Source of the DNA: a virus
Taxonomy: Duplodnaviria > Heunggongvirae > Uroviricota > Caudoviricetes
Strand: one strand, 5' to 3'
Length of the DNA stretch: 19,034 nt
IMG/VR virus record: IMGVR_UViG_2740892047_000005
In this document: piece after piece, positions 1 to 19,034 of the stretch
Position numbering within the stretch: the stretch's first letter is position 1
Layout of the letters: the number at the start of each line of letters is the position of its first letter
The notes under the pieces: generated by a model
Seen by the model: the letters and a program-made list of their open reading frames with translations, nothing else
Database searches by the model: none
Told to the model about the DNA's origin: nothing
Made by a program: the position numbers and the translations under genes

Positions 1-484
1 GACGGGCACACTGAATCATGGCTTTATGCCGTAACATCCGTTTGGGATGCGACTGCCACGGCCCAGTGATTTCTCTGCCTTCGCGGGTTTTGAATGGTTC
101 GCGGCGGCATTCATCCATCCACTCGGTAACGCAGATCGGATGATTACGGTCCTTGCGGTAAATCCGGCATGTACAGGATTCATTGTCCTGCTCAAAGTCC
201 ATGCCATCAAACTGCTGGTTTTCATTGATGATGCGGGACCAGCCATCAACGCCCACCACCGGAACGATGCCATTCTGCTTATCAGGAAAGGCGTAAATTT
301 CTTTCGTCCACGGATTAAGGCCGTACTGGTTGGCAACGATCAACAATGCGATGAACTGCGCATCGCTGGCATCACCTTTAAATGCCGTCTGGCGAAGAGT
401 GGTGATCAGTTCCTGTGGGTCGACAGAATCCATGCCGACACGTTCAGCCAGCTTCCCTGCCAGCGTTGCGAGTGCAGTACTCAT
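1..484 (-). CDS. bet: Recombination protein Bet (single-strand annealing protein), 5' part only; gene runs off the window start
   Basis: Reverse-complement from 484 reads ATG AGT ACT GCA CTC... = MSTALATLAGKLAERVGMDSVDPQELITTLRQTAFKGDASDAQFIALLIVANQYGLNPW..., matching lambda Bet N-terminus as I recall it. Start codon sits 5 nt after the gam stop. Not in the ORF track because its stop lies outside the window. Confidence 0.9.
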   Translation of the reverse strand, partial: MSTALATLAGKLAERVGMDSVDPQELITTLRQTAFKGDASDAQFIALLIVANQYGLNPWTKEIYAFPDKQNGIVPVVGVDGWSRIINENQQFDGMDFEQDNESCTCRIYRKDRNHPICVTEWMDECRREPFKTREGREITGPWQSHPKRMLRHKAMIQCAR

Positions 485-489
485 TCGTT

Positions 490-786
490 TTATACCTCTG
501 AATCAATATCAACCTGGTGGTGAGCAATGGTTTCAACCATGTACCGGATGTGTTCTGCCATGCGCTCCTGAAACTCAACATCGTCATCAAACGCACGGGT
601 AATGGCTTTTTTGCTGGCCCCGTGGCGTTGCAAATGATCGATGCAGAGTGATTCAAACAGGTGCTGGGACAGCCCCTTTTCCATGTCGTCTGCCAGTTCT
701 GCCTCTTTCTCTTCACGGGCGATTTGCTGGTAGTGACGTGCCCAGCTCTGAGCCTCAAGACGATCCTGAATGTAATAAGCGTTCAT
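490..786 (-). CDS. gam: Host-nuclease (RecBCD) inhibitor Gam, short form, 98 aa
   Basis: ORF track protein [21 protein letters not shown]...[10 protein letters not shown] matches lambda Gam from memory. SD-like AGGAG (rc of ctcct) just upstream of the ATG at 786. Confidence 0.93.
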
Positions 787-861
787 GGCTGAACTCCTGA
801 AAATGGCTGTGAAACTATTGCCCGGGAAATGCCAGGCCGATTAGGAAAACAGGAAAGGGGA

Positions 862-1068
862 TTAGTGATTCAGGCCGTTGCCGCGTCCGTCGAGAAAAAC
901 TTCCACGAGCAAGTCACGGGTATAAGTGCGCTCGATGCCGCGATGCAGATAAAGCCGTCCGCGTAAATTAGCTGATGCAGTCCAGGTACCATCTTTGTGT
1001 TTGACCAGCATTCCTGGCATGACCGCACCGCGATTAACGGTCTGCGTTCCGTAATGTTGATGAACCAT
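862..1068 (-). CDS. Small hypothetical protein (68 aa) in the kil/cIII position of the pL operon
   Basis: Intact ORF with a strong RBS (GCAGGAGTTTTT-ATG on the minus strand, from rc of 1069-1080). Placed between gam and the putative pL. I do not recognise the sequence as lambda Kil or CIII, so function is inferred from position only. Confidence 0.5.
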   Translation of the reverse strand: MVHQHYGTQTVNRGAVMPGMLVKHKDGTWTASANLRGRLYLHRGIERTYTRDLLVEVFLDGRGNGLNH

Positions 1069-1336
1069 AAAAACTCCTGCCCGTAAGCTGGGCTGCTGAA
1101 CAAATGAGGGGTTGCGCAGTATCTGGCGGTGGATGGCCGCCGGTTGTCATAACTAAGCCGCCTCGTTGAAGCGACTAAGGTATGAAATGTTGAGTTGATT
1201 TCAGCTGGTCACACCGACGTTCACGCGTCCGTTTCATCCCTCGCACTCCCCGAAGCCTGCTGAAATTCAAGCTGCGGATCTAAGCGGTCATCGCAACGGT
1301 GAATCAGGTGGTTGCCGTATCGTTGCGTTGTTGCGA

Positions 1337-1385
1337 TATGGTGATAATAGCTATTGCTATTGGTGATATCAATACTTATTGCTAT
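1337..1385 (-). promoter_or_regulatory. Candidate pL promoter with two operators (OL1 1347-1360, OL2 1372-1385)
   Basis: On the minus strand: -35 TTGATA (plus 1367-1372), 17-bp spacer, -10 TATTAT (plus 1344-1349). Two 14-bp sites, ATAGCTATTGCTAT (1347-1360, near-palindrome ATAGC-N4-GCTAT) and ATACTTATTGCTAT (1372-1385), are 25 bp apart and share the motif of the OR sites. Seen directly in sequence; function is inferred. Confidence 0.45.
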
Positions 1386-1510
1386 TAGTTGATGTGTTTT
1401 GATATTAAATGTTTGATAGCAAAAAGAATTAATTTTGTGACTTGAATCGCATAGCGATAACTGAAGTGAGGTGTGGTGGTTTTTTGGACGGTATGAGTTA
1501 TGAGGGGGAG

Positions 1511-1538
1511 GAAAAGAAAACCCGGCGCGGTTGCCGGG
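1511..1538 (-). terminator. Rho-independent terminator after the lipoprotein gene
   Basis: Hairpin cccggcgcggttgccggg (1521-1538). On the minus strand it is followed by a U-rich tract (complement of gaaaagaaaa, 1511-1520), immediately downstream of the lipoprotein stop at 1547. Confidence 0.5.
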
Positions 1539-1546
1539 TATGATTA

Positions 1547-1927
1547 TCAGTCAGCCCAACCTGATTTCGAGTTTATTTGGGTTTCTGACATTGTGTATTT
1601 CTTAATCGTGTCATCGTCAAAAAGAATAGTAAGTTCTTTTTTCGTACCGTTCGTTCCATTATGGAATAATCCATAGAATGGAATAAAAGTGGTGCCATTA
1701 ACTTTTACTTTTGCAAAGGCGTACTTCCAGATCTCGTTTCCACTGTCAGTATATGAAACAGCATCAGGAGAACCAAAGTAAGATTTAACCTCATTCTTGG
1801 TTGTTTTACCTTCCTGAAGTTTAGACTGGACACTAATTTCAGTTTCATTTTTGAGTTGCTGGTTGCCTGAAGAAGCACACCCAGCCAATAGAGATGCCAT
1901 CATGGCAGCGATTAGGATTTTTCTCAT
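1547..1927 (-). CDS. Lipoprotein (126 aa) with signal peptide and lipobox LLAGC; AT-rich moron between OL and cI (rexAB position)
   Basis: N-terminus MRKILIAAMMASLLAGC has a signal peptidase II lipobox. The mature part is S/T/N/K-rich and reminiscent of small BamE/OmlA-like lipoproteins (not verified). Lies 229 bp downstream of cI on the same strand, with a terminator after it. Confidence 0.8.
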   Translation of the reverse strand: MRKILIAAMMASLLAGCASSGNQQLKNETEISVQSKLQEGKTTKNEVKSYFGSPDAVSYTDSGNEIWKYAFAKVKVNGTTFIPFYGLFHNGTNGTKKELTILFDDDTIKKYTMSETQINSKSGWAD

Positions 1928-2156
1928 TTTATGTTTCCATTCATTATAATCAGAAACATCTTAACATAATGATTCGAAATAAAAACCGCTACGAGATAGG
2001 GGGACATTTTGCTGACAGTAGCAACAAATCTCAGCTAACAACGAGAATATTTACTGAAATATGCAAACAGATTTGGCGTTCTTATAGAGAATTTAGTGCA
2101 ATATCTAATCCGAGTGGTATAAACCTTAACCTTCGCTCCCTTAAGTCGTAGATAAA

Positions 2157-2849
2157 TTAACCATGCTTCCTGTACGTCTGCGGCATGCTTCCAATGACCT
2201 TACCGAATATGAACACCCGGTTCATCTCGTCTTTCTCGATCGGGTCCCACGGCGAGTAGCTCTTGTTATCAGAGATAACCAGCAGCTTATCCTTCATCAT
2301 TTGAAGACGTTTTACATGGGCAGTGTCGTCGTACAGAAACGCATAGATGCCATCACCGTCGAAAGATTTAACAGTGATATCAACGAACAGCAGGTCACCT
2401 GGTTCGATCGTCCCTGACATGCTGTCACCGCGCACGTTAATAATGCGGATATTTTCCGCCTTCCTGCCATCGAACATGTGACGAGCATCGTCAAACGAGT
2501 ACTCAACCGAGCGTAGAACTTCCACAAACTCACGGTTGATGACACCCGGTCCGGCACTGACTTCTATATCAAGAACGTCAATCTTGAAGTATTTTGAATG
2601 GCTGACAGCAGGCTTCCCTGATTGTTGACCGTCATTTCTCATCGGGCCTATGCCTGATGAGAGCCATTCTGTTCGAACACCCAATGCATTAGCTATTTCA
2701 ACAATTTTTGTTGAGCCGCGCGCGTTGCCGCTTGTCAGTCTCCAGATTGTGGGTTGAGCTACGCCAGACGCCTTTGCAAGAGCGCCTTGAGACATTCCAG
2801 ATTGTTCCATCGCTAGGTTTAAGCGATCAGCAAGAGTTTCTTTTTTCAT
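2157..2849 (-). CDS. cI: CI-type prophage repressor (N-terminal HTH + C-terminal S24/LexA-like autopeptidase), 230 aa
   Basis: HTH segment SQGALAKASGVAQPTIWRL. S24 motifs: Ala-Gly cleavage-site-like VSAGPG, catalytic Ser in RGDSMSG, Lys in HVKRL. Start set at ATG 2849 (MKKETLADRL...) because the upstream ATG at 2885 lies inside the operator array. The PRM-like promoter implies a near-leaderless mRNA, as for lambda cI. Confidence 0.88.
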   Translation of the reverse strand: MKKETLADRLNLAMEQSGMSQGALAKASGVAQPTIWRLTSGNARGSTKIVEIANALGVRTEWLSSGIGPMRNDGQQSGKPAVSHSKYFKIDVLDIEVSAGPGVINREFVEVLRSVEYSFDDARHMFDGRKAENIRIINVRGDSMSGTIEPGDLLFVDITVKSFDGDGIYAFLYDDTAHVKRLQMMKDKLLVISDNKSYSPWDPIEKDEMNRVFIFGKVIGSMPQTYRKHG

Positions 2850-2858
2850 AAGTTTTAA

Positions 2859-2928
2859 TTTATACGCTTGCGTATTGATGGTCAAAACACGTTTTGCTAT
2901 TGCTTGGATTAATACGCATTGCTATTAT
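2859..2928. promoter_or_regulatory. OR region: three 14-bp operators at 25-bp spacing with divergent PRM (to cI) and PR (to cro)
   Basis: OR3 ATACGCTTGCGTAT (2862-2875, perfect palindrome), OR2 ACACGTTTTGCTAT (2887-2900), OR1 ATACGCATTGCTAT (2912-2925). PR: -35 TTGCTT (2900-2905), 17-bp spacer, -10 TATTAT (2923-2928), overlapping OR2 and OR1. PRM on minus: -35 TTGACC (rc of 2880-2885), -10 TATAAA (rc of 2859-2864), overlapping OR3. Confidence 0.55.
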
Positions 2929-2959
2929 TCATTCATTTCAATACCAATAGGAATTGATA

Positions 2960-3187
2960 ATGACAAATCAAACCATTCAACTCGCAATCAGTATTACAGG
3001 TAGTCAAAAACGACTGGCAGATCTATGCGGTGTAGCCCAACCCACAGTTTGGCGTTGGCTACACGGTGGCGGAATTGATGCCCGCTATGTAATGAAAATT
3101 GTCTCAGCCACTGGTGGAAAGATTAAACCAGCAGATATTCGTCCCGACCTCGCACCATTGTTTAACGCGAGTAATTCTGCCGCCTAA
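2960..3187 (+). CDS. cro: Cro-like HTH regulator (YdaS/DUF1019-like), 75 aa
   Basis: ORF track 2954..3187; preferred start is ATG 2960 (MTNQTIQLAISITGSQKRLADLCGVAQPTVWRWL...) with SD TAGGA at 2948-2952. Divergent from cI across the operator array. HTH resembles YdaS-type Cro analogues (from memory). Confidence 0.8.
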   Translation: MTNQTIQLAISITGSQKRLADLCGVAQPTVWRWLHGGGIDARYVMKIVSATGGKIKPADIRPDLAPLFNASNSAA

Positions 3188-3211
3188 ACTGCGGCGTTAA
3201 CTGATAAGGCA

Positions 3212-3757
3212 ATGACTATGCAACCACTTACATACCAACAGACTAGCGGATTTAGCCCGACTGCGGTGATAAATCGTTCTCAAACAAAACAGGCGCCAGG
3301 CCACGAAAAAATCCGTGATGCCGTTCGCGCCTGGTCGGCTGCAGATAATCAGGATGTTGTTGCCGCACTCATTGTGAATGAGTATCGGGAGCAGGGCGGC
3401 GGCACCATCGATTTCCCTGATGATGTCAGCCGTGCACGCCAGAAGCTGTTCCGCTTCCTCGATAACAAATTCGATTCTGAAAAATACCGAAATAACGTGC
3501 GTGAACTGACCCCGGCAATTCTGGCGGTACTACCGCTGGAATATCGCGGCCACCTGGTTGAGCAGGATAGCTACATGGCTCGGCTGGCTGAAATGGAAAA
3601 GGAACTCAGTGAGGCAAAACAGGCTGTCATTCTCAACGCACCACGCCACCAGAAACTGAAGGAGATGAGTGAAGGCATTGTGTCGATGTTTCGTGTGGAC
3701 CCGGATTTGGCTGGTCCACTGATGGCGATGGTCACCACCATGCTGGGGGCAATATGA
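3212..3757 (+). CDS. YdaT-like protein (CII-position regulator of Rac-type immunity regions), 181 aa
   Basis: Segments IVNEYREQGGGTIDFP and RELTPAILAVLPLEYRGHL resemble E. coli Rac YdaT as I recall it. Immediately downstream of the cro-like gene and upstream of O. Confidence 0.75.
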   Translation: MTMQPLTYQQTSGFSPTAVINRSQTKQAPGHEKIRDAVRAWSAADNQDVVAALIVNEYREQGGGTIDFPDDVSRARQKLFRFLDNKFDSEKYRNNVRELTPAILAVLPLEYRGHLVEQDSYMARLAEMEKELSEAKQAVILNAPRHQKLKEMSEGIVSMFRVDPDLAGPLMAMVTTMLGAI

Positions 3758-3843
3758 CAGGTTCGGAAATGGCGAAAGCCGGTCTGCGCGAACAGAACCG
3801 ACTTTCAGGTGCAAATCGTAACACACTCATTGCGGGAGGAATT

Positions 3844-4773
3844 ATGGCAAACACTGCTGAGATATTCAATTTTCCAGTGCCGGATGTGGCACAAAAGGAG
3901 CGGCGCGTGGCAGATCTCGACGATGGTTATACGCGCATTGCAAATGAGTTGCTGGAAGCTGTGATGCTGGCCGGATTAACACAGCACCAGCTTCTGGTCT
4001 TCCTGGCTGTCATGCGCAAAACATATGGCTTTAATAAAAGACTGGATTGGGTGAGCAACGAGCAACTTTCCGAATTGACCGGGATATTGCCGCACAAGTG
4101 TTCTGCTGCAAAAAGCGTTCTGGTAAAGCGTGGGATTCTTATTCAGAGCGGGCGAAATATCGGCATTAATAATGTGGTCAGTGAATGGTCAACATTACCC
4201 GAATCAGGTAAGAAAAATAAAGTTTACCTGAAAGAGGTAAATTTACCTGAATCAGGTAAAAAAAGTTTACCCAAATCAGGTAAAGGCGTTTACCCGAATC
4301 AGGTAAACACAAAAGACAAACTAACAAAAGACAATATAAAACCTTTTTCGTCCGAGAATTCTGGCGAATCCTCTGACCAGCCAGAAAACGACCTTCCTGT
4401 GGTGAAACCGGATGCTGCAATTCAGAGTGGCAGCAAGTGGGGGACAGCAGAAGACCTGACCGCCGCAGAGTGGATGTTTGACATGGTGAAGACCATCGCG
4501 CCATCAGCCAGAAAACCGAATTTTGCAGGGTGGGCTAACGATATCCGCCTGATGCGTGAACGTGACGGACGTAACCACCGCGAAATGTGCGTGCTGTTCC
4601 GCTGGGCATGCCAGGACAACTTCTGGTCCGGTAACGTGTTGTGTCCGGCCAAACTCCGCGACAAGTGGACACAGCTCGAAATCAACCGAAACAAGCAGCA
4701 GGCTGGCGTGACAGCCGGCAAACCAAAACTCGATCTGACGAATACTGACTGGATTTACGGGGTGGAGCTATGA
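3844..4773 (+). CDS. O: Replication initiator protein O (lambda-type), 309 aa
   Basis: From ATG 3844 (SD GGGAGGA at 3834-3840): MANTAEIFNF...RRVADLDDGYTRIANELLEA...; C-terminal half AEWMFDMVKTIAPSARKPNFAGWANDIRLMRERDGRNHREMCVLFRWACQDNFWSGNVL... matches lambda O from memory. The ORF track extends it upstream to 3754, overlapping the YdaT-like gene. Confidence 0.92.
   Translation: MANTAEIFNFPVPDVAQKERRVADLDDGYTRIANELLEAVMLAGLTQHQLLVFLAVMRKTYGFNKRLDWVSNEQLSELTGILPHKCSAAKSVLVKRGILIQSGRNIGINNVVSEWSTLPESGKKNKVYLKEVNLPESGKKSLPKSGKGVYPNQVNTKDKLTKDNIKPFSSENSGESSDQPENDLPVVKPDAAIQSGSKWGTAEDLTAAEWMFDMVKTIAPSARKPNFAGWANDIRLMRERDGRNHREMCVLFRWACQDNFWSGNVLCPAKLRDKWTQLEINRNKQQAGVTAGKPKLDLTNTDWIYGVEL
4196..4350. 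repeat. Origin of replication inside O: iterons (4196-4306) plus AT-rich unwinding region (4307-4350)
   Basis: Direct repeats ttacccgaatcaggtaa (4196), tttacctgaaagaggtaa (4223, degenerate), tttacctgaatcaggtaa (4242), tttacccaaatcaggtaa (4266), tttacccgaatcaggtaa (4289), followed by acacaaaagacaaactaacaaaagacaatataaaacc. Same arrangement as ori-lambda inside O. Confidence 0.8.
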
Positions 4774-5471
4774 AAAACATCGCCGCACAGATGATTAATT
4801 TTGACCGTGAGCAGATGCGCCGGATCGCCAACAACATGCCGGAACAGTACGACGAAAAGCCGCAGGTACAGCAGGTGGCGCAGATAATCAACGGTGTATT
4901 CAGCCAGTTACTGGCAACTTTCCCGGCTAGCCTGGCTAATCGTGACCAGAACGAACTGAACGAAATCCGCCGCCAGTGGGTTCTGGCTTTCCGGGAAAAC
5001 GGGATCACCACGATGGAACAGGTGAGCGCCGGAATGCGTATCGCCCGTCGGCAGAGTAGACCATTCCTGCCATCACCTGGGCAGTTTGTCGCCTGGTGCC
5101 GGGAAGAAGCATCCGTTAACGCCGGGCTGCCAAACGTCAGCGAGCTGGTTGATATGGTTTACGAGTATTGCCGGAAGCGTGGCCTGTATCCGGACGCAGA
5201 GTCTTATCCATGGAAATCAAACGCGCACTACTGGCTGGTTACCAACCTGTACCAGAACATGCGGGCCAATGCGCTGACTGACGCGGAATTACGGCGTAAG
5301 GCTGCCGATGAGCTGACCTGTATGACCGCGCGAATTAACCGTGGTGAGGCGATACCTGAACCAGTAAAACAACTTCCTGTCATGGGCGGTAGACCTCTAA
5401 ATCGTGCACAGTCTTTGGCGAAGATCGCAGAAATCAAAGCTAAGTTCGGACTGAAAGGAGCAAGTGTATGA
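4770..5471 (+). CDS. P: Replication protein P (DnaB helicase loader), 233 aa
   Basis: MKNIAAQMINFDREQMRRIANNMPEQYDEKPQVQQVAQIINGVFSQLL... matches lambda P essentially throughout (from memory). Start overlaps the O stop (ATGA). Confidence 0.95.
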   Translation: MKNIAAQMINFDREQMRRIANNMPEQYDEKPQVQQVAQIINGVFSQLLATFPASLANRDQNELNEIRRQWVLAFRENGITTMEQVSAGMRIARRQSRPFLPSPGQFVAWCREEASVNAGLPNVSELVDMVYEYCRKRGLYPDAESYPWKSNAHYWLVTNLYQNMRANALTDAELRRKAADELTCMTARINRGEAIPEPVKQLPVMGGRPLNRAQSLAKIAEIKAKFGLKGASV

Positions 5472-5620
5472 CGGGCAAAGAGGCAATTATTCATTGTTTG
5501 GGAATGCATAAGCGTTTCAATGCGCTAGACGTCGCTGCGACAACAGGAGTAACAATAACCAGCATAAATCAGGTGACTAGAGAGTCAAAATTTTCGTCAT
5601 TGATGGTTTGCTTCAGGTAA
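5468..5620 (+). pseudogene. ren: ren remnant: first ~35 codons of lambda-like Ren, then unrelated sequence and an early stop (50 aa)
   Basis: Hand translation from ATG 5468 (overlapping the P stop): MTGKEAIIHCLGMHKRFNALDVAATTGVTITSINQ then VTRESKFSSLMVCFR*. Lambda Ren starts MTGKEAIIHYLGTHNSFCAPDVAALTGATVTSINQAAAKMARAG... (from memory). Divergence coincides with the start of AT-rich DNA near 5573. Confidence 0.6.
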
Positions 5621-5818
5621 ATTAGCACTAAAAAAATACCTAGTTAGAAGTACCTCAATCTATATCTATTGTTATCAATGAGAGCCGGTAGAACTCGACG
5701 ATAAAGCTGGTACATCATCATCCTCAAACTTGTATAATCAGAGTCCTAAAACCGGCAATATAACTACGCTGTTGCTTCAGAATATAATGGTGAATCGTAT
5801 AATGATGTTATGAATATA

Positions 5819-6796
5819 TTAAATTGCAGGATCTTTTCCAACGGCAAGGAAAGGTTCTTGGTCTAGTGCAGTAAACGAAGCTTCGTTATTAAGCAAACGA
5901 ATAAAATATAATTTTTGTCTTTTGGTGGATAACTCAATTAACCCTGCTTGATTTATAATTATATTTCTTCCTAATATTGGGAAGTTTTGTATTAAACGCT
6001 GAATGTTAGCGATGGTTATAGTTCCGCTTTTTATTAGAGAACTGTTTGCTGTTGTAGCTAGTTTACGCATAAAATTTCTATTTTTATGCATATCATCAAA
6101 TATACCAAGTGGGTTTTGCAAGTTAGAAGTATCTAGGATATTCAATCCAATTATATGCGGTGTCGCTGTTGCTGCTAAATTATTAATTATTTGCTCGAGT
6201 CCATATACTCGCTCTAATAAGTTAATGTTTAAAGCATAGTATTTATTATTAAAATAAAAGAAATCAACATTTCCGTTTATATCAATACTGTCATGGTTAA
6301 CTTCGTCTAGTGTTCGTCCATTGGCAGAGAAATAGGATAGTCTTGTTTTTTTATGCAAAGATATTGGGTATTTATGTTGATAAACTACAACTCCATTACC
6401 TTGCCCATCGCAGAGATAGTATACAATTCCTTTAACAGAAGATAAGTCTTGCTGTTTGAAATCAAAATCAGGAGGGGTGTTATTAACTCCGAAATTAAGT
6501 ACATCTGGCATTTTTGCTAGAGCATCTGGGAGATGGTTTATTACATTATAATCATATTCGTAAACTTGTTTATCTCTATTTAGAAGGGAGGATACCAACG
6601 GCAAAAAGTTTTGACCAGCATTAGGGGCGATAACATCACGTTTAAGTGATTTGCTAAAAGATTGGGTTAATTTTTTTTCTGCACCAGGTTCTAATGCTAC
6701 TCGGTATATTTGTGTTATCCCTTTGTGTTCTGCAACGAAAAAGGCTTCACCAGAGATGTTGGCAGAATTTAAGATGTTATCTATTGCTGTAAACAT
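5819..6796 (-). CDS. Hypothetical 325-aa soluble protein, second gene of the AT-rich two-gene cassette; candidate defence effector (possibly KwaB/DUF4868-like, unverified)
   Basis: Intact ORF with RBS GAGGG 4 nt before ATG 6796. Starts 15 bp after the stop of the upstream membrane-protein gene on the same strand. No Walker A, no GS...DxD nucleotidyltransferase motif and no obvious nuclease motif seen by eye. N/I/L/K-rich, consistent with low-GC origin. Confidence 0.8.
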   Translation of the reverse strand: MFTAIDNILNSANISGEAFFVAEHKGITQIYRVALEPGAEKKLTQSFSKSLKRDVIAPNAGQNFLPLVSSLLNRDKQVYEYDYNVINHLPDALAKMPDVLNFGVNNTPPDFDFKQQDLSSVKGIVYYLCDGQGNGVVVYQHKYPISLHKKTRLSYFSANGRTLDEVNHDSIDINGNVDFFYFNNKYYALNINLLERVYGLEQIINNLAATATPHIIGLNILDTSNLQNPLGIFDDMHKNRNFMRKLATTANSSLIKSGTITIANIQRLIQNFPILGRNIIINQAGLIELSTKRQKLYFIRLLNNEASFTALDQEPFLAVGKDPAI

Positions 6797-6811
6797 AATG
6801 CCCTCATTATA

Positions 6812-7411
6812 TTAAACAATCTTTGCGAGACAAGTGTCATTATCTATTTTTATATATTTTATAGTGCTTTTATTATTTATTTCTCCACGACATATTATCA
6901 CAAATTCTTTTTTTCCGCGGTCGTTAATATTCGCTCTAAAAATTCTGAACCCTAATAGTGCAAGTGACGGATTTGAATAAAATCGATTTGTTTTAACATA
7001 AATCATTCCGATTGCAATTATCATTATTAATAGATTCAACATTGTTCGTTTGCTATTTACATCAGTAAAGACTAGTGGCATGACATAAGTTGTCAGGAAC
7101 TCTAAATGTTCATGGCTCTCGTTTTTTACGTCGGAAACAGTACATGCGACAGACCAACCAGAGTTAAATGATAAAAACAAATATAAAAATATAAAAAAAC
7201 CTGCCACCATCATTATAAAACTAAATAAAAAAACTATATTTTTGGGTGTGATTTTTGAAATGAATATAGCAAAGTCTTTATTGTTATAAGTTGAAATTAT
7301 AGTAAATATATTTTTATCATATGACATTATAAATAGAGAAACAAATAATAGCCATAGAGATAATATATATAGCGCATACTTTAAAGCTGTTCTATTTTTC
7401 ATGTTTTTCAT
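6812..7411 (-). CDS. Predicted multi-pass inner-membrane protein (about 4 TM helices), first gene of the AT-rich cassette; candidate sensor/membrane component (possibly KwaA-like, unverified)
   Basis: Hydrophobic segments ALKYALYILSLWLLFVSLFIMSY, IVFLFSFIMMVAGFFIFLYLFLSF, LEFLTTYVMPLVF, MLNLLIMIIAIGMIYV, then a ~55-aa charged C-terminal tail. Start uncertain: ATG 7411 (MKNMKNRT...), ATG 7402 or GTG 7426 (ORF track). Confidence 0.75.
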   Translation of the reverse strand: MKNMKNRTALKYALYILSLWLLFVSLFIMSYDKNIFTIISTYNNKDFAIFISKITPKNIVFLFSFIMMVAGFFIFLYLFLSFNSGWSVACTVSDVKNESHEHLEFLTTYVMPLVFTDVNSKRTMLNLLIMIIAIGMIYVKTNRFYSNPSLALLGFRIFRANINDRGKKEFVIICRGEINNKSTIKYIKIDNDTCLAKIV

Positions 7412-8362
7412 CTCTTGGGGAAACACCGTTTTGATACCGTTGCCAGCGAATATAACACTTTAATTAATTACGGTAAGTAACTTATAACAGTCAATAGATG
7501 TAAATAGAGATGGTGTGGAATCATTACTTGATGCTTTGGCACGCTACCGCCACAAACTCGTTGTGGTGAGTCTGTGGTATGTAGTCAAAACATAGATTTG
7601 CTGTTGTAATGTTACACCTGCATGGGTAACAAAATCTAGTGCGATACACATAGCCACTGACCATCTATACTGGTTTAATATACAGCATTTTATGACGATT
7701 CTCAATTATGAAACTAACTATTTTACAACCAGTTATGGATATCTATGCTTTTATGTACTAAAAATTCTTTAGTTACAGATGTATTGATGACGAGAAATTG
7801 CTAAAGCAAGATGAGTAAGGAACTAAATCAATAAAGTGGGGGCGGGGGGAGTTCGAGTGGCTAGGAGCATAGCGCTTGATTACTTTTGGTGGTTGAAAAA
7901 TGTTCGGTTGGGTGTCGCTAGGTGACTAATAGCTAAATTGGGAGATATACATATATAATATGAAATAAATCCCCACTTAATGCTTGTGAAATATTTATGT
8001 GACAAGCGGGTGTTCTTATTGATATTAAAATTCAATAACAGTGAGTTTTTATTCTTTTCTAAGTTTTGTAAATTGTTCTCACAGAGAAGGTTTAATTGTA
8101 TGTGCCTATATTTTTTTCTAGTGAATATAATGTCGGAATATATTAATATTGGCATATTCAGCAATGACTTCAAATATTCTTGATTTTCGATAATCAACTC
8201 GCCATAATCTCGTTGCTGTCGGCCTGAACATCCGGCGGTGGGGTTGCGCTAAACGGGGACGTTTATGCGCACACACAATCCAAACTCTCTTCTCCCTTCA
8301 CAGATGCAGAAATGCACCTGCGATTTTTTGTATTCTGCGTTTTACCTCTACGGAGGTGAAGC

Positions 8363-8818
8363 GTGAACCTCCCACAAGATGGTATCAAATTGCATCGCGG
8401 TAACTTCACCGCTATCGGTCGGCAGATCCAGCCTTATCTGGAGGAGGGCAAATGCTTTCGCATGGTGCTTAAACCGTGGCGCGAGAGACGCAGTCTTTCC
8501 CAGAATGCACTCAGCCACATGTGGTACAGCGAAATCAGTGAATACCTCATCAGCAAGGGTAAAACGTTCGCCACTCCAGCTTGGGTAAAAGATGCTCTCA
8601 AACACACATATCTCGGTTATGAAACCAAAGACCTGGTTGATGTCGTAACCGGTGATATCACCACTATCCAGTCGTTACGCCATACCTCCGATCTTGATAC
8701 CGGAGAGATGTATGTCTTCCTGTGTAAGGTTGAAGCCTGGGCGATGAATATTGGCTGCCACCTGACTATTCCGCAGAGCTGCGAGTTCCAGCAGCTCCGC
8801 GACAAACAGGAGGCGTAA
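8363..8818 (+). CDS. ybcN: YbcN-like nin-region protein, 151 aa
   Basis: GTG start at 8363 with SD GGAGG (8352-8356). [58 protein letters not shown]... matches DLP12 YbcN as I recall it. First gene of a tightly coupled nin-type operon. Confidence 0.8.
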
Positions 8819-8988
8819 TGGCTACACCGCTTATTCGTGTCATGAACGGACACATCTACAGAGTACCAAATCGTCGTAAGCGTAAACCGGAGCTGAAGCC
8901 TTCCGAAATACCAACACTGCTCGGATATACCGCCAGCCTGGTTGATAAAAAATGGTTGCGACTGGCAGCAAGGAGGAATCATGGCTGA
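8818..8988 (+). CDS. ninE: NinE-like small protein, 56 aa
   Basis: Hand translation from ATG 8818 (overlaps the ybcN stop, TAATG): [56 protein letters not shown]. Basic and small, in the NinE position. Below the ORF-track length cut-off. Confidence 0.7.
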   Translation: MATPLIRVMNGHIYRVPNRRKRKPELKPSEIPTLLGYTASLVDKKWLRLAARRNHG

Positions 8989-9271
8989 TTTGAGAAAAGC
9001 AGCGCGTAGTCGGGAATGCCAGGTAAGAATCCCTGGCGTATGTAATGGCAACCCTGAAACGTCTGTACTGGCACATATCCGGCTGACTGGATTGTGCGGC
9101 ACCGGTACCAAACCGCCAGACCTGATTGCCACCATTGCATGTTCTGCCTGCCACGACGAAATCGACCGCCGCACACATTTTGTCGATGCTGCATATGCAA
9201 AAGAATGCGCGCTGGAAGGTATGGCGAGAACACAGGTTATCTGGCTGAAAGAGGGGGTTATTAAGGCGTGA
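8981..9271 (+). CDS. ybcO: YbcO-like protein (DUF1364 family, Cys-rich putative nuclease), 96 aa
   Basis: ATG 8981 with SD AGGAGG (8971-8976): [64 protein letters not shown]... Cys/His-rich. The ORF track extends it upstream to 8942. Confidence 0.8.
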
Positions 9272-9630
9272 ATACCTACAGCATCACATTACCCTGGCCT
9301 CCGAGCAATAATCGCTATTACCGCCATAATCGTGGGCGCACGCACGTCAGCGCAGAGGGGCAGGCATACCGCGATAACGTCGCCCGAATCATTAAAAACG
9401 CAATGCTGGATATCGGCCTGGCTATGCCTGTGAAAATCCGCATTGAGTGCCACATGCCGGATCGCCGTCGCCGTGACCTGGATAATCTGCAAAAAGCCGC
9501 TTTTGACGCACTCACTAAAGCAGGTTTCTGGCTGGATGATGCTCAGGTCGTTGATTACCGCGTTGTGAAGATGCCTGTTACCAAAGGTGGGTGGCTGGAA
9601 CTGACCATCACCGAAATGGGGAATGAATGA
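9268..9630 (+). CDS. rusA: Holliday-junction resolvase RusA, 120 aa
   Basis: [100 protein letters not shown]... matches E. coli RusA from memory. Confidence 0.93.
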
Positions 9631-9767
9631 TGTTTGAGTTTAATATGGCAGAACTTCTTCGCCACCGCTGGGGGCGTCTGCGCTTATATCGTTTCCCCGG
9701 TTCTGTTTTGACCGATTACCGAATACTGAAGAATTACGCCAAAACCCTGACAGGAGCAGGAGTATGA
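9627..9767 (+). CDS. ylcG: YlcG-like small protein, 46 aa
   Basis: Hand translation from ATG 9627 (overlapping the rusA stop): [46 protein letters not shown]. Position between rusA and Q as in DLP12. Confidence 0.65.
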
Positions 9768-9852
9768 AGTCAGAGATAACAATCAACTAATACTGTTTTG
9801 TTGATTTTTGCTTGTAATTGGCGTTCTGGTCTGATTTTTGTGGAGTAAGTTG

Positions 9853-10236
9853 ATGCGTGATATTCAGATGGTTCTTGAGCGTTGGGGAGCGTGGGCGGCT
9901 AATAATCATGAAGATGTGACCTGGTCGTCCATTGCCGCCGGTTTTAAGGGATTAATTCCTTCAAAAGTAAAATCTCGCCCGCAATGTTGTGACGATGACG
10001 CGATGATCATTTGCGGGTGCATGGCCCGTCTGAAAAAGAACAACAGCGATTTGCACGATTTATTAGTAGATTATTATGTAGTCGGTATGACATTCATGTC
10101 ACTGGCAGGTAAGCATTGCTGCTCTGATGGTTATATCGGGAAAAGGTTACAGAAGGCTGAGGGCATAATTGAAGGGATGTTAATGGCATTAGATATCCGG
10201 TTAGAGATGGATATCGTTGTTAATAACTCTAATTAA
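9853..10236 (+). CDS. quuD: Late-gene antiterminator Q (quuD-type), 127 aa
   Basis: ATG 9853 with SD GGAG (9842-9845): [34 protein letters not shown]...[18 protein letters not shown]... Cys-rich zinc-binding pattern of Q proteins. Matches DLP12 QuuD as I recall it. ORF track starts at 9838. Confidence 0.88.
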
Positions 10237-10252
10237 TATGCCAATTGTTTAC

Positions 10253-10415
10253 TAAAAATTATTAAAAATGGGGCGTTGCAACGCCCCCAAAAATAAAGGG
10301 TAATATATAACAGAAGGTTTATATAGTTAGAAGCAAGGTTGTGCTCCTAAAGGAAGTGGCTTGAGGGAGCCACTTATATGTTGGGGAGGCAAAGCCTCCC
10401 GCAACATATCTTTTT
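10253..10415. terminator. Intergenic hairpin cluster between convergent Q and nmpC: likely nmpC terminator(s), possibly also the PR'/qut/tR' region
   Basis: Perfect palindrome GGGGCGTTGCAACGCCCC (10270-10287) followed on the minus strand by a U-rich run (rc of ctaaaaattattaaaaat). Further hairpins agtggcttgagggagccact (10355-10373) and gggaggcaaagcctccc (10384-10400), the latter followed by a T-run on plus (10411-10415). Strand assignment is uncertain. Confidence 0.4.
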
Positions 10416-10425
10416 CGTAATCAGA

Positions 10426-11523
10426 TTAGAACTGGTAAACCAGACCTACAGCAACGATGTCATCAGTGCTTACACCGAGTGCTTTAGTGAAGTCATTTTT
10501 GTCAAGCAGGTTGATTTTGTAATCAACGAAAGTAGACATATTTTTGTTGAAGTAATAGGTTGCACCTACATCAACATATTTGACTAAGTCCTGATCGCCC
10601 CATACTCCAAGATCCTTACCTTTAGATTGCAGGTAAGCAACGGACGGACGCAGACCGAAATCGAACTGATATTGTGCAACAGCTTCGAAGTTTTGAGCTT
10701 TATTAGCAACGAAGTGATCAGCAAATACAGTCATATTCTGGGTTTCAGAATAGGTAGTGGCCAGGTAAATGTTGTTAGCGTCATATTTCAGACCTGCGGC
10801 CCAAACTTCTGCATTTTTACCGGAAGCAAATACTTCAGGAAGAACTTTCCCTGCATTAACTTGAGTGTCGGTACGATCAGATTTTGCATAAGTTGCACCG
10901 ATACCGAATCCTTCGTATTCATAGGTAGCAGAGAAACCGAAGCCATCACCGTTACCTTCGGTGTAGTTATCGAAATCGCTACGATCGTTTTTGCCTTGGT
11001 ACTGAGCAGCAAAGTTCAGACCATCAACCAGGCCAAAGAAGTCGTTGTTACGATAGGTTGCAACACCAGTGGTGCGACCAGTCATGAACACATCTGTTTG
11101 GGTCCAGGTATCGCCACCGAATTCTGGCAGAACGTCAGTCCACGCACCGATGTCGTATGCTACACCGTAGTTACGGCCGTAATCGATGGAGCCGTAGTCA
11201 CCGAATTTCAGGCCAGCGAAGGCAAGACGGGTTTTATCTTTGGAGGAACCTTGAGATTCAGCGCGGTTGCCTTTGAATTCATATTCCCACTGACCGAAAC
11301 CAGTCAGTTGATCGTTGATTTGGGTTTCACCTTTGAAGCCAAGACGGGCATAAGTAGTATCACCATCATCTGCATCATTAGAGGAGAAGTAGTGCTTAGC
11401 ATTAACTTTCCCGTACAGATCCAGCTTGTTACTGTCTTTATTATAAATTTCAGCTGCCTGAGCAGACATCGCCATCAGTACTGATGCAGCTACAGCAGAA
11501 ATTGCCACTGTTAATTTTTTCAT
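10426..11523 (-). CDS. nmpC: Outer-membrane general porin of the OmpC/OmpF/NmpC family, 365 aa, intact
   Basis: Signal peptide [23 protein letters not shown], then [24 protein letters not shown]... and C-terminal ...VAVGLVYQF (terminal Phe typical of beta-barrel OMPs). Convergent to Q, between Q and the lysis cassette, as nmpC is in DLP12. Confidence 0.93.
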
Positions 11524-11951
11524 CGTGAGCCCTTTTTTTTGAACTATTATTAAAAAATGATGTCACTGCGCGATAAATATTCATCTAATCAATATGATTA
11601 TTTCAAGATGTAAGTTTTGGTTTCTCGTTTGATTTGTGAAGTAGATCTCTATTTTTATCTGAACTTTTTTCTATCGAATCCTATTCATGGCTCTTGGCTG
11701 AATAAAAATAAATCTATTAGCCAATTTATATTAACGGTTGTTATTTATAAGTGCTCTATGATTTGAAGGTTCAATTTAAATCGGCTAAAAATAACACTAG
11801 AAATTATTTGTTGGTTATTTGTTGAGATTTGCTTATGTATTTGTAGTGGTGTTTTCAATACTCGGTAGCATTCTCGCAAATATCATTTAGTGGTTTACGT
11901 ACGTAAAAAATTGGTTATGCTGTTAAGAGTGGTTACTTCGTCACACAGCTT

Positions 11952-11984
11952 AAACCCGCCGTCGAGCGGGTTTTTCCATTTTTT
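11952..11984 (+). terminator. Rho-independent terminator on the plus strand, upstream of the holin gene
   Basis: Stem aaacccgc / gcgggttt with loop cgtcga (11952-11973), followed by ttccatttttt. Confidence 0.45.
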
Positions 11985-12096
11985 GAGTCTCGATATTAGC
12001 TGATAACCCAATACCTGAGTTATTCACTGACTCCGAGTCTGTTACGTTTCGTAGTATTCCCTCAATTTACACCCGCTTTGTCTGCGAGGTGGGGTT

Positions 12097-12312
12097 ATGA
12101 AATCCATGGATAAGTTAACAACGGGTGTCGCCTATGGCACCTCAGCAGGTAGTGCCGGTTACTGGTTTTTACAGCTGCTCGATAAAGTCACGCCCTCACA
12201 GTGGGCAGCAATAGGTGTGCTGGGTAGCCTGGTATTTGGCCTGCTGACGTACCTGACAAACCTTTATTTCAAGATTAAAGAAGATAAGCGCAAGGCTGCG
12301 AGAGGTGAATAA
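12097..12312 (+). CDS. essD: Class II holin of the phage 21 S (pinholin) type with dual-start motif, 71 aa
   Basis: [71 protein letters not shown]: two TM segments, charged C-terminus, Met1-Lys2-Ser3-Met4 dual start. Resembles S21/EssD from memory. Confidence 0.88.
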
Positions 12313-12809
12313 TGCCTCCATCATTACGAAAAGCTGTTGCTGCTGCTATTGGTGGCGGGGCTATTGCTATAGCATCTGTGTTAATCACTGGCCCAAGTGG
12401 TAACGATGGTCTGGAAGGTGTGAGACATAATCCTTACAAAGACATAGTTGGTGTATGGACTGTATGTTACGGGCATACAGGAAAAGACATCATTCCCGGT
12501 AAAACGTATACCGAAGCAGAGTGCAAAGCCCTCCTGAATAAAGACCTTGCCACTGTCGCCAGACAAATTAACCGGTACATCAAAGTCGATATACCGGAAA
12601 CAACGCGCGGCGCTCTTTACTCGTTCGTCTACAACGTGGGTGCTGGCAATTTCAGAACATCGACGCTTCTTCGCAAAATAAACCAGGGTGATATTAAAGG
12701 CGCATGTGATCAGCTACGGCGCTGGACATACGCTGGCGGTAATCAATGGAAAGGACTGATGACTCGCCGTGAGATTGAGCGTGAAGTCTGTTTGTGGGGG
12801 AAACAATGA
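12312..12809 (+). CDS. rrrD: SAR endolysin (T4-lysozyme-like glycoside hydrolase with N-terminal signal-anchor-release domain), 165 aa
   Basis: Gly/Ala-rich weakly hydrophobic N-terminus [20 protein letters not shown] (SAR-like). Catalytic triad spacing E-x8-D-x5-T in [17 protein letters not shown] as in T4 lysozyme (E11/D20/T26). Start overlaps holin stop (TAATG). Confidence 0.88.
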
Positions 12810-13243
12810 GCAGAGTAACCGCGATTATCTCCGCTCTGGTTATCTGCATCATCGTCTGCCTGTCATTGGCTGTTAATCATTACCGTGATAACGCCATGAC
12901 CTACAAAGAACAGCGCGACAAAGCCACATCCATCATCGCTGACATGCAGAAGCGTCAACGTGACGTAGCAGAACTCGATGCCAGATATACAAAGGAGCTT
13001 GCTGATGCTAACGCGACTATCGAAAGTCTCCGTGATGATGTTTCTGCTGGGCGTAAGCGGCTGCAAGTCGCCGCCTCCTGTGCAAAGTCAAAGACCGGAG
13101 CCAGCAGCATGGGCGATGGAGAAAGCCCAAGACTTACAGCAGATGCTGAACTCAATTATTACCGTCTCCGAAGTGGAATCGACAGGATAACCGCGCAGGT
13201 TAACTACCTGCAGGAGTACATCAGGACGCAATGTCTGAAATAA
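12806..13243 (+). CDS. Spanin inner-membrane subunit Rz (i-spanin), 145 aa
   Basis: ATG 12806 overlapping the endolysin stop (ATGA). N-terminal [20 protein letters not shown], then a coiled-coil-like charged periplasmic domain. Position after the endolysin. Confidence 0.82.
13005..13190 (+). CDS. Spanin outer-membrane lipoprotein subunit Rz1 (o-spanin), embedded in the +1 frame of Rz, 61 aa
   Basis: ATG 13005 with strong SD AAAGGAG (12991-12997). [20 protein letters not shown] signal plus lipobox, followed by Pro-rich [13 protein letters not shown]. Entirely inside Rz in another frame, the classic Rz/Rz1 arrangement. Confidence 0.72.
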
Positions 13244-13274
13244 TTTTTTTGCAAATCACAAAGTCCATTTAATG

Positions 13275-13333
13275 AGCCTCGCGATGCGGGGCTTTTTTGC
13301 AATAAATGCGTACCGCAACGCATGTTTTTTTTT
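13275..13333 (+). terminator. Two tandem rho-independent terminators downstream of the lysis cassette
   Basis: T1: agcctcgc-gatg-cggggct followed by tttttt (13275-13298). T2: atgcgt-accgca-acgcat followed by g + T9 (13306-13333). Confidence 0.5.
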
Positions 13334-13448
13334 ACACCGAACCTGCCCCTTTGGAATGGGCCTTTGAGGATACCAGTTAGTGCTGGCGAGCCTCGGTGGG
13401 CTGGTTTCCTGTGCGGCAAAGGTTCATTTCAAATGGTAGGTAAACGTT

Positions 13449-13970
13449 ATGAATATCGTGCCACTTAATTACAAAGGTGAAATTGTCAGTTTCAACACTG
13501 ATGGTTGGATCAACGTCACAGGTGTTGCTGAGAGATTTGGGAAACGCATTGATAACTGGATGCGTTTGGCAGAAACGCTTGAATACGTTCGTGCTTTAGA
13601 CGAAGCGTTGACCGGGAAAGAATCTCAAATTTTACATCCCTCACAATCGAGGTATGTAAAAACCAGCAAGGCACGAAAGGACAGGGGTGGTGGTACGTGG
13701 CTACATCCAAAACTTTCAGTTGCATTTGCCCGTTGGTGTGATGCTCGTTTTGCTGTGTGGTGCGACCTGCACATTGATAGTCTGCTTCGCGGTGAACTGA
13801 CTGAGCAGCAGAAATATGAGCAAGCATGTCGCATTCGCGATGACCGGAAATCAAAAGCCAGCAATGGGGCAAGAGAGATGGCTCGCTGGCGATGGGATAA
13901 GCCGGTTATTGAAGCAAATGTTGAGTACTGGCGCGAGCAACTGCAGTTGACTCTCGATATCGCGTGCTGA
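13449..13970 (+). CDS. KilA-N domain protein (antirepressor-like N-terminal DNA-binding domain), 173 aa
   Basis: N-terminal region NYKGEIVSFNTDGWINVTGVAERFGKRIDNWMRL...WLHPKLSVAFARWCD fits the KilA-N/APSES-like pattern as I recall it; not verified by HMM. Confidence 0.7.
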   Translation: MNIVPLNYKGEIVSFNTDGWINVTGVAERFGKRIDNWMRLAETLEYVRALDEALTGKESQILHPSQSRYVKTSKARKDRGGGTWLHPKLSVAFARWCDARFAVWCDLHIDSLLRGELTEQQKYEQACRIRDDRKSKASNGAREMARWRWDKPVIEANVEYWREQLQLTLDIAC

Positions 13971-14319
13971 TGGCAAACGCAAAACTGCGTTATCGAAAAA
14001 ATCAAAGCATTACTAGAACTGAGCAACGGCTATCCATTACAAAGCCCATCTACGGGTGGGCTTGATAATGGCTTATACCCTGCACGGGATAACTTAACTG
14101 ATATCCCTTTTAACGGATAAAGGCATTCAAGCCTGACACATCATGCGCTGTATCGTCGCCGTATTCCCGTATTAACAGAGACCGTAGCCCGACGGGGAAC
14201 TCCTTCTGCGCGAGTGTGCGGGAATAATCAAAAACGATGCACACCGGGGTTACCGGGTACACATATTTCATCATGCCAGCGAGTCCGGTTCTGGCACGGA
14301 AGAAACCGGACGTTATGAT

Positions 14320-14730
14320 TTAGTGCGGAAATATTTGTGTAGTGTTCTGAATGTTCTCAGTAAAGAGTAATGAATTATCAAAGGTATAGTAATACCTTTT
14401 GTTTTCGTGGATATTTGTAATCCATCTGAAAACCCCTGCTGTAGCAAGATTTTTTCTGTATTCGTAAAATGATAACTCTCCTGATTTGAATCCTTTTAAG
14501 GTGGCTTCTATAAGGCATTTATTTTTTGAAAATCTTACATTTACAACCTTACCCTGTCCTTTTATTAAAACCGTATTATCGTTTTCAAGAACAAGATGAA
14601 TATTCTCTGTGGCTAAATAGTAAATGTAATGTGAGACATTGTGACGTTTTAGTTCAGAATAAAACCAGTGATAGTTTAAATTATTTCGCACTTTATCGAA
14701 TATTTGTTTAAAAATGGCAACCTGAGCCAT
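14320..14730 (-). CDS. ybcV: YbcV-like protein (DUF1398 family), 136 aa, AT-rich
   Basis: From ATG 14730 (SD GGAAGG 7 nt upstream): [58 protein letters not shown]... matches DLP12 YbcV as I recall it. ORF track starts 5 codons earlier at 14745, with no SD. Confidence 0.75.
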
Positions 14731-14786
14731 TGTAGTACCTTCCATGTGATATGAGGGGCGTAGTCTGCACGATTATCTAAATTGCT

Positions 14787-15020
14787 TCAATCTGGTCTAA
14801 CCTGTTTTCTGAGCAATTCAGTAATGTCACTCTTTTCTTTGTTTGCTTCAGGCGAAACTCTTTTTTCTGAGCACAGTCTCCGGCGGCAGGCTTCAATGAC
14901 CCAGGCTGAGAAATTCCCGGACCCTTTTTGCTCAAGAGCGATGTTAATTTGTTCAATCATTTGGTTAGGAAAGCGGATGTTGCGGGTTGTTGTTCTGCGG
15001 GTTCTGTTCTTCGTTGACAT
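14787..15020 (-). CDS. Small basic protein, YlcI-like (DUF3950), 77 aa
   Basis: MSTKNRTRRTTTRNIRFPNQMIEQINIALEQKGSGNFSAWVIEACRRRL...: N-terminal part looks like a ribbon-helix-helix-type DNA-binding segment and resembles DLP12 YlcI from memory. Confidence 0.6.
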   Translation of the reverse strand: MSTKNRTRRTTTRNIRFPNQMIEQINIALEQKGSGNFSAWVIEACRRRLCSEKRVSPEANKEKSDITELLRKQVRPD

Positions 15021-15189
15021 GAGGTTGCCCCGTATTCAGTGTCGCTGATTTGTATTGTCTGAAGTTGTTTTTACGTTAAGTTGATGCAGATCAATTAATA
15101 CGATACCTGCGTCATAATTGATTATTTGACGTGGTTTGATGGCGTAGATGCACGTTGTGACATATAGATGATAATTATTATCATTTTGC

Positions 15190-15408
15190 GGGTCCTTTCC
15201 GGCGATCCGACAGGTTACGGGGCGGCGACCTCGCGGGTTTTCGCTATTTATGAAAATTTTCCGGTTTAAGGCGTTTCCGTTCTTCTTCGTCATAACTTAA
15301 TGTTTTTATTTAAAATACCCTCTGAAAAGAAAGGAAACGACAGGTGCTGAAAGCGAGCTTTTTGGCCTCTGTCGTTTCCTTTCTCTGTTTTTGTCCGTGG
15401 AATGAACA
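15190..15408. other. cos site: cosQ/cosN/cosB; cosN 12-nt cohesive-end sequence GGGCGGCGACCT at 15220-15231
   Basis: Sequence ...gcgggtcctttccggcgatccgacaggttacg|gggcggcgacct|cgcgggttttcgctatttatg... is the joined right and left ends of lambda (from memory). Downstream are the repeated cgtttcc-containing small-terminase binding elements (R3, R2, R1) before nu1. Confidence 0.88.
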
Positions 15409-15928
15409 ATGGAAGTCAACAAAAAGCAGCTGGCTGATATTTTCGGTGCGAGTATCCGTACCATTCAGAACTGGCAGGAGCAGGGAATGCCCGTTCTGCG
15501 AGGCGGTGGCAAGGGTAATGAGGTGCTTTATGATTCTGCCGCCGTCATAAAATGGTATGCCGAAAGGGATGCTGAAATTGAGAACGAAAAGCTGCGCCGG
15601 GAAGTTGAAGAACTGCGGCAGGCCAGCGAGACAGATCTCCAGCCAGGGACTATTGAGTACGAACGCCATCGACTTACGCGTGCGCAGGCCGACGCACAGG
15701 AGCTGAAAAATGCCAGAGACTCCGCTGAAGTGGTGGAAACCGCATTCTGTACTTTCGTGCTGTCGCGGATCGCAGGTGAAATTGCCAGTATTCTCGACGG
15801 GATCCCCCTGTCGGTGCAGCGGCGTTTTCCGGAACTGGAAAACCGACATGTTGATTTCCTGAAACGGGATATCATCAAAGCCATGAACAAAGCAGCCGCG
15901 CTGGATGAACTGATACCGGGGTTGCTGA

Positions 15929-15954
<26 letters not shown>
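15409..15954 (+). CDS. nu1: Terminase small subunit Nu1, 181 aa
   Basis: MEVNKKQLADIFGASIRTIQNWQEQGMPVLRGGGKGNEVLYDSAAVIKWYAERDAEIENEKLRREVEELRQ... matches lambda gpNu1 from memory. Confidence 0.95.

Positions 15955-19034
<3,080 letters not shown>

Follow-up and report, generated by a model that had tools for sequence, protein, structure and literature searches.

A divergent Kiwa cassette with a predicted LexA box shares an Escherichia coli lambdoid prophage region with gam

Kiwa systems protect against phage and conjugation and are inhibited by Gam. A known prophage defence with cognate self-immunity is BstA with its aba element (Owen et al. 2021, as cited in PMC11785009). Zhang, Todeschini et al. 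(2025; PMC11785009) describe an "inhibitor partitioning" among lambda Gam, RecBCD and Kiwa: Gam of lambda attaches to KwaB in competition with DNA, protection by Kiwa drops about 100-fold, RecBCD titrates Gam by competing for it, and Kiwa is more effective against Gam-inactive lambda. According to published work, Kiwa is triggered when KwaA senses a membrane or attachment event; the trigger maps to tail fibres and membrane events, and activation takes place where phages attach rather than in response to cytoplasmic DNA. KwaB binds entering DNA and stalls replication, and the binding of Gam to KwaB blocks KwaB. The initial annotation of the DNA described here had pointed to a link between Kiwa and RecBCD inhibitors of the Gam type, which this literature bears out, and had proposed Gam as a trigger or antagonist, of which the antagonist part agrees with the published loss of protection and the trigger part does not. 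As in inhibitor partitioning, Gam, Kiwa and presumably host RecBCD meet here in one cell; however, there Gam comes from the invader and Kiwa from the host, and here one prophage encodes both, predicted to be under different repressors.

Gam and a divergent Kiwa pair in a lambdoid early region

The window, the whole 19,034-nt stretch that was analysed, matches the chromosome of E. coli DETEC-E480 at 100% identity, where the segment is part of a complete-looking lambdoid prophage integrated at tRNA-Arg (argU). The DNA is the early region of an E. coli lambdoid (lambda-like) prophage that looks intact. The PGAP annotation of the DETEC-E480 record already names both Kiwa genes and Gam, which are in themselves ordinary. 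The structural features are as follows.

1..484, minus strand: 3' portion of bet, which codes for the RecT-family recombinase of the Red operon (called "phage recombination protein Bet" by PGAP in the identical record; in sibling loci the gene matches Pfam RecT)
490..786, minus strand: gam, encoding a 98-aa RecBCD inhibitor of the short, GamS-length form that mimics DNA (Pfam Gam PF06064, E 6.6e-64, 98/98 positions)
862..1068, minus strand: kil, KilR-type cell-division inhibitor, in a leftward operon shared with gam (PGAP; in sibling loci the gene matches Pfam KilR PF27398)
1547..1927, minus strand: BamE-like lipoprotein gene, separate cargo (Pfam BamE E 1e-4, slightly under the family cut-off; PGAP, BamE)
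2960..5471, plus strand: rightward early operon with cro/YdaS-like, YdaT-like and replication O and P genes (Pfam YdaT, Phage_rep_O, Phage_lambda_P; PGAP coordinates)
5468..5620, plus strand: truncated ren (insertion left junction at about 5574)
5819..6796, minus strand: kwaB, DUF4868 DNA-binding effector of Kiwa, 325 aa (PADLOC KwaB PDLC00232, E 7e-149, full length; Pfam KwaB PF16162, E 3e-27)
6812..7402, minus strand: kwaA, Kiwa membrane sensor (PADLOC KwaA PDLC00220, E 5e-88, profile positions 1-197 of 198; PDB KwaA 9mrg, E 1.6e-18)
7706..8180, unstranded: AT-rich rest of the insert (right junction at about 8180-8245)

Both gam and the cassette lie on the minus strand at the initially annotated coordinates, with the cassette end moved from 7426, the GTG of the longest kwaA open reading frame, to the ATG at 7402, a start indicated by HMMs, PGAP and a conserved AAGAGA Shine-Dalgarno sequence and giving a protein of 196 aa. 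The annotation's proposal that the cassette is Kiwa-like is confirmed by matches in PADLOC and Pfam, by PDB sequences and by the predicted fold, which agree that kwaA and kwaB are a genuine full-length Kiwa pair of a divergent subtype. The two genes are adjacent and co-oriented in the Kiwa order, kwaA then kwaB, with a 15-nt gap, and Pfam PF28043 matches on the identical kwaA gene. KwaA has the form of a roughly 200-aa membrane protein that possesses four transmembrane helices and a C-terminal cytoplasmic domain; the helix count comes partly from homology because a hydropathy scan gives three strong hydrophobic segments and a weaker fourth, at about residues 97-115, is our reading of the sequence. 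The AF2 model of KwaB (pLDDT 82.5) has significant Foldseek matches in the PDB to KwaB structures only (TM 0.66-0.72, 20% identity), placing it in the DUF4868/KwaB fold, and hhalign aligns it with the canonical clade at a probability of 99.7.

The Kiwa of E. coli O55:H7 RM12579 (PDB 9mrg, 9mrx, 9mtn, 9nyu) likewise has adjacent co-oriented genes, a KwaA of about 196 aa, a DUF4868 KwaB of about 320 aa with the same fold, and a LexA box in the promoter 5' of kwaA. Unlike the present cassette, it resides in a chromosomal island near the fim recombinase and nan genes, with no Gam nearby. Its box lies about 70 nt 5' of kwaA, a distance that in the present cassette is about 265 nt and is taken up by a conserved leader. 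The two KwaB proteins share about 20% identity, and KwaA matches at E 1.6e-18.

The cassette entered the prophage by insertion into ren. The first 35 codons of the truncated gene match Ren of E. coli TB4019, with identity stopping at ...ATAAATCAGG, and backbone matches from other genomes end at window position 5573 and restart at query 4427-4492, corresponding to window 8180-8245. The inserted segment has 31.1% GC compared to 48.4% for the rest of the window, and the kwaA-kwaB cassette (31% GC) is horizontally acquired. Conservation of the 7706..8180 stretch is limited to E. coli copies. A 105-aa open reading frame at 7880-8197 had no match in Pfam or PADLOC, and those at 5468-5620 (past its ren-like start) and 8265-8366 had no Pfam match. 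The receiving site, between P and ybcN, is a variable (promiscuous) cargo slot that in other genomes holds ren, ybcK, PRTase plus NADAR, HEPN, DUF4041, methyltransferases and other genes. The P/ren-nin region of lambda is likewise a variable slot after P; the cargo here is a two-gene membrane-associated defence system inside ren. In addition, the BamE-like gene lies immediately 3' of cI, where lambda has rexAB, in a slot that holds different genes in sibling prophages.

Gam itself is of the 98-aa GamS type and sits in a standard Red operon, kil-gam-bet-exo (PGAP). It is identical to lambda GamS (PDB 5mbv) at 94/98 positions (96%). A specialised Gam allele was considered and ruled out, as the resident protein is 99% identical to Gam of many phage records in which tblastn found no KwaB.

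Predicted control of kwaAB and gam

The following elements bear on the expression of the two modules.

1338..1387, unstranded: putative left operator region (oL/pL), a 50-nt direct repeat with repeated TTGCTATT motifs
2157..2849, minus strand: CI-like repressor with HTH and S24 autopeptidase, of the RecA*-cleavable type (Pfam Peptidase_S24, E 1.5e-18; HTH_3)
2878..2927, unstranded: right operator region (oR) in the cI-cro gap, repeat partner of 1338-1387
7403..7667, minus strand: 5' leader (about 265 nt) of the kwa operon, conserved in an 11-locus alignment
7668..7687, minus strand: predicted LexA (SOS) box TGCTGTATATTAAACCAGTA (heterology index, HI, 2.4)
7677..7705, minus strand: promoter-like site TTGAGA-17-TATATT (10/12 matches; -10 inside the LexA box)

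The translation of the CI-like repressor contains an Ala-Gly site (VSAGPG), a GDSM serine motif and VKRL. The two operator repeats are 74% identical, and the oL/pL candidate lies between the BamE-like gene and kil, 5' of the kil-gam-bet-exo operon. Because these repeats are common to the cI-cro region, the CI-like repressor should keep kil-gam-bet-exo off in the lysogen, and gam would thus be under repressor control.

Transcription of kwaAB, predicted to start from its own promoter, opposes the pR operon. The box at 7668-7687 is the sole site in the window with an HI of 9 or below (chance expectation 6e-5) by an index built here on a set of 18 E. coli LexA sites; published work supports the use of a low HI to predict binding by LexA (PMC12527982). 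A search with the strict 20-mer LexA consensus allowing up to three mismatches missed this box. As the box differs from that consensus at five positions, four of them in the central AT-rich part, finding it required the weighted index. Across 11 aligned loci the box does not vary, and it occupies the same position in every orthologous cassette (81-100% identity) with enough upstream sequence, and the -10 element within it is kept in the same alignment as part of the only conserved promoter 5' of kwaA. The canonical Kiwa clade also carries a box (HI 1.2-3.4), 66-73 nt 5' of kwaA in five lineages, and none was found in relatives at 55-62% identity or in Vibrio Kiwa. A CTG-N10-CAG box of low HI that overlaps a promoter and is conserved among orthologues in two Kiwa clades has the features of a LexA-regulon site, and from these sequences we predict that LexA binds there and that kwaAB is SOS-inducible.

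One published Kiwa study (PMC11785009) makes no mention of a LexA box, and in its methods Kiwa cloned with native promoters protects without an SOS inducer, so that repression of kwaAB is either not tight or is relieved by infection itself. Phage accessory genes with SOS boxes, dinI-like genes among them, share with the present cassette a promoter of their own with a LexA box, and in non-E. coli prophages dinI-like genes with their own boxes adjoin the Kiwa cassette. Here, unlike in those genes, the box is part of the Kiwa cassette and moves with it across genera.

Within the leader, the blocks GTAAAATCAT, TGGCGGTAGCGTG and CCATCTCT are invariant amid variable DNA across the 11 loci, and CCATCTCT could pair with the Shine-Dalgarno/start sequence AGAGATG. 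The consensus fold showed no covariation at this anti-SD helix, no Rfam family reached the gathering threshold (a weak chance match had E 0.73), and the folding z-score was -1.26. The leader is reported only as conserved sequence, and a structured RNA reading was dropped.

Linkage of Kiwa with Gam and the competing explanations

Searches of 50,697 phage records with the cassette (DNA) and with KwaB (tblastn) yielded no match. Among species-representative genomes, a first scan gave no match and a second scan, with alignment, gave 9 loci. In all nine informative E. coli contexts the distance between an identical KwaB and kil-gam-RecT-YqaJ is 4.3-5.6 kb, in prophages whose packaging and head genes, Q type and integrase all vary. 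Cassettes at 81-85% identity occupy the same slot beside ydaT-O-P; these orthologous cassettes have no lambda Gam within 10 kb, and their Enterobacter, Klebsiella and Salmonella-type prophages have RecE (Exonuc_VIII) and RecT nearby. The zero Gam matches in non-E. coli loci had suggested that Kiwa prophages avoid Gam, a reading that was ruled out because Gam is present in every informative E. coli context and the difference follows the RecET versus Red module. The special association of Gam and Kiwa that the initial annotation had considered notable is not upheld: Gam is default in E. coli lambdoid early-left operons (gam is found in 3166/5426 complete E. coli genomes, 58%), the slot is promiscuous, and the orthologues with RecE/RecT lack Gam. 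We infer that the co-residence of Gam and Kiwa is ordinary module linkage and not a dedicated pair. A selective reason for keeping Gam is nevertheless conceivable because the linkage in E. coli is perfect.

The gene identities, insertion junctions, operator repeats and conserved LexA box are probably best explained by a lambdoid early region in which a CI-controlled Red operon and a LexA-boxed Kiwa cassette are joined by linkage and co-induced by RecA*. The cassette would ride a conserved exo-to-rusA mosaic block, a kind of block that in E. coli carries Gam by default. In the unstressed lysogen, Gam would be off and Kiwa at a LexA-limited basal level, so that the prophage would not sabotage its own defence. 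With gam behind operators common to cI-cro and kwaAB behind a LexA box, RecA* should co-induce Kiwa and Gam: it would cleave both LexA and the CI-like repressor, so that Kiwa would rise as CI immunity falls and Gam would be made in the same cell, where it may blunt KwaB in addition to RecBCD.

The predicted co-induction, the published inhibition of KwaB by bound Gam and the retention of both modules in all nine E. coli contexts would also suit a dedicated antidote pair, in which Gam is kept as self-immunity so that SOS-raised Kiwa spares the prophage's own replicating DNA from KwaB stalling. This would resemble BstA/aba, as the prophage holds a defence system together with a potential neutraliser. 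Unlike aba, however, Gam inhibits RecBCD in general and is encoded in an operon of its own rather than as a specific element linked to the cassette, and it is missing from orthologous Kiwa prophages whose promoter has the same LexA box. As published activation takes place at attachment sites and the Gam allele is nearly the same as that of phages without the present Kiwa, such a pairing seems unlikely.

A similarly low probability is given to a Gam-insensitive Kiwa subtype with no interplay, in which an altered KwaB channel may let the cassette exclude Gam-encoding lambdoid phages, the commonest competitors. Gam sensitivity was demonstrated with other Kiwa variants, KwaB is only 19-20% identical to that of the tested clade, and a Gam-sensitive system would often be challenged because gam is so frequent in E. 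coli. In a profile-profile alignment, uncertain at 20% identity and possibly off by one or two positions, the six residues published as contacting DNA in the DNA- and Gam-binding channel of O55:H7 KwaB (R142, R167, K187, R233, N134 and D169) correspond to K149, D172, N192, R244, H141 and N174, so that one is identical (R244), one conservative (K149) and four differ, including a charge reversal from R167 to D172 with the Asp invariant in the subtype. Against this, the overall KwaB fold is kept, and further basic residues that are invariant within the subtype could line the channel.

That Gam acts as the trigger, with Kiwa sensing RecBCD inhibition and firing, is very improbable, as it was put forward in the initial annotation with nothing from the window in its favour, is contradicted by published plaque assays in which Gam lowers protection and Kiwa is stronger against Gam-inactive lambda, and conflicts with a trigger that maps to tail fibres and membrane events.

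Implications for Kiwa and its carriage by temperate phages

As lambdoid mosaic construction produces it, bare co-residence of gam and Kiwa adds little. What matters is the wiring: one prophage unites a defence system with the sole inhibitor published for it, with two repressors predicted to answer the same RecA* signal, and the LexA box is a property of the Kiwa cassette in two distant clades. We tentatively suggest that Kiwa of Enterobacterales may be a member of the SOS regulon, and that in this prophage RecA* might lift CI immunity, raise Kiwa to guard the induced cell, and yield Gam that shields the prophage's own replicating DNA from both KwaB and RecBCD. If Kiwa is SOS-controlled, the Gam of an invader, by blocking RecBCD-dependent RecA loading, would damp SOS induction of kwaAB, and the published dependence of Kiwa on Gam and RecBCD could then be partly transcriptional, beyond inhibitor partitioning. 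If confirmed, Kiwa would become a DNA-damage-inducible defence, its carriage by temperate phages would have a rationale in an exclusion that rises as repressor immunity drops, and the Kiwa-RecBCD-Gam triangle would gain a regulatory reading that is open to simple reporter assays.

The Kiwa cassette and its insertion into ren

Both genes of the cassette are full-length, and database matches bear out the suggestion of the initial annotation that they form a Kiwa-like system, with KwaB matched by PADLOC (E 7e-149) and Pfam PF16162 (E 3e-27), and KwaA by PADLOC (E 5e-88), PDB KwaA (E 1.6e-18) and Pfam PF28043. In addition, the only significant PDB matches of an AlphaFold model of KwaB (pLDDT 82.5) were KwaB structures (TM 0.66-0.72), at 20% identity. 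The cassette is therefore a genuine Kiwa system of a divergent subtype, one already covered by existing PADLOC models and with its genes named by PGAP; the items in the window are of known kinds and had been annotated before. Translation of kwaA begins at an ATG (7402) preceded by a conserved AAGAGA; this motif and the annotation favor it over a GTG at 7426, which was rejected. In one E. coli assembly with an identical KwaB (locus L028, 9716-9985), kwaA was called at only 89 aa, which may point to decay of the cassette in some lysogens.

5468-5620, plus strand: ren remnant, first 35 codons conserved, followed by cassette DNA
5819-6796, minus strand: kwaB
6812-7402, minus strand: kwaA

The cassette is a cargo of ~2.6 kb put into ren within a promiscuous slot, as indicated by its low GC content (31.1% versus 48.4% in the remaining window), the cut-off ren, a break in the backbone and the varied contents of the slot. 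The match to intact ren stops at ~5574, the left insertion junction, and O-P backbone matches in thousands of E. coli genomes end at 5573 and restart at 8180-8245. Between these matches, the cargo of other E. coli includes ren, ybcK, an anti-phage pair of PRTase and NADAR, HEPN proteins, DUF4041 and methyltransferases, among others. Of 5426 complete E. coli genomes, only 4 carry this cassette, and neither DNA nor protein-level searches matched the cassette or KwaB to deposited phage records. The region at 7403-8264 has ~36% GC; within it, 7706-8264 is AT-rich and without an annotated gene, its conservation limited to the E. coli copies of the insertion, and a 105-aa TTG-start ORF (7880-8197) had no Pfam or PADLOC match.

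Co-residence of Kiwa with gam

The stretch at 5500-7900 is 100% identical to the chromosome of E. coli DETEC-E480, where the counterpart lies within a complete-looking lambdoid prophage adjoining tRNA-Arg. Starting from int, that prophage carries exo-bet-gam-kil, a BamE-like gene, cI, cro, ydaT, O and P; kwaB and kwaA come next, in the opposite orientation, ahead of ybcN-ninE-ybcO-rusA-ylcG, Q, a porin gene, and genes for lysis, terminase, head and tail. The porin is a known kind of lysogenic-conversion cargo, as in DLP12-type prophages.

490-786, minus strand: gam, Pfam Gam across all 98 residues, E 6.6e-64
10426-11523, minus strand: porin gene (Porin_1, nmpC-like), flanked by Q and the lysis genes and oriented against them

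Gam and Kiwa thus do reside in one prophage, as first proposed, both having been identified by profile matches in the window. The resident Gam is identical to lambda GamS at 94 of 98 residues and 99% identical to Gam of phages with no detected copy of this KwaB. KwaA-KwaB supercomplexes become activated at phage attachment sites, and KwaB binds the entering DNA, stalling replication and late transcription (Zhang, Todeschini et al., PMC11785009). Lambda Gam binds KwaB in competition with DNA, and protection falls ~100-fold; as RecBCD is a rival for Gam binding, Kiwa still protects when both are present (PMC11785009). The suggested connection of Kiwa to Gam was therefore correct, with Gam as an antagonist; the alternative role of trigger does not fit, as Gam lowers protection. 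It is possible, judging from residue conservation, that the resident subtype is insensitive to Gam: when the six KwaB residues published as contacting DNA are mapped by profile-profile alignment, one is identical (R233/R244) and one conservative (R142/K149), and R167 pairs with an invariant Asp in the resident subtype.

The assembly collection lists an identical KwaB in 567 blocks, and in all nine E. coli contexts with sufficient flanking sequence, kil-gam-RecT-YqaJ lies 4.3-5.6 kb beyond kwaB. Since this module is constant in the nine prophage contexts while packaging and head genes (HK97-type versus lambda Nu1/GpA), Q type, integrase and attachment site differ, the cassette probably travels on a conserved early-region block, from exo to rusA, that is exchanged between backbones by recombination. 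The same slot adjoining ydaT-O-P is occupied by orthologous cassettes (81-85% protein identity) in IMG/VR contigs and in prophages from Enterobacter and allied genera. No lambda Gam was found within 10 kb of these cassettes, and RecE (Exonuc_VIII + DUF3799) and RecT stand at the position held here by Red and Gam. The canonical O55:H7 Kiwa, located in a chromosomal island, has no Gam in its vicinity. Because the E. coli contexts have Gam whereas orthologous and canonical Kiwa loci are without it, Gam is neither required nor avoided by the resident Kiwa. The implied special association thus finds no support, gam being carried by 3166 of 5426 complete E. coli genomes, and modular linkage is the simplest reading of the co-residence.

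A predicted LexA box upstream of kwaA

An alignment of the window with ten orthologous loci revealed a conserved leader of ~265 nt upstream of kwaA, with an invariant CTGTA-ATTAAA-CAGT at its start.

7668-7687, minus strand: predicted LexA box TGCTGTATATTAAACCAGTA, containing the invariant motif, heterology index (HI) 2.4
7403-7667, minus strand: kwaA 5' leader, with invariant blocks TGGCGGTAGCGTG and GTAAAATCAT
Other Kiwa-bearing loci, predicted LexA boxes upstream of kwaA: L037 9325-9344; L039 2324-2343; L045 1326-1345; L048 1322-1341; L050 1327-1346

The index was built from 18 E. coli LexA sites (training range 0.1-9.4). A low HI is generally taken to predict LexA binding (PMC12527982). 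The box is the only site in the window with HI <= 9, with a chance expectation of 6e-5 for a site so good, and the -10 of a promoter-like site (TTGAGA-17-TATATT) falls inside it. In all 81-100% orthologous cassettes with enough upstream sequence, the box is found at the corresponding position (HI 1.0-4.5). In the canonical clade, which looks unrelated, a box (HI 1.2-3.4) lies 66-73 nt upstream of kwaA, directly before an extended -10, and is the best-conserved upstream element; the lineages with it are O55:H7, a Klebsiella/E. coli island type, Morganellaceae, Hafnia and Pantoea. A predicted strong LexA/SOS box in the kwaA promoter is therefore common to two distant Kiwa clades, and is missing upstream of kwaA in 55-62% identity relatives and Vibrio Kiwa. 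The Kiwa paper (PMC11785009) mentions neither SOS nor LexA, and full-text literature searches pairing Kiwa with LexA or "SOS response" gave no relevant result.

The invariant leader motif CCATCTCT could pair with the Shine-Dalgarno/start AGAGATG; the leader matched no Rfam family, however, and showed neither covariation nor a significant folding energy. In non-E. coli prophages, a gene read from its sequence as dinI-like is divergently transcribed ~285 nt upstream of the Kiwa box, and since each has its own LexA box, this nin-region stretch is predicted to hold two SOS-controlled units. Loci L014, L016, L020, L021 and L023 likewise carry a dinI-like gene with its own strong box.

L025 8570-8803, minus strand: dinI-like gene, own LexA box at 8822-8841

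Control of gam and predicted co-induction with Kiwa

Two copies of a 50-nt direct repeat, 74% identical and bearing TTGCTATT motifs, lie at 1338-1387, between the BamE-like gene and kil, and at 2878-2927, in the cI-cro gap; they probably serve as left and right operators for the CI-like repressor. As the repeat is common to both regions, kil-gam-bet-exo is predicted to stand behind operators of this S24-type repressor. Between the putative oL and kil, 1069-1546 has no ORF of at least 50 aa resembling an N-type antiterminator.

1547-1927, minus strand: BamE-like lipoprotein gene, directly downstream of cI

The BamE-like gene, at the position of rexAB in lambda, is probably a second lysogen-expressed cargo gene. 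A terminator-like hairpin (~1505-1535) accompanies it. Elsewhere the slot downstream of cI holds a DUF6414 gene (locus L031) or an MqsA/SecB-like pair (L038), and BamE-like homologues (41-43% identity) lie ~6 kb beyond kwaB in loci L004, L008 and L009.

With gene identities, junctions, operator repeats and the conserved predicted LexA box shown, a working of the system may be proposed. In an unstressed lysogen, gam would be off and Kiwa at a LexA-limited basal level, so that the prophage would not undermine its own defense. Upon DNA damage, RecA* would cleave LexA and the CI-like repressor together, and Kiwa would therefore rise while repressor immunity is lost and Gam is made in the same cell. 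Because Kiwa acts at entry sites, it probably does not target the genome of the induced phage; Gam could provide an extra margin of safety in the induced cell, and the antisense orientation of the cassette to pR transcription may also reduce kwaAB there. As Gam blocks RecBCD-dependent RecA loading, the Gam of an invading phage could also damp SOS induction of kwaAB. What makes these findings of interest is that two Kiwa clades have a predicted SOS box in common and that Kiwa is predicted to be co-induced with its inhibitor.

Follow-up and report, generated by a model that had tools for sequence, protein, structure and literature searches.

The window analysed here, the whole 19,034-nt stretch of viral DNA, belongs to a lambdoid (pro)phage. 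A PHROGs scan of its ORFs identified bet-gam-kil, cI, cro, a cII-like gene, O, P, ninB, rusA, Q and morons, with Q as the sole antiterminator gene. The genes and morons are as follows.

Off the left end to 485, minus strand: bet
490-786: gam
862-1068, minus strand: kil, 68 aa, the first gene of the pL operon (phrog_294, E 1.3e-37), with the ribosome-binding site AGGAG at ~1078-1074
1547-1927, minus strand: lipoprotein-like moron, 126 aa (phrog_3135), between cI and pL
2160-2849: cI
2960-3187: cro
Without separate coordinates: a cII-like gene of 181 aa, then O and P
5819-7426, minus strand: reverse-oriented AT-rich moron
Upstream of Q: ninB and rusA
9838-10236: Q, followed by lysis genes and terminase

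Relatives have their kil homologues annotated as Kil or as cell division inhibitor. The lipoprotein-like moron has a strong terminator of its own at 1520-1539 (minus strand), just upstream of pL, and at its site other members of the family have ASCH-domain, SIR2 or different genes. The moron at 5819-7426 consists of two genes (325 and 204 aa; phrog_36735 and phrog_7312) between P and the nin genes, and could be a defence cassette. A 365-aa gene in reverse orientation (10426-11523, minus strand; phrog_410) occupies the usual moron site immediately after Q, and between it and Q, upstream of the phrog_410 gene, is a terminator-like hairpin (10270-10287, minus strand).

The left operon begins with a ~270-nt untranslated leader (1069-1346), which runs from pL to kil. 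A preliminary description of this DNA had placed pL here, and we found the assignment to be sound: it is the region's best sigma-70 match, lying on the minus strand (10/12 matches in a consensus scan), the operator-like ATTGCTAT repeats around it recur at OR (2880-2935), and Kil (phrog_294) is the first gene downstream. Transcription would start near 1337. From there the leader consists of a 5' segment (1337 down to ~1200) and a two-hairpin module (1188 down to 1123), after which kil follows. The features of the leader are these.

1344-1372, minus strand: pL, with -35 TTGATA at 1372-1367, a 17-nt spacer and -10 TATTAT at 1349-1344
1200-1337, minus strand: 5' segment, ~135 nt, non-coding, in the slot that put, or N plus a terminator, takes in related phages
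1214-1235, minus strand: GAAACGGACGCGUGAACGUCGG, a short hairpin (predicted P3) that resembles put stem I, CGAACGGCNCG...GUCGG
1175-1237, minus strand: 20-codon ORF encoding MKRTRERRCDQLKSTQHFIP, with ATG at 1237-1235 and TAG at 1177-1175, an accidental frame
1148-1184, minus strand: hairpin A, 15 pairs with two internal mismatches and a 3-4 nt loop, base CAUAC/GUUAUG
1125-1141, minus strand: hairpin B, GGCGG-CCAUCCA-CCGCC, nearly invariant
1034-1150, minus strand: 38-codon ORF encoding MTTGGHPPP..., its ATG inside the module, overlapping the kil start

We found bases 1040-1337 in 2235 of 5426 complete E. coli genomes. Sixteen sequenced phages have the leader as well, among them 4A7/Bievrevirus, Perceval and the PhiR series. 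In comparisons with prophages that have a different immunity region, homology ends at ~1337 or ~35 nt inside; such an endpoint is the usual mosaic boundary of an immunity region. No gene was found between pL and kil in the relatives inspected, and a literature search for the leader sequences themselves found no paper. The diversity profile of the leader and kil is uninformative because diversity is uniformly low along both.

The preliminary description had reported that no ORF of N size lies between pL and the first early-left gene, and this is confirmed. With a minimum of 20 aa, the longest ORF inside 1069-1346 is 38 aa and the other large one is 31 aa, the latter being the 20-codon ORF as extended in the ORF listing by an upstream TTG at 1270; an N gene would be an ORF of ~90-130 aa and the first gene of pL. 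Twenty residues cannot accommodate the NusA- and RNAP-binding C-terminal regions, and no family relationship to N was found. The 20-codon ORF had been named as the only candidate; it exists, but a second small ATG ORF, that of 38 aa from 1150 down to 1034, had been overlooked. An intact N-like gene elsewhere in the window, which would have spoken against the earlier account, was sought by comparing 20 ORFs of the window with PHROGs and by tblastn with N and Nun proteins, and none was found. The absence of N is real and family-wide. The observation behind the preliminary description is thereby confirmed, and its interpretation is partly supported, as set out below. N-less lambdoid phages are already known, namely HK022 and HK639, and LLS is discussed in PMC12315714.

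What is both solid and new in 1069-1346 is the hairpin A/B module, combined with the loss of the terminator normally found in front of it. The stretch 1120-1196 folds with a z of -4.8, and none of 200 shuffles was as stable. Across 50 distinct sequences, 98.1% of the module cells are paired (97.6% for hairpin A and 99.6% for hairpin B), compared with at most 47% in slid controls. Seven pairs show changes on both sides, and 104 cells have double changes vs 29 ± 4 in shuffles (0/500). The base of hairpin A is conserved, and its interior varies between phages yet always pairs; a C-G to U-A change occurs inside the E. coli family itself. Variation in hairpin B is limited to G-U.

Of the whole leader, only the module has homologues beyond the family: they occur in phi80, HK225, HK639 and phages of Enterobacter, Klebsiella and Salmonella. 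A genome scan adds Citrobacter, Leclercia, Kluyvera, Lelliottia, Trabulsiella, Scandinavium and many Enterobacter species, and hairpin B is conserved from Escherichia to Salmonella, Klebsiella, Enterobacter, Citrobacter, Leclercia and Kluyvera. Copies elsewhere in our set include L002 3001-3065, L006 3501-3565, L007 2499-2564, L250-L253 and L255-L280. The module is strand-specific (90 bits sense vs 24 antisense); scores of its model range over 68-91 bits in the pL sense vs 13-30 bits in the antisense, and each early region has one copy, with none in the pR operon. Rfam 15 gave no match in the whole window at gathering thresholds, and for 1000-1420 at E<=10 it gave chance-level matches only (E>4). 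The module is an RNA element of the pL transcript and is absent from Rfam. We infer that it may serve the downstream kil/cIII-type genes as a processing/stability or translation-control element; for example, it may contain an RNase III-type hairpin with an AUG sequestered in its base.

The AUG of the 38-codon ORF is contained in the base of hairpin A. The nucleotides of this ORF occur in other frames or lengths in phi80, HK225, HK639, S9-5 and CobraSix, and there is a 1-nt deletion in L029 and L087. Because the ORF is read in different frames across phages, the constraint falls on the RNA and not on the peptide. A conserved MTTGGHPPP peptide acting by polyproline stalling was rejected on the same evidence, with S9-5, CobraSix and L029 using other frames. 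Just after hairpin B, at 1095-1122, the window differs from most relatives by a divergent patch and by a 2-nt deletion, the latter shifting its MTTGGHPPP ORF out of the kil frame. Many relatives have this ORF, or a longer GTG ORF, in the frame of kil, and a 'Kil' of 95-125 aa appears in some annotations. An extended Kil isoform, with a frame open from GTG into kil in about half of the relatives, was also considered and was rejected on account of polymorphic stops and frameshifts.

No terminator-like site is predicted in 1069-1346. Outside the family, a GC hairpin followed by a U run lies directly upstream of the module in 67 of the 72 distinct contexts that are not next to put, and two of the five exceptions are near misses. 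Where the module stands directly downstream of put, 0/3 contexts have an upstream terminator, and in the window family the count is 0/30. In the window, the U tract is reduced to the vestige CAUUUCAUACC. The annotated order in phi80 is pL-nutL-N-tL1A-module-kil, and its tL1A-tL1B region (JX871397) is homologous to 1188-1123 of the window, in the same orientation and upstream of kil-type genes; the 'terminator' of HK639 at 33104-33132 is homologous to the same stretch. In phi80 and HK639, however, the module is preceded by an intrinsic terminator and a gene, whereas in the window no terminator precedes it. In HK639 hairpin B is annotated as a terminator and a U run follows it; no U run follows hairpin B in the window.

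Because the first pL gene and its terminator, the tL1 that an N-type gene normally overrides, are both missing from the window family, we read expression of the proximal left operon as N-independent. The pL transcript would run through the ~135-nt segment, then through the module (hairpin A from 1184 to 1148 and hairpin B from 1141 to 1125), and then into kil-gam-bet; the proximal operon would need no antitermination and would be expressed once repressor is removed. We give about an even chance to this reading as a whole, in which the leader is the N-independent, terminator-less start of a common E. coli prophage left operon, the 20-codon ORF is accidental and the module acts as RNA.

There is a precedent in the N-independent lambda nin5/byp phages, in which early genes are likewise expressed without N because they lack the terminators that it would override. 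Those phages are laboratory deletions affecting the right operon, whereas the loss in the window is natural, family-wide and in the left operon, and the window family retains lambda-type distal terminators. In phage 4A7, a complete member of the family, the early-left DNA is 97% identical to lambda from orf61 through gam (L001 1294-4069 vs lambda 30418-33193). This DNA of 4A7 contains terminator-like hairpins (L001 2140-2162 and 1551-1565), one immediately after exo and a second good site, GGAGCUACAGGCUCC-U6, further on. We take the position downstream of exo to be that of lambda tL3, pKD46 carrying lambda 31088-33241 'with tL3'. In lambda, tL3-type sites are passed by N-modified polymerase. 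Phages like 4A7, having no N, would either tolerate attenuation of xis and int or have another read-through device. Full expression of these distal genes may still require a read-through mechanism, which counts against the passive reading of the leader.

Antitermination elements of both known kinds were sought in the leader. Patterns of boxA are at or below chance in the window, and neither the leader nor the DNA just after cro contains one. Local alignment of the leader RNA with the pR operon reaches a score of 17 at best, below the shuffled mean of 19.4, so there is no pair of the nutL/nutR or putL/putR type. An inverted pair at 1308-1329 and 3206-3227 was considered as nutL/nutR and was rejected, its alignment score being below the shuffled mean. 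The window shares with the lambda-type N/nut phages (lambda, P22, phi21 and phi80) the layout of cI, OL/pL, leader and then kil, gam and bet, and its bet and gam are lambda-like; it differs from them in having no N, no boxA/boxB, no nutR counterpart and no tL1 terminator.

HK022-type put acts via the beta' zinc-binding domain and gives terminator read-through in cis. We collected 46 distinct put RNAs from IMG/VR and aligned 28 of them for a covariance model; the aligned RNAs show clear covariation in stem II. The model recovers HK022 putL at 94.6 bits, HK639 putL at 91 bits and HK022 putR at 45.4 bits. In the window, it reaches no more than -2.2 bits within 1060-1345 (E 6.9 on 286 nt), and it gives no match in the leaders of L001, L004, L005 and L087. 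The invariant stem motifs, CGAACGGCNCG / GUCGG of stem I and GGCG...CAAU of stem II, are not in register in the leader. HK022-type put is absent from the window leader. The comparison with HK022 and HK639 has two sides: these are also lambdoid phages without N, their element stands right at the 5' end of the pL transcript, and some put phages have the two-hairpin module and kil directly after put, as they come after the 5' segment here; but real put RNAs score 45-95 bits, and the window's 5' segment is about twice as long as put and has no detectable structure. As a separate observation, put RNA is widespread, with at least 46 distinct variants from a single 15-mer scan (IMG/VR contigs L129-L248).

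Two likenesses to put were followed. CGGCAA(C/U) in the 5' stem-loop, along with CAGGAAUGCGGCAAU in variant L087, was considered for its resemblance to put stem II and was rejected as homology, as the model is negative in L087 and in the window and the motif lies in the loop and not in the 3' strand. The predicted P3 hairpin GAAACGGACGCGUGAACGUCGG is a weak lead to put stem I. A composite stem-I-like motif, GAA(A)CGG(A)CGCG...CGUCGG, occurs only in true put elements and in the leader family within 5.4 Mb of loci, and in 8 of 200,000 shuffles; it counts as a lead only because the pattern was written after seeing both sequences.

The 5' segment itself, taken as 142 nt, is present in 2210 of 5426 complete E. 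coli genomes (41%), almost always with at least 95% identity, and carriers include O157:H7 and O55:H7 strains. No annotated feature lies under it among the matches listed. The segment is Escherichia-specific and is joined at the transcription start to at least four different immunity regions. A scan of genome contigs that included other genera, where homologues of the module are abundant, turned up no diverged copies of the 135-nt segment. Its folding is no more stable than that of shuffles (z +0.19 for 1195-1338 and z -0.9 for 1238-1338). In the predicted helices P1-P3, the frequent polymorphisms are all wobble-compatible and one-sided and the disruptive ones are singletons, with little divergence in the family; there is no double compensatory change, and the expected chance of this polymorphism pattern is ~1 in 16. 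The apex and 3' arm of P2 consist of AUUUCAGCAGG (1258-1269, minus strand), a stretch complementary at 10/12 pairs to CCAGCUGAAAU (1200-1211); this came to light through a chance Rfam alignment and is a possible alternative pairing.

Because relatives keep the lambda-type downstream terminators, it is possible, though on balance rather unlikely, that the 5' segment (1337 down to ~1200) is a new cis-acting antiterminator or anti-Rho RNA, an analogue of put. Such an RNA would modify the polymerase leaving pL; distal tL3-type terminators and Rho would be overcome, and xis and int would be expressed. In ~40% of complete E. coli genomes it would hold that slot in place of put and N/nut. In lambdoid mosaics, occupying the same slot usually signals a functional analogue: four IMG/VR contigs (L134, L136, L230 and L244) have the order pL-put-module-(small gene)-kil with neither a gene nor a terminator in between, and the window order is pL-135 nt-module-kil, which is put's exact slot. 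The segment begins at the inferred transcription start, as putL does at the 5' end of its transcript (PMC9378689), and a read-through reporter assay in rpoC mutants is described in the same paper. The retention of the segment intact across at least four immunity types and 41% of complete E. coli genomes, the left-operon terminator hairpins of lambda kept in family members without N, the wobble-compatible high-frequency polymorphisms of the helices and the stem-I-like motif otherwise found only in true put RNAs are all consistent with an active RNA.

Set against this are a folding energy at the level of shuffles (z -0.9 to +0.2), the absence of double compensation, the put model at -2.2 bits with GGCG and CAAU of stem II missing in register, and a motif test for stem I that was designed after seeing the data. 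The pR operon has no second copy of the segment, although the HK639 record likewise annotates putL only. Conservation of the 5' segment is uninformative by itself because it is no higher than that of neighbouring kil. The preliminary description had raised RNA-based antitermination as one explanation for the lack of N. The part of this idea that would invoke the HK022/HK639 put does not hold, and a different RNA mechanism has circumstantial support from the position of the segment and from the downstream terminators.

Lambdoid phages are the textbook case of early antitermination and, to our knowledge, only two solutions to it are known, N/nut and put. The window leader is a third arrangement that is neither of these, in 2210 of 5426 complete E. 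coli genomes. If, as in the reading we prefer, the leader is passive, with neither terminator nor antiterminator, the N module would be easily dispensed with, and this would bear on how kil and the red genes respond to derepression in many prophages, including those of EHEC. If the 5' segment is active, it would be a new polymerase-modifying RNA. The hairpin A/B module is a covariation-supported motif that is new to Rfam and spread over Enterobacteriaceae prophages.

The 20-codon ORF proved to be polymorphic. Among 91 distinct relatives, its start is ATG in ~13, GTG in ~77 and GGG in 1; its TAG is present in ~31 and is replaced by CAG in ~46, and in the CAG variants the frame continues, in frame, into kil. 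Indels across it include variants with a 5-nt duplication, a 1-nt deletion and a 2-nt deletion. The T/C difference that makes or removes the stop is one unpaired position of the conserved RNA hairpin. The peptide and its extended conceptual translation had no matches in PHROGs and none in Pfam. A 25-aa version used in tblastn against 50,697 phages matched only 16 phages with the same leader, and a search of 5.8 billion proteins with the peptide returned no N-like protein, only 41 sporadic ORF calls that cover this DNA. Judged by this variation, with start, stop and frame all polymorphic among close relatives, the 20-codon ORF is a chance reading frame and no gene, one of the possibilities that the preliminary description had offered.

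Translation of the small leader ORF(s) might itself matter, the sequence of the peptide being irrelevant; ribosomes would then shield the C-rich, G-poor stretch at ~1200-1175 from Rho, or open hairpin A, and so tune kil. The AUG or GUG is preceded by GGAG at 8 nt, and the 3' half of the ORF is a 26-nt G-free, C-containing stretch with flanks whose C/G ratios are >1. In addition, about half of the relatives have a frame that stays open from GTG into kil, and the P2 apex (1258-1269) can alternatively pair with 1211-1200 inside the ORF. We nevertheless consider this role quite improbable: one variant starts with GGG, the Shine-Dalgarno sequence is weakened to GGAAG in several and is paired within the predicted helix P2, ORF length ranges from 20 to >120 codons with frameshifts tolerated, and no terminator lies downstream.

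It is very unlikely that the 20-codon ORF is an N remnant, as had been proposed from its arginine-rich N-terminus. Its likeness to lambda N does not go beyond composition: lambda N, P22 gp24, phi21 N, phi80 N and Nun, used as tblastn queries, gave nothing at the ORF, with no alignment even at E<=50, and the proposal is further weakened by boxA patterns at chance and by the lack of a repeat in the pR operon. Its most specific form, in which the ORF is the N-terminal stump of an N-type gene and a deletion removed the rest of N and the terminator, so that the arginine-rich motif came to be joined to the U tract in front of the module, is barely credible and is already largely refuted: five of the first eight residues are basic and stand N-terminally, which N proteins share, and the end of the ORF coincides exactly with the terminator-U-run-CAUACC of other phages, with the partial U tract CAUUUCAUACC left, and the corresponding place in phi80 has N, but no related peptide on an N-like body is present in the 50,697 phages or the 5.8 billion proteins, the 5' segment never continues into a gene in the 5426 E. 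coli genomes, and there is neither an upstream boxA/boxB-type site nor a nutR counterpart.

The known prophage small RNAs AgvB, AsxR and Pas were also considered for the leader and were rejected, since they are located in the late region downstream of PR'. On the right side of the window, only weak intrinsic-terminator-like sites are predicted on the plus strand from pR to Q, a point in favour of the N-independent reading. Transcription from pR has to traverse the moron at 5819-7426 on its way to Q. The stop codon of cro lies in the loop of a hairpin, GCCGC-CUAAACU-GCGGC (3179-3195), which resembles the common tL1-type hairpin GCCGCCUAACCAGCGGC but is without a U run, and which might be a Rho-dependent tR1-like site or a relic.

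Follow-up and report, generated by a model that had tools for sequence, protein, structure and literature searches.

Background

The operators of phage lambda are 17 bp long. Those of phage 434 are symmetric 14-bp sites in which the outer bases are conserved and the centre is variable, and the cI and Cro proteins of 434 have similar recognition helices. The lambdoid switch of phage 933W comprises three OR sites and lacks an OL3, which gives five natural operators (PMC3317979), and its repressor is reported to be non-cooperative on adjacent sites. In such phages the stretch from cI to pL is known as a mosaic hotspot, occupied by rexAB in lambda and by bstA in BTP1 (PMC8585504; PMC7067206).

The window studied here is the whole 19,034-nt stretch of the Caudoviricetes record IMGVR_UViG_2740892047_000005. 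Its left 5.5 kb is the early region of a lambdoid prophage, whose close relatives are the Escherichia phages 4A7 (genus Bievrevirus), PhiR68_2 and PhiR30_1, annotated in the order exo-bet-gam-kil ... cI-cro-cII-O. Leftmost on the minus strand are bet (1-483), gam (490-786) and a kil-like ORF of 68 aa (862-1068). We propose, with a probability of about 0.9, that positions 1338-1432 are the OL/pL region of this E. coli lambdoid prophage, where OL1 and OL2 would be sites for a 434-like HTH repressor with an S24 domain (and for Cro), whose binding would occlude pL.

Repressor, Cro and the right operator

The cI repressor is encoded on the minus strand at 2157-2849 and has 230 aa, with Pfam matches to HTH_3 in its N-terminal part (E 1.8e-6) and to Peptidase_S24 in its C-terminal part (E 1.3e-18). 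Residues 6-67 of the N-terminal domain match the structures 1sq8, 2r63 and 1per at E values of 1.6e-5 to 6.8e-5. Among solved structures, the DNA-binding domain is closest to the N-terminal domain of the 434 repressor (E ~1e-5), a distant relationship that speaks for the HTH fold only. The recognition helix of cI, AQPTIWRL, is nearly matched by the helix AQPTVWRW of Cro, a 75-aa protein with a YdaS-like HTH encoded on the plus strand at 2960-3187 and transcribed from pR, divergently from cI. Judging by the two helices, Cro is expected to bind the same operators as cI. Downstream of cro lies a YdaT-like gene in the position of cII (3212-3757), followed by O and P.

OR occupies 2861-2926 and is a triplet of one motif with 25-bp spacing: OR3 at 2861-2876, OR2 at 2886-2901 and OR1 at 2911-2926, with the 14-bp cores ATACGCTTGCGTAT (2862), ACACGTTTTGCTAT (2887) and ATACGCATTGCTAT (2912), respectively. 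The pR promoter is on the plus strand, with -35 TTGCTT at 2900-2905 and -10 TATTAT at 2923-2928. On the minus strand, a candidate pRM has -35 TTGACC at 2885-2880, a spacer of 17 bp and -10 TAAATT at 2862-2857; OR2 abuts its -35 and OR3 overlaps its -10. The end of this candidate lies 8 nt short of the cI ATG (2849), and the cI mRNA would therefore be leaderless or nearly so, as in lambda.

The proposed left operator pair and pL promoter

The initial annotation had placed two further copies of the 14-bp motif at 1347-1360 and 1372-1385, 25 bp apart, and both their sequences and their coordinates are correct. The promoter-proximal operator, OL1, extends over 1346-1361 as the 16-bp sequence AATAGCTATTGCTATT (14-bp core ATAGCTATTGCTAT), and OL2 over 1371-1386 as AATACTTATTGCTATT (core ATACTTATTGCTAT). 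The two sites are 25 bp apart from start to start, and their centres are separated by the same distance. With the consensus AATAsnnnnnnsTATT, the motif forms a 16-bp imperfect palindrome, and its symmetry suggests a site for a dimer.

The putative pL promoter lies on the minus strand at 1344-1372, with -35 TTGATA at 1372-1367, a 17-bp spacer and -10 TATTAT at 1349-1344. The leftward promoter overlapping the operators had been claimed before; a promoter scanner retrieved the same site independently, with 10 of 12 matches. OL1 overlaps the first 3 bp of the -10, and OL2 abuts the -35 with an overlap of 1 bp. Transcription would run leftward from a predicted start at about 1337. When pL and pR are both read in the direction of transcription, they share one register: operator 2, on whose last base the -35 begins, then 5 nt, then operator 1, on whose last three bases TATTAT begins. 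The centres of OL1 and OR1 are 1565 bp apart, in line with the earlier statement that the pair lies 1.5 kb left of OR.

Statistical significance and conservation

To avoid circularity, a symmetrised 16-bp matrix was built from the three OR sites alone and the whole window, about 19,000 positions, was scanned with it. The top five positions consist of the three OR and the two OL sites, with OL1 ranking third in the 19-kb window at 16.2 bits and OL2 scoring 14.7 bits. At that threshold, 300 dinucleotide-preserving shuffles gave a mean of 0.087 matches per window, and none of the 300 contained a pair 20-30 bp apart. The pattern ATASNNWTTGCTAT, with at most one mismatch, was found seven times against 0.48 expected. 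These values exclude chance as the source of the OL pair. Promoter-like hexamer pairs, by comparison, were found four times in the AT-rich region against 5.1 expected, which alone is not significant; the significance of pL comes from its fixed register with the operators rather than from its hexamers.

Conservation was summarised over 38 distinct window-type modules as the number of alternative alleles per column. OL1 is nearly invariant (0.25 alternative alleles per column) and OL2 has 0.69, while the spacer between them has 1.56 and the 9 nt upstream of OL2 have 8.2.

The immunity cassette and its natural exchange

Five phages, PhiR26_1, PhiR47_2, PhiR34_1, IdasGreatGrand and Turner, share the window's backbone and are heteroimmune. 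Their sequence is near-identical to that of the window through position 1337 and resumes this identity at 1433; the block in between is unrelated. This delimits an immunity-specific OL cassette of 95 nt at 1338-1432, flanked by GTTGTTGCGAT (1327-1337) and TTTTGTGACTTG (1433-1444). The same five phages also diverge over the cI N-terminal domain, OR and cro (about 2714-3216), with homology resuming at 3217, so the YdaT-like gene is common to both immunity types. PhiR26_1 shares the lipoprotein gene with the window, and its cI C-terminal domain is 100% identical. The heteroimmune block has a motif of its own, AACnnnnGTTGTT-like, in two copies 24 bp apart, one of which matches those phages' own OR at 95% over 19 nt. 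The predicted immunity-determining DNA is two separate patches, namely 1338-1432 and about 2714-3216.

The IMG/VR records were then scanned by the flanks only, that is for GTTGTTGCGAT, 80-110 free bases and TTTTGTGACTTG, and the enclosed blocks were clustered at a cut-off of 80%. Among the matches listed, every block is 95 nt long except for one locus of 96 nt. These matches comprise two cassette types, the 96-nt locus being a one-base-longer variant of type 1 that was split off by the 80% cut-off, and no third immunity type on this backbone was found among them. Again among the matches listed, all 37 loci with the window-type cassette (type 0) have a window-type cI domain, and all 68 with the type 1 cassette have a PhiR26_1-type cI domain; no mixed cassette/cI combination is present among these flank-selected loci. 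Fisher's test on this association gives p = 3e-29, a value that overstates independence, given the loci are related lineages, and that should not be read as a true probability.

The association holds across DNA that recombines. The OL pair is found at 25 different distances from cI, ranging from 1.5 to 2.7 kb, in the 73 loci with a window-type cI domain. These distances, the shared cI C-terminal domain and the many cargoes all point to recombination between OL and the cI N-terminal domain.

Related repressors on unrelated backbones

A cI that is 82-86% identical and has the same helix AQPTIWRL is present in Salfasec13b/ST104 and BTP1 (Salmonella, P22-like) and in Klebsiella phage ST11-VIM1phi8.2. 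In Salfasec13b/ST104 and BTP1 the same motif forms three sites at OR and two at OL, all 25 bp apart, and in the Klebsiella phage it forms three at each operator. The position of pL relative to the operators is as in the window in each case: the -35/-10 hexamers are TTGATA/TATTGT in Salfasec13b/BTP1 and TTGCTA/TATTAT in Klebsiella phi8.2. The Salfasec13b/BTP1 OL pair is located upstream of an N-like gene, and a boxA-like nutL sequence, CGCTCTTTAAC, lies in the leader between them. The heteroimmune phages P22, L and ST64T match this Salmonella module only from the -10 onward, a homology break of the same kind as the one between 1337 and 1338 in the window.

An L063-type OL module has unrelated flanks and the same repressor. 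There, too, a pair of sites with 25-bp spacing covers TTGACT/TATTGT hexamers placed as in the window; OL2 is in effect turned round, which fits expectation because a dimer site is symmetric. PhiR5_1, ST15-VIM1phi2.1 (Klebsiella) and HK639 were considered as relatives of the same immunity and rejected: their cI proteins are 45-82% identical with the similarity in the C-terminal domain, their helices differ, and the operator motif is absent from all three.

Taken together, the shared pL/pR register, the covariation of cassette and cI, the recurrence on unrelated backbones and the conservation of the operator columns support the reading, already given in the initial annotation, of these elements as putative OL/OR operators with a pL promoter.

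The interval between cI and pL

A lipoprotein gene of 126 aa lies on the minus strand at 1547-1927; its signal peptide has the lipobox LLAGC and the protein shows a weak BamE-like match. It had been claimed that this gene and cI are inside the immunity region. Physically, OL and OR do enclose both genes, but the lipoprotein gene is outside the two patches that make up the immunity DNA. In homoimmune phages the slot between cI and OL holds different genes, while heteroimmune PhiR26_1 has the same lipoprotein. Because the gene is shared with a heteroimmune phage and replaced in homoimmune ones, it is, on sequence comparison, an exchangeable cargo (moron) in the hotspot from cI to pL and not an immunity determinant.

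Directly after the lipoprotein stop codon, a terminator-like hairpin with a T-run is found on the minus strand at 1520-1539, and it is kept in five of five aligned phages whatever their cargo or immunity type. It is likely the end of the cI-cargo transcript, where it would insulate pL from read-through from pRM. In BTP1, dRNA-seq shows that cI and the downstream cargo bstA are co-transcribed, with one mapped start site (PMC7067206). By analogy, cI and the lipoprotein gene likely form an operon transcribed from one start and ending at this hairpin.

The pL leader

The transcribed leader of the pL operon would extend over 1069-1337 on the minus strand, followed by the kil-like ORF, gam and bet. 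No ORF of at least 40 aa is present on the minus strand between 1104 and 1546. When the 270-nt leader was translated in three frames in search of a hidden N-like gene, only a 20-codon Arg-rich ORF (1175-1237) and a 38-aa ORF beginning MTTGG were obtained, and the candidate was dropped. The long "Kil" ORFs annotated in relatives continue past a point at which the window has a stop codon. The phi80 N protein gave no tblastn match to the leader. Neither an N-like ORF nor a boxA/boxB nutL, the marks of lambda-type N/nut antitermination after pL, was found in the leader, in contrast with the clear boxA of Salfasec13b. A 63-nt match to phi80 and HK225 (1125-1187) was considered as an N/nut remnant and rejected, as it corresponds to a hairpin and the start of a small ORF, which in phi80 come after N and the N terminator.

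An HK022-type put RNA was sought as a two-stem RNA with GTCGG...GGCG...AGGAWGA...CAAT elements just downstream of pL or pR. The covariance model was built from four sequences representing three distinct sites (putL, putR and the putL-like site of HK639), and known sites score 73-85 bits with it. The best match in the window reaches 9.2 bits at 13389, outside both leaders, although a model of so few sequences could miss distant variants. A faint put-like resemblance seen by eye (TCGGGGAGTGCGAGGGATGAAACGG) was rejected, given the model finds nothing in the leader. Rfam scans of the leader gave no match that passed the gathering threshold, and those that passed the E-value threshold were noise. 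Folding lends no support to a structured leader RNA, with z-scores of -0.59 over its full length and of -1.3 to -1.4 over its halves.

Proposed mechanism

We infer binding, cooperativity, repression, the start near 1337 and looping from sequence. In a lysogen, a dimer of the prophage cI would sit on each of OL1 and OL2, and Cro would take these sites later in infection. With OL1 on the upstream end of the -10 and OL2 touching the -35, RNA polymerase would be excluded from pL, and the kil-gam-bet-exo operon would be silent as long as OL is occupied. The 25-bp spacing of centres at both OL and OR would fit pairwise cooperative binding of adjacent dimers through their C-terminal domains. Upon DNA damage, RecA-stimulated self-cleavage of cI would free pL and pR together. 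Looping between OL and OR, as in lambda, may also occur, the matching sites being 1.5 kb apart; a lambda-style, OL3-dependent control of pRM by looping should not be assumed, however, because only two strong OL sites are present.

Alternative readings

Could the motif have no regulatory function, and be an inherited duplication or a product of AT-rich composition that hitch-hikes with cI? Three points favour this: the region is rich in AT, its promoter-like hexamers are no more frequent than in shuffled sequence, and some linkage is expected when OL and cI are only 1.5-2.7 kb apart. Composition, however, does not produce such pairs in shuffled sequence (0/300), and linkage does not explain how heavy recombination between OL and the cI N-terminal domain has left no mixed OL/cI combination among the loci listed. 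Moreover, modules that have unrelated flanks or come from other genera retain the motif, its spacing and the promoter register, and the spacers vary more than the sites. We regard this as the least probable of the readings considered, with hardly any weight left to it. It is only slightly less improbable that the sites are recognised by Cro or by another early regulator, such as the YdaT-like "cII", instead of by cI, so that pL would not be the immunity target of cI. Cro, too, always covaries with the motif, and covariation cannot separate the two proteins, because they travel together and have near-identical recognition helices. That near-identity nevertheless argues for shared rather than exclusive targets, and to our knowledge cI and Cro act on the same operators in every lambdoid phage studied. 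The comparisons of 933W, lambda, 434 and P22 in PMC3317979 show such shared binding. The OR sites overlap both pR and the candidate pRM, the arrangement needed for autoregulation by cI, and the YdaT-like gene, lying where homology has resumed, is common to the heteroimmune phages. Recognition by cI, and by Cro as well, is therefore the reading we retain.

A separate matter is whether OL is bipartite or tripartite. Only two OL sites score at least 14 bits, so the window departs from the three-operator OL of the lambda, P22, 434 and HK022 paradigm. Three OL operators are a typical rather than a defining lambdoid feature, because 933W is a documented precedent without OL3 (PMC3317979). Upstream of OL2, a candidate weak third site or half-site is found at 1415-1430 (GATAGCAAAAAGAATT), with one good half, ATAGCAA, and one poor half. 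It might be a functional weak OL3, serving higher-order repressor assembly or OL-OR looping and down-regulation of pRM as in lambda. The element belongs to the immunity-specific cassette and not to the shared flank; it is the most conserved block of that cassette, with 0.06 alternative alleles per column over the 38 distinct window-type modules; the half-site TTTTGCTATC occurs at an identical 37-nt offset in Salfasec13b and BTP1; and the Klebsiella relative has three full OL sites. On the other hand, only one half is good, and the 14-bp core (1416-1429) scores 9.8 bits with a five-site 14-bp matrix, no better than chance matches elsewhere in the window. Its centre is 44 bp from that of OL2, which breaks the 25-bp rule, and no such element is present in the L063-type module of the same repressor. 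Its conservation could also come from recent common ancestry of the whole upstream stretch or from an UP-element-like role. We thus consider a functional third site a serious but doubtful possibility, and the two-operator OL1/OL2 reading of the cassette is retained below.

Distribution and significance

Of 5,426 complete E. coli genomes, 506 (about 9%) carry the 118-nt OL stretch and 11 have the window's exact arrangement. Among the matches listed, none of five records carries an annotation under the OL match. A description of these operators, those of BTP1 included, was not found in the literature searched, whose scope left out most subscription journals. The kind of element is textbook material; what is new is that the operators of a common repressor type were not found described in that literature.

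The analysis assigns a putative function to a 95-nt stretch within widespread E. coli prophages, and defines an operator consensus with 25-bp spacing for a widespread specificity that includes the medically relevant Salmonella phages BTP1 and ST104. Homoimmunity and superinfection immunity between such prophages would become predictable from sequence. The analysis also marks exact boundaries of the slot for exchangeable cargo from cI to pL, known as a hotspot of anti-phage defence genes, and the two-allele cassette between fixed flanks is a natural illustration of modular immunity exchange. The understanding of lambdoid switches is unchanged.

It is unlikely, on our assessment, that the switch of this family represents a departure from the lambda paradigm. 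Such a reading would combine two OL operators and a distal half-site 44 bp off, uniform 25-bp spacing, nearly the same helix in cI and Cro, and an E. coli lineage without N, nut or put. If pRM, for want of an OL3, were not shut off by looping, as has been argued for 933W, lysogen stability could be affected. High spontaneous induction is reported for BTP1 of epidemic Salmonella ST313 (PMC5322425). Were the departure real, the OL architecture might relate to this induction, which is speculation.

Comparison with known systems

Lambda OL/pL and OR/pR-pRM provide the closest general model. As in the window, pseudo-palindromic operators are common to two divergent early promoters that flank cI, the proximal site overlaps the -10 and the second touches the -35, OR has three sites, and OR2 abuts the pRM -35. 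Lambda likewise has a self-cleaving repressor with HTH and S24 domains, bet, gam and kil downstream of pL, and a cargo slot between cI and pL that ends in a terminator (rexAB in lambda). The window differs from lambda in its 14/16-bp core of other sequence, its uniform 25-bp spacing, its two strong OL sites, the lack of an N gene or nutL after pL, its YdaS-like Cro and its YdaT-like "cII". The OL-OR distance is 1.5 kb in the window and 1.5-2.7 kb in its relatives.

In comparison with 434, the recognition helix differs, being QPTIWR in the window, and this accounts for the difference in half-site, AATAs in the window against ACAA in 434. The specificity of the 933W repressor is unrelated to that of the window, which has in addition the conserved distal half-site, a possible weak third site. 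HK022, HK75 and HK639 resemble the window in having no N gene after pL, and the annotation of HK75 gives oL1-3, pL and putL in the same relative order as in the window. They resemble it also in the cI of HK639, which is 45% identical. HK639 differs in the absence of the window's operator motif; HK022-type phages have a put antiterminator RNA, whereas the covariance model detects none in the window's leader.

BTP1, ST104 and Salfasec13b differ from the window in their P22-like backbone, in the N-like gene and nutL that follow pL, and in their cargo and cro/cII/replication context. They nonetheless carry the same repressor family, with a cI that is 86% identical, an identical recognition helix, three OR sites and two OL sites.

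Repressor, Cro and the cro-proximal site

The recognition helices of the window-type repressor and Cro are near-identical, reading AQPTIWRL in cI (2157-2849) and AQPTVWRW in Cro (2960-3187). In the heteroimmune PhiR26_1 type, which carries its own cI N-terminal domain, the corresponding helices (SQAAIQKI and SQQAVYKW) are less similar to each other than those of the window-type pair. In terms of Pfam families (2960-3757), cro is assigned to "YdaS_toxin" and the gene in the cII position to "YdaT_toxin". Given these YdaS/YdaT-family genes are located where a lambdoid switch normally has cro and cII, the "toxin" names appear to be misleading.

A fourth operator-like site, AATACCAATAGGAATT, is found at 2940-2955, with OR1 29 bp to its left; it lies downstream of the -10 of pR and upstream of the ATG of cro. 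It scores 14.2 bits, which ranks it sixth in the window. The phages with a related repressor on unrelated backbones, i.e., Salfasec13b, BTP1 and Klebsiella phi8.2, present a weaker match at an equal offset. The site overlaps the Shine-Dalgarno sequence of cro, and hence its conservation may reflect just the ribosome-binding site.

A second OL module

A second OL module allele for the same cI domain is present past the cI start, at a distance of about 2673-2715 nt, in L063, L066, L068, L069 and loci like these. In the L063 type, the flanks are unrelated, and two sites with a 25-bp spacing lie over TTGACT/TATTGT; its OL2 is in effect an inverted copy of the window's OL2.

Cargo between cI and OL

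The interval between cI and OL, which serves as a cargo slot, is occupied in the window by a lipoprotein gene on the minus strand (1547-1927), whose product of 126 aa gives a weak BamE-like match. Other occupants, seen in the relatives, are GevT/GevA, HipA-like pairs, an ASCH protein with a hypothetical protein, and BstA; the slot can also be empty. As a guess, the lipoprotein's role would be superinfection exclusion. The stretch of approximately 87 nt from the OL cassette to the terminator hairpin (1433-1519) is kept in both immunity types, with every cargo.

The pL leader and the region after cro

The search for an N-like gene, a nut site or a put RNA in the pL leader (1069-1337, minus strand) found none. 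This leader contains an Arg-rich mini-ORF of 20 codons (1175-1237, minus strand; MKRTRERRCDQLKSTQHFIP, then a stop). In the heteroimmune relatives PhiR26_1 and PhiR47_2, the position of this stop is CAG, and the annotated "Kil" runs through it to reach 125-128 aa.

A 63-nt element (1125-1187, minus strand), composed of a hairpin and the start of an ORF beginning MTTGGHPP (ATG at 1150), is common to the window, phi80, HK225 and Enterobacter phages. Its place in phi80 is after N and the terminator of that gene. This ORF spans 38 aa in the window, in a different frame from the 68-aa kil-like ORF; the two share one frame in PhiR5_1 and PhiR26_1.

On the pR side (3179-3211), a gap of just 24 nt separates cro from the YdaT-like gene, and a small hairpin (3179-3195) spans the cro stop.

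Comparison with BTP1

BTP1 (locus L213; 1154-1219 and 3281-3321) is a member of the window's immunity family and has just two OL sites. It is the prophage of epidemic Salmonella ST313, for which high spontaneous induction has been reported (PMC5322425).

Follow-up and report, generated by a model that had tools for sequence, protein, structure and literature searches.

A lipoprotein gene with a divergent BamE fold as probable accessory cargo between cI and OL of a lambda-like prophage

The locus described here lies in a 19,034-nucleotide stretch of tailed-phage DNA (Caudoviricetes; IMG/VR record IMGVR_UViG_2740892047_000005), referred to below in its full length as the window. On the minus strand, directly downstream of a cI-type repressor gene and co-directional with it, lies a lipoprotein gene that is followed by its own terminator and, beyond this, by an operator cluster. 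The features of this region are the following:

2157..2885, minus strand: cI-type repressor, start probably at 2849 (Pfam HTH and Peptidase_S24; PHROG 4; annotation of phage PhiR26_1)
1547..1927, minus strand: lipoprotein gene, 126 aa, ATG start, TGA stop
1877..1927, minus strand: signal peptide (residues 1-16) and lipobox LAGC (regular-expression match, residues 14-17), with Cys17 as the lipidated residue (codon 1879-1877)
1652..1696, minus strand: family signature insertion, residues 78-92 (GTTFIPFYGLFHNGT), aromatic/hydrophobic and unaligned to BamE in hhalign
1511..1539, minus strand: intrinsic terminator of the lipoprotein cassette, a 7-bp GC-rich stem (hairpin 1539..1520) followed by TTTTCTTTT
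1372..1344, minus strand: pL-like promoter (-35 to -10), from a promoter scan
1338..1433, unstranded: OL operator cluster, with a direct repeat shared with the OR region and inverted matches to 2940-2959

A 50-nt block at 1338-1387 recurs with 74% identity at 2878-2927, adjoining cro. These repeated blocks correspond to the OL and OR operator clusters, and the lipoprotein gene therefore lies inside the immunity region, in the place held by rexAB in lambda. The cassette terminator folds with a dG of -14.1 kcal/mol (z = -3.3), which was equalled by 0 of 200 shuffles, and is the functional equivalent of lambda tIMM. The original prediction, made from the letters of the sequence, had described an AT-rich lipoprotein gene with its own terminator on the cI strand, between cI and OL and in the rexAB position; the arrangement is confirmed by the ORF, the hairpin and the OL/OR repeats, and the base composition by a GC content of 38.3% in the gene (34.1% in the spacer between it and cI), against 47-51% in neighbouring genes (cI, 47.3%; gam-kil, 50.8%) and 46.2% in the whole window. 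An HK022-like put antitermination RNA was sought in the stretch from pL to kil, which lacks N, and that stretch folds no better than its shuffles (z = -0.5).

Comparison with homologues indicates that 1547..1927 is a real gene and no chance ORF, since dN is 0.11-0.15 while dS is saturated, which corresponds to a dN/dS of about 0.06. At this saturated synonymous divergence the family still keeps about 80-90% amino-acid identity. The protein matches PHROG 3135 (E = 2e-47), and its homologues number in the hundreds, with 1,372 cluster representatives in a 50%-identity library. The search with alignment A1 mostly gave the same close homologues, and diversity was added by a search seeded with distant phage homologues. 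An 85-aa antisense ORF (1894-2151, plus strand) was judged spurious, given its overlap with the beginning of the lipoprotein gene and its recurrence solely in loci sharing the same spacer (cluster 6).

The lipidated cysteine is near-invariant in the family alignment (A3, 56 sequences) and is followed here by Ala-Ser, with no Asp at +2. The +2 rule is an established predictor of Lol sorting in E. coli, and from the lipobox and the Ala at +2 the protein is predicted to be sorted to the outer membrane. The mature lipoprotein, of about 110 aa and about 12.2 kDa, consists of a BamE-like domain with a family-specific insertion. The fold and HMM check of this mature domain bore out a recognisable structure, namely a divergent BamE fold: the two helices and three strands are present in the predicted structure, BamE is the top structural match, and homology to BamE is detectable by hhalign, although the identity is only 20-22%. 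In Pfam, PF04355 (BamE/SmpA_OmlA) scores 22.5 bits (E = 1e-4), just below its gathering threshold of 23.2 bits, and relatives score 17-34 bits, on both sides of the cut-off; among NCBIfam matches at E <= 1 there was no model named BamE. By these profile scores the family is a peripheral subfamily of the PF04355 domain family. Relative to BamE, only the prophage protein has the invariant 14-residue insertion and a C-terminal strand extension. Within residues 78-92, F81, I82, P83, G86, F88 and G91 are invariant or near-invariant (A3, 56 sequences), and the two 10-residue blocks that span it are predicted with lower pLDDT (77 and 66). The insertion, with its loop TFIPFYGLF, is a candidate binding surface.

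Such a protein could be a phage mimic of BamE that re-tunes BAM, or another conserved outer-membrane machine, from the periplasmic side via its invariant aromatic loop. More specifically, it would dock on BamA POTRA5 or on BamD, beside or instead of BamE, and alter outer-membrane protein assembly or BamA conformation, which could (i) block BamA-dependent phages or contact-dependent inhibition or (ii) favour assembly of the prophage's own porin, Lom and omptin. The window does encode its own porin, and the near-identical phage PhiR26_1 carries porin, Lom, Bor and omptin. Beyond the structural match and the detectable homology, the predicted topology is that of BamE (an outer-membrane lipoprotein facing the periplasm), and a conserved machine as the target would accord with how extremely the sequence is conserved between genera. 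However, the low identity to BamE speaks against mimicry, as does the fact that conservation within the family is highest in the very insertion that BamE lacks, and the same fold is found in proteins that have nothing to do with BAM (for example BLIP, OsmE and the T6SS immunity protein BtiO). The prophage gene resides in mobile cargo slots and not at the chromosomal bamE locus; every enterobacterial context read was a prophage cargo slot, in contrast to the single-copy chromosomal bamE. Mimicry of BamE is rated as improbable. The names that RefSeq gives to the family, 'outer membrane protein assembly factor BamE' and in some genomes 'BamD', are over-specific and will mislead pangenome and essentiality analyses.

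The family ranges over Escherichia, Salmonella, Citrobacter, Enterobacter, Klebsiella, Serratia and beyond, including many gut and clinical Enterobacterales. Marine homologues occur in Alteromonas phage P24, Oceanisphaera and Chromohalobacter, one Chromohalobacter homologue being located in a chromosomal locus that does not look like a prophage. In Enterobacterales prophages, 86 distinct contexts were distinguished (many of the carrier prophages being read over about 8 kb only), and these fall into two cargo hot spots, the immunity region and the tail module. In 60 of the 86 the gene is located downstream of a repressor gene, the repressors belonging to four unrelated families; in 16 immunity contexts the homologue starts about 45 nt past the cI stop codon, a spacing which implies that it is operonic with cI there. 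Between alleles of the immunity slot and those of the tail slot, amino-acid identity reaches 90%, whereas nucleotide identity is no more than 74-78%. Together with the strong constraint on the protein, this identity between slots points to a conserved target.

The gene is also mobile. Most close relatives of each carrier are without it, and 13 lambdoid phages match only the OL-side 110-140 nt (about 87-92% identity) and do not have the lipoprotein gene; the 761-nt segment comprising the gene and both flanks is found in 69 of 5,426 complete E. coli genomes. The cassette shows several features of a moron in the sense of Juhala/Hendrix, i.e. presence or absence between adjacent genes of related phages, deviant base composition and a terminator of its own, and the locus is best explained as an accessory (moron) cassette, complete in itself and situated in the cargo slot between cI and OL of a lambda-like prophage. 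That the gene is real, with the anatomy, fold, mobility and purifying selection described above, is held jointly with high confidence.

The tail hot spot raises the question of whether the lipoprotein serves the lytic growth of the phage itself (in tail assembly, in handling of the tape measure or in lysis) and not the lysogen. In 23 of the 86 contexts the gene is placed between a tail chaperone-like gene and the tape-measure gene, which it immediately precedes, and is read in the direction of the late operon. Nevertheless, the product is an exported lipoprotein, whereas tails are assembled in the cytoplasm, and its companions in this slot are other, obviously non-structural cargo (among them antirepressors, a SocA/Panacea-domain protein and a YafO toxin). 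The patchy distribution among close relatives, the location here in the immunity region with transcription directed away from the lytic operons, and the presence of spanin genes elsewhere in the genome of PhiR26_1 all point the same way, and a lytic function is very improbable. The same set of contexts bears on the suggestion that the lipoprotein, like BLIP-like proteins and BtiO, is an orphan immunity or inhibitor protein directed against a periplasm-acting toxin or enzyme (a T6SS effector, a bacteriocin, or a phage or host lysin). A cognate toxin gene is adjacent in 0 of the 86 contexts and the similarity to BLIP and BtiO is confined to the level of the fold, so this reading is a distinctly improbable one.

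How the gene might be transcribed depends on the spacer that separates it from cI (1928-2156), in which three further features were recognised:

1977..2003, minus strand: degenerate terminator remnant (CCCCTATCTCGTAGCGGTTTTTATTT opposite GCCACCGTGCCGGGTTTTTATTT in alignment A4)
1958..1966, minus strand: extended -10-like motif TGTTAAGAT, 31 nt upstream of the ATG, with a predicted transcription start near 1951-1950
1933..1957, minus strand: conserved leader GTTTCTG...TGGAAAC, able to form a weak hairpin, its centre a near-palindrome (GATTATAATG; GATTGCAATC in relatives)

No terminator was found in the spacer, which folds without significant structure (z = -0.5). An intact counterpart of the terminator at 1977..2003 precedes the cassette in Salmonella and Citrobacter prophages; here its folding has been lost, and cI transcripts can therefore read through. 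As regards transcription from within the spacer, TGTTAAGAT is invariant across five divergent contexts, a TGnTARRAT motif is found in 58 of the 86 distinct contexts, and the leader is conserved at 81-85% (81% at positions outside this search motif), compared with 46% at third codon positions. The leader with its TGnTAAGAT extended -10-like motif is, as judged from these identities, under purifying selection, and TGTTAAGAT may act as the cassette's own promoter; a sigma-70 scan of the minus strand of the spacer returned no promoter, and a recognisable -35 is absent as well. The leader at 1933..1957 may function as structured RNA or as an operator bound by a protein, the weak hairpin being equally explicable as a DNA palindrome. 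A hairpin in which UUUCY pairs with a Shine-Dalgarno-like GGA(AA) is predicted in 16 of 18 leader variants (dG -3 to -11 kcal/mol), as judged on per-sequence folds, the 18-variant alignment (A5) being too poorly gapped for RNAalifold or pair counting; covariation in this hairpin is anecdotal. Rfam, at the gathering threshold, gave no match in the whole window.

The slot between cI and N is a documented hot spot for accessory and defence genes that are transcribed in lysogens, e.g. rexAB and bstA (PMC7067206). This, together with the missing terminator after cI, the 16 close-spaced contexts and the leader that travels with the gene, strengthens the original prediction of a lysogen-expressed accessory gene, and expression of the lipoprotein gene in the lysogen is considered likely.

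An accessory lipoprotein expressed in this way might serve the host rather than the prophage, as a conversion factor for fitness or virulence that would, for example, make the cell resistant to serum or complement, as lambda Bor does, or help it to tolerate osmotic or envelope stress in the manner of OsmE. Outer-membrane lipoproteins of prophages are known to act in these ways, Bor being one of them (PMC7067206), and carriage by many gut and clinical Enterobacterales would suit such roles; likewise, translation could vary with conditions, given the weak hairpin in which the Shine-Dalgarno sequence is sequestered. Yet similarity to Bor is absent, virulence genes are less frequent in the two slots than regulatory, toxin-antitoxin and defence cargo, and the homologues in marine phages and bacteria make virulence towards an animal host unlikely. 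A conversion factor of this kind is regarded as unlikely overall. The ancestral function of the family may have been envelope housekeeping, a possibility raised by the 1,372 distant representatives and the chromosomal locus in Chromohalobacter, and one that speaks against phage exclusion.

The reading preferred here, though put tentatively at somewhat short of an even chance, is that the lipoprotein excludes superinfecting phages. In the lysogen, the gene would be transcribed by read-through from the cI promoter, as no terminator separates the two genes, and the putative extended -10 promoter conserved in the cassette would probably add to this; transcription would end at the cassette terminator just ahead of OL. 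The product would then be exported and lipidated at Cys17, exposing a 110-residue periplasmic domain whose divergent BamE fold is elsewhere a protein-binding module (BamE, BLIP, BtiO). The aromatic loop TFIPFYGLF would, from within the periplasm, clamp some highly conserved component of the envelope, which might be the BAM complex, a receptor in the outer membrane or the tail/tape-measure apparatus of an incoming phage. Such binding would shield the lysogen from superinfecting phages at adsorption or DNA entry, as the unrelated Cor, Llp and mEp Lpp proteins do. That the gene is linked either to the tape-measure gene or to the immunity region, and in phages whose tails differ, speaks against a blocker specific for one receptor.

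Every lysogenic cell expresses the cargo of a prophage repressor operon, and such cargo has repeatedly proved to be anti-phage defence or virulence. The lipoprotein described here probably modifies the envelope of its carrier cell and may in this way keep other phages out. This is a strongly conserved and widespread family in two independent cargo hot spots, which has apparently never been studied: literature searches on BamE-like or SmpA/OmlA phage lipoproteins and on immunity-region lipoproteins found no study of it, and the lipoprotein goes unmentioned in a preprint that uses the panel of PhiR phages. If phage exclusion is true, a new fold and probably a new target would be added to the few exclusion lipoproteins, with relevance to host range in phage therapy, and should the lipoprotein act on BAM, it would offer a natural means of probing an antibiotic target. 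Should mimicry of BamE apply, lysogens would be refractory to machine-dependent phages or toxins, or the prophage's own outer-membrane proteins would be favoured; it would represent a new viral route to the control of outer-membrane biogenesis and the first superinfection-exclusion factor with a BamE fold.

Among known systems, phages dependent on OmpA or LamB are excluded by small phage lipoproteins whose genes lie within structural modules, also upon expression in trans (PMC11893012), and Llp is reported to bind FhuA from the inner-leaflet side of the outer membrane (10.64898/2026.03.26.714494). Like Cor (phi80/N15/HK022), Llp (T5) and Lpp021/Lpp010 (mEpimmI), the protein described here is a phage lipoprotein predicted to reside at the outer-membrane inner leaflet, and these superinfection-exclusion proteins serve as the model for its proposed function. 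In contrast to these proteins of about 60-80 aa (mature, about 55-60), it is twice as large (mature, 110) with a BamE fold, and its gene lies by cI or the tape-measure gene and not by J or fibre genes, whereas theirs are found near receptor-binding or tail-fibre genes. No homology to Cor, Llp, Bor or mEp Lpp was found: the PHROG Cor match is limited to the signal peptide (E = 0.028), Llp is absent among the PDB fold matches listed, and the single match in PADLOC-DB 2.0, to GajA (E = 0.0046, 13 bits), is spurious. The mEpimmI Lpp proteins had been considered as homologues and were rejected, as gp81 of mEp021 has 72 aa and its gene is located near J, and a tblastn search with the lipoprotein missed mEp021.

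Other phage-encoded lipoproteins with a BamE fold are the SmpA/OmlA-domain lipoproteins of Pseudomonas phages B3 and PP9W2 (Foldseek BFVD probability 0.99-1.0), but the identity is only 11-19% and they are likewise uncharacterised. Ltp of Streptococcus phage TP-J34 is folded as helical repeats; it is surface-exposed on a Gram-positive host and is absent among the structural matches to the prophage lipoprotein. It is nonetheless a phage lipoprotein that mediates superinfection exclusion (PMC3952083). In its genomic setting, finally, the cassette resembles lambda rexAB, P22 sieB and BTP1 bstA, all downstream of the repressor gene and co-directional with it, with a terminator before OL/pL. It has no sequence or fold kinship with them: those are cytoplasmic or inner-membrane abortive-infection systems, whereas the gene in the same slot here encodes an exported lipoprotein.

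The 126-aa lipoprotein gene of the original prediction is confirmed, as are its own terminator and its place downstream of cI on the same strand. The protein has a basic start, a hydrophobic core and a canonical lipobox (L-A-G-C) in which the lipidated Cys is residue 17, and since Ala and Ser occupy positions +2 and +3, the established +2 rule for lipoprotein sorting predicts Lol-dependent delivery to the outer membrane. The terminator hairpin has a dG of -14.1 kcal/mol (z = -3.3), and none of 200 shuffled sequences (0/200) folds as well. The features of the region are as follows.

1547-1927, minus strand: lipoprotein gene, 126 aa, beginning MRKILIAAMMASLLAGC, then ASSGNQ...
1539-1511, minus strand: terminator, a 7-bp GC-rich hairpin followed by TTTTCTTTT, 7 bases past the lipoprotein stop codon
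2157-2885, minus strand: cI-type repressor (HTH and Peptidase_S24 domains), upstream same-strand neighbour of the lipoprotein gene
2954-3187, divergent from the cI-type repressor: cro/YdaS-like gene
1372-1344, minus strand: pL-like promoter
1338-1387 and 2878-2927: OL and OR, a repeated 50-nt block whose second copy adjoins cro
862-1068, leftward of pL: kil
490-786, leftward of pL: gam

The repeated blocks, which have additional inverted matches to 2940-2959, are the OL and OR operator clusters, and together with the placement of cI they set the lipoprotein gene inside the immunity region, between cI and OL, in the exact position of lambda rexAB. The AT-richness noted earlier is equally evident, with 38.3% GC in the gene and 34.1% in the cI-lipoprotein spacer, against 47.3% in cI and 50.8% in gam-kil. 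No N-like antiterminator ORF was found on the minus strand of 1069-1343, between the pL-like promoter and kil, nor is one annotated in the near-identical Escherichia phage PhiR26_1; for an HK022 put-like RNA, Rfam returned nothing and the fold of 1150-1340 is at shuffle level (z = -0.5). An 85-aa ORF (1894-2151, plus strand) lies antisense to the spacer and runs into the start of the lipoprotein gene; outside the window it was seen solely in loci with the same spacer (cluster 6), and it is probably not a gene.

Over its whole length the protein matches PHROG 3135, a family of unknown function (E = 2e-47). Hundreds of homologues with 69-98% identity occur in Escherichia, Citrobacter, Enterobacter, Cronobacter, Leclercia, Kluyvera and Serratia, and remote ones (25-50% identity) in Klebsiella, Tatumella, Pantoea and Brenneria, as well as in marine bacteria such as Oceanisphaera and Chromohalobacter and in the marine Alteromonas phage P24. 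An exhaustive phmmer search over 1.84 billion 50%-identity cluster representatives gave 1,372 matching representatives at E <= 1e-3 and 321 at E <= 1e-10, most of them lipoproteins of 125-135 aa. Against diverged alleles dN is 0.11-0.15 with synonymous sites saturated, and dN/dS is about 0.06 wherever dS is computable; the ORF is, to judge from these comparisons, a real and constrained gene.

Its distribution is that of mobile cargo. PhiR26_1, a lambda relative 99.5% identical over the segment, holds in the same slot a gene annotated 'putative lipoprotein', while 13 other lambdoid phages are without the gene and match the query over no more than 110-140 nt on its OL side; among 5,426 complete genomes of E. 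coli, 69 have the 761-nt segment in full. Salmonella phages S107, S135 and S137 carry an 82% homologue between cI and N, after two other genes, and Citrobacter Rac-like prophages a 77% homologue after cI and a 302-aa gene. When the window, 80 IMG/VR loci and the other loci collected were pooled into 86 distinct contexts, 60 were immunity regions, with the gene co-directional with and downstream of a repressor belonging to one of four unrelated clusters, at a gap of about 45 nt (16 contexts), of 70-230 nt, or of as much as 1.5 kb where other cargo genes, one or two in number, intervene. Another 23 fall in a tail-module hot spot, ordered major tail protein, DUF6246/PHROG 791 gene, variable cargo and tape measure. 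Two of the three contexts classed as 'other' resemble the main classes, namely L005 (Lambdavirus PDP110P1), with the homologue within the tail module, and L006, where it follows a different CI-type repressor. One Chromohalobacter homologue occupies a chromosomal locus beside DUF6694 and EVE-HNH genes.

The tail-hot-spot loci (L003, L059-L091, L095-L098) belong to Klebsiella, Enterobacter, Serratia and Tatumella prophages. Their cargo comprises Rha/Ant antirepressors, one Arc protein, one Bro-N protein, a SocA/Panacea-domain protein, a YafO toxin and small proteins whose N-termini, by reading of the sequences, are hydrophobic and signal-peptide-like. A structural or lysis role for the lipoprotein is unlikely. 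In many of these loci a leader of the type ATCCCTGTTAGGAT...GGGAT-ATG precedes the lipoprotein gene, and because over-extended ORFs of neighbouring cargo genes contain the same 'GDRD-M' junction, a similar leader is suggested there too. Between alleles of the immunity slot and those of the tail slot, identity is as high as 90% in amino acids with only 74-78% in nucleotides. The two lineages are old, yet the protein has hardly altered, which points to a conserved target.

The claim of expression in the lysogen is well supported by comparative anatomy. No terminator was found between cI and the lipoprotein gene in the window; Salmonella and Citrobacter prophages have a good one about 60 nt upstream of the lipoprotein ATG, of which the window keeps a remnant.

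2003-1977, minus strand: degenerate, non-folding terminator remnant (upstream alignment A4)
1966-1958, minus strand: extended -10-like motif, TGTTAAGAT, in the lipoprotein leader

With this terminator decayed, as it is in E. coli, transcription of the gene would be coupled to that of cI, and in the 16 contexts with a 45-nt gap, which have a strong AAGGAAA Shine-Dalgarno sequence, the gene appears operonic with cI. The simplest route to expect is therefore read-through from pRM or pRE, by which lambda rexAB is expressed. Published work agrees in general: accessory loci have a hot spot between repressor and N, and bstA of BTP1, which lies there, was transcribed from the cI promoter in 17 of 17 conditions tested (PMC7067206).

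A promoter of the gene's own is also possible. A leader of about 35-45 nt (1933-1966, minus strand) moves with the gene across unrelated upstream contexts (L002, L006, L041, L046, L048, L049, L055, L078 and other loci), and 58 of the 86 contexts contain the motif TGnTARRAT. Compared pairwise with this search motif left out, leaders show 81% identity where third codon positions show 46%, and far-upstream sequence is at random-level identity; the leader is under purifying selection. Downstream of the -10-like motif, GTTTCYG...RGGAAAC is predicted to form a weak hairpin in 16 of 18 leader variants (dG -3 to -11 kcal/mol), UUUCY pairing with the Shine-Dalgarno-like GGA. The leader centre is also a DNA palindrome (GATTGCAATC), and may be either an RNA element or a protein operator. 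It might act as a thermometer-like element, or it might insulate translation from read-through transcripts: were transcription to begin some 7 nt beyond the -10, the cassette's own transcript would lack the 5′ arm, which only read-through ones would contain, a speculation.

A fold and HMM search of the mature domain, as the original prediction had proposed, led to a BamE-like fold. The Pfam BamE (SmpA/OmlA) model scores the window protein at 22.5 bits, below the gathering score of 23.2, and its relatives at 17-34 bits, on both sides of it. The family profile matched BamE chains in PDB at E ~0.01, and hhalign aligned the family with E. coli BamE at 92.8% probability (E = 4e-7), a score to be read with caution, since the BamE sequence used was confirmed only in part, against stretches printed in the PDB profile search. 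An AlphaFold2 model from a 56-sequence alignment (mean pLDDT 82) returned BamE chains at Foldseek ranks 1-7. The family differs from BamE in an extra C-terminal strand and a 14-residue insertion, GTTFIPFYGLFHNG, which carries most of the family-invariant positions (F81, I82, P83, G86, F88, G91) and over which the model has the lowest confidence within its core. Profile and model thus place the protein, in divergent form, in the BamE/BLIP-like fold class, a group of protein-binding modules.

A BAM subunit it is not: no NCBIfam model named BamE matched, and no housekeeping locus was seen among the enterobacterial contexts read. The RefSeq (PGAP) product names of the E. coli hits (H22-H51), 'outer membrane protein assembly factor BamE' with 'BamD' in two of the genomes listed, are over-specific and misleading, because the protein falls below the Pfam cut-off, matches no NCBIfam BamE model and is prophage cargo. 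Two rival readings, a BamE mimic acting on BAM and a BtiO- or BLIP-like immunity protein, are both improbable.

The prophage carries further cargo.

5819-6796, minus strand: KwaB (PADLOC E = 7e-149, Pfam KwaB)
6812-7426, minus strand: KwaA (E = 5e-88)
10426-11523, minus strand: prophage-encoded general porin (Pfam Porin_1, E = 1e-156)
13449-13970, plus strand: KilA-N domain protein, between lysis genes (upstream) and terminase genes (downstream)
14320-14745, minus strand: DUF1398 protein, in the same interval

The first two form a complete Kiwa anti-phage defence system (5819-7426, minus strand), downstream of O/P-type replication genes. As the near-identical PhiR26_1 has PD-lambda-1 there instead, the position is evidently a defence-swap hot spot. 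The porin gene is a further piece of cargo that modifies the envelope, and its PhiR26_1 equivalent (annotated OmpD) is located between Q and the lysis genes; the KilA-N and DUF1398 proteins are likely cargo as well.

Function is constrained by the predicted export to the outer membrane, the modelled protein-binding fold and the invariant aromatic loop. Phages that are otherwise alike may have or lack the gene, which shares its slots with defence, toxin-antitoxin and regulatory cargo; its conservation from genus to genus is very strong. A rival reading, a fitness factor of the Bor or OsmE type, is rather unlikely; a lysogen-protecting envelope factor is the best-supported model, and the exclusion or conversion role originally predicted is plausible. 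The lipoprotein would bind a conserved periplasm-facing component and so block incoming phages. The linkage of the gene to cI or the tape-measure gene rather than to receptor-binding genes, and the different tails of its carriers, speak against a receptor-specific blocker. They fit better with a target shared by many phages or hosts, for instance BAM, OmpA or a general porin, or else the entry step that involves the tape measure.

The comparisons give good support to a cargo gene of the rexAB slot that is expressed in the lysogen. Its product is a new, uncharacterised prophage accessory outer-membrane lipoprotein, an element of a kind already known. PADLOC has no model for this protein, and no study of the family was found in the literature. 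The BamE-fold assignment with its signature insertion, the distribution over two hot spots, the conserved promoter-like leader and the decayed upstream terminator are new, and the family lends itself to cheap experimental testing.

Pseudomonas phages B3 and PP9W2 also encode uncharacterised lipoproteins of the SmpA/OmlA fold. Precedents for the phage-blocking model, all unrelated to the window protein, are the exclusion lipoproteins Cor, Llp (10.64898/2026.03.26.714494) and Lpp021 and Lpp010 of mEpimmI phages. The last two, encoded in the structural gene cluster, exclude OmpA- or LamB-dependent phages, lambda included (PMC11893012). They are not homologues of the window lipoprotein: tblastn found no match to it in mEp021, whose gp81 has 72 aa and is encoded near J.

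Follow-up and report, generated by a model that had tools for sequence, protein, structure and literature searches.

The window analysed here (the whole 19,034-nt stretch of virus record IMGVR_UViG_2740892047_000005, Caudoviricetes) contains, between 2 divergent genes, 3 similar 14-nt sequences for which an earlier reading of the DNA had proposed a lambda-like OR1-3 layout with a different operator sequence. The question raised by this locus is whether the segment from 2862 to 2925 serves as the right operator (OR) in a lysis/lysogeny switch of the lambda type. From the comparisons described below we consider this assignment very likely, and the features that an OR region predicts at the level of sequence were found, with PR as a promoter read by eye.

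Repeated sites between the divergent cI and cro genes

The genes and sites at the center of the analysis are as follows.

2157-2849, minus strand: cI (ATG at 2849), 230 aa, with an HTH_3 domain and an S24 autocleavage domain with an Ala-Gly site; helix QPTIWRL
2862-2875: putative OR3, ATACGCTTGCGTAT, in the PRM spacer, with one base of overlap at the start of the -10
2887-2900: putative OR2, ACACGTTTTGCTAT, 1 bp from the PRM -35 and abutting the PR -35
2912-2925: putative OR1, ATACGCATTGCTAT, within the PR spacer and extending 3 nt into the -10; equal to the family consensus
2960-3187, plus strand: cro-type gene, 75 aa, YdaS/P22-Cro family (Pfam YdaS, 9.6e-15); recognition helix QPTVWRW
3212-3757, plus strand: YdaT-family gene in the cII position (Pfam YdaT, 2.4e-29)

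The 3 14-mers occur as originally described, and the claim of an exact 25-bp spacing held, the starts at 2862, 2887 and 2912 being 25 and 25 bp apart. The site at 2862-2875 had been called a perfect palindrome; its 6-bp arms, ATACGC and GCGTAT, are perfect, but the non-self-complementary TT at its center keeps the site from being strictly so. When the 110-bp intergenic region was searched without bias for sets of three equally spaced 14-mers, scored by the number of columns identical in all 3, the best set was exactly the one at position 2862 with spacing 25, in which 8 of 14 columns are identical. This score was reached by 33 of 20,000 mononucleotide shuffles and by 254 of 20,000 first-order Markov simulations; by itself, then, the periodicity of the triplet is significant, not overwhelming.

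The strict palindrome ATACGCNNGCGTAT, with up to 3 mismatches allowed, was not enriched (6 matches, 7.05 expected), which rules it out as the family motif, and the near-palindromic OR3 is therefore not the family consensus. Instead, the consensus is asymmetric, ATAC(G/T)CATTGCTAT, or (A)ATAC(G/T)CATTGCTAT(T) when the flanks are included to give 16 bp, and corresponds to the cro-proximal site, OR1 in lambda nomenclature. Thus the original observation that the most symmetric site lies nearest cI is accurate, but that site is OR3, an atypical member of the family; the cro-proximal site is indeed imperfect as a palindrome, yet it is the one that equals the consensus and is nearly invariant.

The placement of the sites, flanked by a CI-type repressor gene and a divergent Cro-type gene (YdaS/P22_Cro), agrees with the domain assignments made with Pfam, which for CI were Peptidase_S24 (1.3e-18) and HTH_3 (1.8e-6). 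The closest PDB relative of the CI DNA-binding domain is the 434 repressor (E 2e-5), with CI Gln32 aligned to 434 Gln28. Compared with HK022 CI, identity is 40% overall and about 50% in the C-terminal domain. Xfaso 1 Cro (3bd1) is the nearest match to Cro in the PDB. CI and Cro share the recognition helix QPT(I/V)WR, and the DNA encoding the helices of the 2 proteins forms an inverted repeat (I1, 2742-2765 and 3029-3052). The gene order of the region is gam-kil-PL-cargo-cI-OR-cro-ydaT-O-P.

Candidate promoters and the individual OR sites

The original prediction placed the sites over divergent promoter hexamers. The promoters in question, and a further candidate site, are listed here.

2857-2885, minus strand: PRM candidate, -35 TTGACC (2885-2880), 17-bp spacer, -10 TAAATT (2862-2857); found by promoter scan
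2900-2928, plus strand: PR candidate, -35 TTGCTT (2900-2905), 17-bp spacer, -10 TATTAT (2923-2928); read by eye
2941-2954: candidate OR4, ATACCAATAGGAAT, at about +6 to +19 of the PR transcript and overlapping the cro Shine-Dalgarno sequence

The proposed overlap was thus supported for PRM by the promoter scan, whereas for PR it depends on a promoter read by eye, with a weak though conserved -35. PR is missing from the scan list because its -35 has only 3 of the 6 consensus bases; across genera, its TTG (1.39 bits) and its TATTAT (1.97 bits) are invariant. Both PRM hexamers, and their distance to cI, are conserved in 32 of 33 distinct sequences. The cI ATG lies 7 nt past the PRM -10, so the cI mRNA is expected to be leaderless, and we saw no Shine-Dalgarno sequence for cI.

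The 3 sites differ in how they are conserved. OR1 is nearly invariant (mean 1.89 bits; 7 distinct 16-mers among 34 loci). In OR3, phylogenetic comparison showed the outer ATA and GTAT to be invariant; the Morganellaceae form is ATAGCCATG(C/A)GTAT, that is, OR1 inverted. OR3 is the predicted site of PRM repression, by Cro first and by CI at high concentration. The invariant part of OR2 is the right half, GCTAT, only, the left half being poorly conserved; because of this, filling of OR2 probably depends on cooperativity.

A second cluster of sites at the candidate PL promoter

A weight matrix built from the three OR sites only was run over both strands of the window, and its best other matches began at 1372, 1416, 1366 and 1347. 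The top direct repeat of an independent repeat search paired 1338-1387 with 2878-2927 (74% identical over 50 nt). The features of this region are the following.

1344-1372, minus strand: PL candidate, -35 TTGATA (1372-1367), 17-bp spacer, -10 TATTAT (1349-1344)
1347-1360: putative OL1, ATAGCTATTGCTAT, in the PL spacer and the first 3 nt of the -10
1366-1385: putative OL2, ATATCAATACTTATTGCTAT, a 20-bp palindrome that covers or abuts the PL -35
1392-1405: putative OLx, ATGTGTTTTGATAT, degenerate in this prophage
1416-1429: putative OL3, ATAGCAAAAAGAAT (minus strand, ATTCTTTTTGCTAT), 69 bp from OL1

The PL candidate, a strong leftward promoter, matched at 10 of 12 positions in the promoter scan and has the same geometry as the PR candidate. 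OL1 occupies the same position in PL as OR1 does in PR. We assign the cluster at 1347-1429 as OL/PL. Within OL2 a 14-bp site can be read in two overlapping registers, one on the minus strand at 1366-1379 (19 bp from OL1) and the other on the plus strand at 1372-1385 (25 bp from OL1), and the sequence leaves it ambiguous which register would be used; the Morganellaceae OL2 keeps the 19-bp register only. We considered whether the 20-bp palindrome ATAGCAAT-N4-ATTGCTAT seen at OL2 might be the true unit. It also fits the flanks of OR1 in some Enterobacter, but does not generally fit OR1 and OR3, and the extra arm of OL2 appears better explained as the PL -35. In Enterobacter bugandensis (L019) and Buttiauxella (L030), OLx takes the form of a perfect palindrome, ATAGCAATTGCTAT, and OL3 is kept at an equal offset in E. 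coli, Klebsiella and Salmonella phages. The left cluster thus comprises four predicted sites.

Since the stretch from PL to kil/gam contained no recognisable N-like gene, a put-like antiterminator RNA downstream of PL seemed worth checking. The region past PL showed no similarity to HK022 or HK639 putL and folded no better than shuffled sequences (z=0.02), and there were no Rfam matches anywhere in the 19-kb window.

The four predicted OL sites bear on whether the right-hand array is a lambda-like triplet at all. It might instead consist of four sites (OR3, OR2, OR1 and OR4), as in CP-933P, or of two autonomous sites, OR1 and OR3, with OR2 as a non-autonomous half-site. The logic would then differ in detail from that of lambda: for example, OR2 might not activate PRM, or extra repression might come from a site over the cro leader. 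The restriction of OR2 conservation to its right half is in keeping with such an array, as is the precedent of CP-933P, in which four equally spaced inverted repeats are bound by PaaR2 and YdaS (PMC8630535). So also is the sequence ATAC-N5-(A)GGAAT, which lies 28-30 bp to the right of OR1 in 33 of 33 sequences, with AATAC at 1.86 bits; candidate OR4 resembles OL3, has a matrix score of 10.1, and pairs with 1367-1386 as inverted repeat I6. On these grounds a fourth OR site at 2941-2954 is probable, but the evidence is weak because its right half is the cro Shine-Dalgarno sequence and could be kept solely as such; this half diverges in the Morganellaceae. As to OR2, a cooperative, activating site would be expected to keep its position, and OR2 does so invariably (25 bp from OR1, 1 bp from the PRM -35). 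We regard a departure from the lambda-like triplet as possible but doubtful.

Conservation and co-variation with the recognition helices

The original prediction called for a motif search across related prophages and required conservation of the motif among phages with orthologous repressors. We observed that the sites are kept together with the repressor helix across about 20 genera, and that the operator is swapped where the helix is swapped (PhiR5_1, HK639). The matrix from the OR sites alone found the OL cluster not only in the window but also in 5 phages and in 28 of 30 prophage loci, from about 20 genera; OR and OL clusters were both present in these enterobacterial phages and loci, which have CI helix QPTIWRL and Cro helix QPTVWRW, and there were few further strong matches within about 3 kb on either side. 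The Cro helix is invariant at all loci with these operators. The OR2-OR1 spacing is 25 bp in 34 of 34 loci, and the OR3-OR2 spacing is 25 bp or, in some genera, 24 bp.

Co-variation was seen most directly in PhiR5_1, whose CI is identical in the linker and C-terminal domain but carries helix QAAIQKI; its OR 14-mers are different (ACAACC..GGTTGT-like). HK639, with helix QPAIQKM, has three copies of ATAACC-N2-GGTTAT. Together with prophage locus L039, these cases showed the operator sequence changing along with the recognition helices of CI and Cro.

A published "evolutionary code" for Cro pairs Gln H1 with A+2, Ser/Thr H3 with G+5 and Lys H6 with C+6 (PMC6649833). Applied here, the code predicts xA..GC, which agrees with the conserved half-site AATAGCAA, in a register that we chose ourselves and with about 1 in 20 such fits expected by chance. 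Two flavours of half-site occur, ATACGC and ATAGCA, for which a single recognition mode offers no obvious explanation. It is conceivable, although we think it unlikely, that flavours A, ATAC(G/T)CA, and B, ATAGCAA, are interchangeable and that the choice between them sets the preference for CI or Cro; flavour B is the one predicted by the Cro code. If so, OR3 (A-A in Enterobacteriaceae) would be selective for Cro and the sites that contain B for CI, in contrast to lambda, where preference goes with slight departures from a single consensus.

The promoters account for part of the conservation, because the half-site TTGCTAT is -35-like and the end of the site overlaps TATTAT. This raises the possibility that the repeats are nothing but reiterated -35-like (TTGCTA) and -10-like (TATTAT) hexamers where three promoters lie crowded together in AT-rich DNA, kept for RNA polymerase: the ends of both OR1 and OL1 overlap TATTAT -10s, OR2 and OL2 adjoin -35 hexamers, and the hexamers are themselves strongly conserved. 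Yet site columns beyond the hexamers remain conserved far above the spacers (1.67 bits, as compared with 0.95 for other intergenic columns, in a footprint of 33 distinct sequences; Mann-Whitney p=4e-8), and RNA polymerase has no base preference in the promoter spacers, which is where the invariant ATAC halves are found. Moreover, OLx and OL3 are upstream of PL and away from any hexamer, and phages with the same promoter layout and another CI helix have different repeats. We consider a purely promoter-based origin of the repeats highly improbable.

That the sites are read by some other regulator, such as the cII-like YdaT or a host factor, is hardly credible: a YdaT-type box (TTGATT-N6-AATCAA) with one mismatch does lie over the cro start at 2954-2971, but this box is unlike the 14-mers and is rejected as their source by a window count at chance level (17, with 15.7 expected), the YdaT of CP-933P binds the ydaS/ydaT junction and not OR (PMC9986795), and the 14-mers change in step with the CI and Cro helices. 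A perfect copy of the box occurs at 8180-8197.

By comparison only, then, the OL set, the promoters, the conservation and the co-variation with the helices strongly support the lambda-like OR assignment.

Proposed operation of the switch

Binding, order of occupancy, cooperativity, PRM activation and looping at this OR would proceed as follows. Dimers of CI, and later of Cro, would read the 14-bp (with flanks, 16-bp) pseudo-symmetric sites, both proteins using the recognition helix QPT(I/V)WR. In the lysogen, CI would occupy OR1 and, cooperatively, the half-consensus OR2, and thereby turn PR off; CI bound at OR2 would be positioned to stimulate PRM and so the putatively leaderless cI. Occupancy of OR3, by Cro after induction or by excess CI, would turn PRM off. 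Both proteins would also act on PL at OL1, OL2, OLx and OL3 (1347-1429), and OL and OR would probably be bridged by looping through the HK022-like C-terminal domain of CI. Induction of the prophage would come about through RecA-stimulated self-cleavage of the S24 domain.

Comparison with known switches

The layout matches that of lambda, as originally proposed: divergent cI and cro, three regularly spaced pseudo-palindromes, a predicted leaderless cI mRNA, a cro-proximal pair of sites that covers the PR candidate and a cI-proximal site inside the PRM candidate, a mirrored putative OL at PL, and a repressor with an S24 self-cleaving domain. The operator sequence (ATAC.CATTGCTAT) is unrelated to that of lambda. 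The sites are 14 or 16 bp long with the axis between base pairs, as opposed to 17 bp in lambda, and their spacing is 25/25 bp, whereas in lambda OR it is 24/23 bp. Other differences from lambda are an all-alpha Cro of the YdaS/P22 type, a YdaT protein in the cII position, four predicted sites in OL and perhaps a fourth in OR.

Among solved structures, the nearest relative of the CI DNA-binding domain comes from phage 434. Phage 434 shares with the present system 14-bp operators in which the outer 3-4 bp are best conserved and the center is variable, a consensus and a non-consensus half in each operator, and a Gln at the first helix position that pairs with A at the outer operator position. The immunity is not that of 434 (ACAA-N6-TTGT, helix QQSIEQL), although the fold is related: here the helix is QPTIWRL, the operators read ATA(C/G)-N6-(C/G)TAT, with outer bases ATA(C/G) in place of ACAA, and Cro is no duplicated CI domain.

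The C-terminal domain of CI is homologous to that of HK022 CI, which binds cooperatively and loops OL to OR (PMC8053113), and the OL sites of HK022 are likewise unevenly spaced. The DNA-binding domain and operators are unrelated to those of HK022. An HK022-type immunity, suggested by the GenBank note for ST104, was rejected, since only the C-terminal domain aligns and the cI-cro intergenic sequence is unrelated; the note itself ("similar to HK022 cI") is valid for the C-terminal domain only.

Like CP-933P of E. coli O157:H7, the present module combines a YdaS-type Cro with a YdaT-type cII equivalent, both assigned here with Pfam; the YdaT of CP-933P is the functional equivalent of CII (PMC9986795). 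CP-933P also has a leaderless repressor gene and equivalents of PR, PRM and PL, and several equally spaced repeats that are bound by both repressors, YdaS taking the PRM side first (PMC8630535). The repeats of CP-933P are 18 bp long (consensus GTTTAGTAA; PMC8630535) and unrelated in sequence to the 14-bp sites described here, and its repressor operon includes a toxin-antitoxin pair, whereas the present repressor has an S24 domain.

Relationship to ST104-type immunity, distribution and significance

The immunity module is the same as that of the Salmonella P22-like phages ST104, BTP1 and SE1. CI is 86% identical to ST104 CI, with the same helix; the DNA-binding domains differ at 7 of 70 positions, none of them in the helix. 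In ST104, OR3 and OR2 are identical to those of the window, OR1 differs at one variable position, and the spacing is equal. "ST104" was listed as a separate, unstudied repressor specificity by Villafane et al. 2008 (PMC2629481). If membership of the ST104 class is taken to require a CI identity of about 90% or more or, failing that, the same recognition helix and operators, the module belongs to it by helix and operators, while its 86% CI identity is below the 92% rule of the same authors (PMC2629481). Cross-immunity with the ST104 type is predicted. As compared with ST104, BTP1 and SE1, there are small changes at OR1 positions 5-6, the cargo gene between OL and cI is a different one, and the module resides in a lambda-like (O/P, Nu1/A) E. 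coli prophage and not in a P22-like podovirus.

Of 5,426 complete E. coli genomes, 719 carried the cI-OR-cro module at an identity of at least 95%. Isolated phages of E. coli and Klebsiella have it as well, as do ST104, SE1 and BTP1 of Salmonella. In the literature searched we found no published description of the operators of this common enterobacterial immunity type and no binding, footprint or expression data for it, and string searches with the 14-mers and the recognition-helix peptides gave nothing relevant.

BTP1 is the prophage of epidemic ST313 and has a record, unexplained level of spontaneous induction. Its CI is identical to that of ST104, and it has changes at the otherwise conserved OR1 position 6, in OL2 (GCTAT to GTTAT) and in OLx. 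As a corollary of the two-flavour reading, and with the same low likelihood, these changes could be operator-down alleles that contribute to the spontaneous induction, for which the operator set would then supply a concrete and testable account.

The locus very probably represents an ordinary lambda-style switch, in which the operator set is newly described and the type of mechanism already known; the general understanding of how lambdoid switches operate is unchanged by it. The operator set may be of use in predicting which prophages are homo-immune, in annotating PR, PRM and PL in hundreds of genomes, and as an orthogonal repressor/operator pair for synthetic circuits.

Results

The window is a lambda-like E. 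coli prophage, with near-identical copies in E. coli chromosomes. The genes that bracket its control regions are as follows.

490-786, gam, followed by a kil-like gene and the PL region
1547-1927, minus strand, BamE-like lipoprotein cargo gene between OL and cI
2157-2849, minus strand, cI, with HTH_3 and Peptidase_S24 domains (Pfam)
2960-3187, cro, of the YdaS/P22-Cro type (Pfam)
3212-3757, YdaT-family gene in the cII position, followed by O and P

P is followed by a Kiwa-like KwaB/membrane pair, NinB, RusA, Q, a porin, lysis genes, Nu1 and A. Segment 5819-7426 (minus strand) encodes a KwaB-family protein (Pfam PF16162, 3e-27) and then a 204-aa hydrophobic ORF that gave no Pfam match; the two probably form a Kiwa (KwaA/KwaB) anti-phage defence pair, placed between replication gene P and ninB. 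The porin gene between Q and the lysis genes (10426-11523, minus strand; Porin_1, 1e-156) is full-length, of the Gram-negative type, and is cargo of the lysogenic-conversion type. For the CP-933P YdaT box, TTGATT-N6-AATCAA, we observed a perfect copy at 8180-8197 and, spanning the cro start codon (2954-2971), a copy with one mismatch, with near-matches in the window totalling the chance level; the YdaT protein of the window may have another specificity than that of CP-933P.

Three 14-mers lie between cI and cro at the positions originally predicted, with start-to-start spacings of 25 and 25 bp.

2862-2875, OR3, cI-proximal, ATACGCTTGCGTAT
2887-2900, OR2, middle, ACACGTTTTGCTAT
2912-2925, OR1, cro-proximal, ATACGCATTGCTAT

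The description of OR3 as a perfect palindrome was slightly overstated: its 6-bp arms are perfect, but the central TT is not self-complementary. Triplets of equally spaced 14-mers were sought without bias across the 110-bp intergenic region and ranked by the number of three-way identical columns. The best triplet began at 2862 with spacing 25 and had 8 of 14 columns identical, a value that only 33 mononucleotide shuffles and 254 first-order Markov simulations reached, out of 20,000 each. From this rarity, the triplet pattern is real and unlikely to be due to chance, although the internal evidence is by itself not overwhelming.

A search of the first 3.3 kb for repeats returned, as its top direct repeat, 1338-1387 versus 2878-2927, and a weight matrix derived from the three OR sites alone found its best other matches across the 19-kb window at 1372(+), 1416(-), 1366(-) and 1347(+). 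These matches overlie a strong leftward promoter, PL, and the candidate promoters of the two regions are as follows.

1372-1344, PL, TTGATA-17-TATTAT (promoter scan)
2885-2857, PRM, leftward ahead of cI, TTGACC-17-TAAATT (promoter scan)
2900-2928, PR, rightward, TTGCTT-17-TATTAT (by eye)

Of the divergent PRM and PR hexamers that the operators were predicted to overlap, the scan recovered those of PRM, whose spacer is filled by OR3, with 1 bp between the end of OR2 and the -35; PR was placed by eye only, being absent from the scan because of its weak -35. OL1 occupies the PL spacer and the first 3 nt of the -10, OR1 is placed identically in PR, and OL2 and OR2 abut the -35 hexamers of PL and PR, respectively. 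Read in the PL direction, OL1 of Klebsiella and Salmonella relatives is ATACTCATTGCTAT, identical to OR1 of phage ST104, which makes OL and OR mirror images of each other, as in lambda. The OL cluster comprises four sites.

1347-1360, OL1
1366-1379 and 1372-1385, OL2, a 20-bp palindrome with two overlapping registers
1392-1405, OLx, degenerate in the window
1416-1429, OL3

The cI ATG lies 7 nt past the PRM -10, an interval in which no Shine-Dalgarno sequence was seen; the cI mRNA is accordingly predicted to be leaderless, as is the case in lambda and CP-933P (PMC8630535). About 270 nt separate PL from the first downstream ORF (1075-1343, minus strand). We recognised no N-like gene in this segment, which had no similarity to putL of HK022 or HK639 and no Rfam match, and folded no better than shuffles.

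The three sites, at the same spacing and with diverged spacers, were found in E. coli phages PhiR30_1, Perceval and 4A7, Klebsiella phage ST11-VIM1phi8.2, and Salmonella phages ST104 and BTP1. When one genome per species was scanned with the N-terminal domain of CI, 30 loci were obtained, from genera including Kluyvera, Citrobacter, Enterobacter, Huaxiibacter, Yokenella, Pluralibacter, Raoultella, Scandinavium, Dryocola, Siccibacter, Buttiauxella, Proteus, Providencia, Morganella, Serratia and Xenorhabdus. By the window-derived matrix, 28 of these loci have an OR triplet directly upstream of cI, its first site at about +12 to +16, accompanied by an OL cluster 0.9-3.2 kb off, past variable cargo genes, and by few other strong matches. 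Loss of the motif beside orthologous repressors had been named as grounds for abandoning the prediction; the motif is instead retained in the related phages and these 28 loci. OR2-OR1 spacing is 25 bp in 34 of 34 loci; OR3 and OR2 are 25 bp apart in most Enterobacteriaceae, but in Buttiauxella, Dryocola, Serratia and Morganellaceae the distance is 24 bp (2 loci were mis-registered by the regular expression used for the tally). When 33 distinct intergenic sequences were aligned, the mean was 1.67 bits for site columns outside promoter hexamers, versus 0.95 bits for other intergenic columns (Mann-Whitney p=4e-8).

The slot between OL and cI, which holds rexAB in lambda, is taken here by the BamE-like gene, with a terminator-like hairpin at 1520-1539. 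Relatives carry BstA (BTP1), a HipA-like pair (PhiR5_1) or a ParA-like gene (the Klebsiella phage) there, and other E. coli carry DUF6414; linkage of OL with cI-OR-cro is kept in all relatives despite the change of cargo.

OR1 equals the family consensus, (A)ATAC(G/T)CATTGCTAT(T), and hardly varies. OR2 keeps only its right half, GCTAT, and OR3 its outer ATA and GTAT, the latter site being the near-palindrome ATACGCTTGCGTAT in Enterobacteriaceae and ATAGCCATG(C/A)GTAT, that is, OR1 inverted, in Morganellaceae. From these patterns, half-sites are of two flavours, A = ATAC(G/T)CA and B = ATAGCAA. Perfect palindromes of each occur in relatives, ATACGCATGCGTAT at OR3 of Siccibacter and ATAGCAATTGCTAT at OLx of Enterobacter bugandensis and Buttiauxella; strict A-A palindromes were not enriched within the window. 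An OL3-like element, ATAC-N5-AGGAAT, lies 28-30 bp to the right of OR1 in 33 of 33 related sequences (2941-2954 in the window, ATACCAATAGGAAT), and may represent a fourth operator, lying over the leader and Shine-Dalgarno sequence of cro. Because that Shine-Dalgarno sequence coincides with the right half of the element, which may be conserved merely as a ribosome-binding site, the element is listed only as a candidate.

The recognition helices of the two regulators are near-identical (CI GVAQPTIWRL, Cro GVAQPTVWRW), a likeness also visible as DNA inverted repeat I1 between cI and cro. Wherever these operators occur, the Cro helix QPTVWRW is invariant, with the sole exception of Pluralibacter (QPTVFRW). 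The CI DNA-binding domain has the 434 repressor as nearest solved structure (E 2e-5), its Gln32 and Gln21 aligning with Gln28 and Gln17 of 434. Gln28 of 434 bonds the outer adenine of the 14-bp operator. For Cro, the nearest solved structure is the all-alpha Xfaso 1 Cro; helix positions numbered after lambda Cro are H1=Gln, H3=Thr and H6=Arg. In the Cro "evolutionary code" (PMC6649833), Ade+2 is matched by Gln H1, Gua+5 by Ser/Thr H3 and Cyt+6 by Lys H6; the prediction from this code, xA..GC, is the B half-site A-A-T-A-G-C-A-A (8-bp half-site, axis between base pairs); this fit counts as supporting evidence only, because the register was of our choosing. Flavour A has the G/C pair at +5/+6 swapped relative to B; speculatively, an arginine could reach guanine on either strand.

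Operator repeats associated with different CI helices.
Window, QPTIWRL, repeats of ATAC.CATTGCTAT type
PhiR5_1, QAAIQKI, ACAACC..GGTTGT-like 14-mers
HK639, QPAIQKM, ATAACC-N2-GGTTAT, three copies
Morganella psychrotolerans locus, QPTIWKL, GTTAT-type sites

The CI of PhiR5_1 (2932-3687 of that locus) is 100% identical to that of the window from the linker to the C-terminus and differs in its recognition helix. Its OR repeats recall the 434 operator, ACAA..TTGT, and its promoter layout is the same as the window's. PhiR5_1 is by these comparisons a natural domain swap. The repeats listed above therefore go with the DNA-binding helix rather than with promoter layout or C-terminal domain. Their change with the CI helix under a constant promoter layout argues against their being merely reiterated -35/-10-like hexamers conserved for RNA polymerase.

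Discussion

We propose that CI dimers would occupy OR1 and, cooperatively, OR2, blocking PR and placing a dimer beside the PRM -35, and that occupation of OR3, by Cro first and by CI at high concentration, would turn PRM off; the same events would take place at OL/PL. The CI C-terminal domain is ~50% identical to that of HK022 CI, which binds cooperatively and loops OL to OR (PMC8053113). Given the S24 domain and its Ala-Gly site, prophage induction would be RecA-dependent. In the characterised CP-933P YdaS/YdaT switch, the PRM side is where the Cro equivalent first binds, and PRM is activated by the repressor at low level (PMC8630535), a binding order and activation that support the analogy.

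BTP1 has the highest reported spontaneous induction, by an unexplained mechanism (PMC5322425). We compared BTP1 (3702-3765 and 1600-1690) with ST104, whose CI protein is identical. BTP1 carries C to A at OR3 position 10, a variant also present elsewhere; C to A at OR1 position 6, which is C in 31 of 34 loci; GTTAT in place of GCTAT in OL2, where nearly all other loci have GCTAT or GATAT; and an altered predicted OLx. Weakening of these predicted operators (operator-down alleles) is a testable explanation for the spontaneous induction.

The operator sequence differs from that of lambda, as originally proposed, and also from those of 434, P22, HK022 and CP-933P, and on these sequence differences the module is of none of those immunity types. 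The same immunity module is carried by ST104, SE1 and BTP1. "ST104" was listed as a separate, unstudied repressor specificity by Villafane et al. 2008 (PMC2629481), and BTP1 was described without operator analysis by Owen et al. 2017 (PMC5322425); a string search of the accessible literature library with the 14-mers and recognition-helix peptides returned no matching paper. The module is present at at least 95% identity in 719 of 5,426 complete E. coli genomes.

In HK639 (cI-cro intergenic region) and the Morganella psychrotolerans locus, related 434-like CI domains occur with parallel 14-bp operator triplets. Outer operator bases follow the helix, being ATAACC..GGTTAT with QPAIQKM, ACAACC..GGTTGT with QAAIQKI, ATA(C/G)... 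with QPTIWRL and ...GTTAT with QPTIWKL; at position 2 of helix and operator, for example, T accompanies Pro, and C accompanies Gln or Ala. The operator set is a correct and useful annotation that holds no surprise for the specialist, and the helix/operator pairs of the 434-like CI domains are raw material for a CI recognition code.

Follow-up and report, generated by a model that had tools for sequence, protein, structure and literature searches.

A predicted Kiwa defence module occupies a variable cargo slot of a DLP12-like lambdoid prophage

The low-GC block at positions 5574–8179 of a DLP12-like E. coli lambdoid prophage is best explained as a self-contained Kiwa module, comprising promoter, leader, kwaA, and kwaB, in a variable slot of the prophage (probability about 0.88). 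The analysis covered a stretch of 19,034 nucleotides, called the window here. As judged by profile matches, the cargo consists of two genes that form a Kiwa anti-phage defence system, which was absent from the initial annotation. The two genes are intact and under purifying selection. The features are as follows:

490–786, minus strand: prophage gam (Pfam Gam, 6.6e-64)
2157–2885, minus strand: CI-type repressor with S24 autocleavage domain (Pfam HTH_3 and Peptidase_S24, 1.5e-18)
4770–5471, plus strand: lambda-type replication gene P (Pfam Phage_lambda_P, 1.4e-61), conserved left flank of the slot
5468–5620, plus strand: truncated ren; codons 1–35 lambda-like (to nucleotide 5573), last 15 codons and stop in foreign DNA
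5574–5818, no strand: non-coding stretch 3' of kwaB, forming the left end of the block (GC 0.343)
5819–6796, minus strand: kwaB, DUF4868, 325 aa (PADLOC KwaB PDLC00232, 7.4e-149, full length)
6812–7402, minus strand: kwaA, membrane protein, 196 aa (PADLOC KwaA PDLC00220, 5.4e-88, full length), conserved ATG at 7402
7403–7667, minus strand: conserved leader 5' of kwaA, about 270 nt, with three invariant motifs (alignments)
7668–7687, no strand: LexA (SOS) box TACTGGTTTAATATACAGCA (promoter scan, PSSM)
7688–8179, no strand: AT-rich, lineage-specific spacer with a G-run at 7838–7849 and no supported gene
8180–8245, plus strand: conserved right junction with palindrome, promoter-like pair, and hairpin
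8265–8366, plus strand: ylcH-like orf33, conserved right flank
8363–8818, plus strand: ybcN, NinB/Orf-like (PHROG NinB/Orf, 3.7e-52; NCBIfam PRK09741, 8.7e-84)

Edges of the block and the ren–ybcN cargo slot

The block of 2606 bp is unrelated to lambda or DLP12. Its GC content is 0.323, compared with 0.508 in the left and 0.470 in the right flank, and the minimum of any other 2606-bp stretch within the window is 0.416. The initial annotation had placed a foreign low-GC segment at 5573–8340. The composition drop, from about 0.51 to 0.32, was borne out against both flanks, with no comparably low stretch of that length elsewhere in the window, and the left edge stood. The right end had to be moved, because DLP12-type homology restarts at 8180; the earlier end was about 160 nt too far, as it included the conserved junction and most of orf33.

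At the left edge, the blastn match to lambda (J02459) extends over 4307–5573 with 92% nucleotide identity and ends at ren codon 35. The nucleotide alignment showed identity through ...AATCAGG, followed by unrelated sequence. The resulting ren ORF has 50 codons before the stop. It matches the Ren-like family phrog_142 at residues 1–39 only, and phrog_7054, a short family of the Ren N-terminus, at 1.7e-17. No ren 3' fragment was found anywhere in the window. The earlier description of a ren gene that is lambda-like for about 35 codons and then diverges into an early stop at the composition drop was thus accurate, with the break at 5573, and alignment against lambda and DLP12 placed the two breakpoints at 5573/5574 and 8179/8180. 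Loss of ren is not peculiar to this locus: the gene is absent from eight cargo clusters of related prophages and partial in others.

At the right edge, homology restarts at 8180 for DLP12 (NC_000913) and at 8245 for phage 82. Position 8180 lies 84 nt ahead of the ylcH-like orf33 and ybcN, and for seven comparators with unrelated cargo the homology starts at exactly this nucleotide. The junction opens with the palindrome TTGATTTTCGATAATCAA (8180–8197), which in a promoter scan forms a promoter-like pair together with CATAAT (8203–8208). A hairpin is predicted at 8215–8239, with the loop CCTGAACA; its stem in the window differs from that of the comparators, yet still pairs.

Comparison with related prophages revealed varied cargo in the ren–ybcN interval, as had been anticipated. 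Eight E. coli comparators, DLP12 and seven others, carry differing cargo between the flanks found in the window, and seven of the eight rejoin exactly at 8180. In DLP12, described earlier as having unrelated cargo beside a ren pseudogene, renD is indeed split by IS3C and is followed by emrE, ylcJ, ybcK, ybcL, ybcM, and ylcH–ybcN. In a larger sample, consisting of 65 IMG/VR viral contigs and the window, the 66 intervals between P and the junction fell into 27 cargo clusters, so that the proposal of a recurrent cargo hotspot held. Many cargo ORFs in the slot matched models for PD-Lambda-1 (2e-198), AbiLi/AbiLii, SIR2/pAgo-like proteins, MTase, AriA-like proteins, and PDC candidates, all of them defence models, and non-defence cargo included an efflux pump, invasin-like genes, and PEBP. 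Most of the other cargo clusters have GC contents of 0.33–0.46. The left junctions range from ren codon 4 to past ren, and the right junction is fixed. The slot therefore has a fixed right boundary (8180, before ylcH–ybcN) and a ragged left boundary at P/ren. None of the papers searched describes the ren/ylcH slot as a hotspot of defence systems; Brenes & Laub 2025 may cover the slot.

Within the block, kwaA and kwaB are the only supported genes. The 3' flank of kwaB (5574–5818) has relatives only within the same cassette, and neither blastn nor tblastx matched it to related Kiwa loci. No terminator 3' of kwaB was recognised, that is, no minus-strand terminator-like site and no significant fold, folding being not better than that of shuffled sequences. 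The spacer, at about 7688–8179, was matched in sensitive blastn searches by the same four E. coli genomes only, and its two ORFs (7880–8197, minus strand; 7980–8183, plus strand) had no match in Pfam, PADLOC, NCBIfam, or PHROG. A search for a dinI remnant in the spacer (7691–8179) was negative, and the region 5400–8500 had no Rfam family match, even at E = 1.

The kwaA–kwaB gene pair and its distribution

Both proteins were recognised as full-length members of their families. KwaB matches Pfam PF16162 at 3e-27 (96.3 bits, cut-off 26.3), but its score against the NCBIfam KwaB equivalog, 138.5 bits, is under the cut-off of 200, and it is therefore a divergent KwaB. KwaA scores 182.2 bits against the NCBIfam equivalog NF041622, over the cut-off of 100. 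In phmmer searches the solved KwaB (9mrx) matched residues 35–322 of the window KwaB (E 1.2e-8), and the solved KwaA (9o0i/9mrg) matched residues 2–166 of the window KwaA (E 1.4e-18), covering the transmembrane region. Overall, the identity to the solved E. coli system is only about 25–30%.

The genes lie on the same strand and run against the phage early-right operon, with a gap of 15 nt that contains GAGGG between the kwaA stop (6812) and the kwaB start (6796). A Kyte-Doolittle scan of KwaA with a threshold of 1.6 yielded three clear hydrophobic segments (9–27, 56–74, and 120–138); the characterised KwaA has four transmembrane helices (PMC11785009). For the solved KwaB, AF3 predicted N134, R142, R167, D169, K187, and R233 as DNA-contact residues (PMC11785009). 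In the HMMER alignment, which is uncertain at such a distance, R233 corresponds to R244 and R142 to K149, a conservative exchange, and the other four differ. Both genes have the lengths of their homologues, and dN/dS is 0.04–0.07, with saturated dS.

The cassette is carried by 4 of 5426 complete E. coli genomes; PGAP annotates Kiwa in these four, which are near-identical to the window (99.5–99.6% identity; L001 is one of them). The same module follows O/P, likewise in antisense orientation, in other lambdoid prophages, and close homologues of KwaB come from hosts such as Klebsiella, Salmonella, Enterobacter, Serratia, and Erwinia. No cassette match was obtained with PLSDB plasmids, and matches with INPHARED phages were to the flanks only. 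Among GTDB species representatives, a protein-pattern scan revealed no relative; a GTDB DNA-motif scan revealed one, Enterobacter sp. kpr-6.

Promoter, LexA box, and leader of kwaA

The predicted promoter facing kwaA has its –35 hexamer at 7700–7705 and its –10 hexamer at 7677–7682, inside the LexA box. The box is a CTG-N10-CAG operator near the consensus that overlaps this promoter. It scored 22.8 bits, compared with 13.0 bits for the runner-up site in the window, with a PSSM built on E. coli sites, for which the training sites range from 12 to 27.5 bits. The Kiwa clade with the box spans lambdoid prophages of several Enterobacterales genera; although silent sites are saturated, each of its 15 loci retains the box. 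The box is missing from Kiwa loci with 55–60% identity outside lambdoid phages. Its distance to the start codon of kwaA is about 265 nt, which is far for an SOS gene; the LexA box of tisB is listed 236 bp from the start (PMC8072944 Table 1). As read from the sequence, the expression of kwaA is probably repressed by LexA and freed in the SOS response.

The leader contains three invariant motifs, TGTGGCGGTAGCGTG at plus-strand 7540–7554, CCAUCUCU at 7506–7513, and AAGAGAUG at 7409–7416. The last is located just 5' of the start codon and is complementary to CCAUCUCU, and the two are paired by RNAalifold. This candidate anti-SD helix lacks covariation support because it is invariant. The other hairpins of the leader have 8 compensatory pairs, a number reached by 0 of 500 shuffles. 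The fold of the window sequence alone was not better than that of shuffles (z = –1.25). The long leader may mask the ribosome-binding site. Two other possibilities were rejected. A leader peptide is not supported, since the small ORFs of the leader are not kept across the relatives, in which the upstream ATG meets a stop or shifts frame, and an alternative pairing of CCAUCUCU with a 5' AGAUGG of the window is not conserved.

Origin, proposed function, and comparison with known systems

How the block arrived was considered together with its present activity and the target of its operator. The initial annotation had spoken of an insertion; foreign DNA is indeed present at the ren/nin junction, but not as a clean insertion. 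No direct or inverted repeats or target duplication flank the block at 5574/8179, which also has no transposition or att-type signature, and no transposase or recombinase gene was found in or beside it. The lack of repeats and the missing 3' two-thirds of ren point to replacement of a module by recombination. A direct insertion by a mobile element (an IS, a transposon, an integron-type cassette, or a site-specific recombinase) with ren as its specific target would account for the sharp composition break within an ORF, and serine recombinases do occur in some slot cargoes (ybcK of DLP12; Resolvase/Zn_ribbon_recom matches). It is highly improbable nevertheless, as the block has neither a target-site duplication nor terminal inverted repeats nor a recombinase gene, and the 3' part of ren has been lost and does not reappear on the far side. 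Moreover, unrelated cargoes share the right junction while their left junctions vary along and beyond ren, and the close relatives so far show junctions of the replacement type.

It is also distinctly unlikely that kwaAB now serves no function in the prophage, as a passenger that is decaying or inactive. The sub-threshold equivalog score of KwaB, the predicted DNA-contact residues, most of which are unlike those of the studied KwaB, the rarity of the cassette in E. coli, and the junk-like 489-bp spacer at 7691–8179 would fit such a passenger. In contrast, both ORFs are full length against the profiles, the dN/dS values are low, and promoter, LexA box, and leader motifs are kept across genera. 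A frameshift in kwaA was found in a relative (L008/L015), but not in the window, which shows that decay is recognisable when present. An alternative for the LexA box, that it does not control kwaAB but is a leftover or second operator of a divergent LexA-regulated dinI/antirepressor operon, is rather unlikely. In its favour, a divergent dinI-like gene that has a strong LexA box of its own lies 285–600 bp from the kwaA-side box in nine related loci, further in two of them, and LexA is known to target the Gifsy dinI homologues (PMC8072944). However, the kwaA-side box stands at a fixed distance to kwaA, overlaps a positionally conserved –35/–10 pair facing kwaA, and is kept in the window and in two relatives (L018 and L029) that have neither a second box nor dinI nearby. 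The closest plus-strand promoter-like site in the window begins 35 nt beyond the box.

For the Kiwa module in its variable slot, the following scheme is proposed. The module would be a 'moron', meaning an add-on gene that brings its own promoter. It would most likely have been acquired by recombination with another lambdoid phage via the conserved flanks, and the breakpoint in ren would go back to an illegitimate event before that. On the model of the homologous, characterised Kiwa, KwaA may act as a membrane sensor of phage attachment or DNA ejection, and KwaB may bind the incoming DNA and stall replication and late transcription. The lysogen, and hence the prophage, would be shielded from superinfecting phages. 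We propose that the resident prophage does not trip the membrane sensor because it replicates from inside the cell. The prophage gam might be an additional self-protection factor: Gam binds KwaB and inhibits Kiwa (PMC11785009), with a KwaB that differs from that of the window. The S24 domain of the repressor implies that prophage induction and the LexA-box promoter would answer the same RecA signal.

A more far-reaching reading is tentative, and we rate it somewhat below an even chance. It holds that the Kiwa clade is a dedicated lambdoid module, SOS-wired via its own LexA operator and gated in translation by the 270-nt leader, and that the ren/ylcH slot is a defence-rich exchange point, whose fixed boundary of palindrome and hairpin serves as a recombination linker for swapping and even stacking of cargo. 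If true, one signal would both induce the prophage and raise the defence. A point against SOS control is that inducing a defence just as the prophage is induced has no demonstrated rationale.

A composition break that was seen by eye thus marks cargo that appears to be a real defence system, and one lambdoid cargo slot has been mapped base by base: its right junction is fixed, its left junction is ragged, and ren is expendable. Many cargo ORFs belong to no known family, so that the slot is a place to look for new defence genes, although the practical value is modest. The conserved LexA box leads to the testable hypothesis that the prophage times the expression of its defence relative to its own induction, a timing on which the published Kiwa work is silent.

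The characterised E. coli Kiwa (PMC11785009; PDB 9mrx, 9mrg, and 9o0i) likewise has kwaA followed by kwaB, encoding a KwaA-family membrane protein and a DUF4868 KwaB. The sequences match over nearly the full length, yet are distant (phmmer E 1e-18 and 1e-8). The window Kiwa has an upstream LexA box and a long leader, whereas PMC11785009 mentions neither LexA nor SOS, and no paper linking Kiwa with LexA was found in the literature searched. Co-localisation with prophages has already been reported for 197 or 198 of the dereplicated kwaA/kwaB genes (PMC11785009).

The interval from renD to ybcN of DLP12 is the same slot with the same right junction; position 8180 of the window corresponds to 33 bp past the ybcM stop, and the right flank ylcH–ybcN–ninE–ybcO–rusA is 94–97% identical. 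The DLP12 cargo is unrelated and co-oriented with the phage operon, whereas that of the window is antisense, and renD is full length and split by IS3C, not cut by the cargo. A known hotspot of a different phage family likewise has interchangeable, often low-GC anti-phage systems at a fixed position. That position is another one, and the slot described here differs in having one ragged boundary and non-defence cargo.

Gifsy-type LexA-controlled dinI/antirepressor operons (Lemire et al. 2011, cited in PMC8072944) also have a LexA box between the replication and nin regions. In most relatives, kwaA directly adjoins a divergent dinI-like gene of this kind, whereas the window has no dinI; its box faces the defence operon, while the Gifsy-type box faces the induction switch. 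The tisB/istR-1 pair resembles kwaA in that a LexA-regulated gene for a small membrane protein has its box over 200 nt away from the start codon. A long structured leader limits the translation of tisB. The two have no sequence relationship, and no antisense sRNA was identified in the window. Overall, this is a known system in a familiar type of location and prophage cargo of an ordinary kind, with the conserved LexA element as the one possibly new detail.

Limits and composition of the low-GC block

The genes of the window (gam, an S24-type repressor gene, a gene for a YdaT-like protein, O, P, ylcH-ybcN-ninE-ybcO-rusA-Q, a porin gene, and lysis genes) identify it as a DLP12-like lambdoid prophage. 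In a sliding GC profile, values drop to 0.27-0.36 from roughly 5600 to 8200 and stand at 0.5-0.57 on either side. The GC content of 5574-8179 is 0.323, compared with at least 0.416 for every other 2606-bp stretch of the window, which confirms the drop in base composition described in the initial annotation.

At the left edge, 4307-5573 is 92% identical to lambda (J02459), and blastn yielded no match past 5573, the first base of ren codon 36. Aligned base by base with lambda and with five ren genes of E. coli, the window is identical up to AATCAGG and unrelated beyond. The ren ORF (5468-5620) stops after 50 codons, in line with the earlier observation that it matches lambda for about 35 codons and then diverges with an early stop. 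The 3′ part of ren is missing and not displaced; a homology comparison with the rest of the window found no fragment of it. On the right, the alignment with DLP12, the cryptic prophage of E. coli K-12, resumes at 8180 with 94-97% identity, and that with phage 82 at 8245. Therefore, of the limits 5573-8340 originally assigned to the block, the left one stood, whereas the right one lay about 160 nt too far and included the conserved junction and most of the ylcH-like orf33.

8180-8245: right boundary of the slot, with palindrome, CATAAT and hairpin
8265-8366: ylcH-like orf33, preceding ybcN
8363-8818: ybcN, following the ylcH-like orf33

The truncated Ren matched the PHROG family phrog_7054 (short proteins, profile length 57) with an E value of 1.7e-17, better than the full-length Ren family. 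The existence of this family indicates that N-terminal Ren stubs are recurrent enough in phage genomes to form a family of their own.

Other low-GC patches (0.32-0.39) of the kind typical for morons were observed at 1401-2200, with a BamE-like lipoprotein gene (1547-1927, minus strand) beside the repressor gene; at 11400-12000, the gap between the lysis genes and an NmpC-type porin gene (10426-11523, minus strand) that is intact here and IS5-disrupted in K-12; and at 14300-14800, with a DUF1398 (ybcV-like) gene. The gene in the cII position (3212-3757) encodes a YdaT toxin domain (Pfam, 2.4e-29). The region 13015-14034 could not be aligned to the prophage of strain DETEC-E480, which is otherwise 95-99% identical, and thus a segment of about 1 kb has been swapped; it holds an ORF at 13449-13970, where the DETEC-E480 prophage has a Rha-family gene.

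Cargo and junctions of the slot

In DLP12, the same slot contains renD (split by IS3C), emrE, ylcJ, ybcK, ybcL and ybcM, followed by ylcH-ybcN, in line with the unrelated cargo noted for DLP12 in the initial annotation. In a spread sample of E. coli genomes, the interval from P to ybcN is filled with small hypothetical genes, a TagO-like gene, acyltransferase and lipoprotein genes, PRTase-like and NADAR genes, P22AR and HEPN genes, or an Ea22-like gene. Seven of these fillings were retrieved and, together with DLP12, used for a comparison of the junctions. The left flank of the window is common to all seven loci, and homology restarts exactly at window position 8180 in six of them and in DLP12, and at 8245 in the seventh. 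The left junction is ragged: it follows an intact ren in five loci and lies within ren at about codon 9 (PRTase/NADAR locus), about codon 4 (P22AR/HEPN locus), and codon 35 (window).

The right junction starts with a palindrome, TTGATT-N6-AATCAA, in which the spacer varies and the half-sites do not. Together with CATAAT the palindrome resembles a promoter, in which it takes the place of the -35 box. Next comes a hairpin whose CCTGAACA loop is conserved; its stem has a different sequence in the window than in the others and still pairs. Possible roles of the element at 8180-8245 are those of an operator, a terminator-like element, or a linker through which modules are exchanged.

IMG/VR was scanned for exact matches to the hairpin motif, which gave at least 120 loci, 65 of them with a lambda-type P upstream. 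The P-to-junction intervals of these 65 span 1.1-5.6 kb; with that of the window included, they fall into 27 cargo clusters. The ren gene is absent from eight clusters and partial in three (35, 51 or 58 aa). Cargo ORFs matched the defence models PD-Lambda-1 (2e-198), AbiLi/AbiLii, SIR2/pAgo-like, type II methyltransferase and AriA-like, as well as several PADLOC candidate families; matches unrelated to defence were SMR efflux, an invasin-type autotransporter, PEBP, hydrolases, Bro-N/P22AR and Ea22. The junction motif is present twice in four loci (L058, L090, L093, L150), and another, L034, has a partial copy (1663-1761); in such prophages the junction motif, or part of ylcH, stands twice within the slot. 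These duplications suggest that recombination at the junction sequence can stack two cargo modules. The varied cargo between shared flanks, in the E. coli comparators and in the 27 clusters, means that the recurrent cargo hotspot of the initial annotation is well supported for the P/ren-to-ylcH slot, as is the view that truncation of ren is a common by-product and not peculiar to the window.

No direct or inverted repeats flank the block, and it contains no recombinase gene. The arrangement is most simply explained by the classical lambdoid route: the left junction would have been made by an old illegitimate event, and the module would since have moved among phages via homologous recombination in the conserved flanks.

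The Kiwa cassette

The block carries two intact minus-strand genes separated by a 15-nt gap.

6812-7402, minus strand: kwaA, the upstream gene, 196 aa from a conserved ATG
5819-6796, minus strand: kwaB, the downstream gene, 325 aa, a DUF4868 protein of the KwaB family

KwaA was recognized by PADLOC (5.4e-88), by the NCBIfam equivalog model (182 bits, cut-off 100) and by solved KwaA chains (E 1.4e-18). KwaB matched PADLOC over its full length (7.4e-149), Pfam PF16162 (3e-27) and solved KwaB (E 1.2e-8, residues 35-322). It scored below the strict NCBIfam KwaB equivalog cut-off (138.5 versus 200 bits), which explains the PGAP label "KwaB-like domain-containing" in four complete E. coli genomes. 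Judged by the sequence features that define the family, the cassette is a Kiwa member and belongs to a divergent sub-clade.

Only those four of 5426 complete E. coli genomes carry this cassette, with the same prophage surroundings and at 99.5-99.6% identity, and it is absent from PLSDB plasmids and sequenced phage records. The AT-rich stretch of about 490 bp at 7688-8179, which bears the G-run GGGGGCGGGGGG (7838-7849), has relatives only in the four E. coli genomes, contains no supported ORF, and may be what is left of an earlier cargo. IMG/VR contains one contig of identical arrangement (L004) and 13 more with a KwaB identity of 81-87%; a DNA-motif scan added contig L029 and one GTDB representative, Enterobacter sp. 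kpr-6. Wherever replication genes are visible in these relatives, Kiwa lies downstream of the O/P homologues and antisense to them; four small genes separate P from kwaB in L005, and an intact Ren-like gene precedes kwaB in L010. The genera named for close KwaB homologues are Klebsiella, Salmonella, Enterobacter, Serratia and Erwinia. Kiwa relatives at 54-60% identity have other surroundings: type I restriction systems, a chromosomal site in Aeromonas, or a neighbouring inovirus.

Both genes have the lengths of their homologues. The closest relatives share 80-85% amino-acid and about 75% nucleotide identity, with a dN of about 0.1, saturated dS, and dN/dS of 0.04-0.07 where calculable. One relative (L008/L015) has a frameshifted kwaA, showing that decay is visible when it occurs; none was seen in kwaA or kwaB of the window.

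The region upstream of kwaA and comparison with known systems

Outside kwaA and kwaB, nucleotide similarity to the relatives is kept in one stretch only, upstream of kwaA.

7403-7705, minus strand: module of LexA box, promoter-like site and leader
7668-7687: LexA box, 20 nt, reading TGCTGTATATTAAACCAGTA on the kwaA strand

With a score matrix built from E. coli SOS boxes, the box scored 22.8 bits, within the range of the training sites, compared with 13.0 for the runner-up in the 19-kb window; orthologous boxes scored 18.9-25.8 bits. A promoter-like pair at conserved positions faces kwaA (-35 at 7700-7705, -10 at 7677-7682), and its -10 lies within the LexA box. The module is common to 15 of 15 loci of this clade, and a search for exact matches to the box together with the GGCGGTAGCGTG motif found these Kiwa loci only. 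Kiwa loci outside lambdoid phages, at 54-60% identity, lack the box. Because silent sites are saturated among the loci, the invariant blocks must be under selection. On this sequence evidence, control of the clade by LexA appears somewhat more probable than its absence.

The leader of about 265 nt bears three invariant motifs: TGTGGCGGTAGCGTG, CCAUCUCU and, directly 5′ of the start codon, AAGAGAUG, to which CCAUCUCU is complementary. RNAalifold pairs CCAUCUCU with AAGAGAUG; as both sides are invariant, there is no covariation for or against this helix. We hypothesized that the leader masks the ribosome-binding site by this candidate anti-Shine-Dalgarno pairing. The other leader hairpins contain eight pairs with compensatory changes, a number reached by 0 of 500 shuffles, with only about six independent lineages, and the fold of the window's own leader was no better than that of shuffles. 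In the Aeromonas Kiwa locus L041 (locus start 5397), which has no LexA box, the 11-nt leader core GGCGGTAGCGT lies about 215 nt upstream of kwaA, and thus the leader motif may predate LexA control.

Beside kwaA, most relatives have a divergently oriented dinI-like gene that has a strong LexA box of its own (locus coordinates, minus strand):

L005: 2745-2978, dinI-like gene
L006: 4418-4651, dinI-like gene
L010: 4255-4488, dinI-like gene
L012: 4580-4804, dinI-like gene
L013/L017: 4570-4803, dinI-like gene

An ORF of about 100 aa, at a guess a Gifsy-type antirepressor, often comes after it. The dinI homologues of Gifsy prophages are LexA-controlled (PMC8072944) and resemble this neighbour, of which the window has no remnant.

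The main finding is ordinary: it is correct, nicely delimited, and unsurprising, because the location of many Kiwa loci in prophages has been reported (PMC11785009) and the genes had been named by PGAP. The module of LexA box and leader, which is peculiar to the clade carried by lambdoid phages, is possibly new; the Kiwa study (PMC11785009) does not mention LexA or SOS, and a literature search for a Kiwa-LexA link found no paper. Cargo slots like this one have long been known in lambdoid phages, and interchangeable defence genes at fixed positions form the same pattern in P2 and P4 (PMC9122126, PMC9519451). We do not claim the slot itself as undescribed; the base-level picture of one fixed and one ragged boundary may be new.

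In characterized Kiwa, a membrane supercomplex assembled from KwaA tetramers and KwaB dimers becomes active where a phage attaches or ejects its DNA; KwaB then binds DNA via DUF4868, stalls replication forks and blocks late transcription, and the cell is not killed (PMC11785009). Lambda Gam binds KwaB and inhibits Kiwa, completely when RecBCD is absent (PMC11785009). By homology, the Kiwa of the window would work likewise. A sensor that responds to incoming phage would not react to a prophage replicating inside the cell, and the prophage's own gam (490-786, Pfam 6.6e-64) might add self-protection. The clade of the window is distant from the studied Kiwa, and only one of six predicted DNA-contact residues of KwaB is identical and one conservative in the alignment.

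Follow-up and report, generated by a model that had tools for sequence, protein, structure and literature searches.

A Kiwa operon carried as cargo in a lambdoid prophage, with a LexA-like box upstream

Background

The Kiwa system of Escherichia coli O55:H7 RM12579 is known at the structural level (PDB 9mrg, 9mrr, 9mrx, 9mtn and 9nyu; PMC11785009). It consists of two genes in the order kwaA-kwaB, encoding a KwaA of 195 aa with four transmembrane helices and a cytoplasmic beta-barrel, and a KwaB of 315 aa with an alpha/beta part and a DUF4868 domain. Among the Kiwa alleles studied so far, protection needs both genes, conjugation is reduced and the proteins form a membrane supercomplex; the five systems that were tested differ in phage specificity (PMC11785009). 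For the ECOR and O55:H7 alleles, infected cells survive at high MOI and the replication of phage DNA is reduced (PMC11785009).

Two further described cases are relevant here. PD-lambda-1 of Escherichia phage PhiR26_1 is an unrelated, single-gene defence system located after P/ren and before ybcN/ninB, on the strand opposite to early transcription. The second concerns regulation: the LexA operator is a 20-bp palindrome, TACTGTATATATATACAGTA, with a CTGT-N8-ACAG core (PMC8072944).

We analysed a stretch of 19,034 nucleotides of viral DNA (IMG/VR record IMGVR_UViG_2740892047_000005), which is referred to as the window. Two AT-rich minus-strand genes in it very probably constitute a complete Kiwa operon (kwaA then kwaB): a cargo unit with transcription of its own, or 'moron', which sits at the P/ren-nin hotspot of a lambdoid prophage that seems intact and is oriented antisense to the early-right operon of this prophage. 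The Kiwa system itself is ordinary and has been described before; what may be new is an SOS-type control site upstream of it.

Results

Identity of the two genes

A sequence-only reading of the window had reported two co-oriented minus-strand genes 15 bp apart, and the corresponding open reading frames are indeed found: 5819-6796 (325 aa from an ATG) and 6812-7426 (204 aa from a GTG). They are adjacent, with kwaA first (Table 1). The GTG at 7426, however, is not the start of the upstream gene. All 34 homologues in our KwaA alignment (A2) share the ATG at 7402, which yields 196 aa and is also called by PGAP; in relatives, an in-frame ATG upstream of this start is followed immediately by a stop codon. 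The Shine-Dalgarno sequence in the spacer, together with the 15-bp gap, is consistent with kwaA and kwaB forming one operon.

Table 1. Features of the Kiwa cargo and its surroundings in the window.
Feature	Position	Strand	Description and basis
ren'	5468..5620	+	Lambda-type ren cut after codon 35 by the left island junction, followed by 15 unrelated codons (compared with PhiR26_1 Ren; ren is annotated in related phages)
AT-rich cargo island	5574..8179	.	2.6 kb, GC 0.32, between the replication and nin modules
kwaB	5819..6796	-	325-aa soluble protein, ATG start, N-terminal alpha/beta domain and C-terminal DUF4868
kwaA-kwaB spacer	6797..6811	-	15 bp, GAGGG Shine-Dalgarno sequence 4 nt before the kwaB ATG (read from the sequence)
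kwaA	6812..7402	-	196-aa inner-membrane protein, four predicted TM helices and a cytoplasmic beta-strand domain
Putative kwaA leader	7403..7669	-	About 270 nt, conserved
Leader block, SD region	7409..7415	-	AGAGATG, invariant in alignments
Leader block	7506..7513	-	CCATCTCT, invariant in alignments
Leader block, 18-mer	within 7538..7556	-	GTTTGTGGCGGTAGCGTG, invariant in alignments
LexA (SOS) box-like palindrome	7668..7687	-	TGCTGTATATTAAACCAGTA; consensus and PWM match, conserved
Sigma-70 promoter-like site	7677..7705	-	TTGAGA-17-TATATT toward kwaA; consensus scan, 10/12 matches
Module-boundary segment	8180..8351	+	Right junction; begins with TTGATTTTCGATAATCAA, promoter-like TTGATT-17-CATAAT

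The same reading had guessed at Kiwa (a KwaA tetraspanin plus a KwaB with DUF4868) and had named profile searches, structure prediction and a fold search as checks. The guess is borne out by PADLOC, Pfam, the NCBIfam KwaA model and the fold search alike. With PADLOC both proteins are matched over their full length: KwaA by PDLC00220 (E=5.4e-88, profile positions 1-197 of 198) and KwaB by PDLC00232 (E=7.4e-149). KwaA passes the NCBIfam equivalog NF041622 (182 bits, cut-off 100), and its homologues carry a precomputed PF28043 KwaA assignment. KwaB carries DUF4868 (Pfam PF16162) at residues 133-306 with 96.3 bits against a cut-off of 26.3. It stays below the equivalog NF041623 (138.5 bits, cut-off 200) and consequently bears the PGAP name 'KwaB-like domain-containing protein'; this miss reflects divergence of the subfamily and not the lack of a DUF4868 domain.

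Searches at the level of structure point to the same proteins. Against the PDB, the profile of the KwaA alignment finds KwaA 9mrg (E=3e-29) and the KwaB profile finds KwaB (E=1.4e-15), both over the full length. The AlphaFold2 (AF2) model of KwaA (pLDDT 72) has helices at residues 5-27, 53-78, 97-112 and 118-138 and strands at 87-94 and 152-195, and its top seven Foldseek matches are exclusively KwaA chains (9mrx_A with TM 0.79, 9mrg and 9mrr; TM 0.68-0.80). For the KwaB model (pLDDT 84) the top six are all KwaB chains (9nyu, 9mtn and 9mrx; E about 1e-14, TM 0.67-0.75, 303-309 aligned columns), and the next match has E=0.2. Solved KwaA and KwaB chains are thus the only ones that the models match. 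Hydropathy of KwaA by itself gives three strong segments, and the roughly four TM helices that had been read from the sequence agree with the four of the model. What had been taken for a charged C-terminal tail is instead a predicted beta-strand domain (152-195 plus 87-94) that matches the beta-barrel of solved KwaA. The predicted topology is therefore that of solved KwaA, four TM helices with a cytoplasmic beta domain, and the two-domain fold of KwaB (N-terminal Rossmann-like, C-terminal DUF4868) appears to be kept according to the model.

A locus 99.7-99.9% identical to this one is found in four E. coli genomes in RefSeq, where it bears the kwaA/KwaB-like annotation. The system is therefore already known, and the option of something undescribed, which had been left standing beside Kiwa, is not supported. 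The wider proposal of a prophage-borne defence system agrees with the Kiwa family membership and the lambdoid backbone. PADLOC found no other defence system among the remaining cargo-like ORFs of the window.

Comparison with the solved Kiwa system

Compared to O55:H7, gene order and protein sizes are alike and the predicted folds superpose (TM 0.69-0.80), but sequence identity is just 20% for KwaB and 26-27% for KwaA. Judged from the profile assignments, the allele belongs to a sister subfamily of the solved system (PADLOC PDLC00232/00220, against PDLC00233/00219 for O55:H7); after its own profile, each subfamily is best matched by that of the other.

Most of the published contact residues that can be aligned differ. 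Pairwise and profile alignments place the O55:H7 KwaB DNA contacts N134, R142, R167, D169, K187 and R233 at H141, K149, D172, N174, N192 and R244, so that R233 alone is identical and R142 is conservatively replaced; at 20% identity the loop register of this comparison is uncertain. The KwaA interface residues K75, N77, Q79 and D80 align to S, N, G and W, with only N77 kept among the alignable ones. These differences, the low identity, the separate subfamilies and the varying phage specificity of the five tested systems would all suit a Kiwa homologue that works differently: it might respond to another trigger, its KwaB might exert another effect, or the pair might serve abortive infection or superinfection exclusion and be tuned to competing lambdoid phages. 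We consider this improbable. Both proteins keep their fold over the full length as well as their order and sizes, and the subfamilies remain mutual second-best matches. Furthermore, interface residues of KwaA and KwaB can be expected to change together from clade to clade while the mechanism stays the same.

Under the preferred reading, a Kiwa system acting like its characterised relatives, the mechanism of this allele is taken over by homology from the E. coli systems (PMC11785009). Within the inner membrane, KwaA would form tetramers that bind KwaB dimers through the cytoplasmic beta-barrel of KwaA and build a large membrane array (PMC11785009). Incoming DNA would then be bound by the DUF4868 domain of KwaB (PMC11785009). 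This binding would stall replication and, as a consequence, late transcription, and the cell would survive (PMC11785009).

Position in the prophage

The backbone of the window is lambdoid. GC content drops to 0.27-0.36 between about 5600 and 8300, against 0.50-0.57 in the flanks; by feature it amounts to 0.27 for kwaA, 0.33 for kwaB and 0.32 for the island, compared to 0.48 for the rest of the window. Blastn homology to phage PhiR26_1 ends at 5573 and resumes at 8180, and this break in lambdoid homology defines the island, including about 780 bp upstream of kwaA. The AT-rich insertion in a lambdoid backbone that had been noticed by eye is thus right in composition and context, but its extent had been drawn too narrowly: the island exceeds the two genes. 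Among E. coli genomes only the four carriers match the filler on either side of the operon (7706-8179 and 5574-5818), and no plasmid or phage does.

At the right junction, a sequence scan shows promoter-like and terminator-like sites in the boundary segment. This segment matches thousands of E. coli prophages and occurs twice in PhiR26_1, flanking part of that phage's own cargo. PD-lambda-1 of PhiR26_1 occupies the same cargo site as the operon studied here, also on the strand opposite to early transcription; the ren gene of PhiR26_1 is intact, unlike the ren' of the window.

A hidden third gene or pseudogene upstream of kwaA (7427-8179) was considered and rejected. The 105-aa ORF starting with TTG (7880-8197) is not a gene: it belongs to no Pfam, NCBIfam or PADLOC family and spans the island junction. 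Two leader ORFs of 46 and 53 aa are not genes either, being unconserved in orthologous loci.

The cassette is rare, as it is present in 4 of 5426 complete E. coli genomes. IMG/VR holds 14 prophage contigs with Kiwa of the clade with at least 80% protein identity, and tblastn against 50,697 GenBank phage records did not find this KwaB in sequenced phages. One could argue from such rarity, from the antisense orientation to the early-right operon, from the unannotated filler on both sides and from the damage done to ren by the insertion that the cassette is an inactive relic, acquired horizontally and since deprived of expression or function in this prophage. The genes themselves tell against it. 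Neither ORF is broken or shortened when compared with 30-35 homologues, and against five orthologues both are under strong purifying selection (dN 0.10-0.14, dS saturated, hence dN/dS well below 1). The cassette has kept its Shine-Dalgarno sequences, its promoter-like site and the conserved leader, and its four copies in E. coli, like one in IMG/VR, are 99-100% identical. We take kwaA and kwaB to be real genes, and a relic is very unlikely.

Related loci

Klebsiella aerogenes, Salmonella Typhimurium and Enterobacter have orthologues of this operon in lambdoid prophages, and further orthologues are found in Serratia and Erwinia (loci L006-L015). Their KwaA and KwaB are 80-85% identical to those of the window, at a nucleotide identity of about 75% in coding regions and 52-60% in the leader, and the leader blocks recur in them, as does the LexA-like box at -270 to -287. 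The Klebsiella, Salmonella and Enterobacter genes (83-84% identity) occupy the same site between the O/P replication and nin/Q genes, also antisense. The neighbouring cargo differs: the Klebsiella and Salmonella loci have dinI with a LexA box of its own, the neighbours of the Serratia locus are not phage-like, and those in Erwinia are mostly unannotated.

More distant are the Kiwa of E. coli E24377A and relatives in Aeromonas and Pseudomonas (52-62% identity), which fall in the same PADLOC subfamily range and have the same gene order at about 65% nucleotide identity. Unlike the window, they have neither the LexA-like box nor the conserved leader. In E24377A, kwaA follows 52 bp after a type I restriction gene in a mobilisable defence island and not in a prophage. 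We also sought O55:H7-type Kiwa in viral contigs for comparison of the upstream region, and found none.

The region upstream of kwaA

The LexA-like box is the sole match to CTGTW8NCAG in the window (0.03 expected) and agrees with the LexA operator consensus at 15 of 20 positions. With an ad hoc PWM built from E. coli LexA sites it scores 24.3 bits, against 8.2 for the runner-up in the window and a median of 21 for the training sites. The promoter-like site overlaps it: the -10 hexamer TATATT (7677-7682) lies within the box, and the -35 hexamer TTGAGA is found at 7700-7705. Although synonymous sites are saturated, the 20-odd loci that make up the clade with at least 80% protein identity all keep the box at -270 to -287 from kwaA; it is absent from more distant Kiwa clades. 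In orthologous loci, conservation begins at the promoter-like site, runs to kwaA and ends abruptly just upstream of the box.

Within the leader, the motif CATCTCT is the exact complement of AGAGATG in the ribosome-binding region of kwaA. RNAalifold predicts four helices, among them a 7-bp anti-SD helix. Covariation in the leader does not rise above shuffled alignments (2 double-change pairs where 0.7 are expected, a count equalled or exceeded in 65 of 500 shuffles), the folding stability of the window sequence is ordinary compared to shuffles (z = -1.3), and Rfam has no match in the island at E up to 1. A scan of genome contigs for the leader motif gave 13 matches, 12 of them due to chance in places that lack kwaA and one at the known Enterobacter locus; the motif was not found next to other genes. 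Our literature search gave no paper that links Kiwa with LexA.

There is an appreciable, though smaller, chance that the conserved region is not a LexA promoter with a leader, and instead serves the recombination or attachment of the cassette, or is bound by another regulator. The results on RNA structure suit such a role, as does the invariant 18-mer, which has no assigned function. The distance of about 270 nt between box and start is long, the PWM is an ad hoc one and the promoter is just a consensus match. On the other hand, the box scores like bona fide LexA sites and overlaps a -10 hexamer that faces kwaA. Conservation is limited to the span from box to start, as one would expect for a promoter with a transcribed leader, and the motif never accompanies other genes. 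The distance also has a parallel in tisB/istR-1, a regulatory analogue without any sequence or protein relationship to Kiwa, an SOS-controlled membrane toxin locus in which a gene for a small membrane protein has its LexA box more than 200 bp upstream of the ATG. In tisB a long 5' UTR limits translation. The Salmonella tisB box is located 236 bp from the ATG (PMC8072944), providing a precedent for a remote SOS box.

Returning to the LexA reading, the promoter of the operon in this sub-clade would lie about 270 nt upstream, with its -10 inside the LexA box. Judging from the conserved non-coding sequence, we give about even chances that such a promoter is under LexA repression and becomes more active in the SOS response. 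That the long leader additionally masks the ribosome-binding site of kwaA is suggested by base complementarity and seems rather unlikely. The broader picture combines these elements: an Enterobacterales Kiwa sub-clade, mostly carried by prophages, that is SOS-inducible through a LexA promoter and a leader with CCAUCUCU pairing to the kwaA ribosome-binding site, and in which prophage Gam provides self-immunity. We put this forward tentatively, as the less probable side of the question. In such a system the membrane array would be low in resting lysogens and raised once SOS is set off by damage to the DNA, an attacking phage or induction of the prophage. Gam of the prophage itself (490-786), a published inhibitor of KwaB, would then confer built-in self-immunity during its own induction.

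Conclusions

Summarizing, the recognition of this operon by eye matched what standard tools (PADLOC, PGAP) already call, and the system as such adds no new biology. The case does illustrate how lambdoid prophages exchange cargo at their P/ren-nin hotspot, here with one junction marked by a conserved boundary segment. Being 20-27% identical to solved Kiwa, the subfamily offers a good test of the generality of the KwaA-KwaB mechanism and of inhibition by Gam. If the leader with its LexA box is functional, it would link a defence that senses at the membrane with the response to DNA damage, and one would have to ask how a prophage that encodes Gam and is induced by SOS can live with a Kiwa of its own.

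Identity of the two proteins

The sequence-only reading had guessed at a Kiwa-like system from two minus-strand ORFs 15 bp apart, both of which are present, and PADLOC, Pfam, profile matches to the PDB and predicted folds all agree with this guess. The products match PADLOC families end to end (KwaB to PDLC00232, E=7.4e-149; KwaA to PDLC00220, E=5.4e-88), and KwaB scores 96.3 bits with Pfam PF16162 (KwaB/DUF4868; cut-off 26.3). KwaA also passes the NCBIfam KwaA equivalog (182 vs 100 bits). KwaB stays below the cut-off of the NCBIfam KwaB equivalog (138.5 vs 200 bits), which explains its RefSeq name, 'KwaB-like domain-containing protein'.

In single-sequence searches of the PDB the hits are Kiwa KwaB (1e-8) and KwaA (1.6e-18), and family profiles built from 31 (KwaB) and 35 (KwaA) homologues give full-length matches at 1.4e-15 and 3e-29. 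For the AlphaFold2 model of KwaB (pLDDT 84), the best six Foldseek matches are all solved KwaB chains (TM 0.67-0.75, 19-20% identity), the next match having E=0.2. The KwaA model (pLDDT 72) has a predicted beta-strand domain and four long helices, in keeping with the roughly four TM helices read earlier from the sequence, and matches KwaA chains only (TM up to 0.80, 25-28% identity). The architecture predicted by these models is that published for Kiwa, in which KwaA combines four TM helices with an ICL1/C-terminal beta-barrel and KwaB combines DUF4868 with a Rossmann-like domain (PMC11785009).

The upstream ORF exists as first read, but its GTG start has to be replaced. All aligned KwaA homologues start at the ATG at 7402, PGAP calls the same ATG in identical loci, and the in-frame upstream ATG of relatives is directly followed by a stop codon; kwaA therefore begins at 7402 and its product has 196 aa. 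Compared with five orthologues, kwaA and kwaB show a dN of 0.10-0.14 and saturated dS, and both are under strong purifying selection. The genes do lie in an AT-rich insertion: GC is 0.27-0.36 across approximately 5600-8300 against 0.50-0.57 on both sides (0.27 for kwaA, 0.33 for kwaB, 0.48 for the remainder of the window).

Coordinates of the features discussed
Feature	Position	Strand	Remarks
Gam	490-786	-	98 aa, prophage-encoded
BamE-like lipoprotein gene	1547-1927	-	cargo-like
CI-like prophage repressor	2157-2849	-	HTH_3 and Peptidase_S24 domains
ren' (truncated lambda-type ren)	5468-5620	+	cut after codon 35 at the left junction, then 15 unrelated codons
Island	5574-8179		AT-rich cargo
kwaB	5819-6796	-	325 aa
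Upstream ORF as first read	6812-7426	-	204 aa from GTG; 15 bp from the 325-aa ORF
kwaA	6812-7402	-	from ATG
Putative kwaA leader with box/promoter region	7403-7705	-	leader of ~270 nt with invariant blocks; also in the compared Kiwa loci L006-L015 and L033-L046
LexA-box-like palindrome	7668-7687	-	TGCTGTATATTAAACCAGTA; first conserved block
Right-junction segment	8180-8351		~170 bp
Terminator-like hairpin	8305-8322		within right-junction segment
Porin gene	10426-11523	-	cargo-like
KilA-N protein gene	13449-13970	+	cargo-like
DUF1398 protein gene	14320-14745	-	cargo-like

Distribution

This Kiwa system is already known and annotated in public genomes. A 2.9-kb stretch with the cassette is present in 4 of 5,426 complete E. 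coli genomes at 99.7-99.8% identity, annotated there as 'anti-phage protein KwaA' and 'Kiwa anti-phage protein KwaB-like', and the same prophage is found in one IMG/VR contig. In PHROGs both proteins already have families, with the function given as unknown. Only weaker blastn matches to the cassette (60-80% identity) come from 29 other E. coli genomes, with more than half of the cassette covered in about 18 of them. Kiwa of any type has been reported for 1,713 RefSeq E. coli genomes (PMC11785009), and the experimentally tested systems are those of ECOR8, ECOR12, ECOR49, D9 and Ralstonia. The Kiwa proteins of E. coli O55:H7, with solved structures, belong to PADLOC PDLC00233/00219 whereas those of the window belong to PDLC00232/00220, each pair being the second-best match of the other; the allele of the window is thus distinct from the solved one.

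Relatives at 80-85% protein identity occur in Klebsiella, Salmonella, Enterobacter, Citrobacter, Serratia and Erwinia, and those at 52-62% in Aeromonas, Pseudomonas and others. Kiwa of the clade with at least 80% identity to the window's proteins is carried by 14 IMG/VR prophage contigs, and no carrier of this Kiwa was found in the GenBank phage collection. A 62%-clade allele in E. coli E24377A (L002, 6988-14579) immediately follows a type I restriction-modification operon, with ankyrin-repeat genes and a relaxase as neighbours. That setting is a mobilisable defence island, not a prophage.

Prophage context and insertion site

The lambda-like backbone noted earlier is borne out: the window comes from a lambda-like prophage, whose copy in a near-identical genome spans intD to the tail fibres, adjoins ompT and nfrA and has no obvious defects. 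Other lambdoid phages show homology up to 5573 and again from 8180, which defines the island. It is preceded by exo, bet, gam, kil, the CI-like repressor, a cro-like gene, ydaT, O and P, and followed by ybcN, ninE, ybcO, rusA, ylcG, quuD, the porin and then lysis genes. The right-junction segment is common to thousands of E. coli prophages and opens with TTGATTTTCGATAATCAA and a promoter-like TTGATT-17-CATAAT. In phage PhiR26_1 it occurs twice (L003 3566-3737 and 5501-5672), flanking part of that phage's own cargo, and it resembles a linker that lets cargo be exchanged by recombination at the ren/nin hotspot. The PD-lambda-1 defence gene of PhiR26_1 lies at the site of the Kiwa island. In lambdoid prophages of Klebsiella and Salmonella (83-84% identical copies) and of Enterobacter (82%), Kiwa likewise sits at the replication/nin position and runs antisense to early transcription; it is therefore cargo that recurs at a site already known to vary.

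Other cargo-like genes lie in or near AT-rich patches and encode a BamE-like lipoprotein (just under the Pfam cut-off), a full-length porin (Porin_1, E=1e-156), a KilA-N protein and a DUF1398 protein, among which PADLOC finds no convincing defence family. Between 12923 and 14034, from the last part of the lysis gene Rz up to and including the KilA-N gene, there is no alignment with the prophage of E. coli DETEC-P622, which is otherwise 99% identical, and the following 2.2 kb are only 94% identical to it; the late region thus has a second mosaic replacement.

A LexA-like box upstream of kwaA

The approximately 780 bp 5' of kwaA carry no annotation. When orthologous loci are aligned (coding DNA only about 75% identical, synonymous sites saturated), upstream conservation sets in sharply some 290 nt ahead of kwaA and continues to the start codon. 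Its first block, TGCTGTATATTAAACCAGTA, matches the LexA-box consensus TACTGTATATATATACAGTA (as in PMC8072944) at 15 of 20 positions, and the window has no other CTGT-W8-N-CAG site (expected number 0.03). With a PWM trained on E. coli LexA sites the block scores 24.3 bits (training median 21.0; next best site in 19 kb 8.2). The -10 of a promoter-like TTGAGA-17-TATATT, pointing toward kwaA, sits within the box.

All loci of the 80%-or-more clade, as retrieved by protein homology alone (genomes of five genera plus the 14 contigs), have the box, at -270 to -287, and this includes Serratia with its non-phage-like neighbour genes. Loci L016-L028 were retrieved by a pattern demanding two of the conserved blocks; protein-based retrieval gave the same locus set as the pattern search, plus a variant. 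Klebsiella and Salmonella have a second, separate box 19 bp from dinI, which is divergent, in agreement with the published account of Gifsy dinI (PMC8072944). The box is absent from Kiwa relatives at 52-62% identity, and in the 100,044 species genomes scanned the motif never accompanied other genes. Judging from this sequence pattern, we see about an even chance that the 80%-or-more clade is LexA-repressed and SOS-inducible. The distance has a precedent in the SOS gene tisB, with a box 236 bp from its ATG (PMC8072944). No link between Kiwa and LexA was found in the literature searched.

Downstream of the box, the leader contains the invariant blocks GTTTGTGGCGGTAGCGTG, CCATCTCT and AGAGATG (Shine-Dalgarno region). 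CATCTCT in the block at 7506-7513 is the exact complement of AGAGATG at 7409-7415, and both RNAalifold and the single-sequence MFE pair the two. The evidence for RNA structure is weak: this pairing is invariant on both sides, covariation across all four predicted helices is no higher than in shuffles, the folding z-score is -1.3 and Rfam gives no match. A further proposal, of clearly lower probability than LexA control, is that the leader additionally limits translation. All Kiwa loci of the 80%-or-more clade share the arrangement of box and leader, which more distant Kiwa lack; this conserved LexA-box leader is the only potentially new element of the system.

Proposed mechanism and relation to prophage induction

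By homology to the published system (PMC11785009), KwaA tetramers and KwaB dimers would form a membrane array that detects membrane distortion caused by phage attachment, DNA ejection or conjugation. KwaB would then bind entering DNA through DUF4868 and stall replication forks and hence late transcription, the cell not being killed. Among the six published DNA-contact residues of KwaB, only R233 is identical (here R244) and R142 is replaced conservatively (K149), and only one of four KwaA interface residues is kept (N77). Such divergence is expected for a co-evolving pair at 20-27% identity and leaves room for specificity differences.

KwaB is inhibited by lambda Gam, for which RecBCD competes (PMC11785009). 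The prophage carries, together with Kiwa, a potential anti-Kiwa protein in the form of its own Gam. We take this Gam to be nearly identical to lambda GamS. The S24 autocleavage domain of the prophage repressor indicates a RecA-cleavable type, so that one and the same SOS signal would act on the putative LexA-controlled kwaA promoter and induce the prophage. If Gam neutralises the divergent KwaB, it would serve as self-immunity on prophage induction.

Follow-up and report, generated by a model that had tools for sequence, protein, structure and literature searches.

A predicted LexA box and predicted structured leader upstream of prophage-borne Kiwa genes, within a mosaic interval

How defence systems are switched on and yet spare their carrier is an open question. 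To our knowledge, Kiwa has been studied only under native or plasmid promoters, and its regulation has received no attention. In the literature, no Kiwa paper mentioning LexA or SOS was found, nor any report of LexA control of Kiwa. The Kiwa protein KwaB is inhibited by Gam and shows a functional interaction with RecBCD (bioRxiv 10.1101/2023.02.26.530102). Among SOS-controlled transcripts, that of tisB has its SOS box 236 bp from the ATG (table in PMC8072944). For the dinI boxes of Gifsy prophages, which are of the same type as the box described below, SOS induction has been shown experimentally (PMC8072944).

The locus described here was analysed in a window of 19,034 nucleotides (the whole stretch of DNA under study), and its features are listed in Table 1. 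The cassette is a Kiwa defence system by its PADLOC and RefSeq names, with kwaA and kwaB products of 196 aa and 325 aa. Homology with the DLP12 prophage of Escherichia coli K-12 stops at 5553 and starts again at 8180, and the same slot in K-12 is filled by emrE through ybcM (emrE-ylcJ-ybcK-ybcL-ybcM). A search for transposon-like ends detected no terminal repeats flanking the cargo. Kiwa would be a moron (cargo in which promoter and genes form an independent unit), placed between the ren stub and ylcH-ybcN of a DLP12/phage-82-like prophage, with the ren/ylcH site as a cargo hot spot and Kiwa antisense to the phage early-right operon.

Table 1. Coordinates of the features of the Kiwa locus in the window
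Feature	Position	Strand	Basis or remarks
ren 5' stub, left edge of cargo slot 5554-8179	5472..5553	+	K-12 DLP12 homology
kwaB (DUF4868), Kiwa effector gene	5819..6796	-	PADLOC KwaB PDLC00232, E = 7e-149; RefSeq
kwaA, Kiwa membrane protein gene	6812..7402	-	PADLOC KwaA PDLC00220, E = 5e-88; RefSeq
Segment A	7403-7705	-	Kiwa (kwaA/kwaB) module; promoter, LexA-type box, leader
Predicted kwaA 5' leader, ~268 nt	7403..7670	-	start inferred from -10 hexamer
kwaA ribosome-binding region AAGAGATG	7409..7416	-	AGAGA 8 nt before ATG; two alignments
CCATCTCT, candidate anti-Shine-Dalgarno (anti-SD)	7506..7513	-	exact complement of AGAGATGG (7415-7408); invariant in 10/10 aligned leaders
Invariant GGCGGTAGCGTG, core of consensus hairpin UGGCG-GUAGCG-UGCCA	7540..7551	-	alignments
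Hairpin CCACAGACUC / GAGUUUGUGG	7550..7577	-	CAGAC/GUYUG core conserved
Predicted LexA (SOS) box TGCTGTATATTAAACCAGTA (kwaA strand), CTG-N10-CAG palindrome	7668..7687		consensus match
Sigma-70-type promoter-like site TTGAGA-17-TATATT	7677..7705	-	-35 7705-7700, -10 7682-7677; scan 10/12
Segment B	7706-8179		orphan AT-rich DNA; confined to this prophage lineage
Orphan AT-rich spacer, with G-rich stretch 7836-7925	7706..8179		lineage-specific
Segment C	8180-8362		lambdoid backbone; promoter-like site, RNA-type hairpin, ylcH
Lambdoid backbone start, promoter-like TTGATT-17-CATAAT	8180..8208	+	homologous to putative -35/-10 of phage 82
Hairpin homologous to phage 82 'possible regulator-binding site'	8215..8239	+	loop CCUGAACAU
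ylcH / orf33, 33-codon ORF	8265..8366	+	overlaps ybcN start

A sequence-only reading had described the DNA between the cassette and ybcN as an AT-rich interval without a credible ORF, starting at 7427. The interval is indeed non-coding next to the cassette, with its start corrected to 7403: the ATG of kwaA is at 7402 and not at 7426, according to the RefSeq annotation of an identical locus and the alignment of the start codon in 14 loci. The AT-rich and ORF-free description holds for 7403-8264 (GC 26-38% over ~7150-8200, compared with ~50% in the flanking phage backbone) but not for 8180-8362, where ylcH is present and the GC content is 52% over 8200-8499. The two ORFs listed earlier at 7880..8197 (minus strand) and 7980..8183 (plus strand) are present, overlap each other and appear to be of low complexity.

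Rather than one entity, the interval is a mosaic, and its three segments differ in history. Segment A was conserved in front of kwaA at more than 13 further prophage loci of enterobacteria. Of 5,426 E. coli genomes, the full interval was present in only 4 and 8180-8362 in 2,838, and no further match to 7427-8200 was obtained in E. coli genomes, phages or plasmids, even by low-stringency blastn. The interval had seemed long for a leader because only ~300 bp of it belong to the cassette, the remainder being unrelated DNA. A direct repeat (7548-7574 / 8200-8226) and an inverted repeat (7633-7658 / 7856-7881) within the interval were dismissed, as their number was about that expected by chance (estimated at 0.5-1 per region) and they were not kept in other lineages. 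Comparison alone splits this 'gene-free' stretch beside a defence cassette into regulatory DNA, filler and backbone, which is relevant to annotation.

The region 7486-7691 was found by blastn and nhmmer at an equal distance from kwaA in loci L002, L004 and L015-L027. Three metagenome contigs likewise carry it upstream of kwaA, and a fourth (L124) is a copy of the window lineage. Conservation was limited by the -35 element on one side and by the kwaB stop on the other. The cassette promoter had been expected inside the interval, and a promoter-like site scoring 10/12 is found there, with a -10 kept in other loci. L022 and L015 share this -10, combined with a TTG-type -35 at a spacing of 16-18 nt, and passed the promoter scan; the promoters of L016 and L004 were below its threshold. 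The kwaAB genes would be transcribed from this sigma-70 promoter of their own, in the 300 bp beside kwaA.

The -10 hexamer falls inside the predicted LexA box. The criterion used for Gammaproteobacteria was a 20-bp palindrome with CTG/CAG cores 10 bp apart and an AT-rich centre, near TACTGTATATATATACAGTA. The box matches 15 of 20 consensus positions and both core triplets. No second site of this kind occurs in the window, and 0.007 per 19 kb would be expected by chance. Its heterology index (criterion of Lewis et al. 1994), a rough value obtained with an approximate matrix in place of the published one, was 4.2, within the training range of 1.6-9.3 given by bona fide sites; homologues of the box gave 2.4-6.0, and the other CTG-N10-CAG sites in the window gave at least 13. 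The core positions of the box were invariant in 13 homologous loci, with divergent flanks. On this evidence of motif and conservation, LexA would bind at 7668-7687. The operator would cover the -10 and the predicted start, so that LexA would keep kwaAB transcription low in an unstressed lysogen. DNA damage, through RecA* and LexA self-cleavage, would derepress kwaAB and might affect Kiwa defence.

A dinI-like gene with a separate LexA box of its own is located ~285 bp from the Kiwa box in most of the sibling loci. This might indicate that the whole AT-rich stretch is a plain xenogeneic spacer, probably H-NS-bound, in which the LexA box and the leader blocks are relics of a Gifsy-type dinI/antirepressor region without a present role for Kiwa. 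The absence of constraint on 7706-8179 and the palindromic box of L016, which also yields a promoter-like match directed away from kwaA, would fit such an origin. It is nevertheless improbable, as the box and the kwaA-side blocks are invariant despite the divergence of the leader to ~70% identity with the equivalent position in other Kiwa prophage loci, the far side of the box is unalignable between lineages, and the structure signal is confined to the kwaA-sense strand. In addition, the window and L004 lack the neighbouring dinI-like gene and its LexA box, yet the Kiwa box is retained in both. No dinI or antirepressor remnants were found in the orphan DNA. SOS control itself is counted against by a broad RNA-seq survey, in which defence systems were generally anticorrelated with recA expression. 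A LexA-repressed promoter is also odd for a defence needed before infection, so a second, unrecognised kwaA promoter may exist.

Judging from the -10 hexamer, transcription would start near 7670 and the transcript would open with the leader. Folding z-scores over 7470-7649 ranged from -3.2 to -4.2 on the minus strand, compared with -1.0 to -1.5 on the plus strand, and were only -1.0 to -1.6 for the whole leader. In the consensus leader helices, 94% of the cells were paired. Double changes were seen in 3 cells, and the observed covariation score was reached by 29 of 500 shuffles, a weak support which is explained by the paired blocks barely varying. The suggestion that the interval holds regulatory elements is supported by the predicted LexA box and by the leader, both of them conserved, the leader with a structure signal specific to its own strand.

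A local hairpin CCACAA-ACTCG-TTGTGG had been pointed out in this region. It is present at 7550-7566, but as only one of two alternative pairings. Other lineages have retained the second, a larger CCACAGACUC/GAGUUUGUGG stem of the minus (kwaA-sense) strand (helix 2, 7577-7550), in which 98.6% of the cells were paired, with G-C/G-U changes only. Scans of viral and metagenome sequences detected the invariant GGCGGTAGCGTG, when part of its extended element, solely beside Kiwa. These scans, the viral one with TGKGGCGGTAGCGTG and the metagenome one with GGCGGTAGCGTG-N-CCATCTCT, returned mostly chance matches, and the extended leader element was confined to known or near-identical Kiwa loci. No leader diversity was added by these scans, and the covariation tests were therefore underpowered. 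No partner for GGCGGTAGCGTG beyond chance was found elsewhere in the window, and none of the sigma-54, CRP, IHF, boxA/boxB or CsrA motifs fitted the conserved block by eye. The invariant hairpin/GGCGGUAGCGUG block further upstream probably serves as a platform for binding or processing.

The ribosome-binding block of kwaA was conserved across lineages, its strictly invariant part being only AGAGAT. The seven central pairs between CCATCTCT and AGAGATGG were kept in 10/10 leaders, save one mismatch in L025, and pairing of CCATCTCT with the SD was predicted both by RNAalifold and by the minimum-free-energy fold of the window. In the anti-SD:SD helix, 95% of the cells were paired, with zero covariation (the sequences are invariant); the pairing probability was 0.6-0.99 in 6/10 leaders, and 0.00-0.05 in the window, L016, L022 and L025. 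In this folding model, the invariant CCAUCUCU may pair with the kwaA SD region and limit or gate translation. If the SD is sequestered in this way, mutation of CCATCTCT to GGTAGAGA would give more kwaA translation, and a compensatory change on the SD side would reverse the effect.

The leader could also encode a small protein, by a uORF of ~24 codons which runs from the GTG of GTGGCGG through CCATCTCT (VAVACQK...PSLYVSV...). Translation of this uORF would disrupt the anti-SD helix, and translation of kwaA would be coupled to it; the window copy would be a frameshifted remnant. The frame was open in 4/6 lineages, one 3-nt indel included. The stop codons of 4 lineages aligned at one position, and the PSL(Y/F)V(S/A)x(D/E) stretch showed conservative replacements. 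Both the uORF and the coupling that it would provide are very unlikely, as the frame is shifted in the window by a 2-nt deletion, and L022 lacks a start codon and carries an internal stop. Moreover, the variable columns show no codon-position periodicity (13, 16 and 16 of 25 at each position), the GTG is not preceded by a Shine-Dalgarno sequence, and no family matches were obtained in Pfam or PHROGs. Conserved small ORFs in the leader in general were rejected, as no reading frame was conserved. A type I toxin-antitoxin system (tisB/IstR-like) was not supported, with neither a conserved small ORF nor an antisense promoter or structure signal.

The orphan spacer was confined to 4 of 5,426 E. coli genomes and to contigs of the same lineage. 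Low-stringency blastn, and nhmmer over ~130 fetched loci, detected only same-lineage copies of it. Its only long ORF (105 aa) is disrupted in sibling copies, by indels at 7909 and 8118. When this ORF was searched against 5.8 billion proteins, the sole match was a copy of the same locus, 99.4% identical and with a frameshift. The suggestion that the interval holds decayed remnants of a larger defence system was not sustained: the six-frame pieces had no Pfam or PHROGs match at E <0.03 and none in PADLOC, and tblastn of a 122-aa piece against phages gave nothing. A defence-partner gene or pseudogene in 7403-8264 was discarded on the lack of family homology and the broken ORF in sibling copies.

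An sRNA had also been proposed; none of a known family was detected, with no Rfam match at E <= 1 over 5400-9000 on both strands. An independent sRNA or antisense RNA gene in the interval (in the G-rich stretch on the plus strand, or antisense to the leader) that regulates Kiwa or phage genes is suggested by the GC skew of +0.40 at 7750-8049, by a plus-strand promoter-like site at 7722-7749, and by several long-leader SOS loci which are paired with antisense sRNAs, e.g. tisB/IstR (PMC8072944). Besides the missing Rfam match, 7680-8100 had no folding signal on either strand (z ~-2.5 to +1.4), there was no conservation beyond the lineage, and the conserved block folds better on the kwaA-sense than on the antisense strand, which makes such a gene extremely unlikely. 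The orphan spacer as a whole had no folding signal, and these ~470 bp would be unconstrained filler brought in with the insertion.

The right-hand end of the interval, overlooked in the sequence-only reading, is ordinary lambdoid backbone with ylcH. By homology and position, 8265-8366 is the ylcH / orf33 small ORF. RefSeq annotates it at the identical locus (WP_072276232.1); its annotated counterpart is ylcH (b4588) in E. coli K-12 and orf33 in phage 82. Amino-acid identity was 79-82%, and the ORF holds the same position directly upstream of ybcN/ninB. A terminator-like hairpin with a T-run lies within ylcH at 8305-8332. The first 19 codons of ylcH carry a single nucleotide substitution, so that conservation cannot distinguish a coding from a cis-acting function there. 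The hairpin at 8215-8239 has 8 bp, of which 3 are G-U, and is kept in the window only as plus-strand RNA (folding energy -14.5 kcal/mol, compared with -3.8 kcal/mol on the minus strand).

The best reading of the interval is an SOS-controlled, leader-gated Kiwa moron at the ren/ylcH hot spot, with a probability of roughly 0.68. The conserved, predicted LexA operator and leader at a prophage Kiwa offer a testable tie of Kiwa expression to DNA damage or prophage induction, which is of interest in view of the inhibition of KwaB by Gam and the functional interaction of KwaB with RecBCD (bioRxiv 10.1101/2023.02.26.530102). A wider proposal is tentative and, on balance, doubtful: that one enterobacterial clade of lambdoid/Gifsy-like prophages has placed Kiwa in the host SOS regulon and gated it by a dedicated leader RNA absent from Rfam, in which the anti-SD is combined with the invariant hairpin/GGCGGUAGCGUG block as a platform for a putative trans-acting factor. 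If so, DNA damage, the signal that wakes neighbouring prophages, would pre-arm a membrane-based defence, and antisense read-through from the pR operon of the induced phage would switch Kiwa off in the lysing cell.

Compared with the ren-ylcH slot of DLP12 and phage 82 (Mahdi et al. 1996, record X92588; K-12 b4588 ylcH), 8180-8362 was 84-94% identical, and the putative -35/-10, the inverted repeat, orf33/ylcH and the ybcN ribosome-binding site are common to these loci. Unlike in the K-12 slot, the cargo here is Kiwa, and unlike in phage 82 and DLP12, the arms of the inverted repeat are changed, so that pairing occurs only as plus-strand RNA.

The predicted LexA box resembles those of the dinI-antirepressor operons in Gifsy prophages of Salmonella (Lemire et al. 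2011, cited in PMC8072944) and of colicin promoters. All have a 20-bp palindrome of the CTGT-N8-ACAG type with a low heterology index, placed over the -10 and start of a sigma-70 promoter of a prophage cargo gene. This likeness extends to the sibling loci, where the Kiwa box adjoins a genuine dinI-type SOS box. Unlike in Gifsy dinI operons, the genes under the box are the Kiwa defence pair, and the distance from box to start codon is ~270 nt, compared with 19 bp for the Gifsy dinI boxes (PMC8072944). In this distance the locus is like tisB-type SOS transcripts (PMC8072944), with a LexA box far upstream of the start codon, a long structured leader predicted to hold the ribosome-binding site inaccessible, and a membrane-protein product. 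It differs from tisB in that no small toxin ORF, antisense sRNA, or sequence or Rfam similarity was found, and in that the downstream genes are a defence pair of 196 aa and 325 aa.

Like the Kiwa systems studied in E. coli (ECOR8/12/49, D9 and O55:H7; bioRxiv 10.1101/2023.02.26.530102), the locus has a two-gene kwaA-kwaB operon and is associated with a prophage or mobile element. The E. coli Kiwa of the E24377A type (65% nucleotide identity) lies 52 bp downstream of hsdR without the leader, and at more distant KwaA loci (34-66% identity) a LexA box is absent within 1 kb. Relative to the Kiwa systems studied so far, the leader and the LexA box are a property of this clade only.

The AT-rich interval of about 0.9 kb at 7427-8362 lies in a DLP12/phage-82-like lambdoid prophage with E. 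coli as host, and the cargo region (window ~6342-8379) was identical to that of a RefSeq locus in strain DETEC-P622. Both genes of the minus-strand cassette were confirmed by PADLOC profiles as KwaA and KwaB. This identifies the cassette as an anti-phage system of the Kiwa type, which lies antisense to the early-right operon of the phage. The sequence-only reading had put the start of the membrane-protein gene at 7426; the RefSeq annotation and the alignment across loci placed the kwaA start at the ATG at 7402. What had been described as a single interval proved to be a composite of three segments: the upstream part of the Kiwa module (segment A, 7403-7705, minus strand), an orphan spacer (segment B, 7706-8179) and lambdoid backbone (segment C, 8180-8362). 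Its AT-richness was borne out for ~7150-8200 (GC 26-38%), but GC content returned to ~50% from 8200 on. The reported hairpin at 7550-7566 was present, as were both overlapping ORFs (7880..8197 minus, 105 aa; 7980..8183 plus, 67 aa), but the absence of a credible ORF did not hold for 8265-8366, which is ylcH of K-12 (b4588) and orf33 of phage 82. The non-coding interval is real, but it is mostly ordinary backbone and filler; what is of value in it are the 300 bp adjoining kwaA.

Features of the Kiwa prophage locus and of the comparison loci, with the basis of each assignment
Feature	Position	Strand	Basis or remark
exo-bet-gam, kil, repressor pair, then replication genes O and P	O/P at 3754-5471	+ (O, P)	RefSeq annotation, DETEC-P622 locus
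KwaB-like gene	5819-6796	-	RefSeq annotation; PADLOC KwaB profile E = 7e-149
kwaA	6812-7402	-	RefSeq annotation; PADLOC KwaA profile E = 5e-88
CCATCTCT	7513-7506	-	Invariant block
12-mer GGCGGTAGCGTG, directly after hairpin	7551-7540	-	Invariant block
Hairpin, core CAGAC/GUYUG, extending to CCACAGACUC/GAGUUUGUGG in the window	7577-7550	-	Invariant block
Putative -35/-10, TTGATT-17-CATAAT	8180-8208		Aligned to phage 82 record X92588
Inverted repeat, 'possible regulator-binding site' of phage 82	Window 8215-8239; phage 82 (L003) 82-110	+ (window)	Aligned to X92588
orf33/ylcH	8265-8366	+	Aligned to X92588; 79-82% amino-acid identity to K-12 / phage 82
33-codon hypothetical ORF (the orf33/ylcH frame)	8265-8366	+	RefSeq annotation
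Terminator-like hairpin plus T-run, within ylcH	8305-8332
ybcN ribosome-binding site	Segment C		Aligned to X92588
ybcN, ninE, ybcO, rusA, ylcG, quuD, then lysis and packaging genes	3' of 33-codon ORF	+	RefSeq annotation
Two LexA boxes in kwaA upstream region	L016 (comparison locus) 3428-3447 and 3714-3733		Likewise in L015, L018-L023, L025, L002

Near-identity searches of 5,426 complete E. coli genomes recovered the whole 936 bp in only four and the last 183 bp (8180-8362) in 2,838; at low stringency, matches to 7427-8200 were still limited to the same four. Homology to K-12 DLP12 stops inside ren at 5553 and restarts exactly at 8180, and K-12 carries IS3, emrE, ylcJ, ybcK, ybcL and ybcM there, which makes 5554-8179 a cargo slot. 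The ren / ylcH-ybcN junction was observed to be a cargo hot spot, with identical ylcH-side breakpoints in the window (5554-8179) and in DLP12 (L130, 771-6284). Comparison loci encoding KwaA relatives at 81-84% identity (Enterobacter, Salmonella and IMG/VR prophage contigs) had only window 7486-7691 in common, at the same distance from kwaA and with roughly 70% identity, and their similarity was bounded by the promoter and, at the other end, by the kwaB stop codon. For 7706-8179 and 5554-5818, the only relatives were near-identical copies of the same prophage lineage (L014, L124, L129). A BamE-like outer-membrane lipoprotein gene (1547-1927, minus strand) is annotated between kil and the repressor gene in the sibling RefSeq locus, which has ~99% identity across the aligned 12.9 kb and one substitution within this gene; it looks like another moron-type cargo gene, a moron being an independent promoter-plus-gene unit.

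The best-conserved block of the upstream alignment was ACTGTAyATTAAAmCAGT, whose form in the window, read along the kwaA strand, is TGCTGTATATTAAACCAGTA (7687-7668). This CTG-N10-CAG palindrome agreed with the consensus for LexA in 15 of 20 positions and was the sole such site in the 19 kb (0.007 expected per window in first-order Markov simulations). Its heterology index, an approximate value from a matrix of E. coli sites, was 4.2, with 2.4-6.0 in the homologues and at least 13 for all other CTG-N10-CAG sites in the window. The box encloses a -10 hexamer, TATATT (7682-7677), with TTGAGA 17 nt upstream (10/12 matches); the homologous promoter passed the scan in L022 (TTGGAA-18-TATATT) and L015 (TTGAAC-16-TATATT) and fell slightly under the threshold in L016 and L004. 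Most sibling loci have, divergent to kwaA, a dinI-like gene with its own LexA box ~19 bp from its start, the two boxes being roughly 285 bp apart in most of these loci and ~600 bp apart in L022 and L025. The Kiwa box was kept in the window and L004, both lacking dinI, so the box travels with Kiwa; these two either lost the dinI side or never had it. More distant KwaA loci showed no LexA box within 1 kb. Boxes of the dinI type in Salmonella Gifsy prophages are SOS-induced 5- to 23-fold (PMC8072944). Two repeats within the interval, a 26-nt inverted repeat flanking the LexA box on both sides (7633-7658 vs 7856-7881) and a 27-nt direct repeat of 74% identity joining the Kiwa leader hairpin (7548-7574) and the backbone -10 region (8200-8226), were rejected as signals, being about as frequent as expected by chance and not kept in other lineages.

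The predicted kwaA leader is ~268 nt long and has no conserved reading frame, the ORF frames varying between lineages. Its third invariant block, CCATCTCT, is the exact complement of the conserved AGAGATGG (7415-7408), which overlaps the kwaA ribosome-binding region AAGAGATG (7416-7409). The two were paired by RNAalifold and in the minimum-free-energy fold of the window; the helix between this anti-SD sequence and the Shine-Dalgarno (SD) region had an ensemble probability of 0.6-0.99 in six of ten leaders and of at most 0.05 in the window, L016, L022 and L025. Sliding-window folding of 7470-7649 gave z-scores of -3.2 to -4.2 on the kwaA-sense strand vs -1.0 to -1.5 on the other, which argues for a feature of the RNA rather than of the DNA; z-scores of the whole leader were unremarkable. 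The leader helices were 94% pairable with three double-change cells, and the observed covariation score was reached by 29 of 500 shuffles, a weak signal because the helices hardly vary. When viral and metagenome collections were scanned for the invariant motifs, the extended element turned up next to Kiwa only; it is clade-specific. A candidate uORF of 23-30 codons (VAVACQK...PSL(Y/F)V...; window 7551-7470, minus strand; homologous positions in L004, L015, L016 and L025) covers both invariant leader motifs and was intact in four of six lineages, one with an in-frame 3-nt indel. It is the only frame that recurs (VAVACQK...PSLYVSV), and it was rejected as a conserved one, being frameshifted in the window, interrupted by a nonsense codon in L022 and without codon periodicity. 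An ATG inside AAGAGATG (7411-7409, minus strand) shares the kwaA frame in the window, L004 and L022. In L015 and the L016 group a stop codon follows it at once (start-stop, ATG-TAA or ATG-TAG), and L025 lacks it; this codon is therefore not what the block is conserved for.

Segment C shares 84% identity with phage 82 and 94% with K-12. The inverted repeat is a perfect 10 bp in phage 82, and both arms have diverged in the window; pairing persists in the plus-strand RNA as a stem of 8 bp with three G-U pairs and the same 9-nt loop (-14.5 kcal/mol), the minus strand reaching only -3.8 kcal/mol. This hints at an RNA hairpin on the rightward early transcript rather than a protein operator. The sequence-only reading had suggested an sRNA or decayed remnants of a larger system in the interval. 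For segment B, Rfam gave no match, Pfam, PHROGs and PADLOC gave nothing at E < 0.03 for any stop-to-stop piece of at least 25 residues, and tblastn against phages was also negative. The 105-aa ORF had one match in 5.8 billion proteins; this match is encoded on a contig with 99.4% identity to the window, where the product is altered by a 1-nt insertion. Same-lineage copies differed by four substitutions and two indels (7909, 8118) in the 474 bp of segment B and by only four changes in the ~1.9 kb that cover the leader and the Kiwa genes, a pattern consistent with a spacer free of constraint. Folding z-scores never fell below -2.5 in this segment, and neither terminal repeats nor dinI or antirepressor remnants were found. 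A G-rich stretch, GTGGGGGCGGGGGGAG... (7836-7925, plus strand), with a GC skew of +0.40 within otherwise AT-rich orphan DNA, gave neither a homology nor a structure signal.

In the mechanism proposed, Kiwa entered the ren/ylcH slot as a self-contained moron comprising operator-promoter, leader, kwaA and kwaB; this step and the sequence anatomy are shown, and the steps that follow are those we infer. In the resting lysogen, LexA bound to the operator, which covers the -10 and the start site, would keep transcription low, and its removal upon DNA damage would allow the long-leader mRNA to be made. The leader CCAUCUCU might then compete for the SD region, limiting or conditioning KwaA translation, and a factor or processing event is likely to act at the invariant hairpin block. 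Induction of this prophage would, judging by gene order, send N-antiterminated pR transcription antisense through kwaB-kwaA.

No literature report tying Kiwa to LexA or SOS was found, the Kiwa preprint (bioRxiv 10.1101/2023.02.26.530102) mentions neither, and nothing on regulation was found for Kiwa in a Gifsy or lambdoid context; the leader RNA, itself weakly supported, is undescribed. A recent survey places LexA among the global regulators tied to some defence genes, and reports defence expression as generally negatively correlated with recA. The 300 bp beside kwaA offer a prediction that is concrete and can be tested: in one prophage clade, Kiwa expression would be under SOS control and gated by the leader. 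Kiwa of the E. coli E24377A type, a second E. coli clade at 65% nucleotide identity (L131, 2488-4115), lies 52 bp 3' of the type I restriction gene hsdR, adjoins ankyrin-repeat genes and has neither a leader nor a LexA box. Promoters with a LexA box are an established kind on prophage cargo, exemplified by the Gifsy dinI-antirepressor operons, and so are SOS transcripts that carry a long structured leader, such as tisB with its box 236 bp from the ATG (PMC8072944). The Kiwa locus falls outside the tisB/IstR family, since a small toxin ORF and an antisense RNA are both absent, but it would work like the Gifsy dinI-antirepressor promoters and tisB-type SOS transcripts.

Follow-up and report, generated by a model that had tools for sequence, protein, structure and literature searches.

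Putative late promoter and terminator located between a porin cassette and the lysis genes in a DLP12-like lambdoid phage sequence

Organization of the Q-to-Holin Region

The whole stretch of phage DNA analyzed here, termed the window, comprises 19,034 nucleotides with a G+C content of 46%. A preliminary description had reported the antiterminator gene Q, a convergent porin gene, a terminator, a holin gene, an AT-rich spacer and a group of hairpins, all of which were found where it had placed them. The genes and the control region of the porin are as follows.

9853-10236, plus strand: Q antiterminator gene, 127 amino acids; Pfam PF06530 (Phage_antitermQ), E=8.5e-54
10426-11523, minus strand: porin gene of the lc/nmpC/OmpD type, 365 amino acids; Pfam Porin_1, E=1e-156
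11524-11892, minus strand: upstream control region of the porin, right-hand part of an inserted cassette; AT-rich, 29% G+C
12097-12312, plus strand: holin of the phage-21 type with S21-type dual starts (ATG at 12097 and 12106); Pfam PF04971
12312-12809, plus strand: SAR endolysin (lysozyme); Pfam PF00959
12794-13243, plus strand: Rz spanin homologue; Pfam PF03245

The Pfam match of Q was full-length (1-118 of 118), and the comparison with the PDB revealed a significant, distant relation to the Q21 structures 6JNX and 6P18 (E=7.6e-08). The Q protein is 78-85% identical to those of 933W and PhiR40_1, and by its sequence it can be assigned to the recognised Q21/Q933W family (PF06530), which the Q21 structure paper (10.1101/651190) keeps apart from the Q82 family. 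The holin, endolysin and Rz genes (12097-13243) are the first late genes, and the same genes are annotated in phages 434B and 21. The porin is a lysogenic-conversion cargo gene convergent with Q; it is intact in the window. Its annotated names are lc in PA-2 (J02580) and nmpC in K-12 and 434B, where IS5 interrupts the gene.

Comparison with DLP12 (qsr') of K-12, organized as quuD - nmpC::IS5 - essD/rrrD/rzpD, and with its copy in 434B showed that gene content, gene order and orientation are all shared with the window. The Q of DLP12 is 99.2% identical to that of the window, and the Q-to-holin stretch of 434B is 98.6% identical. In 36 phage records this 2.5-kb stretch was covered to at least 80%. 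With a locus about 99% identical to DLP12, the main result presented below is ordinary lambdoid biology.

The Spacer Between Q and the Porin Gene

The 189-bp spacer between Q and the porin gene is present in 2503 of 5426 complete E. coli genomes (~46%) and is 97.9% identical both to the DLP12 segment in phage 434B (OL657227) and to PA-2. It contains the following structures.

10255-10425, minus strand: structured porin 3' UTR of ~170 nt with four to five hairpins; fold z=-6.6
10255-10287, minus strand: intrinsic porin/IpeX terminator, GGGGCGUUGCAACGCCCC then AUUUUUAAUAAUUUU, detected by the terminator scan; 7 pairs, 6 of them G-C
10376-10417, plus strand: hairpin followed by CUUUUUCG; folds at -22.7 kcal/mol and ends 9 nt before the porin stop codon

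At 10253-10415, the hairpins are real and fold better than expected by chance: the minus-strand RNA of 10240-10428 folds at -64.6 kcal/mol, none of 200 shuffled sequences being as good, and the plus-strand fold of the hairpin region reached z=-4.9. The minus-strand terminator folds at -13.9 kcal/mol, while the plus-strand hairpin at 10376-10417, missed by the simple terminator scan, likely stops unmodified polymerase leaving Q. The porin 3' UTR is a candidate counterpart of IpeX of DLP12, fitting it in position, strand, size (~170 nt from stop codon to terminator) and strong structure, IpeX being an RNA of ~167 nt located directly downstream of the DLP12 porin gene and made within the porin transcript (reviewed in PMC12197685). 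Searched against Rfam with a permissive threshold, 9600-12400 gave two chance-level matches only (E 0.5-1), namely a Trp leader over tR' (E=0.53) and a snoRNA, and no IpeX or StxS family. The preliminary description had suggested that the hairpins could be porin terminators, tR', or both; they are the structures of the porin 3' UTR (IpeX region) together with convergent terminators, and not tR'.

The preliminary description had also proposed that late transcripts start beside Q and run antisense through the porin. Under this reading, pR'/qut would lie in 10237-10420, and Q-modified transcripts would cross the whole porin gene and then the terminator at 11952-11984 before reaching the holin. 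The late promoter does directly follow or overlap the end of Q in lambda, 82, 21 and 933W, Q-modified polymerase could in principle pass 1.7 kb and any terminator, and the plus-strand hairpin with its U-run at 10376-10417 could act as a terminator. Against this, the segment 10237-10425 showed no similarity to any late-promoter region and no promoter-like site in the consensus scan, occurred only in the 36 porin-carrying phage records, and has its clearest and strongest terminator on the minus strand, facing the porin transcript. Moreover, homology to other Q loci stops at ~10219 and resumes only at 11894, where a complete and conserved promoter-leader-terminator module lies downstream of the porin. 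The proposal of a Q-adjacent late promoter is thus extremely improbable and close to refuted.

Probable Late Promoter, Leader and Terminator Upstream of the Holin Gene

The alternative given in the same description, a late promoter and qut within 11524-12096, was supported by sequence comparison. A blastn search with this segment matched 356 phage records, in most of which 11893-11975 alone was matched, and these matches fall on features annotated as promoter, terminator or Q. In 933W and VT1-Sakai, the matched annotations read 'pR' putative late promoter', 'qut' and 'rho-independent terminator for pR' transcript', and PhiR40_1 and 1720a-02 have Q-proximal late leaders with which this segment aligns as well. 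The elements of the module are listed below.

11894-11899, plus strand: putative -35 of pR', TTTACG, by homology to 933W; located inside an inverted repeat
11916-11921, plus strand: putative -10 of pR', TATGCT, with a 16-bp spacer from TTTACG; aligns with TATCAT of the 933W pR' (locus L002, 702-729)
11924-11951, plus strand: start region and conserved initial transcribed sequence, TAAGAGTGGTTACTTCGTCACACAGCTT, with a probable start at ~A11928
11952-11984, plus strand: putative tR', hairpin 11952-11973 followed by UUUUUCCAUUUUUU, by terminator scan and homology to 933W
11985-12096, plus strand: untranslated leader from tR' to the holin start, including the holin ribosome-binding site; 19% polymorphic columns

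Among 27 unique porin-type loci, only 4 of the 92 columns of 11893-11984 were polymorphic, compared to 124 of 499 in the flanking non-coding DNA (Fisher p=1.5e-6), and no other non-coding part of the locus is as well conserved as this 92-bp island. The sequence TAAGAGTGGTTAC is identical in the window, 933W, VT1-Sakai, PhiR40_1 and 1720a-02, and the three-way alignment of the window with 933W and VT1-Sakai showed that the terminator stem is identical as well. Taken as a sigma-70 promoter, pR' agrees with the consensus at 8 of the 12 positions of its two hexamers, below the scan threshold of 9 of 12, and hence pR' was missed by the consensus promoter scan, which listed only two sites, both within Q.

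In the Stx phages of the Sakai strain, dRNA-seq placed the pR' start 258 nt ahead of the tR' 3' end (PMC7547250). This start transfers to about 735-736 of the 933W locus, corresponding to 11927-11928 of the window, so that transcription from pR' would begin at ~11928, 169 nt upstream of the holin ATG. A different assignment, with the A-tract as the true -10 and TATGCT as a lambda-like pause element at +1 to +6, was rejected because the homology of the relatives begins at the inverted repeat, leaving no conserved -35 upstream, and because the Sakai start lies ~7 nt after the TATCAT/TATGCT hexamer. The conserved leader must presumably hold a sigma-dependent pause element, for which TACTTC at 11934-11939 (+7 to +12; TACATT in 933W) is a weak candidate; within +1 to +15, no hexamer combines an A in its second position with a T in its sixth.

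The terminator scan defined an 8-bp stem at 11952-11973 with 5 G-C pairs, followed by TTCCATTTTT and folding at -12.0 kcal/mol. It is homologous to the annotated terminator of 933W (762-784 of its locus), occupies +25 to +57, a position equivalent to that of the phage 21 leader terminator (+3 to +50), and is the sole strong hairpin between the start and the holin, the remaining segment 11985-12096 containing no ORF and no further terminator. From this homology, the plus-strand terminator at 11952-11984 can be identified as tR', which Q-modified polymerase is predicted to read through. The expectation that late transcription has to cross both the porin gene and this terminator therefore held for the terminator, which is tR' itself, and was not supported for the porin. 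For Stx phages, it is a second terminator, located at +258, that has been defined as the functional tR' (PMC7547250), and the homologous first hairpin may therefore be leaky in those phages.

Taken together, these data make it very probable that the late module pR'/qut/tR' lies just upstream of the holin and downstream of the porin, and that the porin gene is never crossed by late transcripts. For pR' of the window, start, pause site and Q dependence are assigned by homology, and the module would operate as follows. Q would be supplied by the early rightward transcript, from a gene 1.7 kb upstream of pR'. Without Q, polymerase would terminate at tR' and release a leader of ~50-57 nt. Q would bind beside or over the -35 region, with the inverted repeat at 11894-11907 as the likely site, and would load onto polymerase paused in the invariant leader; the Q-loaded polymerase would then read past tR' and transcribe S, R and Rz, followed by the late genes further downstream. 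In the plaque-forming phage 434B, Q, the late promoter and the lysis region were replaced by a DLP12 segment (PMC9119081), which is 98.6% identical to the window, and a living phage thus completes its lytic cycle with this module. The viability of 434B and the Q control of the DLP12 lysis genes, reported in work cited in PMC7918800, lend indirect support to the predicted Q-dependent read-through of tR'. These assignments give a probable location of the late promoter and tR' for a prophage module that is very common in E. coli.

Insertion of Cargo Between Q and the Late Promoter

Comparison of Q loci showed that homology with other Q genes is lost after the LEMD codons (~10219) and is regained at pR'. 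A porin cassette of ~1.67 kb (~10220-11892) is thus inserted between the end of Q and pR', and the last codons of Q (IVVNNSN) are, by the same alignment, part of it. All elements of this cassette are on the minus strand, comprising the porin gene, its structured 3' UTR with terminator, and the AT-rich control region. The Q-to-holin interval is, with high probability, a normal lambdoid late-control cassette that has been split by cargo.

In this layout, pR' is not directly downstream of Q, the Q stop at 10236 and the -35 at 11894 being separated by a 1.66-kb interval. In 103 related loci, the gap between Q and pR' ranged from 5 nt to 2.9 kb, with diverse and mostly minus-strand cargo, and in about three quarters of these loci the separation was 0.6-2.9 kb. 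A pR' distant from Q is therefore a common variant layout and no reason against membership in the lambdoid cassette. In the 933W and 1720a-02 types, the late module follows Q at 20-70 nt; in PhiR40_1 (gap 632) and many others it lies past other minus-strand cargo. The cargoes of this hotspot include porin/IpeX, Kiwa-like pairs, PDC-S20, NYN and others. Ten cargo proteins were compared with PADLOC and ten with Pfam, nine of them being the same in both sets, and most gave no match.

These results indicate that the interval between Q and pR' is a prophage hotspot, in which several uncharacterised two-gene cargoes may be defence systems, and that Q and its promoter can be kilobases apart through cargo and still keep a matched DNA element. 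They also place the porin/IpeX cargo outside the late transcript, and the porin would therefore be expressed in the lysogen and, in contrast to stx, which is located downstream of the homologous promoter, would not be induced together with lysis.

Inverted Repeat at the Late Promoter as a Candidate Q-Binding Element

Homology with other phages restarts exactly at an inverted repeat that overlaps the putative -35.

11894-11910, plus strand: inverted repeat TTTACGTACGTAAA (-34 to -21) plus A-tract, containing the -35 TTTACG; candidate Q-binding element

The sequence of the repeat at -34 to -21 co-varies with the Q clade in 103 of 103 loci, including forms such as TTTACG-NN-CGTAAA, GCGGTCCGC, GCGTACGC, TGTTATAACA and TGGAATTCCA, and this pairing is kept despite up to 2.9 kb of changing cargo in between. 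The repeat is therefore regarded as a candidate Q-binding element. It is tentatively proposed, as an idea slightly more doubtful than probable, that PF06530 Q proteins of the QuuD/Q933W/1720a type recognise a clade-specific inverted repeat plus A/T tract at -34 to -15 of pR'. If so, Q would bind as a symmetric dimer over the -35 region, whereas the solved Q21 complex contains a head-to-tail direct repeat between -35 and -10. In a stronger form of the proposal, where the -35 is very poor (e.g., TAACGC), Q might be needed for promoter use, beyond antitermination. The pairs of Q and repeat would also represent natural specificity swaps for studying DNA recognition by this branch of Q proteins.

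Comparison with Other Late-Control Regions

In the DLP12 and 434B loci (L001 and L008), the 45 nt upstream of the leader motif and the next 75 nt, which together cover promoter, leader and tR', are identical to the window, while the distance from Q to this motif is 2888 nt, with IS5 in the porin, versus 1690 nt in the window; in the K-12 and 434B records the late promoter is unannotated. PA-2 (J02580) resembles the window in that its porin gene, lc, is uninterrupted and is flanked by the lysis genes on one side and by Q-adjacent sequence on the other, the full Q gene being absent from the 1986 record. Its promoter, leader and tR' differ by two substitutions in the 120 nt compared, one changing the terminator stem from GCGGG to GCTGG and the other lying upstream of the inverted repeat.

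The Stx phages 933W, VT1-Sakai and H-19B carry a Q of the same family (78% identity), and their inverted repeat at the -35 (TTTACG-AT-CGTAAA), -10, start region and first terminator hairpin are homologous to those of the window. In 933W, pR' overlaps the 3' end of Q, whereas the two are separate in the window. Both systems carry cargo near the late promoter, but with opposite arrangements: the tRNAs and stx of 933W are on the plus strand downstream of pR' and are made by late transcription, while the cargo of the window is on the minus strand, upstream of pR' and outside the late transcript. In addition, the second terminator of 933W at +258 yields the StxS RNA (PMC7547250), and this part is absent from the window.

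Comparison with the late regions of phages 21 and 82 had been suggested as a guide to qut and PR', and it proved informative for phage 21 only. Phage 21 shares with the window the Q family, the holin and endolysin types, and a very short leader with a terminator ending at about +50; its annotated parts are the -35, Q-binding element (QBE), -10, start, sigma-dependent pause element (SDPE, +2 to +8) and terminator (+3 to +50). The identity between the two Q proteins is, however, low and limited to the N-terminal 80 residues, pR'21 directly follows Q and has no DNA similarity to the promoter of the window, and Q21 binds to a direct repeat (ATTGAGCA/AATGAGCA) at -27 to -12, as opposed to the co-varying inverted repeat at -34 to -21 in the window. 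In phage 82, pR' has an extended -10-like element, then GCC at +15 to +17 and a pause at +25 (PMC5001585). A phage 82-type Q with pR'82 was ruled out for the window, where Q matches the Q21 structures and the sequence at +15 to +17, counted from the putative start at 11928, reads CAC instead of GCC.

Porin Control Region and Other Possible Sources of Lysis Gene Transcription

The spacer between the porin and holin genes (11524-12096) has a G+C content of 34%, and the porin control region within it (11524-11892) varies more than any other part of the locus, 16-41% of its columns being polymorphic. A CRP site of the PA-2 record maps to ~11632-11652. A second 'CRP site' of that record (J02580, 1986), labelled in place of a late promoter, corresponds to the late leader at 11928-11948; it was rejected as a real CRP site because the same sequence is the conserved late leader in phages lacking the porin, and only a single half-site fits.

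One further motif of this region bears on the control of the lysis genes.

11541-11572, plus strand: sigma-E-like motif ('essDp'), GAACTA as -35 (11541-11546), 16 nt, and TCACT as -10 (11563-11567)

In their account of DLP12, Pasqua et al. (PMC7918800) cite Rueggeberg (2013, 2015) for control of the lysis genes by a Q-type antiterminator plus RpoE, and give the cloned fragment as -121 to +650. Their primer Pdlp12Fw (-121) matches 11451-11470 of the window, which sets the +1 of essDp at ~11572, just outside the porin start codon and 355 nt upstream of the pR' start proposed here; the reverse primer as printed had no exact match to the sequence. Of 27 unique loci, 26 carry the sigma-E-like motif in identical form, and the operative Q-dependent promoter could accordingly be essDp, with Q acting together with RpoE. 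However, the motif overlaps the 5' UTR of the porin on the other strand, from which its conservation may stem, and it is absent in every relative with the same Q clade and leader but without the porin. The reporter fragments (11451 to ~12222) also contain pR' and tR', so that their response to Q is equally explained by the 933W-type module, and a transcript from 11572 would meet tR' 380 nt further on, without having passed a Q-loading site. We therefore consider essDp, which has been reported as a competing or further promoter and is distinct from the 933W-type pR', very unlikely to be the operative Q-dependent promoter, and flag the discrepancy between the essDp of the literature and the pR' placed here.

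With pR' as the late promoter, the porin and the IpeX RNA would be expressed in the lysogen from their own promoter, with no opposing transcription, and early rightward transcription past Q could be the sole possible antisense source into the porin. Low-level, Q-independent late expression through read-through is established in lambda, and a similar contribution, in addition to the pR' route, is conceivable here, if rather unlikely: early transcripts rendered resistant to terminators by an N-type antiterminator would continue beyond Q, cross the porin in antisense and reach the lysis genes by way of pR'/tR'. Upstream, and sharing the strand of Q, the window contains a lambda-like immunity/replication region with cI, cro, cII and ORFs in the O/P position (3754-4773 and 4770-5471), and the plus strand from Q to the porin has no strong canonical terminator besides the hairpin at 10376-10417. 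This hairpin with its U-run nevertheless looks designed against such early transcripts, and neither an N gene nor a nut site was identified in the window, the candidate ORF (1547-1927) having as its sole match a PHROG of unknown function. Early read-through, if it occurs, would provide a Q-independent share of lysis gene expression and lower the expression of the porin during lytic growth.

Gene content and relatives of the locus

The window comes from a lambdoid phage, and every feature of the layout proposed in the preliminary description (Q, porin, holin, terminator, AT-rich spacer, and hairpins) was located at the locus. The G+C content by composition count was 29% at 11524-11892 and 46% in the whole window, and no N gene could be identified in the window.

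Features of the window (strand where assigned)
2157-2885, minus strand: cI-like repressor
2954-3187: cro
3212-3757: cII-like activator
3754-4773 and 4770-5471: ORFs at the O/P position, labelled by position
8363-8818: NinB, a weak match under the Pfam cut-off
9268-9630: RusA
9853-10236, plus strand: antiterminator Q, 127 amino acids (Pfam PF06530, E=8.5e-54)
10426-11523, minus strand: porin, convergent with Q (Porin_1, E=1e-156)
11952-11973, then a T-run, plus strand: terminator-like site (terminator scan; fold -12.0 kcal/mol)
12097-12312: phage-21-type holin, followed by lysozyme and then Rz
from 15409: terminase genes

The arrangement is common: the stretch from Q to the holin was covered to at least 80% in 36 phage records, and 2503 of 5426 complete E. 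coli genomes contained the Q-porin spacer. Phage 434B, whose Q, late promoter, and lysis region derive from the K-12 cryptic prophage DLP12, is 98.6% identical over the Q-to-holin stretch, while PA-2, the classical porin-converting phage, matched the Q-porin spacer at 97.9%. Its Q family, its promoter (by homology), and its terminator place the locus among the lambdoid Q-dependent late-control cassettes. It lacks one canonical feature, a late promoter pR' adjacent to Q; this variant is frequent where the Q is of this family. The locus is not a phage-82-type system.

Two ATG starts in the same frame, at 12097 and 12106 (MKSM...), lie three codons apart in the holin gene and form the S21-type dual-start antiholin/holin arrangement, as in the annotation of phages 21 and 434B. 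The best promoter-like site of the region lies antisense within Q (10073-10102, minus strand, GTGACA-18-CATAAT, 10/12) and is reminiscent of the antisense promoter paQ annotated within Q of phage 21. Between the replication genes and ninB, two adjoining minus-strand ORFs (5819-6796 and 6812-7426; 325 and 204 amino acids) matched only PHROGs of unknown function (phrog_36735 and phrog_7312) and resemble a further opposite-strand cargo block in the early right operon.

Late promoter, leader, and terminator

When the porin-holin spacer (11524-12096) served as query in a sensitive DNA search, 356 phage records matched; the whole spacer was matched in 36 porin phages only, and most of the others matched at 11893-11975 alone. 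In phages 933W and VT1-Sakai this segment is annotated as "pR' putative late promoter", "qut", and "rho-independent terminator for pR' transcript", and these features lie directly at the end of Q. It had been proposed that late transcripts run antisense through the porin gene, with a PR'/qut downstream of the porin as the alternative; the annotated match bears out the alternative. With pR' located after the porin, late transcripts would begin 169 nt ahead of the holin and at no point cross the porin gene. Sequence comparison gave the position and composition of pR', leader, and terminator (tR'), as well as their separation from Q by cargo, and a lambdoid late-control cassette with pR' and tR' downstream of the porin, split from Q by inserted genes, is very probably the correct explanation of the locus.

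Alignment of the late control segment, window versus 933W
-35 region: TTTACGTACGTAAA versus TTTACGATCGTAAA
-10: TATGCT versus TATCAT
Start region: TAAGAGTGGTTAC versus identical
Terminator stem: ACCCGCC...GCGGGTTTTT versus the same stem

In Sakai Stx phages, the 3' end seen by Term-seq at tR' lies 258 nt downstream of the pR' start, which was mapped by dRNA-seq (PMC7547250). Carried over through the 933W locus (L002), the +1 falls at about L002 735-736, equivalent to window 11927-11928 and 6-7 nt past the -10 hexamer, so that the window hairpin occupies +25 to +46 and its U-run ends at about +57. A fold check as far as the holin found no second strong hairpin between tR' and the holin. Homology with the 933W terminator, the compact leader, and this sole strong hairpin before the holin identify the "strong-looking terminator" at 11952-11984 as tR', the terminator that Q exists to overcome. 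The same compact late-leader design is found in phage 21, whose Q belongs to the same family and whose lysis genes are the same; the parts annotated there are the -35, a Q-binding element (-27 to -12), the -10, the start, a pause element (+2 to +8), and a terminator end at +50. Within the invariant leader no good -10-like pause hexamer was found, TACTTC at +7 to +12 being a weak candidate.

Among 27 aligned unique porin-type loci, the pR'-leader-tR' island (11893-11984) was the best-conserved part of the locus, with 4 polymorphic columns out of 92 as compared to 124 of 499 in the flanking non-coding DNA (Fisher p=1.5e-6), 7% in the Q coding sequence, and 9% in the holin coding sequence.

In the established Q mechanism, a Q-binding element and a sigma-dependent pause are followed by a terminator-resistant complex (10.1101/651190). 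By analogy, pR' would fire constitutively and terminate at tR', giving an RNA of ~50-57 nt; Q, made from the early transcript, would bind at the promoter and load on the paused complex, and the Q-loaded polymerase would run through tR' into the lysis genes S, R, and Rz and the genes downstream.

From Q to the holin, the locus is near-identical to DLP12 (434B copy); PA-2 is near-identical in the Q-porin spacer as well as in the segment of promoter, leader, and terminator. The pR' of the locus is homologous to the well-studied pR' of Stx phages, and the main finding is therefore already known biology.

In 933W, the first hairpin (L002 762-784, +26 to +48) is homologous to the window tR', and a second terminator lies at L002 965-993. 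It is this second terminator, further downstream, that is published as the tR' of Stx phages and gives the 258-nt StxS precursor its 3' end (PMC7547250); the first hairpin of Stx phages may leak or serve another role, and the window has the first hairpin alone. In the 1986 GenBank record of PA-2 (J02580, L009), the late leader AGTGGTTACTTCGTCACACAG (1067-1087, window 11928-11948) is labelled a CRP-binding site; this assignment was rejected, as just one half-site agrees with the CRP consensus and phages lacking the porin have the sequence as well.

Cargo between Q and pR'

When four Q genes were aligned at their 3' ends, homology was seen to stop after the LEMD codons, at ~10219; with other phages it restarts right at 11894, the base at which an inverted repeat begins. 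The 1.67 kb interval contains the porin gene together with its control region and 3' UTR, and on this evidence the porin has been inserted between Q and pR'.

The region 10253-10415 folds far beyond chance on both strands (z=-6.6, minus; z=-4.9, plus). On the minus strand, stable hairpins extend ~170 nt past the porin stop and close with a clear intrinsic terminator, GGGGCGUUGCAACGCCCC and then AUUUUUAAUAAUUUU. In its position and size this 3' UTR (10255-10425, minus strand), which is 97.9% identical to the DLP12 segment of 434B, fits IpeX of DLP12, described as a 167-nt RNA that comes from the phage porin promoter as a portion of the porin transcript (PMC12197685); the hairpin region had no match to an Rfam family. 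The hairpins had been read as porin terminators, tR', or both, of which the first reading holds on the minus strand; the second does not, because in phage records the Q-porin spacer co-occurs with the porin only and is thus cargo rather than late control region. The last plus-strand hairpin (10376-10409, -22.7 kcal/mol, then CUUUUUCG) might halt unmodified polymerase that has passed Q, right ahead of the porin. If the porin is transcribed antisense at all, which is possible, early transcripts running on beyond Q would be the source.

Scanning IMG/VR for the leader motif, the conserved initial transcribed sequence after pR', gave 120 loci, and the nearest upstream Q was found for each; in the 103 loci with a complete Q, the distance between the Q match and the motif was measured, starting where the match ends.

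Q-leader distances
20 nt: 933W type
41-70 nt: 1720a-02 type and a few others
632-864 nt: several groups
1104-1722 nt: many loci, including the window (1690)
2272-2467 nt: several
2888 nt: K-12 and 434B, with IS5 within the porin

The gap ranged from 5 nt to 2.9 kb across these loci, and about three quarters of them carried more than 600 nt of cargo. The cargo ORFs were nearly all on the minus strand and included a porin (34 loci), lipoproteins, a KwaB-like protein with a membrane partner (PF16162), a PDC-S20/KAP-type NTPase (PADLOC E=1.4e-177), NYN and NA37 proteins, and several pairs of soluble and membrane proteins with no family match. The Q-pR' interval is thus a recurrent insertion hotspot in phages with a PF06530 Q, and the varied gap and mostly minus-strand cargo make the window one case of a recurrent layout in which cargo lies upstream of pR' and points away from it. 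Cargo-bearing loci include the window (10220-11892) and compared loci L005, L013, L016, L018, L020, L029, L030, L049, L064, L113, and L124.

The reported DLP12 lysis promoter

According to Pasqua et al., who cite Rueggeberg et al., the DLP12 lysis operon is controlled by a Q-type antiterminator and RpoE (PMC7918800). The regulatory fragment cloned by Pasqua et al. is described as -121 to +650 (PMC7918800), and its forward primer matches 11451-11470, which puts the reported start of the DLP12 promoter essDp at ~11572, in conflict with the pR' placed here. A sigma-E-like motif (GAACTA-16-TCACT, 11541-11572, plus strand) is present there, 355 nt upstream of the 933W-type pR' and within the porin 5' UTR region. 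The published fragment holds both this motif and pR'/tR', so that its response to Q is ambiguous and equally explained by the canonical module; a Q/RpoE-controlled start at ~11572 is considered of low probability.

An inverted repeat paired with Q

The inverted repeat and the A/T tract that follows it occupy -34 to -15 of pR'. When Q proteins were clustered at 88% identity or more within each cluster, the 14 clusters mapped without exception onto the repeat sequence at -34 to -21 (103/103 loci).

Repeat sequences by Q cluster
TTTACR-NN-CGTAAA: clusters of the window, 933W, PhiR40_1, and L106 (79-86% mutual identity)
GCGG(T/G)CCGC: 1720a-like clusters
GCG(T/C)ACGC: another Q group
TGTTATAACA, TGGAATTCCA, TTCGTTACGAA: other clusters

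The pairing held across up to 2.9 kb of changing cargo between Q and repeat, and the sequences downstream of the terminator were shuffled among Q clades. Loci L016 and L055 have a Q different from that of the window, with its own repeat; the leader, terminator, and downstream sequence of L016 are identical to those of the window, whereas L055 differs. Such pairing is the pattern expected of a specificity determinant, and the repeat is predicted to be a candidate Q-binding element. The Q21 element is a direct repeat, in contrast to the inverted repeat of the window, which lies over the -35. No description of a clade-specific inverted repeat in pR' was found among the papers searched. The repeat lies at 11894-11910 in the window, with counterparts in L002, L005, L006, L014, L017, L018, L051, and L100.

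Follow-up and report, generated by a model that had tools for sequence, protein, structure and literature searches.

An intact nmpC porin gene with an IpeX-like 3′ tail lies upstream of the late promoter homologue in a DLP12-like lambdoid prophage

Introduction

When a porin gene lies between the late-gene antiterminator Q and the lysis genes of a lambdoid prophage, on the strand opposite to both, is it a working gene, and is it governed like stx, which is carried between Q and the holin in Stx phages? The question is raised by a minus-strand porin gene in a 19,034-nt stretch of viral DNA (hereinafter the window; coordinates are positions in this whole stretch unless another locus is named). 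We consider it very likely that a DLP12-like lambdoid prophage here carries an intact nmpC-ipeX unit as a lysogenic-conversion module, which works as a porin swap. Earlier work on nearly identical sequences already covers the gene, its prophage location and promoter, its inactivation by IS5 in K-12, the sRNA, and the phenotype of intact alleles; the sole small addition made here is an explicit map that places the module upstream of the homologue of the late promoter pR′, outside the late transcript. The identification of the module is of use for annotating the strain.

An intact gene for a full-length porin

The porin coding sequence (10426..11523, minus strand; 365 aa, ATG start, stop codon included) is intact and coincides exactly with an uninterrupted 365-codon frame in the ORF list of the window. 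The Pfam Porin_1 model (PF00267) matches it across model positions 1–337 of 337 (E=1e-156), with 522 bits where the cutoff is 23.7. The protein also passes the NCBIfam OmpC subfamily model (526.5 bits; cutoff 484) and falls at full length within PHROG 410 (E=8e-220). Solved chains of OmpC, OmpK36, OmpF, and PhoE align over the whole mature protein, residue 24 (AEIYNK) to the terminal YQF, with E=1e-135 for OmpC and OmpK36. Residues 1–23 (11455..11523, minus strand) read as a Sec signal peptide that ends in AQA; its predicted cleavage before AEIYNK agrees with the AQA-A motif in the sequence and with the solved mature chains, which begin at residue 24. Further features of the protein are the L3 constriction-loop motif PEFGGD (LPEFGGDT at residues 132–139) and the pore basic residues K39, R60, R99, and R150, which are invariant in an alignment with OmpC, OmpF, and OmpD-type porins. 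The chain closes with VYQF, Phe being the last residue, and a C-terminal aromatic beta-signal of this kind is a requirement for porin assembly. From the 58–63% identity to the solved OmpF and OmpC of K-12, we infer that the product would adopt the trimeric 16-strand β-barrel and have pore activity. The gene is real and probably functional.

The initial annotation had described a full-length NmpC-family porin whose gene lies between those of Q and the holin and runs opposite to them, a description borne out by the ORF, the complete Porin_1 match, and the Pfam hits to the flanking genes. A frameshift or insertion was looked for by careful realignment and none is present, because the alignment to the rebuilt NmpC of K-12 (see below) is gapless. 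Four additional ORFs in this part of the window (10627-11484, 10378-10587, and 11617-11766 on the plus strand; 11895-12011 on the minus strand) gave no significant Pfam match and were treated as shadow ORFs.

Correspondence to nmpC of K-12 and distribution of the intact allele

For comparison with K-12, its NmpC was rebuilt from the annotated pseudogene by taking out IS5 and one copy of the TTAG target duplication, which restores a protein of 365 aa. The window porin is identical to this protein at 363 of 365 residues without gaps, the sole differences being G149 and T151 in the window against Q and A in K-12. The resemblance extends beyond the coding sequence: nmpC (b0553) with ipeX in the cryptic prophage DLP12 of K-12 shares the gene, its flanks, and the gene order (rusA-ylcG-quuD / nmpC / essD-rrrD-rzpD). 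In K-12, IS5 lies after codon 346 with TTAG duplicated and the C-terminal strand is lost, whereas the window copy is uninterrupted. The statement in the initial annotation that DLP12 carries an IS5-disrupted nmpC was thus correct, and the disrupted gene is the same gene as that of the window. As judged by these alignments, the window gene is an intact nmpC allele of DLP12-type lambdoid prophages.

This bears on a different reading, in which the porin is a core host gene (an ompC or ompD orthologue) that abuts the prophage, or is the product of a chimeric assembly. Its assignment to the NCBIfam OmpC subfamily and the name 'porin OmpC' used by the sources would suit such an origin; however, the protein is merely 63% identical to OmpC and 58% to OmpF of K-12, it belongs to PHROG 410, and phage genes flank it on both sides in a block that is collinear in 36 sequenced phages. 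Moreover, a survey of 80 loci, drawn from representative genomes (one per species), found Q and the ipeX tail beside the porin in Escherichia loci only. We accordingly give a host-gene or chimeric origin practically no credence and retain the nmpC-ipeX module of a DLP12-like prophage.

The exact window protein occurs on at least 1000 public contigs, under the names 'porin OmpC', 'outer membrane porin protein LC', and 'NmpC'. Of 5426 complete E. coli genomes, 3368 contain DNA that matches a 1.8-kb stretch made up of the porin gene and the region upstream of it, one strain being 100% identical, and the phages with the Q-porin-holin block include plaque-forming lambdoid ones (e.g., PhiR26_1, 99.2%). 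A 120-bp probe laid over the K-12 IS5 site was unbroken in 760 of the 1059 genomes with this 3′ allele, so the intact gene is the common state in natural isolates; the genomes with a split probe have, among the matches listed, the appearance of K-12 derivatives. An intact copy is therefore common and not unusual.

Phage copies of nmpC are not all intact. In the laboratory phage 434B (locus L001, 2127-4423), nmpC has the K-12-type IS5 insertion, and the annotation marks the surrounding segment as non-434 DNA; this suggests that 434B acquired DLP12 sequence by recombination. In phage ev243 (locus L090, 626-1769) the porin is annotated as two ORFs, and translation of the full span yields 42 stop codons, consistent with a 5′ frameshift.

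Relationship to other porins and variation among phage alleles

The window porin shares its fold family with the E. coli general porins OmpC, OmpF, and PhoE (the full Porin_1 domain, the PEFGGD motif of L3, and the C-terminal YQF), and its indels and differences relative to OmpC and OmpF cluster in external loops. Its closest relatives outside Escherichia are OmpD of Salmonella and the OmpD-type porins of Citrobacter and Enterobacter (the phage gene itself is often annotated 'OmpD'): identity is 74–81% to the OmpD-type porins of Salmonella arizonae, Citrobacter, and Enterobacter, and 96% to the copy of E. albertii. Within 2.5 kb of the OmpD-type porin genes of Salmonella, Citrobacter, and Enterobacter, neither a Q or holin homologue nor an ipeX-like 3′UTR was found. 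The two codons that differ from K-12, 149 and 151 (about 11071-11079), flank the invariant constriction-zone Arg150; the G149/T151 version is common to the window and the OmpD-type porins of Salmonella and Citrobacter, and the Q/A version to K-12 and E. albertii.

Comparison of the window with phage loci L089-L094, L006, and L009 distinguishes at least three types of nmpC allele. Residues 1–180 are invariant across them, and the variation is confined to five short segments (~182-190, 219-232, 268-272, 299-315, and 340-352), which by their position in OmpF/OmpC numbering we take to be the external loops L4–L8. This pattern suggests exchange of loop cassettes or diversifying selection on the exposed surface, and variation in such segments is consistent with a surface-exposed receptor or antigen under selection. 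In some databases the exact window protein is named 'outer membrane porin protein LC'; an Lc porin (protein 2) is encoded by the lambdoid phage PA-2. Work from the Schnaitman laboratory in the 1970s–80s reportedly placed that phage porin between Q and the lysis genes and found it to be made in lysogens, and Lc is said to have been tied classically, by work of the same laboratory, to lower OmpC and OmpF and to exclusion of PA-2 itself.

A predicted IpeX sRNA in the 3′ untranslated region

The stop codons of the porin and Q genes are 189 bp apart, and on the porin strand this interval contains four hairpins and a strong intrinsic terminator. The terminator (10264..10287, minus strand) consists of GGGGCGTTGCAACGCCCC followed by ATTTTT, with a 7-bp stem that includes 6 GC pairs; the terminator scan placed its T-run on the minus strand only, and the stem is invariant in 10 phage and prophage loci. 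Between the porin stop codon and the terminator U-run, the 3′UTR (10258..10425, minus strand) measures ~162–167 nt, and a 201-bp stretch that spans it is 98% identical (197/201) to the nmpC-quuD interval of DLP12 in K-12. Its predicted fold has a minimum free energy of –62.4 kcal/mol (z=–7.67 against shuffled sequences), and the hairpins are kept in the same 10 loci. A covariation test on these loci returned one compensatory pair, minimal support for the structure because the 10 sequences are too similar to one another and barely vary.

According to three later papers that cite the primary description, IpeX is a 167-nt sRNA of DLP12 that arises from the porin promoter within the porin transcript and is then processed, and it represses ompC and ompF (PMC12197685; PMC5069750; PMC7177473). 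The 3′UTR of the window porin matches IpeX in both sequence and length, and the RNA itself is a prediction. The initial annotation had overlooked this second half of the module. Since the 3′UTR corresponds to the published ipeX, a repressor of ompC and ompF, the unit would be a porin-plus-sRNA 'porin swap' module. There is no Rfam model for IpeX, and searches with Rfam recovered no family at gathering thresholds across the whole window or at E<=1 in 10150–12150; two weak hits, to a Trp leader and to a snoRNA, were set aside as chance matches.

Position relative to Q and the presumed late promoter

The genes on either side of the module are those of DLP12. Q (QuuD type; 9853..10236, plus strand; Pfam PF06530, E=9.7e-54) is 99–100% identical to QuuD of K-12 and of LZSFT34, 79% identical to Q of VT2-Sakai, and a distant match to the solved structure of Q21. 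The holin (EssD/S21, i.e., P21 type; 12097..12312, plus strand; Pfam PF04971, E=2e-35) is 100% identical to EssD of K-12 and is the first gene of a lysis cassette (12097-13243) that comprises a P21-type holin, a SAR-type lysozyme, and Rz. With Q and the holin at these positions, the porin gene is convergent with Q and lies between it and the lysis cassette.

To locate the late promoter we relied on homology with Stx phages. An 83-bp block at 11893-11975 is the sole significant match in the window to the late promoter segment of VT2-Sakai and phi24B (77–78% identity); its counterpart in those phages directly follows Q and is annotated 'putative late promoter / Q-utilization / terminator'. By this homology we recognize a pR′-like late promoter (11894..11921, plus strand; TTTACG, a 16-nt spacer, and TATGCT) and a position homologous to the qut site annotated in VT2-Sakai and phi24B (11935..11942, plus strand), beside which the block TAAGAGTGGTTAC (11924-11936) is fully conserved. 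A hairpin with a T-run found by the terminator scan (11952..11985, plus strand) is likely tR′; in VT2-Sakai its homologue is the first 'possible rho-independent terminator'. The assignment of pR′ is thus a putative one, made by homology to features that are themselves annotated 'putative'. Together, the pR′-like promoter and the hairpin (11894-11985, plus strand) would cause the lysogen to make a short RNA of ~55 nt constitutively. An sRNA like StxS was considered and ruled out: the pR′ transcript of Stx phages is matched no further than its first hairpin, and the 74-nt StxS part therefore has no counterpart here.

The distance from Q to the presumed pR′ is 1657 bp, and it is filled by the nmpC-ipeX unit. 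Here the likeness to the Stx phages (933W, VT2-Sakai, phi24B) divides into two. Their cargo likewise lies between Q and the holin, and their pR′/qut block is ~77% identical to that of the window. In VT2-Sakai and phi24B, Q is followed at once by pR′, qut, and the terminators, with stx downstream of these, so stx is co-transcribed with the late genes; the toxin genes share the late strand, come after pR′ and tR′, and are induced together with lysis (PMC7547250). In contrast, the pR′/qut/hairpin block of the window is downstream of the porin 5′ end, and the porin accordingly lies upstream of pR′ and outside the late operon. Unlike stx, nmpC runs against the late genes, with a promoter region and a terminator of its own, and, by analogy with near-identical sequences, would be expressed in the lysogen. 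The description of this interval as the one that carries stx therefore stands as geography, in the sense of a Q-to-holin cargo site, and fails as regulation, because the pR′/qut block lies beyond the porin 5′ end.

The same map weighs on the proposal that the porin is an stx-like moron of the late operon, its expression tied to Q-dependent late transcription at induction. The Q-to-holin position, as for stx, is what recommends this proposal; the porin is nevertheless on the opposite strand, the only pR′/qut homologue is downstream of its 5′ end, and it ends at a terminator of its own and has a promoter region that hardly differs from the PnmpC mapped in K-12. We therefore hold late-operon control to be very improbable and keep to the self-contained nmpC-ipeX module.

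The porin promoter and evidence for expression

The promoter region of the porin, PnmpC (11524..11722, minus strand; –199 to –1 from the start codon), is nearly identical to the mapped promoter of K-12: the 577 bp that precede the start codon (window 11524-12100), of which it is part, show 8 differences. In K-12 the –199 to –1 segment contains a sigma-70 promoter with a start site mapped by 5′RACE, which is activated by Crp and repressed by OmpR, IHF, and MprA (PMC11677980). A consensus sigma-70 scan of 10100–12200 found no site for either PnmpC or pR′, and for this reason neither is fixed to the base from sequence. A pattern search further recovered the candidate Crp site TGTGAAGTAGATCTCT (11635..11650; 2 mismatches to the consensus); since the number of such 2-mismatch matches across the window is below the chance expectation, it stays a candidate that is consistent with the published Crp control.

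Published work on intact nmpC offers a guide to what this promoter might do. In K-12 strain NCM3722, which has an intact nmpC, NmpC makes up ~2% of the proteome and is the main porin in carbon limitation, and OmpC is >10-fold lower than in an nmpC::IS5 strain of MG1655 background, a gap that the authors read as compensation, a role of IpeX in it not being proven (PMC8144880). Reactivation of nmpC by IS excision was found to raise permeability to cefotaxime (bioRxiv 10.64898/2026.08.19.745717). The suggestion in the initial annotation that an intact phage porin could change outer-membrane permeability is thus already realized for intact nmpC, and the porin profile changes as well (PMC8144880; bioRxiv 10.64898/2026.08.19.745717). 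For the particular host of this prophage, we infer expression by analogy with these near-identical sequences.

An intact gene could still be a quiescent one in this host, kept essentially silent by repressors or nucleoid proteins that act on the AT-rich region upstream, such that it would have no phenotype unless activated or selected. The 29% GC content of that region, the lack of a strong consensus promoter in the scan, and the published repression by OmpR, IHF, and MprA (PMC11677980) fit this reading, as does the title of Prilipov et al. 1998, where the nmpC porin gene of E. coli B is termed 'quiescent'; going by that title, an intact nmpC can be weakly expressed in some backgrounds. Against it, the near-identical K-12 promoter is active enough to drive the IS5 transposase and has a mapped transcription start site (PMC11677980), NmpC reaches the share of the NCM3722 proteome cited above (PMC8144880), and one study records ipeX transcripts in clinical isolates (PMC7177473). 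We judge quiescence in this host to be unlikely, and favor a porin-swap module that is expressed in the lysogen.

A porin-swap model

Under the model that we favor, host RNA polymerase in the lysogen would start at the Crp-activated sigma-70 promoter that belongs to nmpC, in the AT-rich segment 11524-11722, and transcribe the gene leftward. The NmpC precursor would be exported by Sec and lose its 23-residue signal peptide, after which BAM would insert the protein as a trimeric 16-strand general-diffusion porin of the OmpD/NmpC clade. Beyond the nmpC stop codon the transcript would continue for ~165 nt, as far as the strong intrinsic terminator that lies 27 bp from the Q gene, and this tail would be processed to IpeX, which would lessen the synthesis of OmpC and OmpF. 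The phage porin would thereby take the place of the host porins, especially in carbon limitation. In this scheme the expression level, the control by Crp, and the action of IpeX are carried over from the literature on near-identical sequences.

A lysogen with intact nmpC-ipeX would plausibly have a different major porin in carbon limitation, and with it an altered permeability to nutrients and β-lactams and an altered outer-membrane antigen profile; surface receptors for other phages may be removed or changed, and exclusion of such phages could result. The classical work on PA-2 and its Lc porin is said to point to the same consequences for permeability and receptors. Because the module lies between Q and pR′ and on the opposite strand, it falls outside the late transcription unit, and because it is upstream of pR′ the expression logic of nmpC would be opposite to that of stx, though both are 'between Q and S'.

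A further and rather doubtful suggestion is that the placement of nmpC-ipeX is itself regulatory, the module splitting Q from pR′ and sharing with pR′ a 370-bp AT-rich divergent control region. The module would then be antisense to N-antiterminated early transcription passing Q, and on induction such read-through would silence the porin and IpeX by collision; Crp, OmpR, and IHF bound at PnmpC could in turn modulate pR′ and the lysis genes, coupling the envelope and carbon state of the host to the leakiness of the late genes. In the literature searched, we found no description of a regulatory Q-nmpC-pR′ placement.

Other cargo in the window

Directly after the replication gene P, the window contains a complete two-gene Kiwa anti-phage defence system (5819-7426, minus strand), composed of KwaA (6812-7426, minus strand; PADLOC E=5e-88) and KwaB (5819-6796, minus strand; PADLOC E=7e-149). 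The same position is occupied by ren, emrE, and ybcK in LZSFT34, whose porin is a 100% match, and by PD-lambda-1 in phage PhiR26_1; it looks like a swappable slot for defence cargo. Downstream of Rz, a KilA-N domain gene (13449-13970, plus strand) stands where DLP12 of K-12, 434B, and PhiR26_1 have bor/iss, and it is followed by a DUF1398 (YbcV-like) gene (14320-14745, minus strand). Finally, between kil and the cI-like repressor gene there is an ORF of 126 aa (1547-1927, minus strand) that belongs to PHROG 3135 (unknown function) and shows a sub-threshold match to the BamE domain (E=1e-4), and this ORF may be a further moron directed at the envelope.
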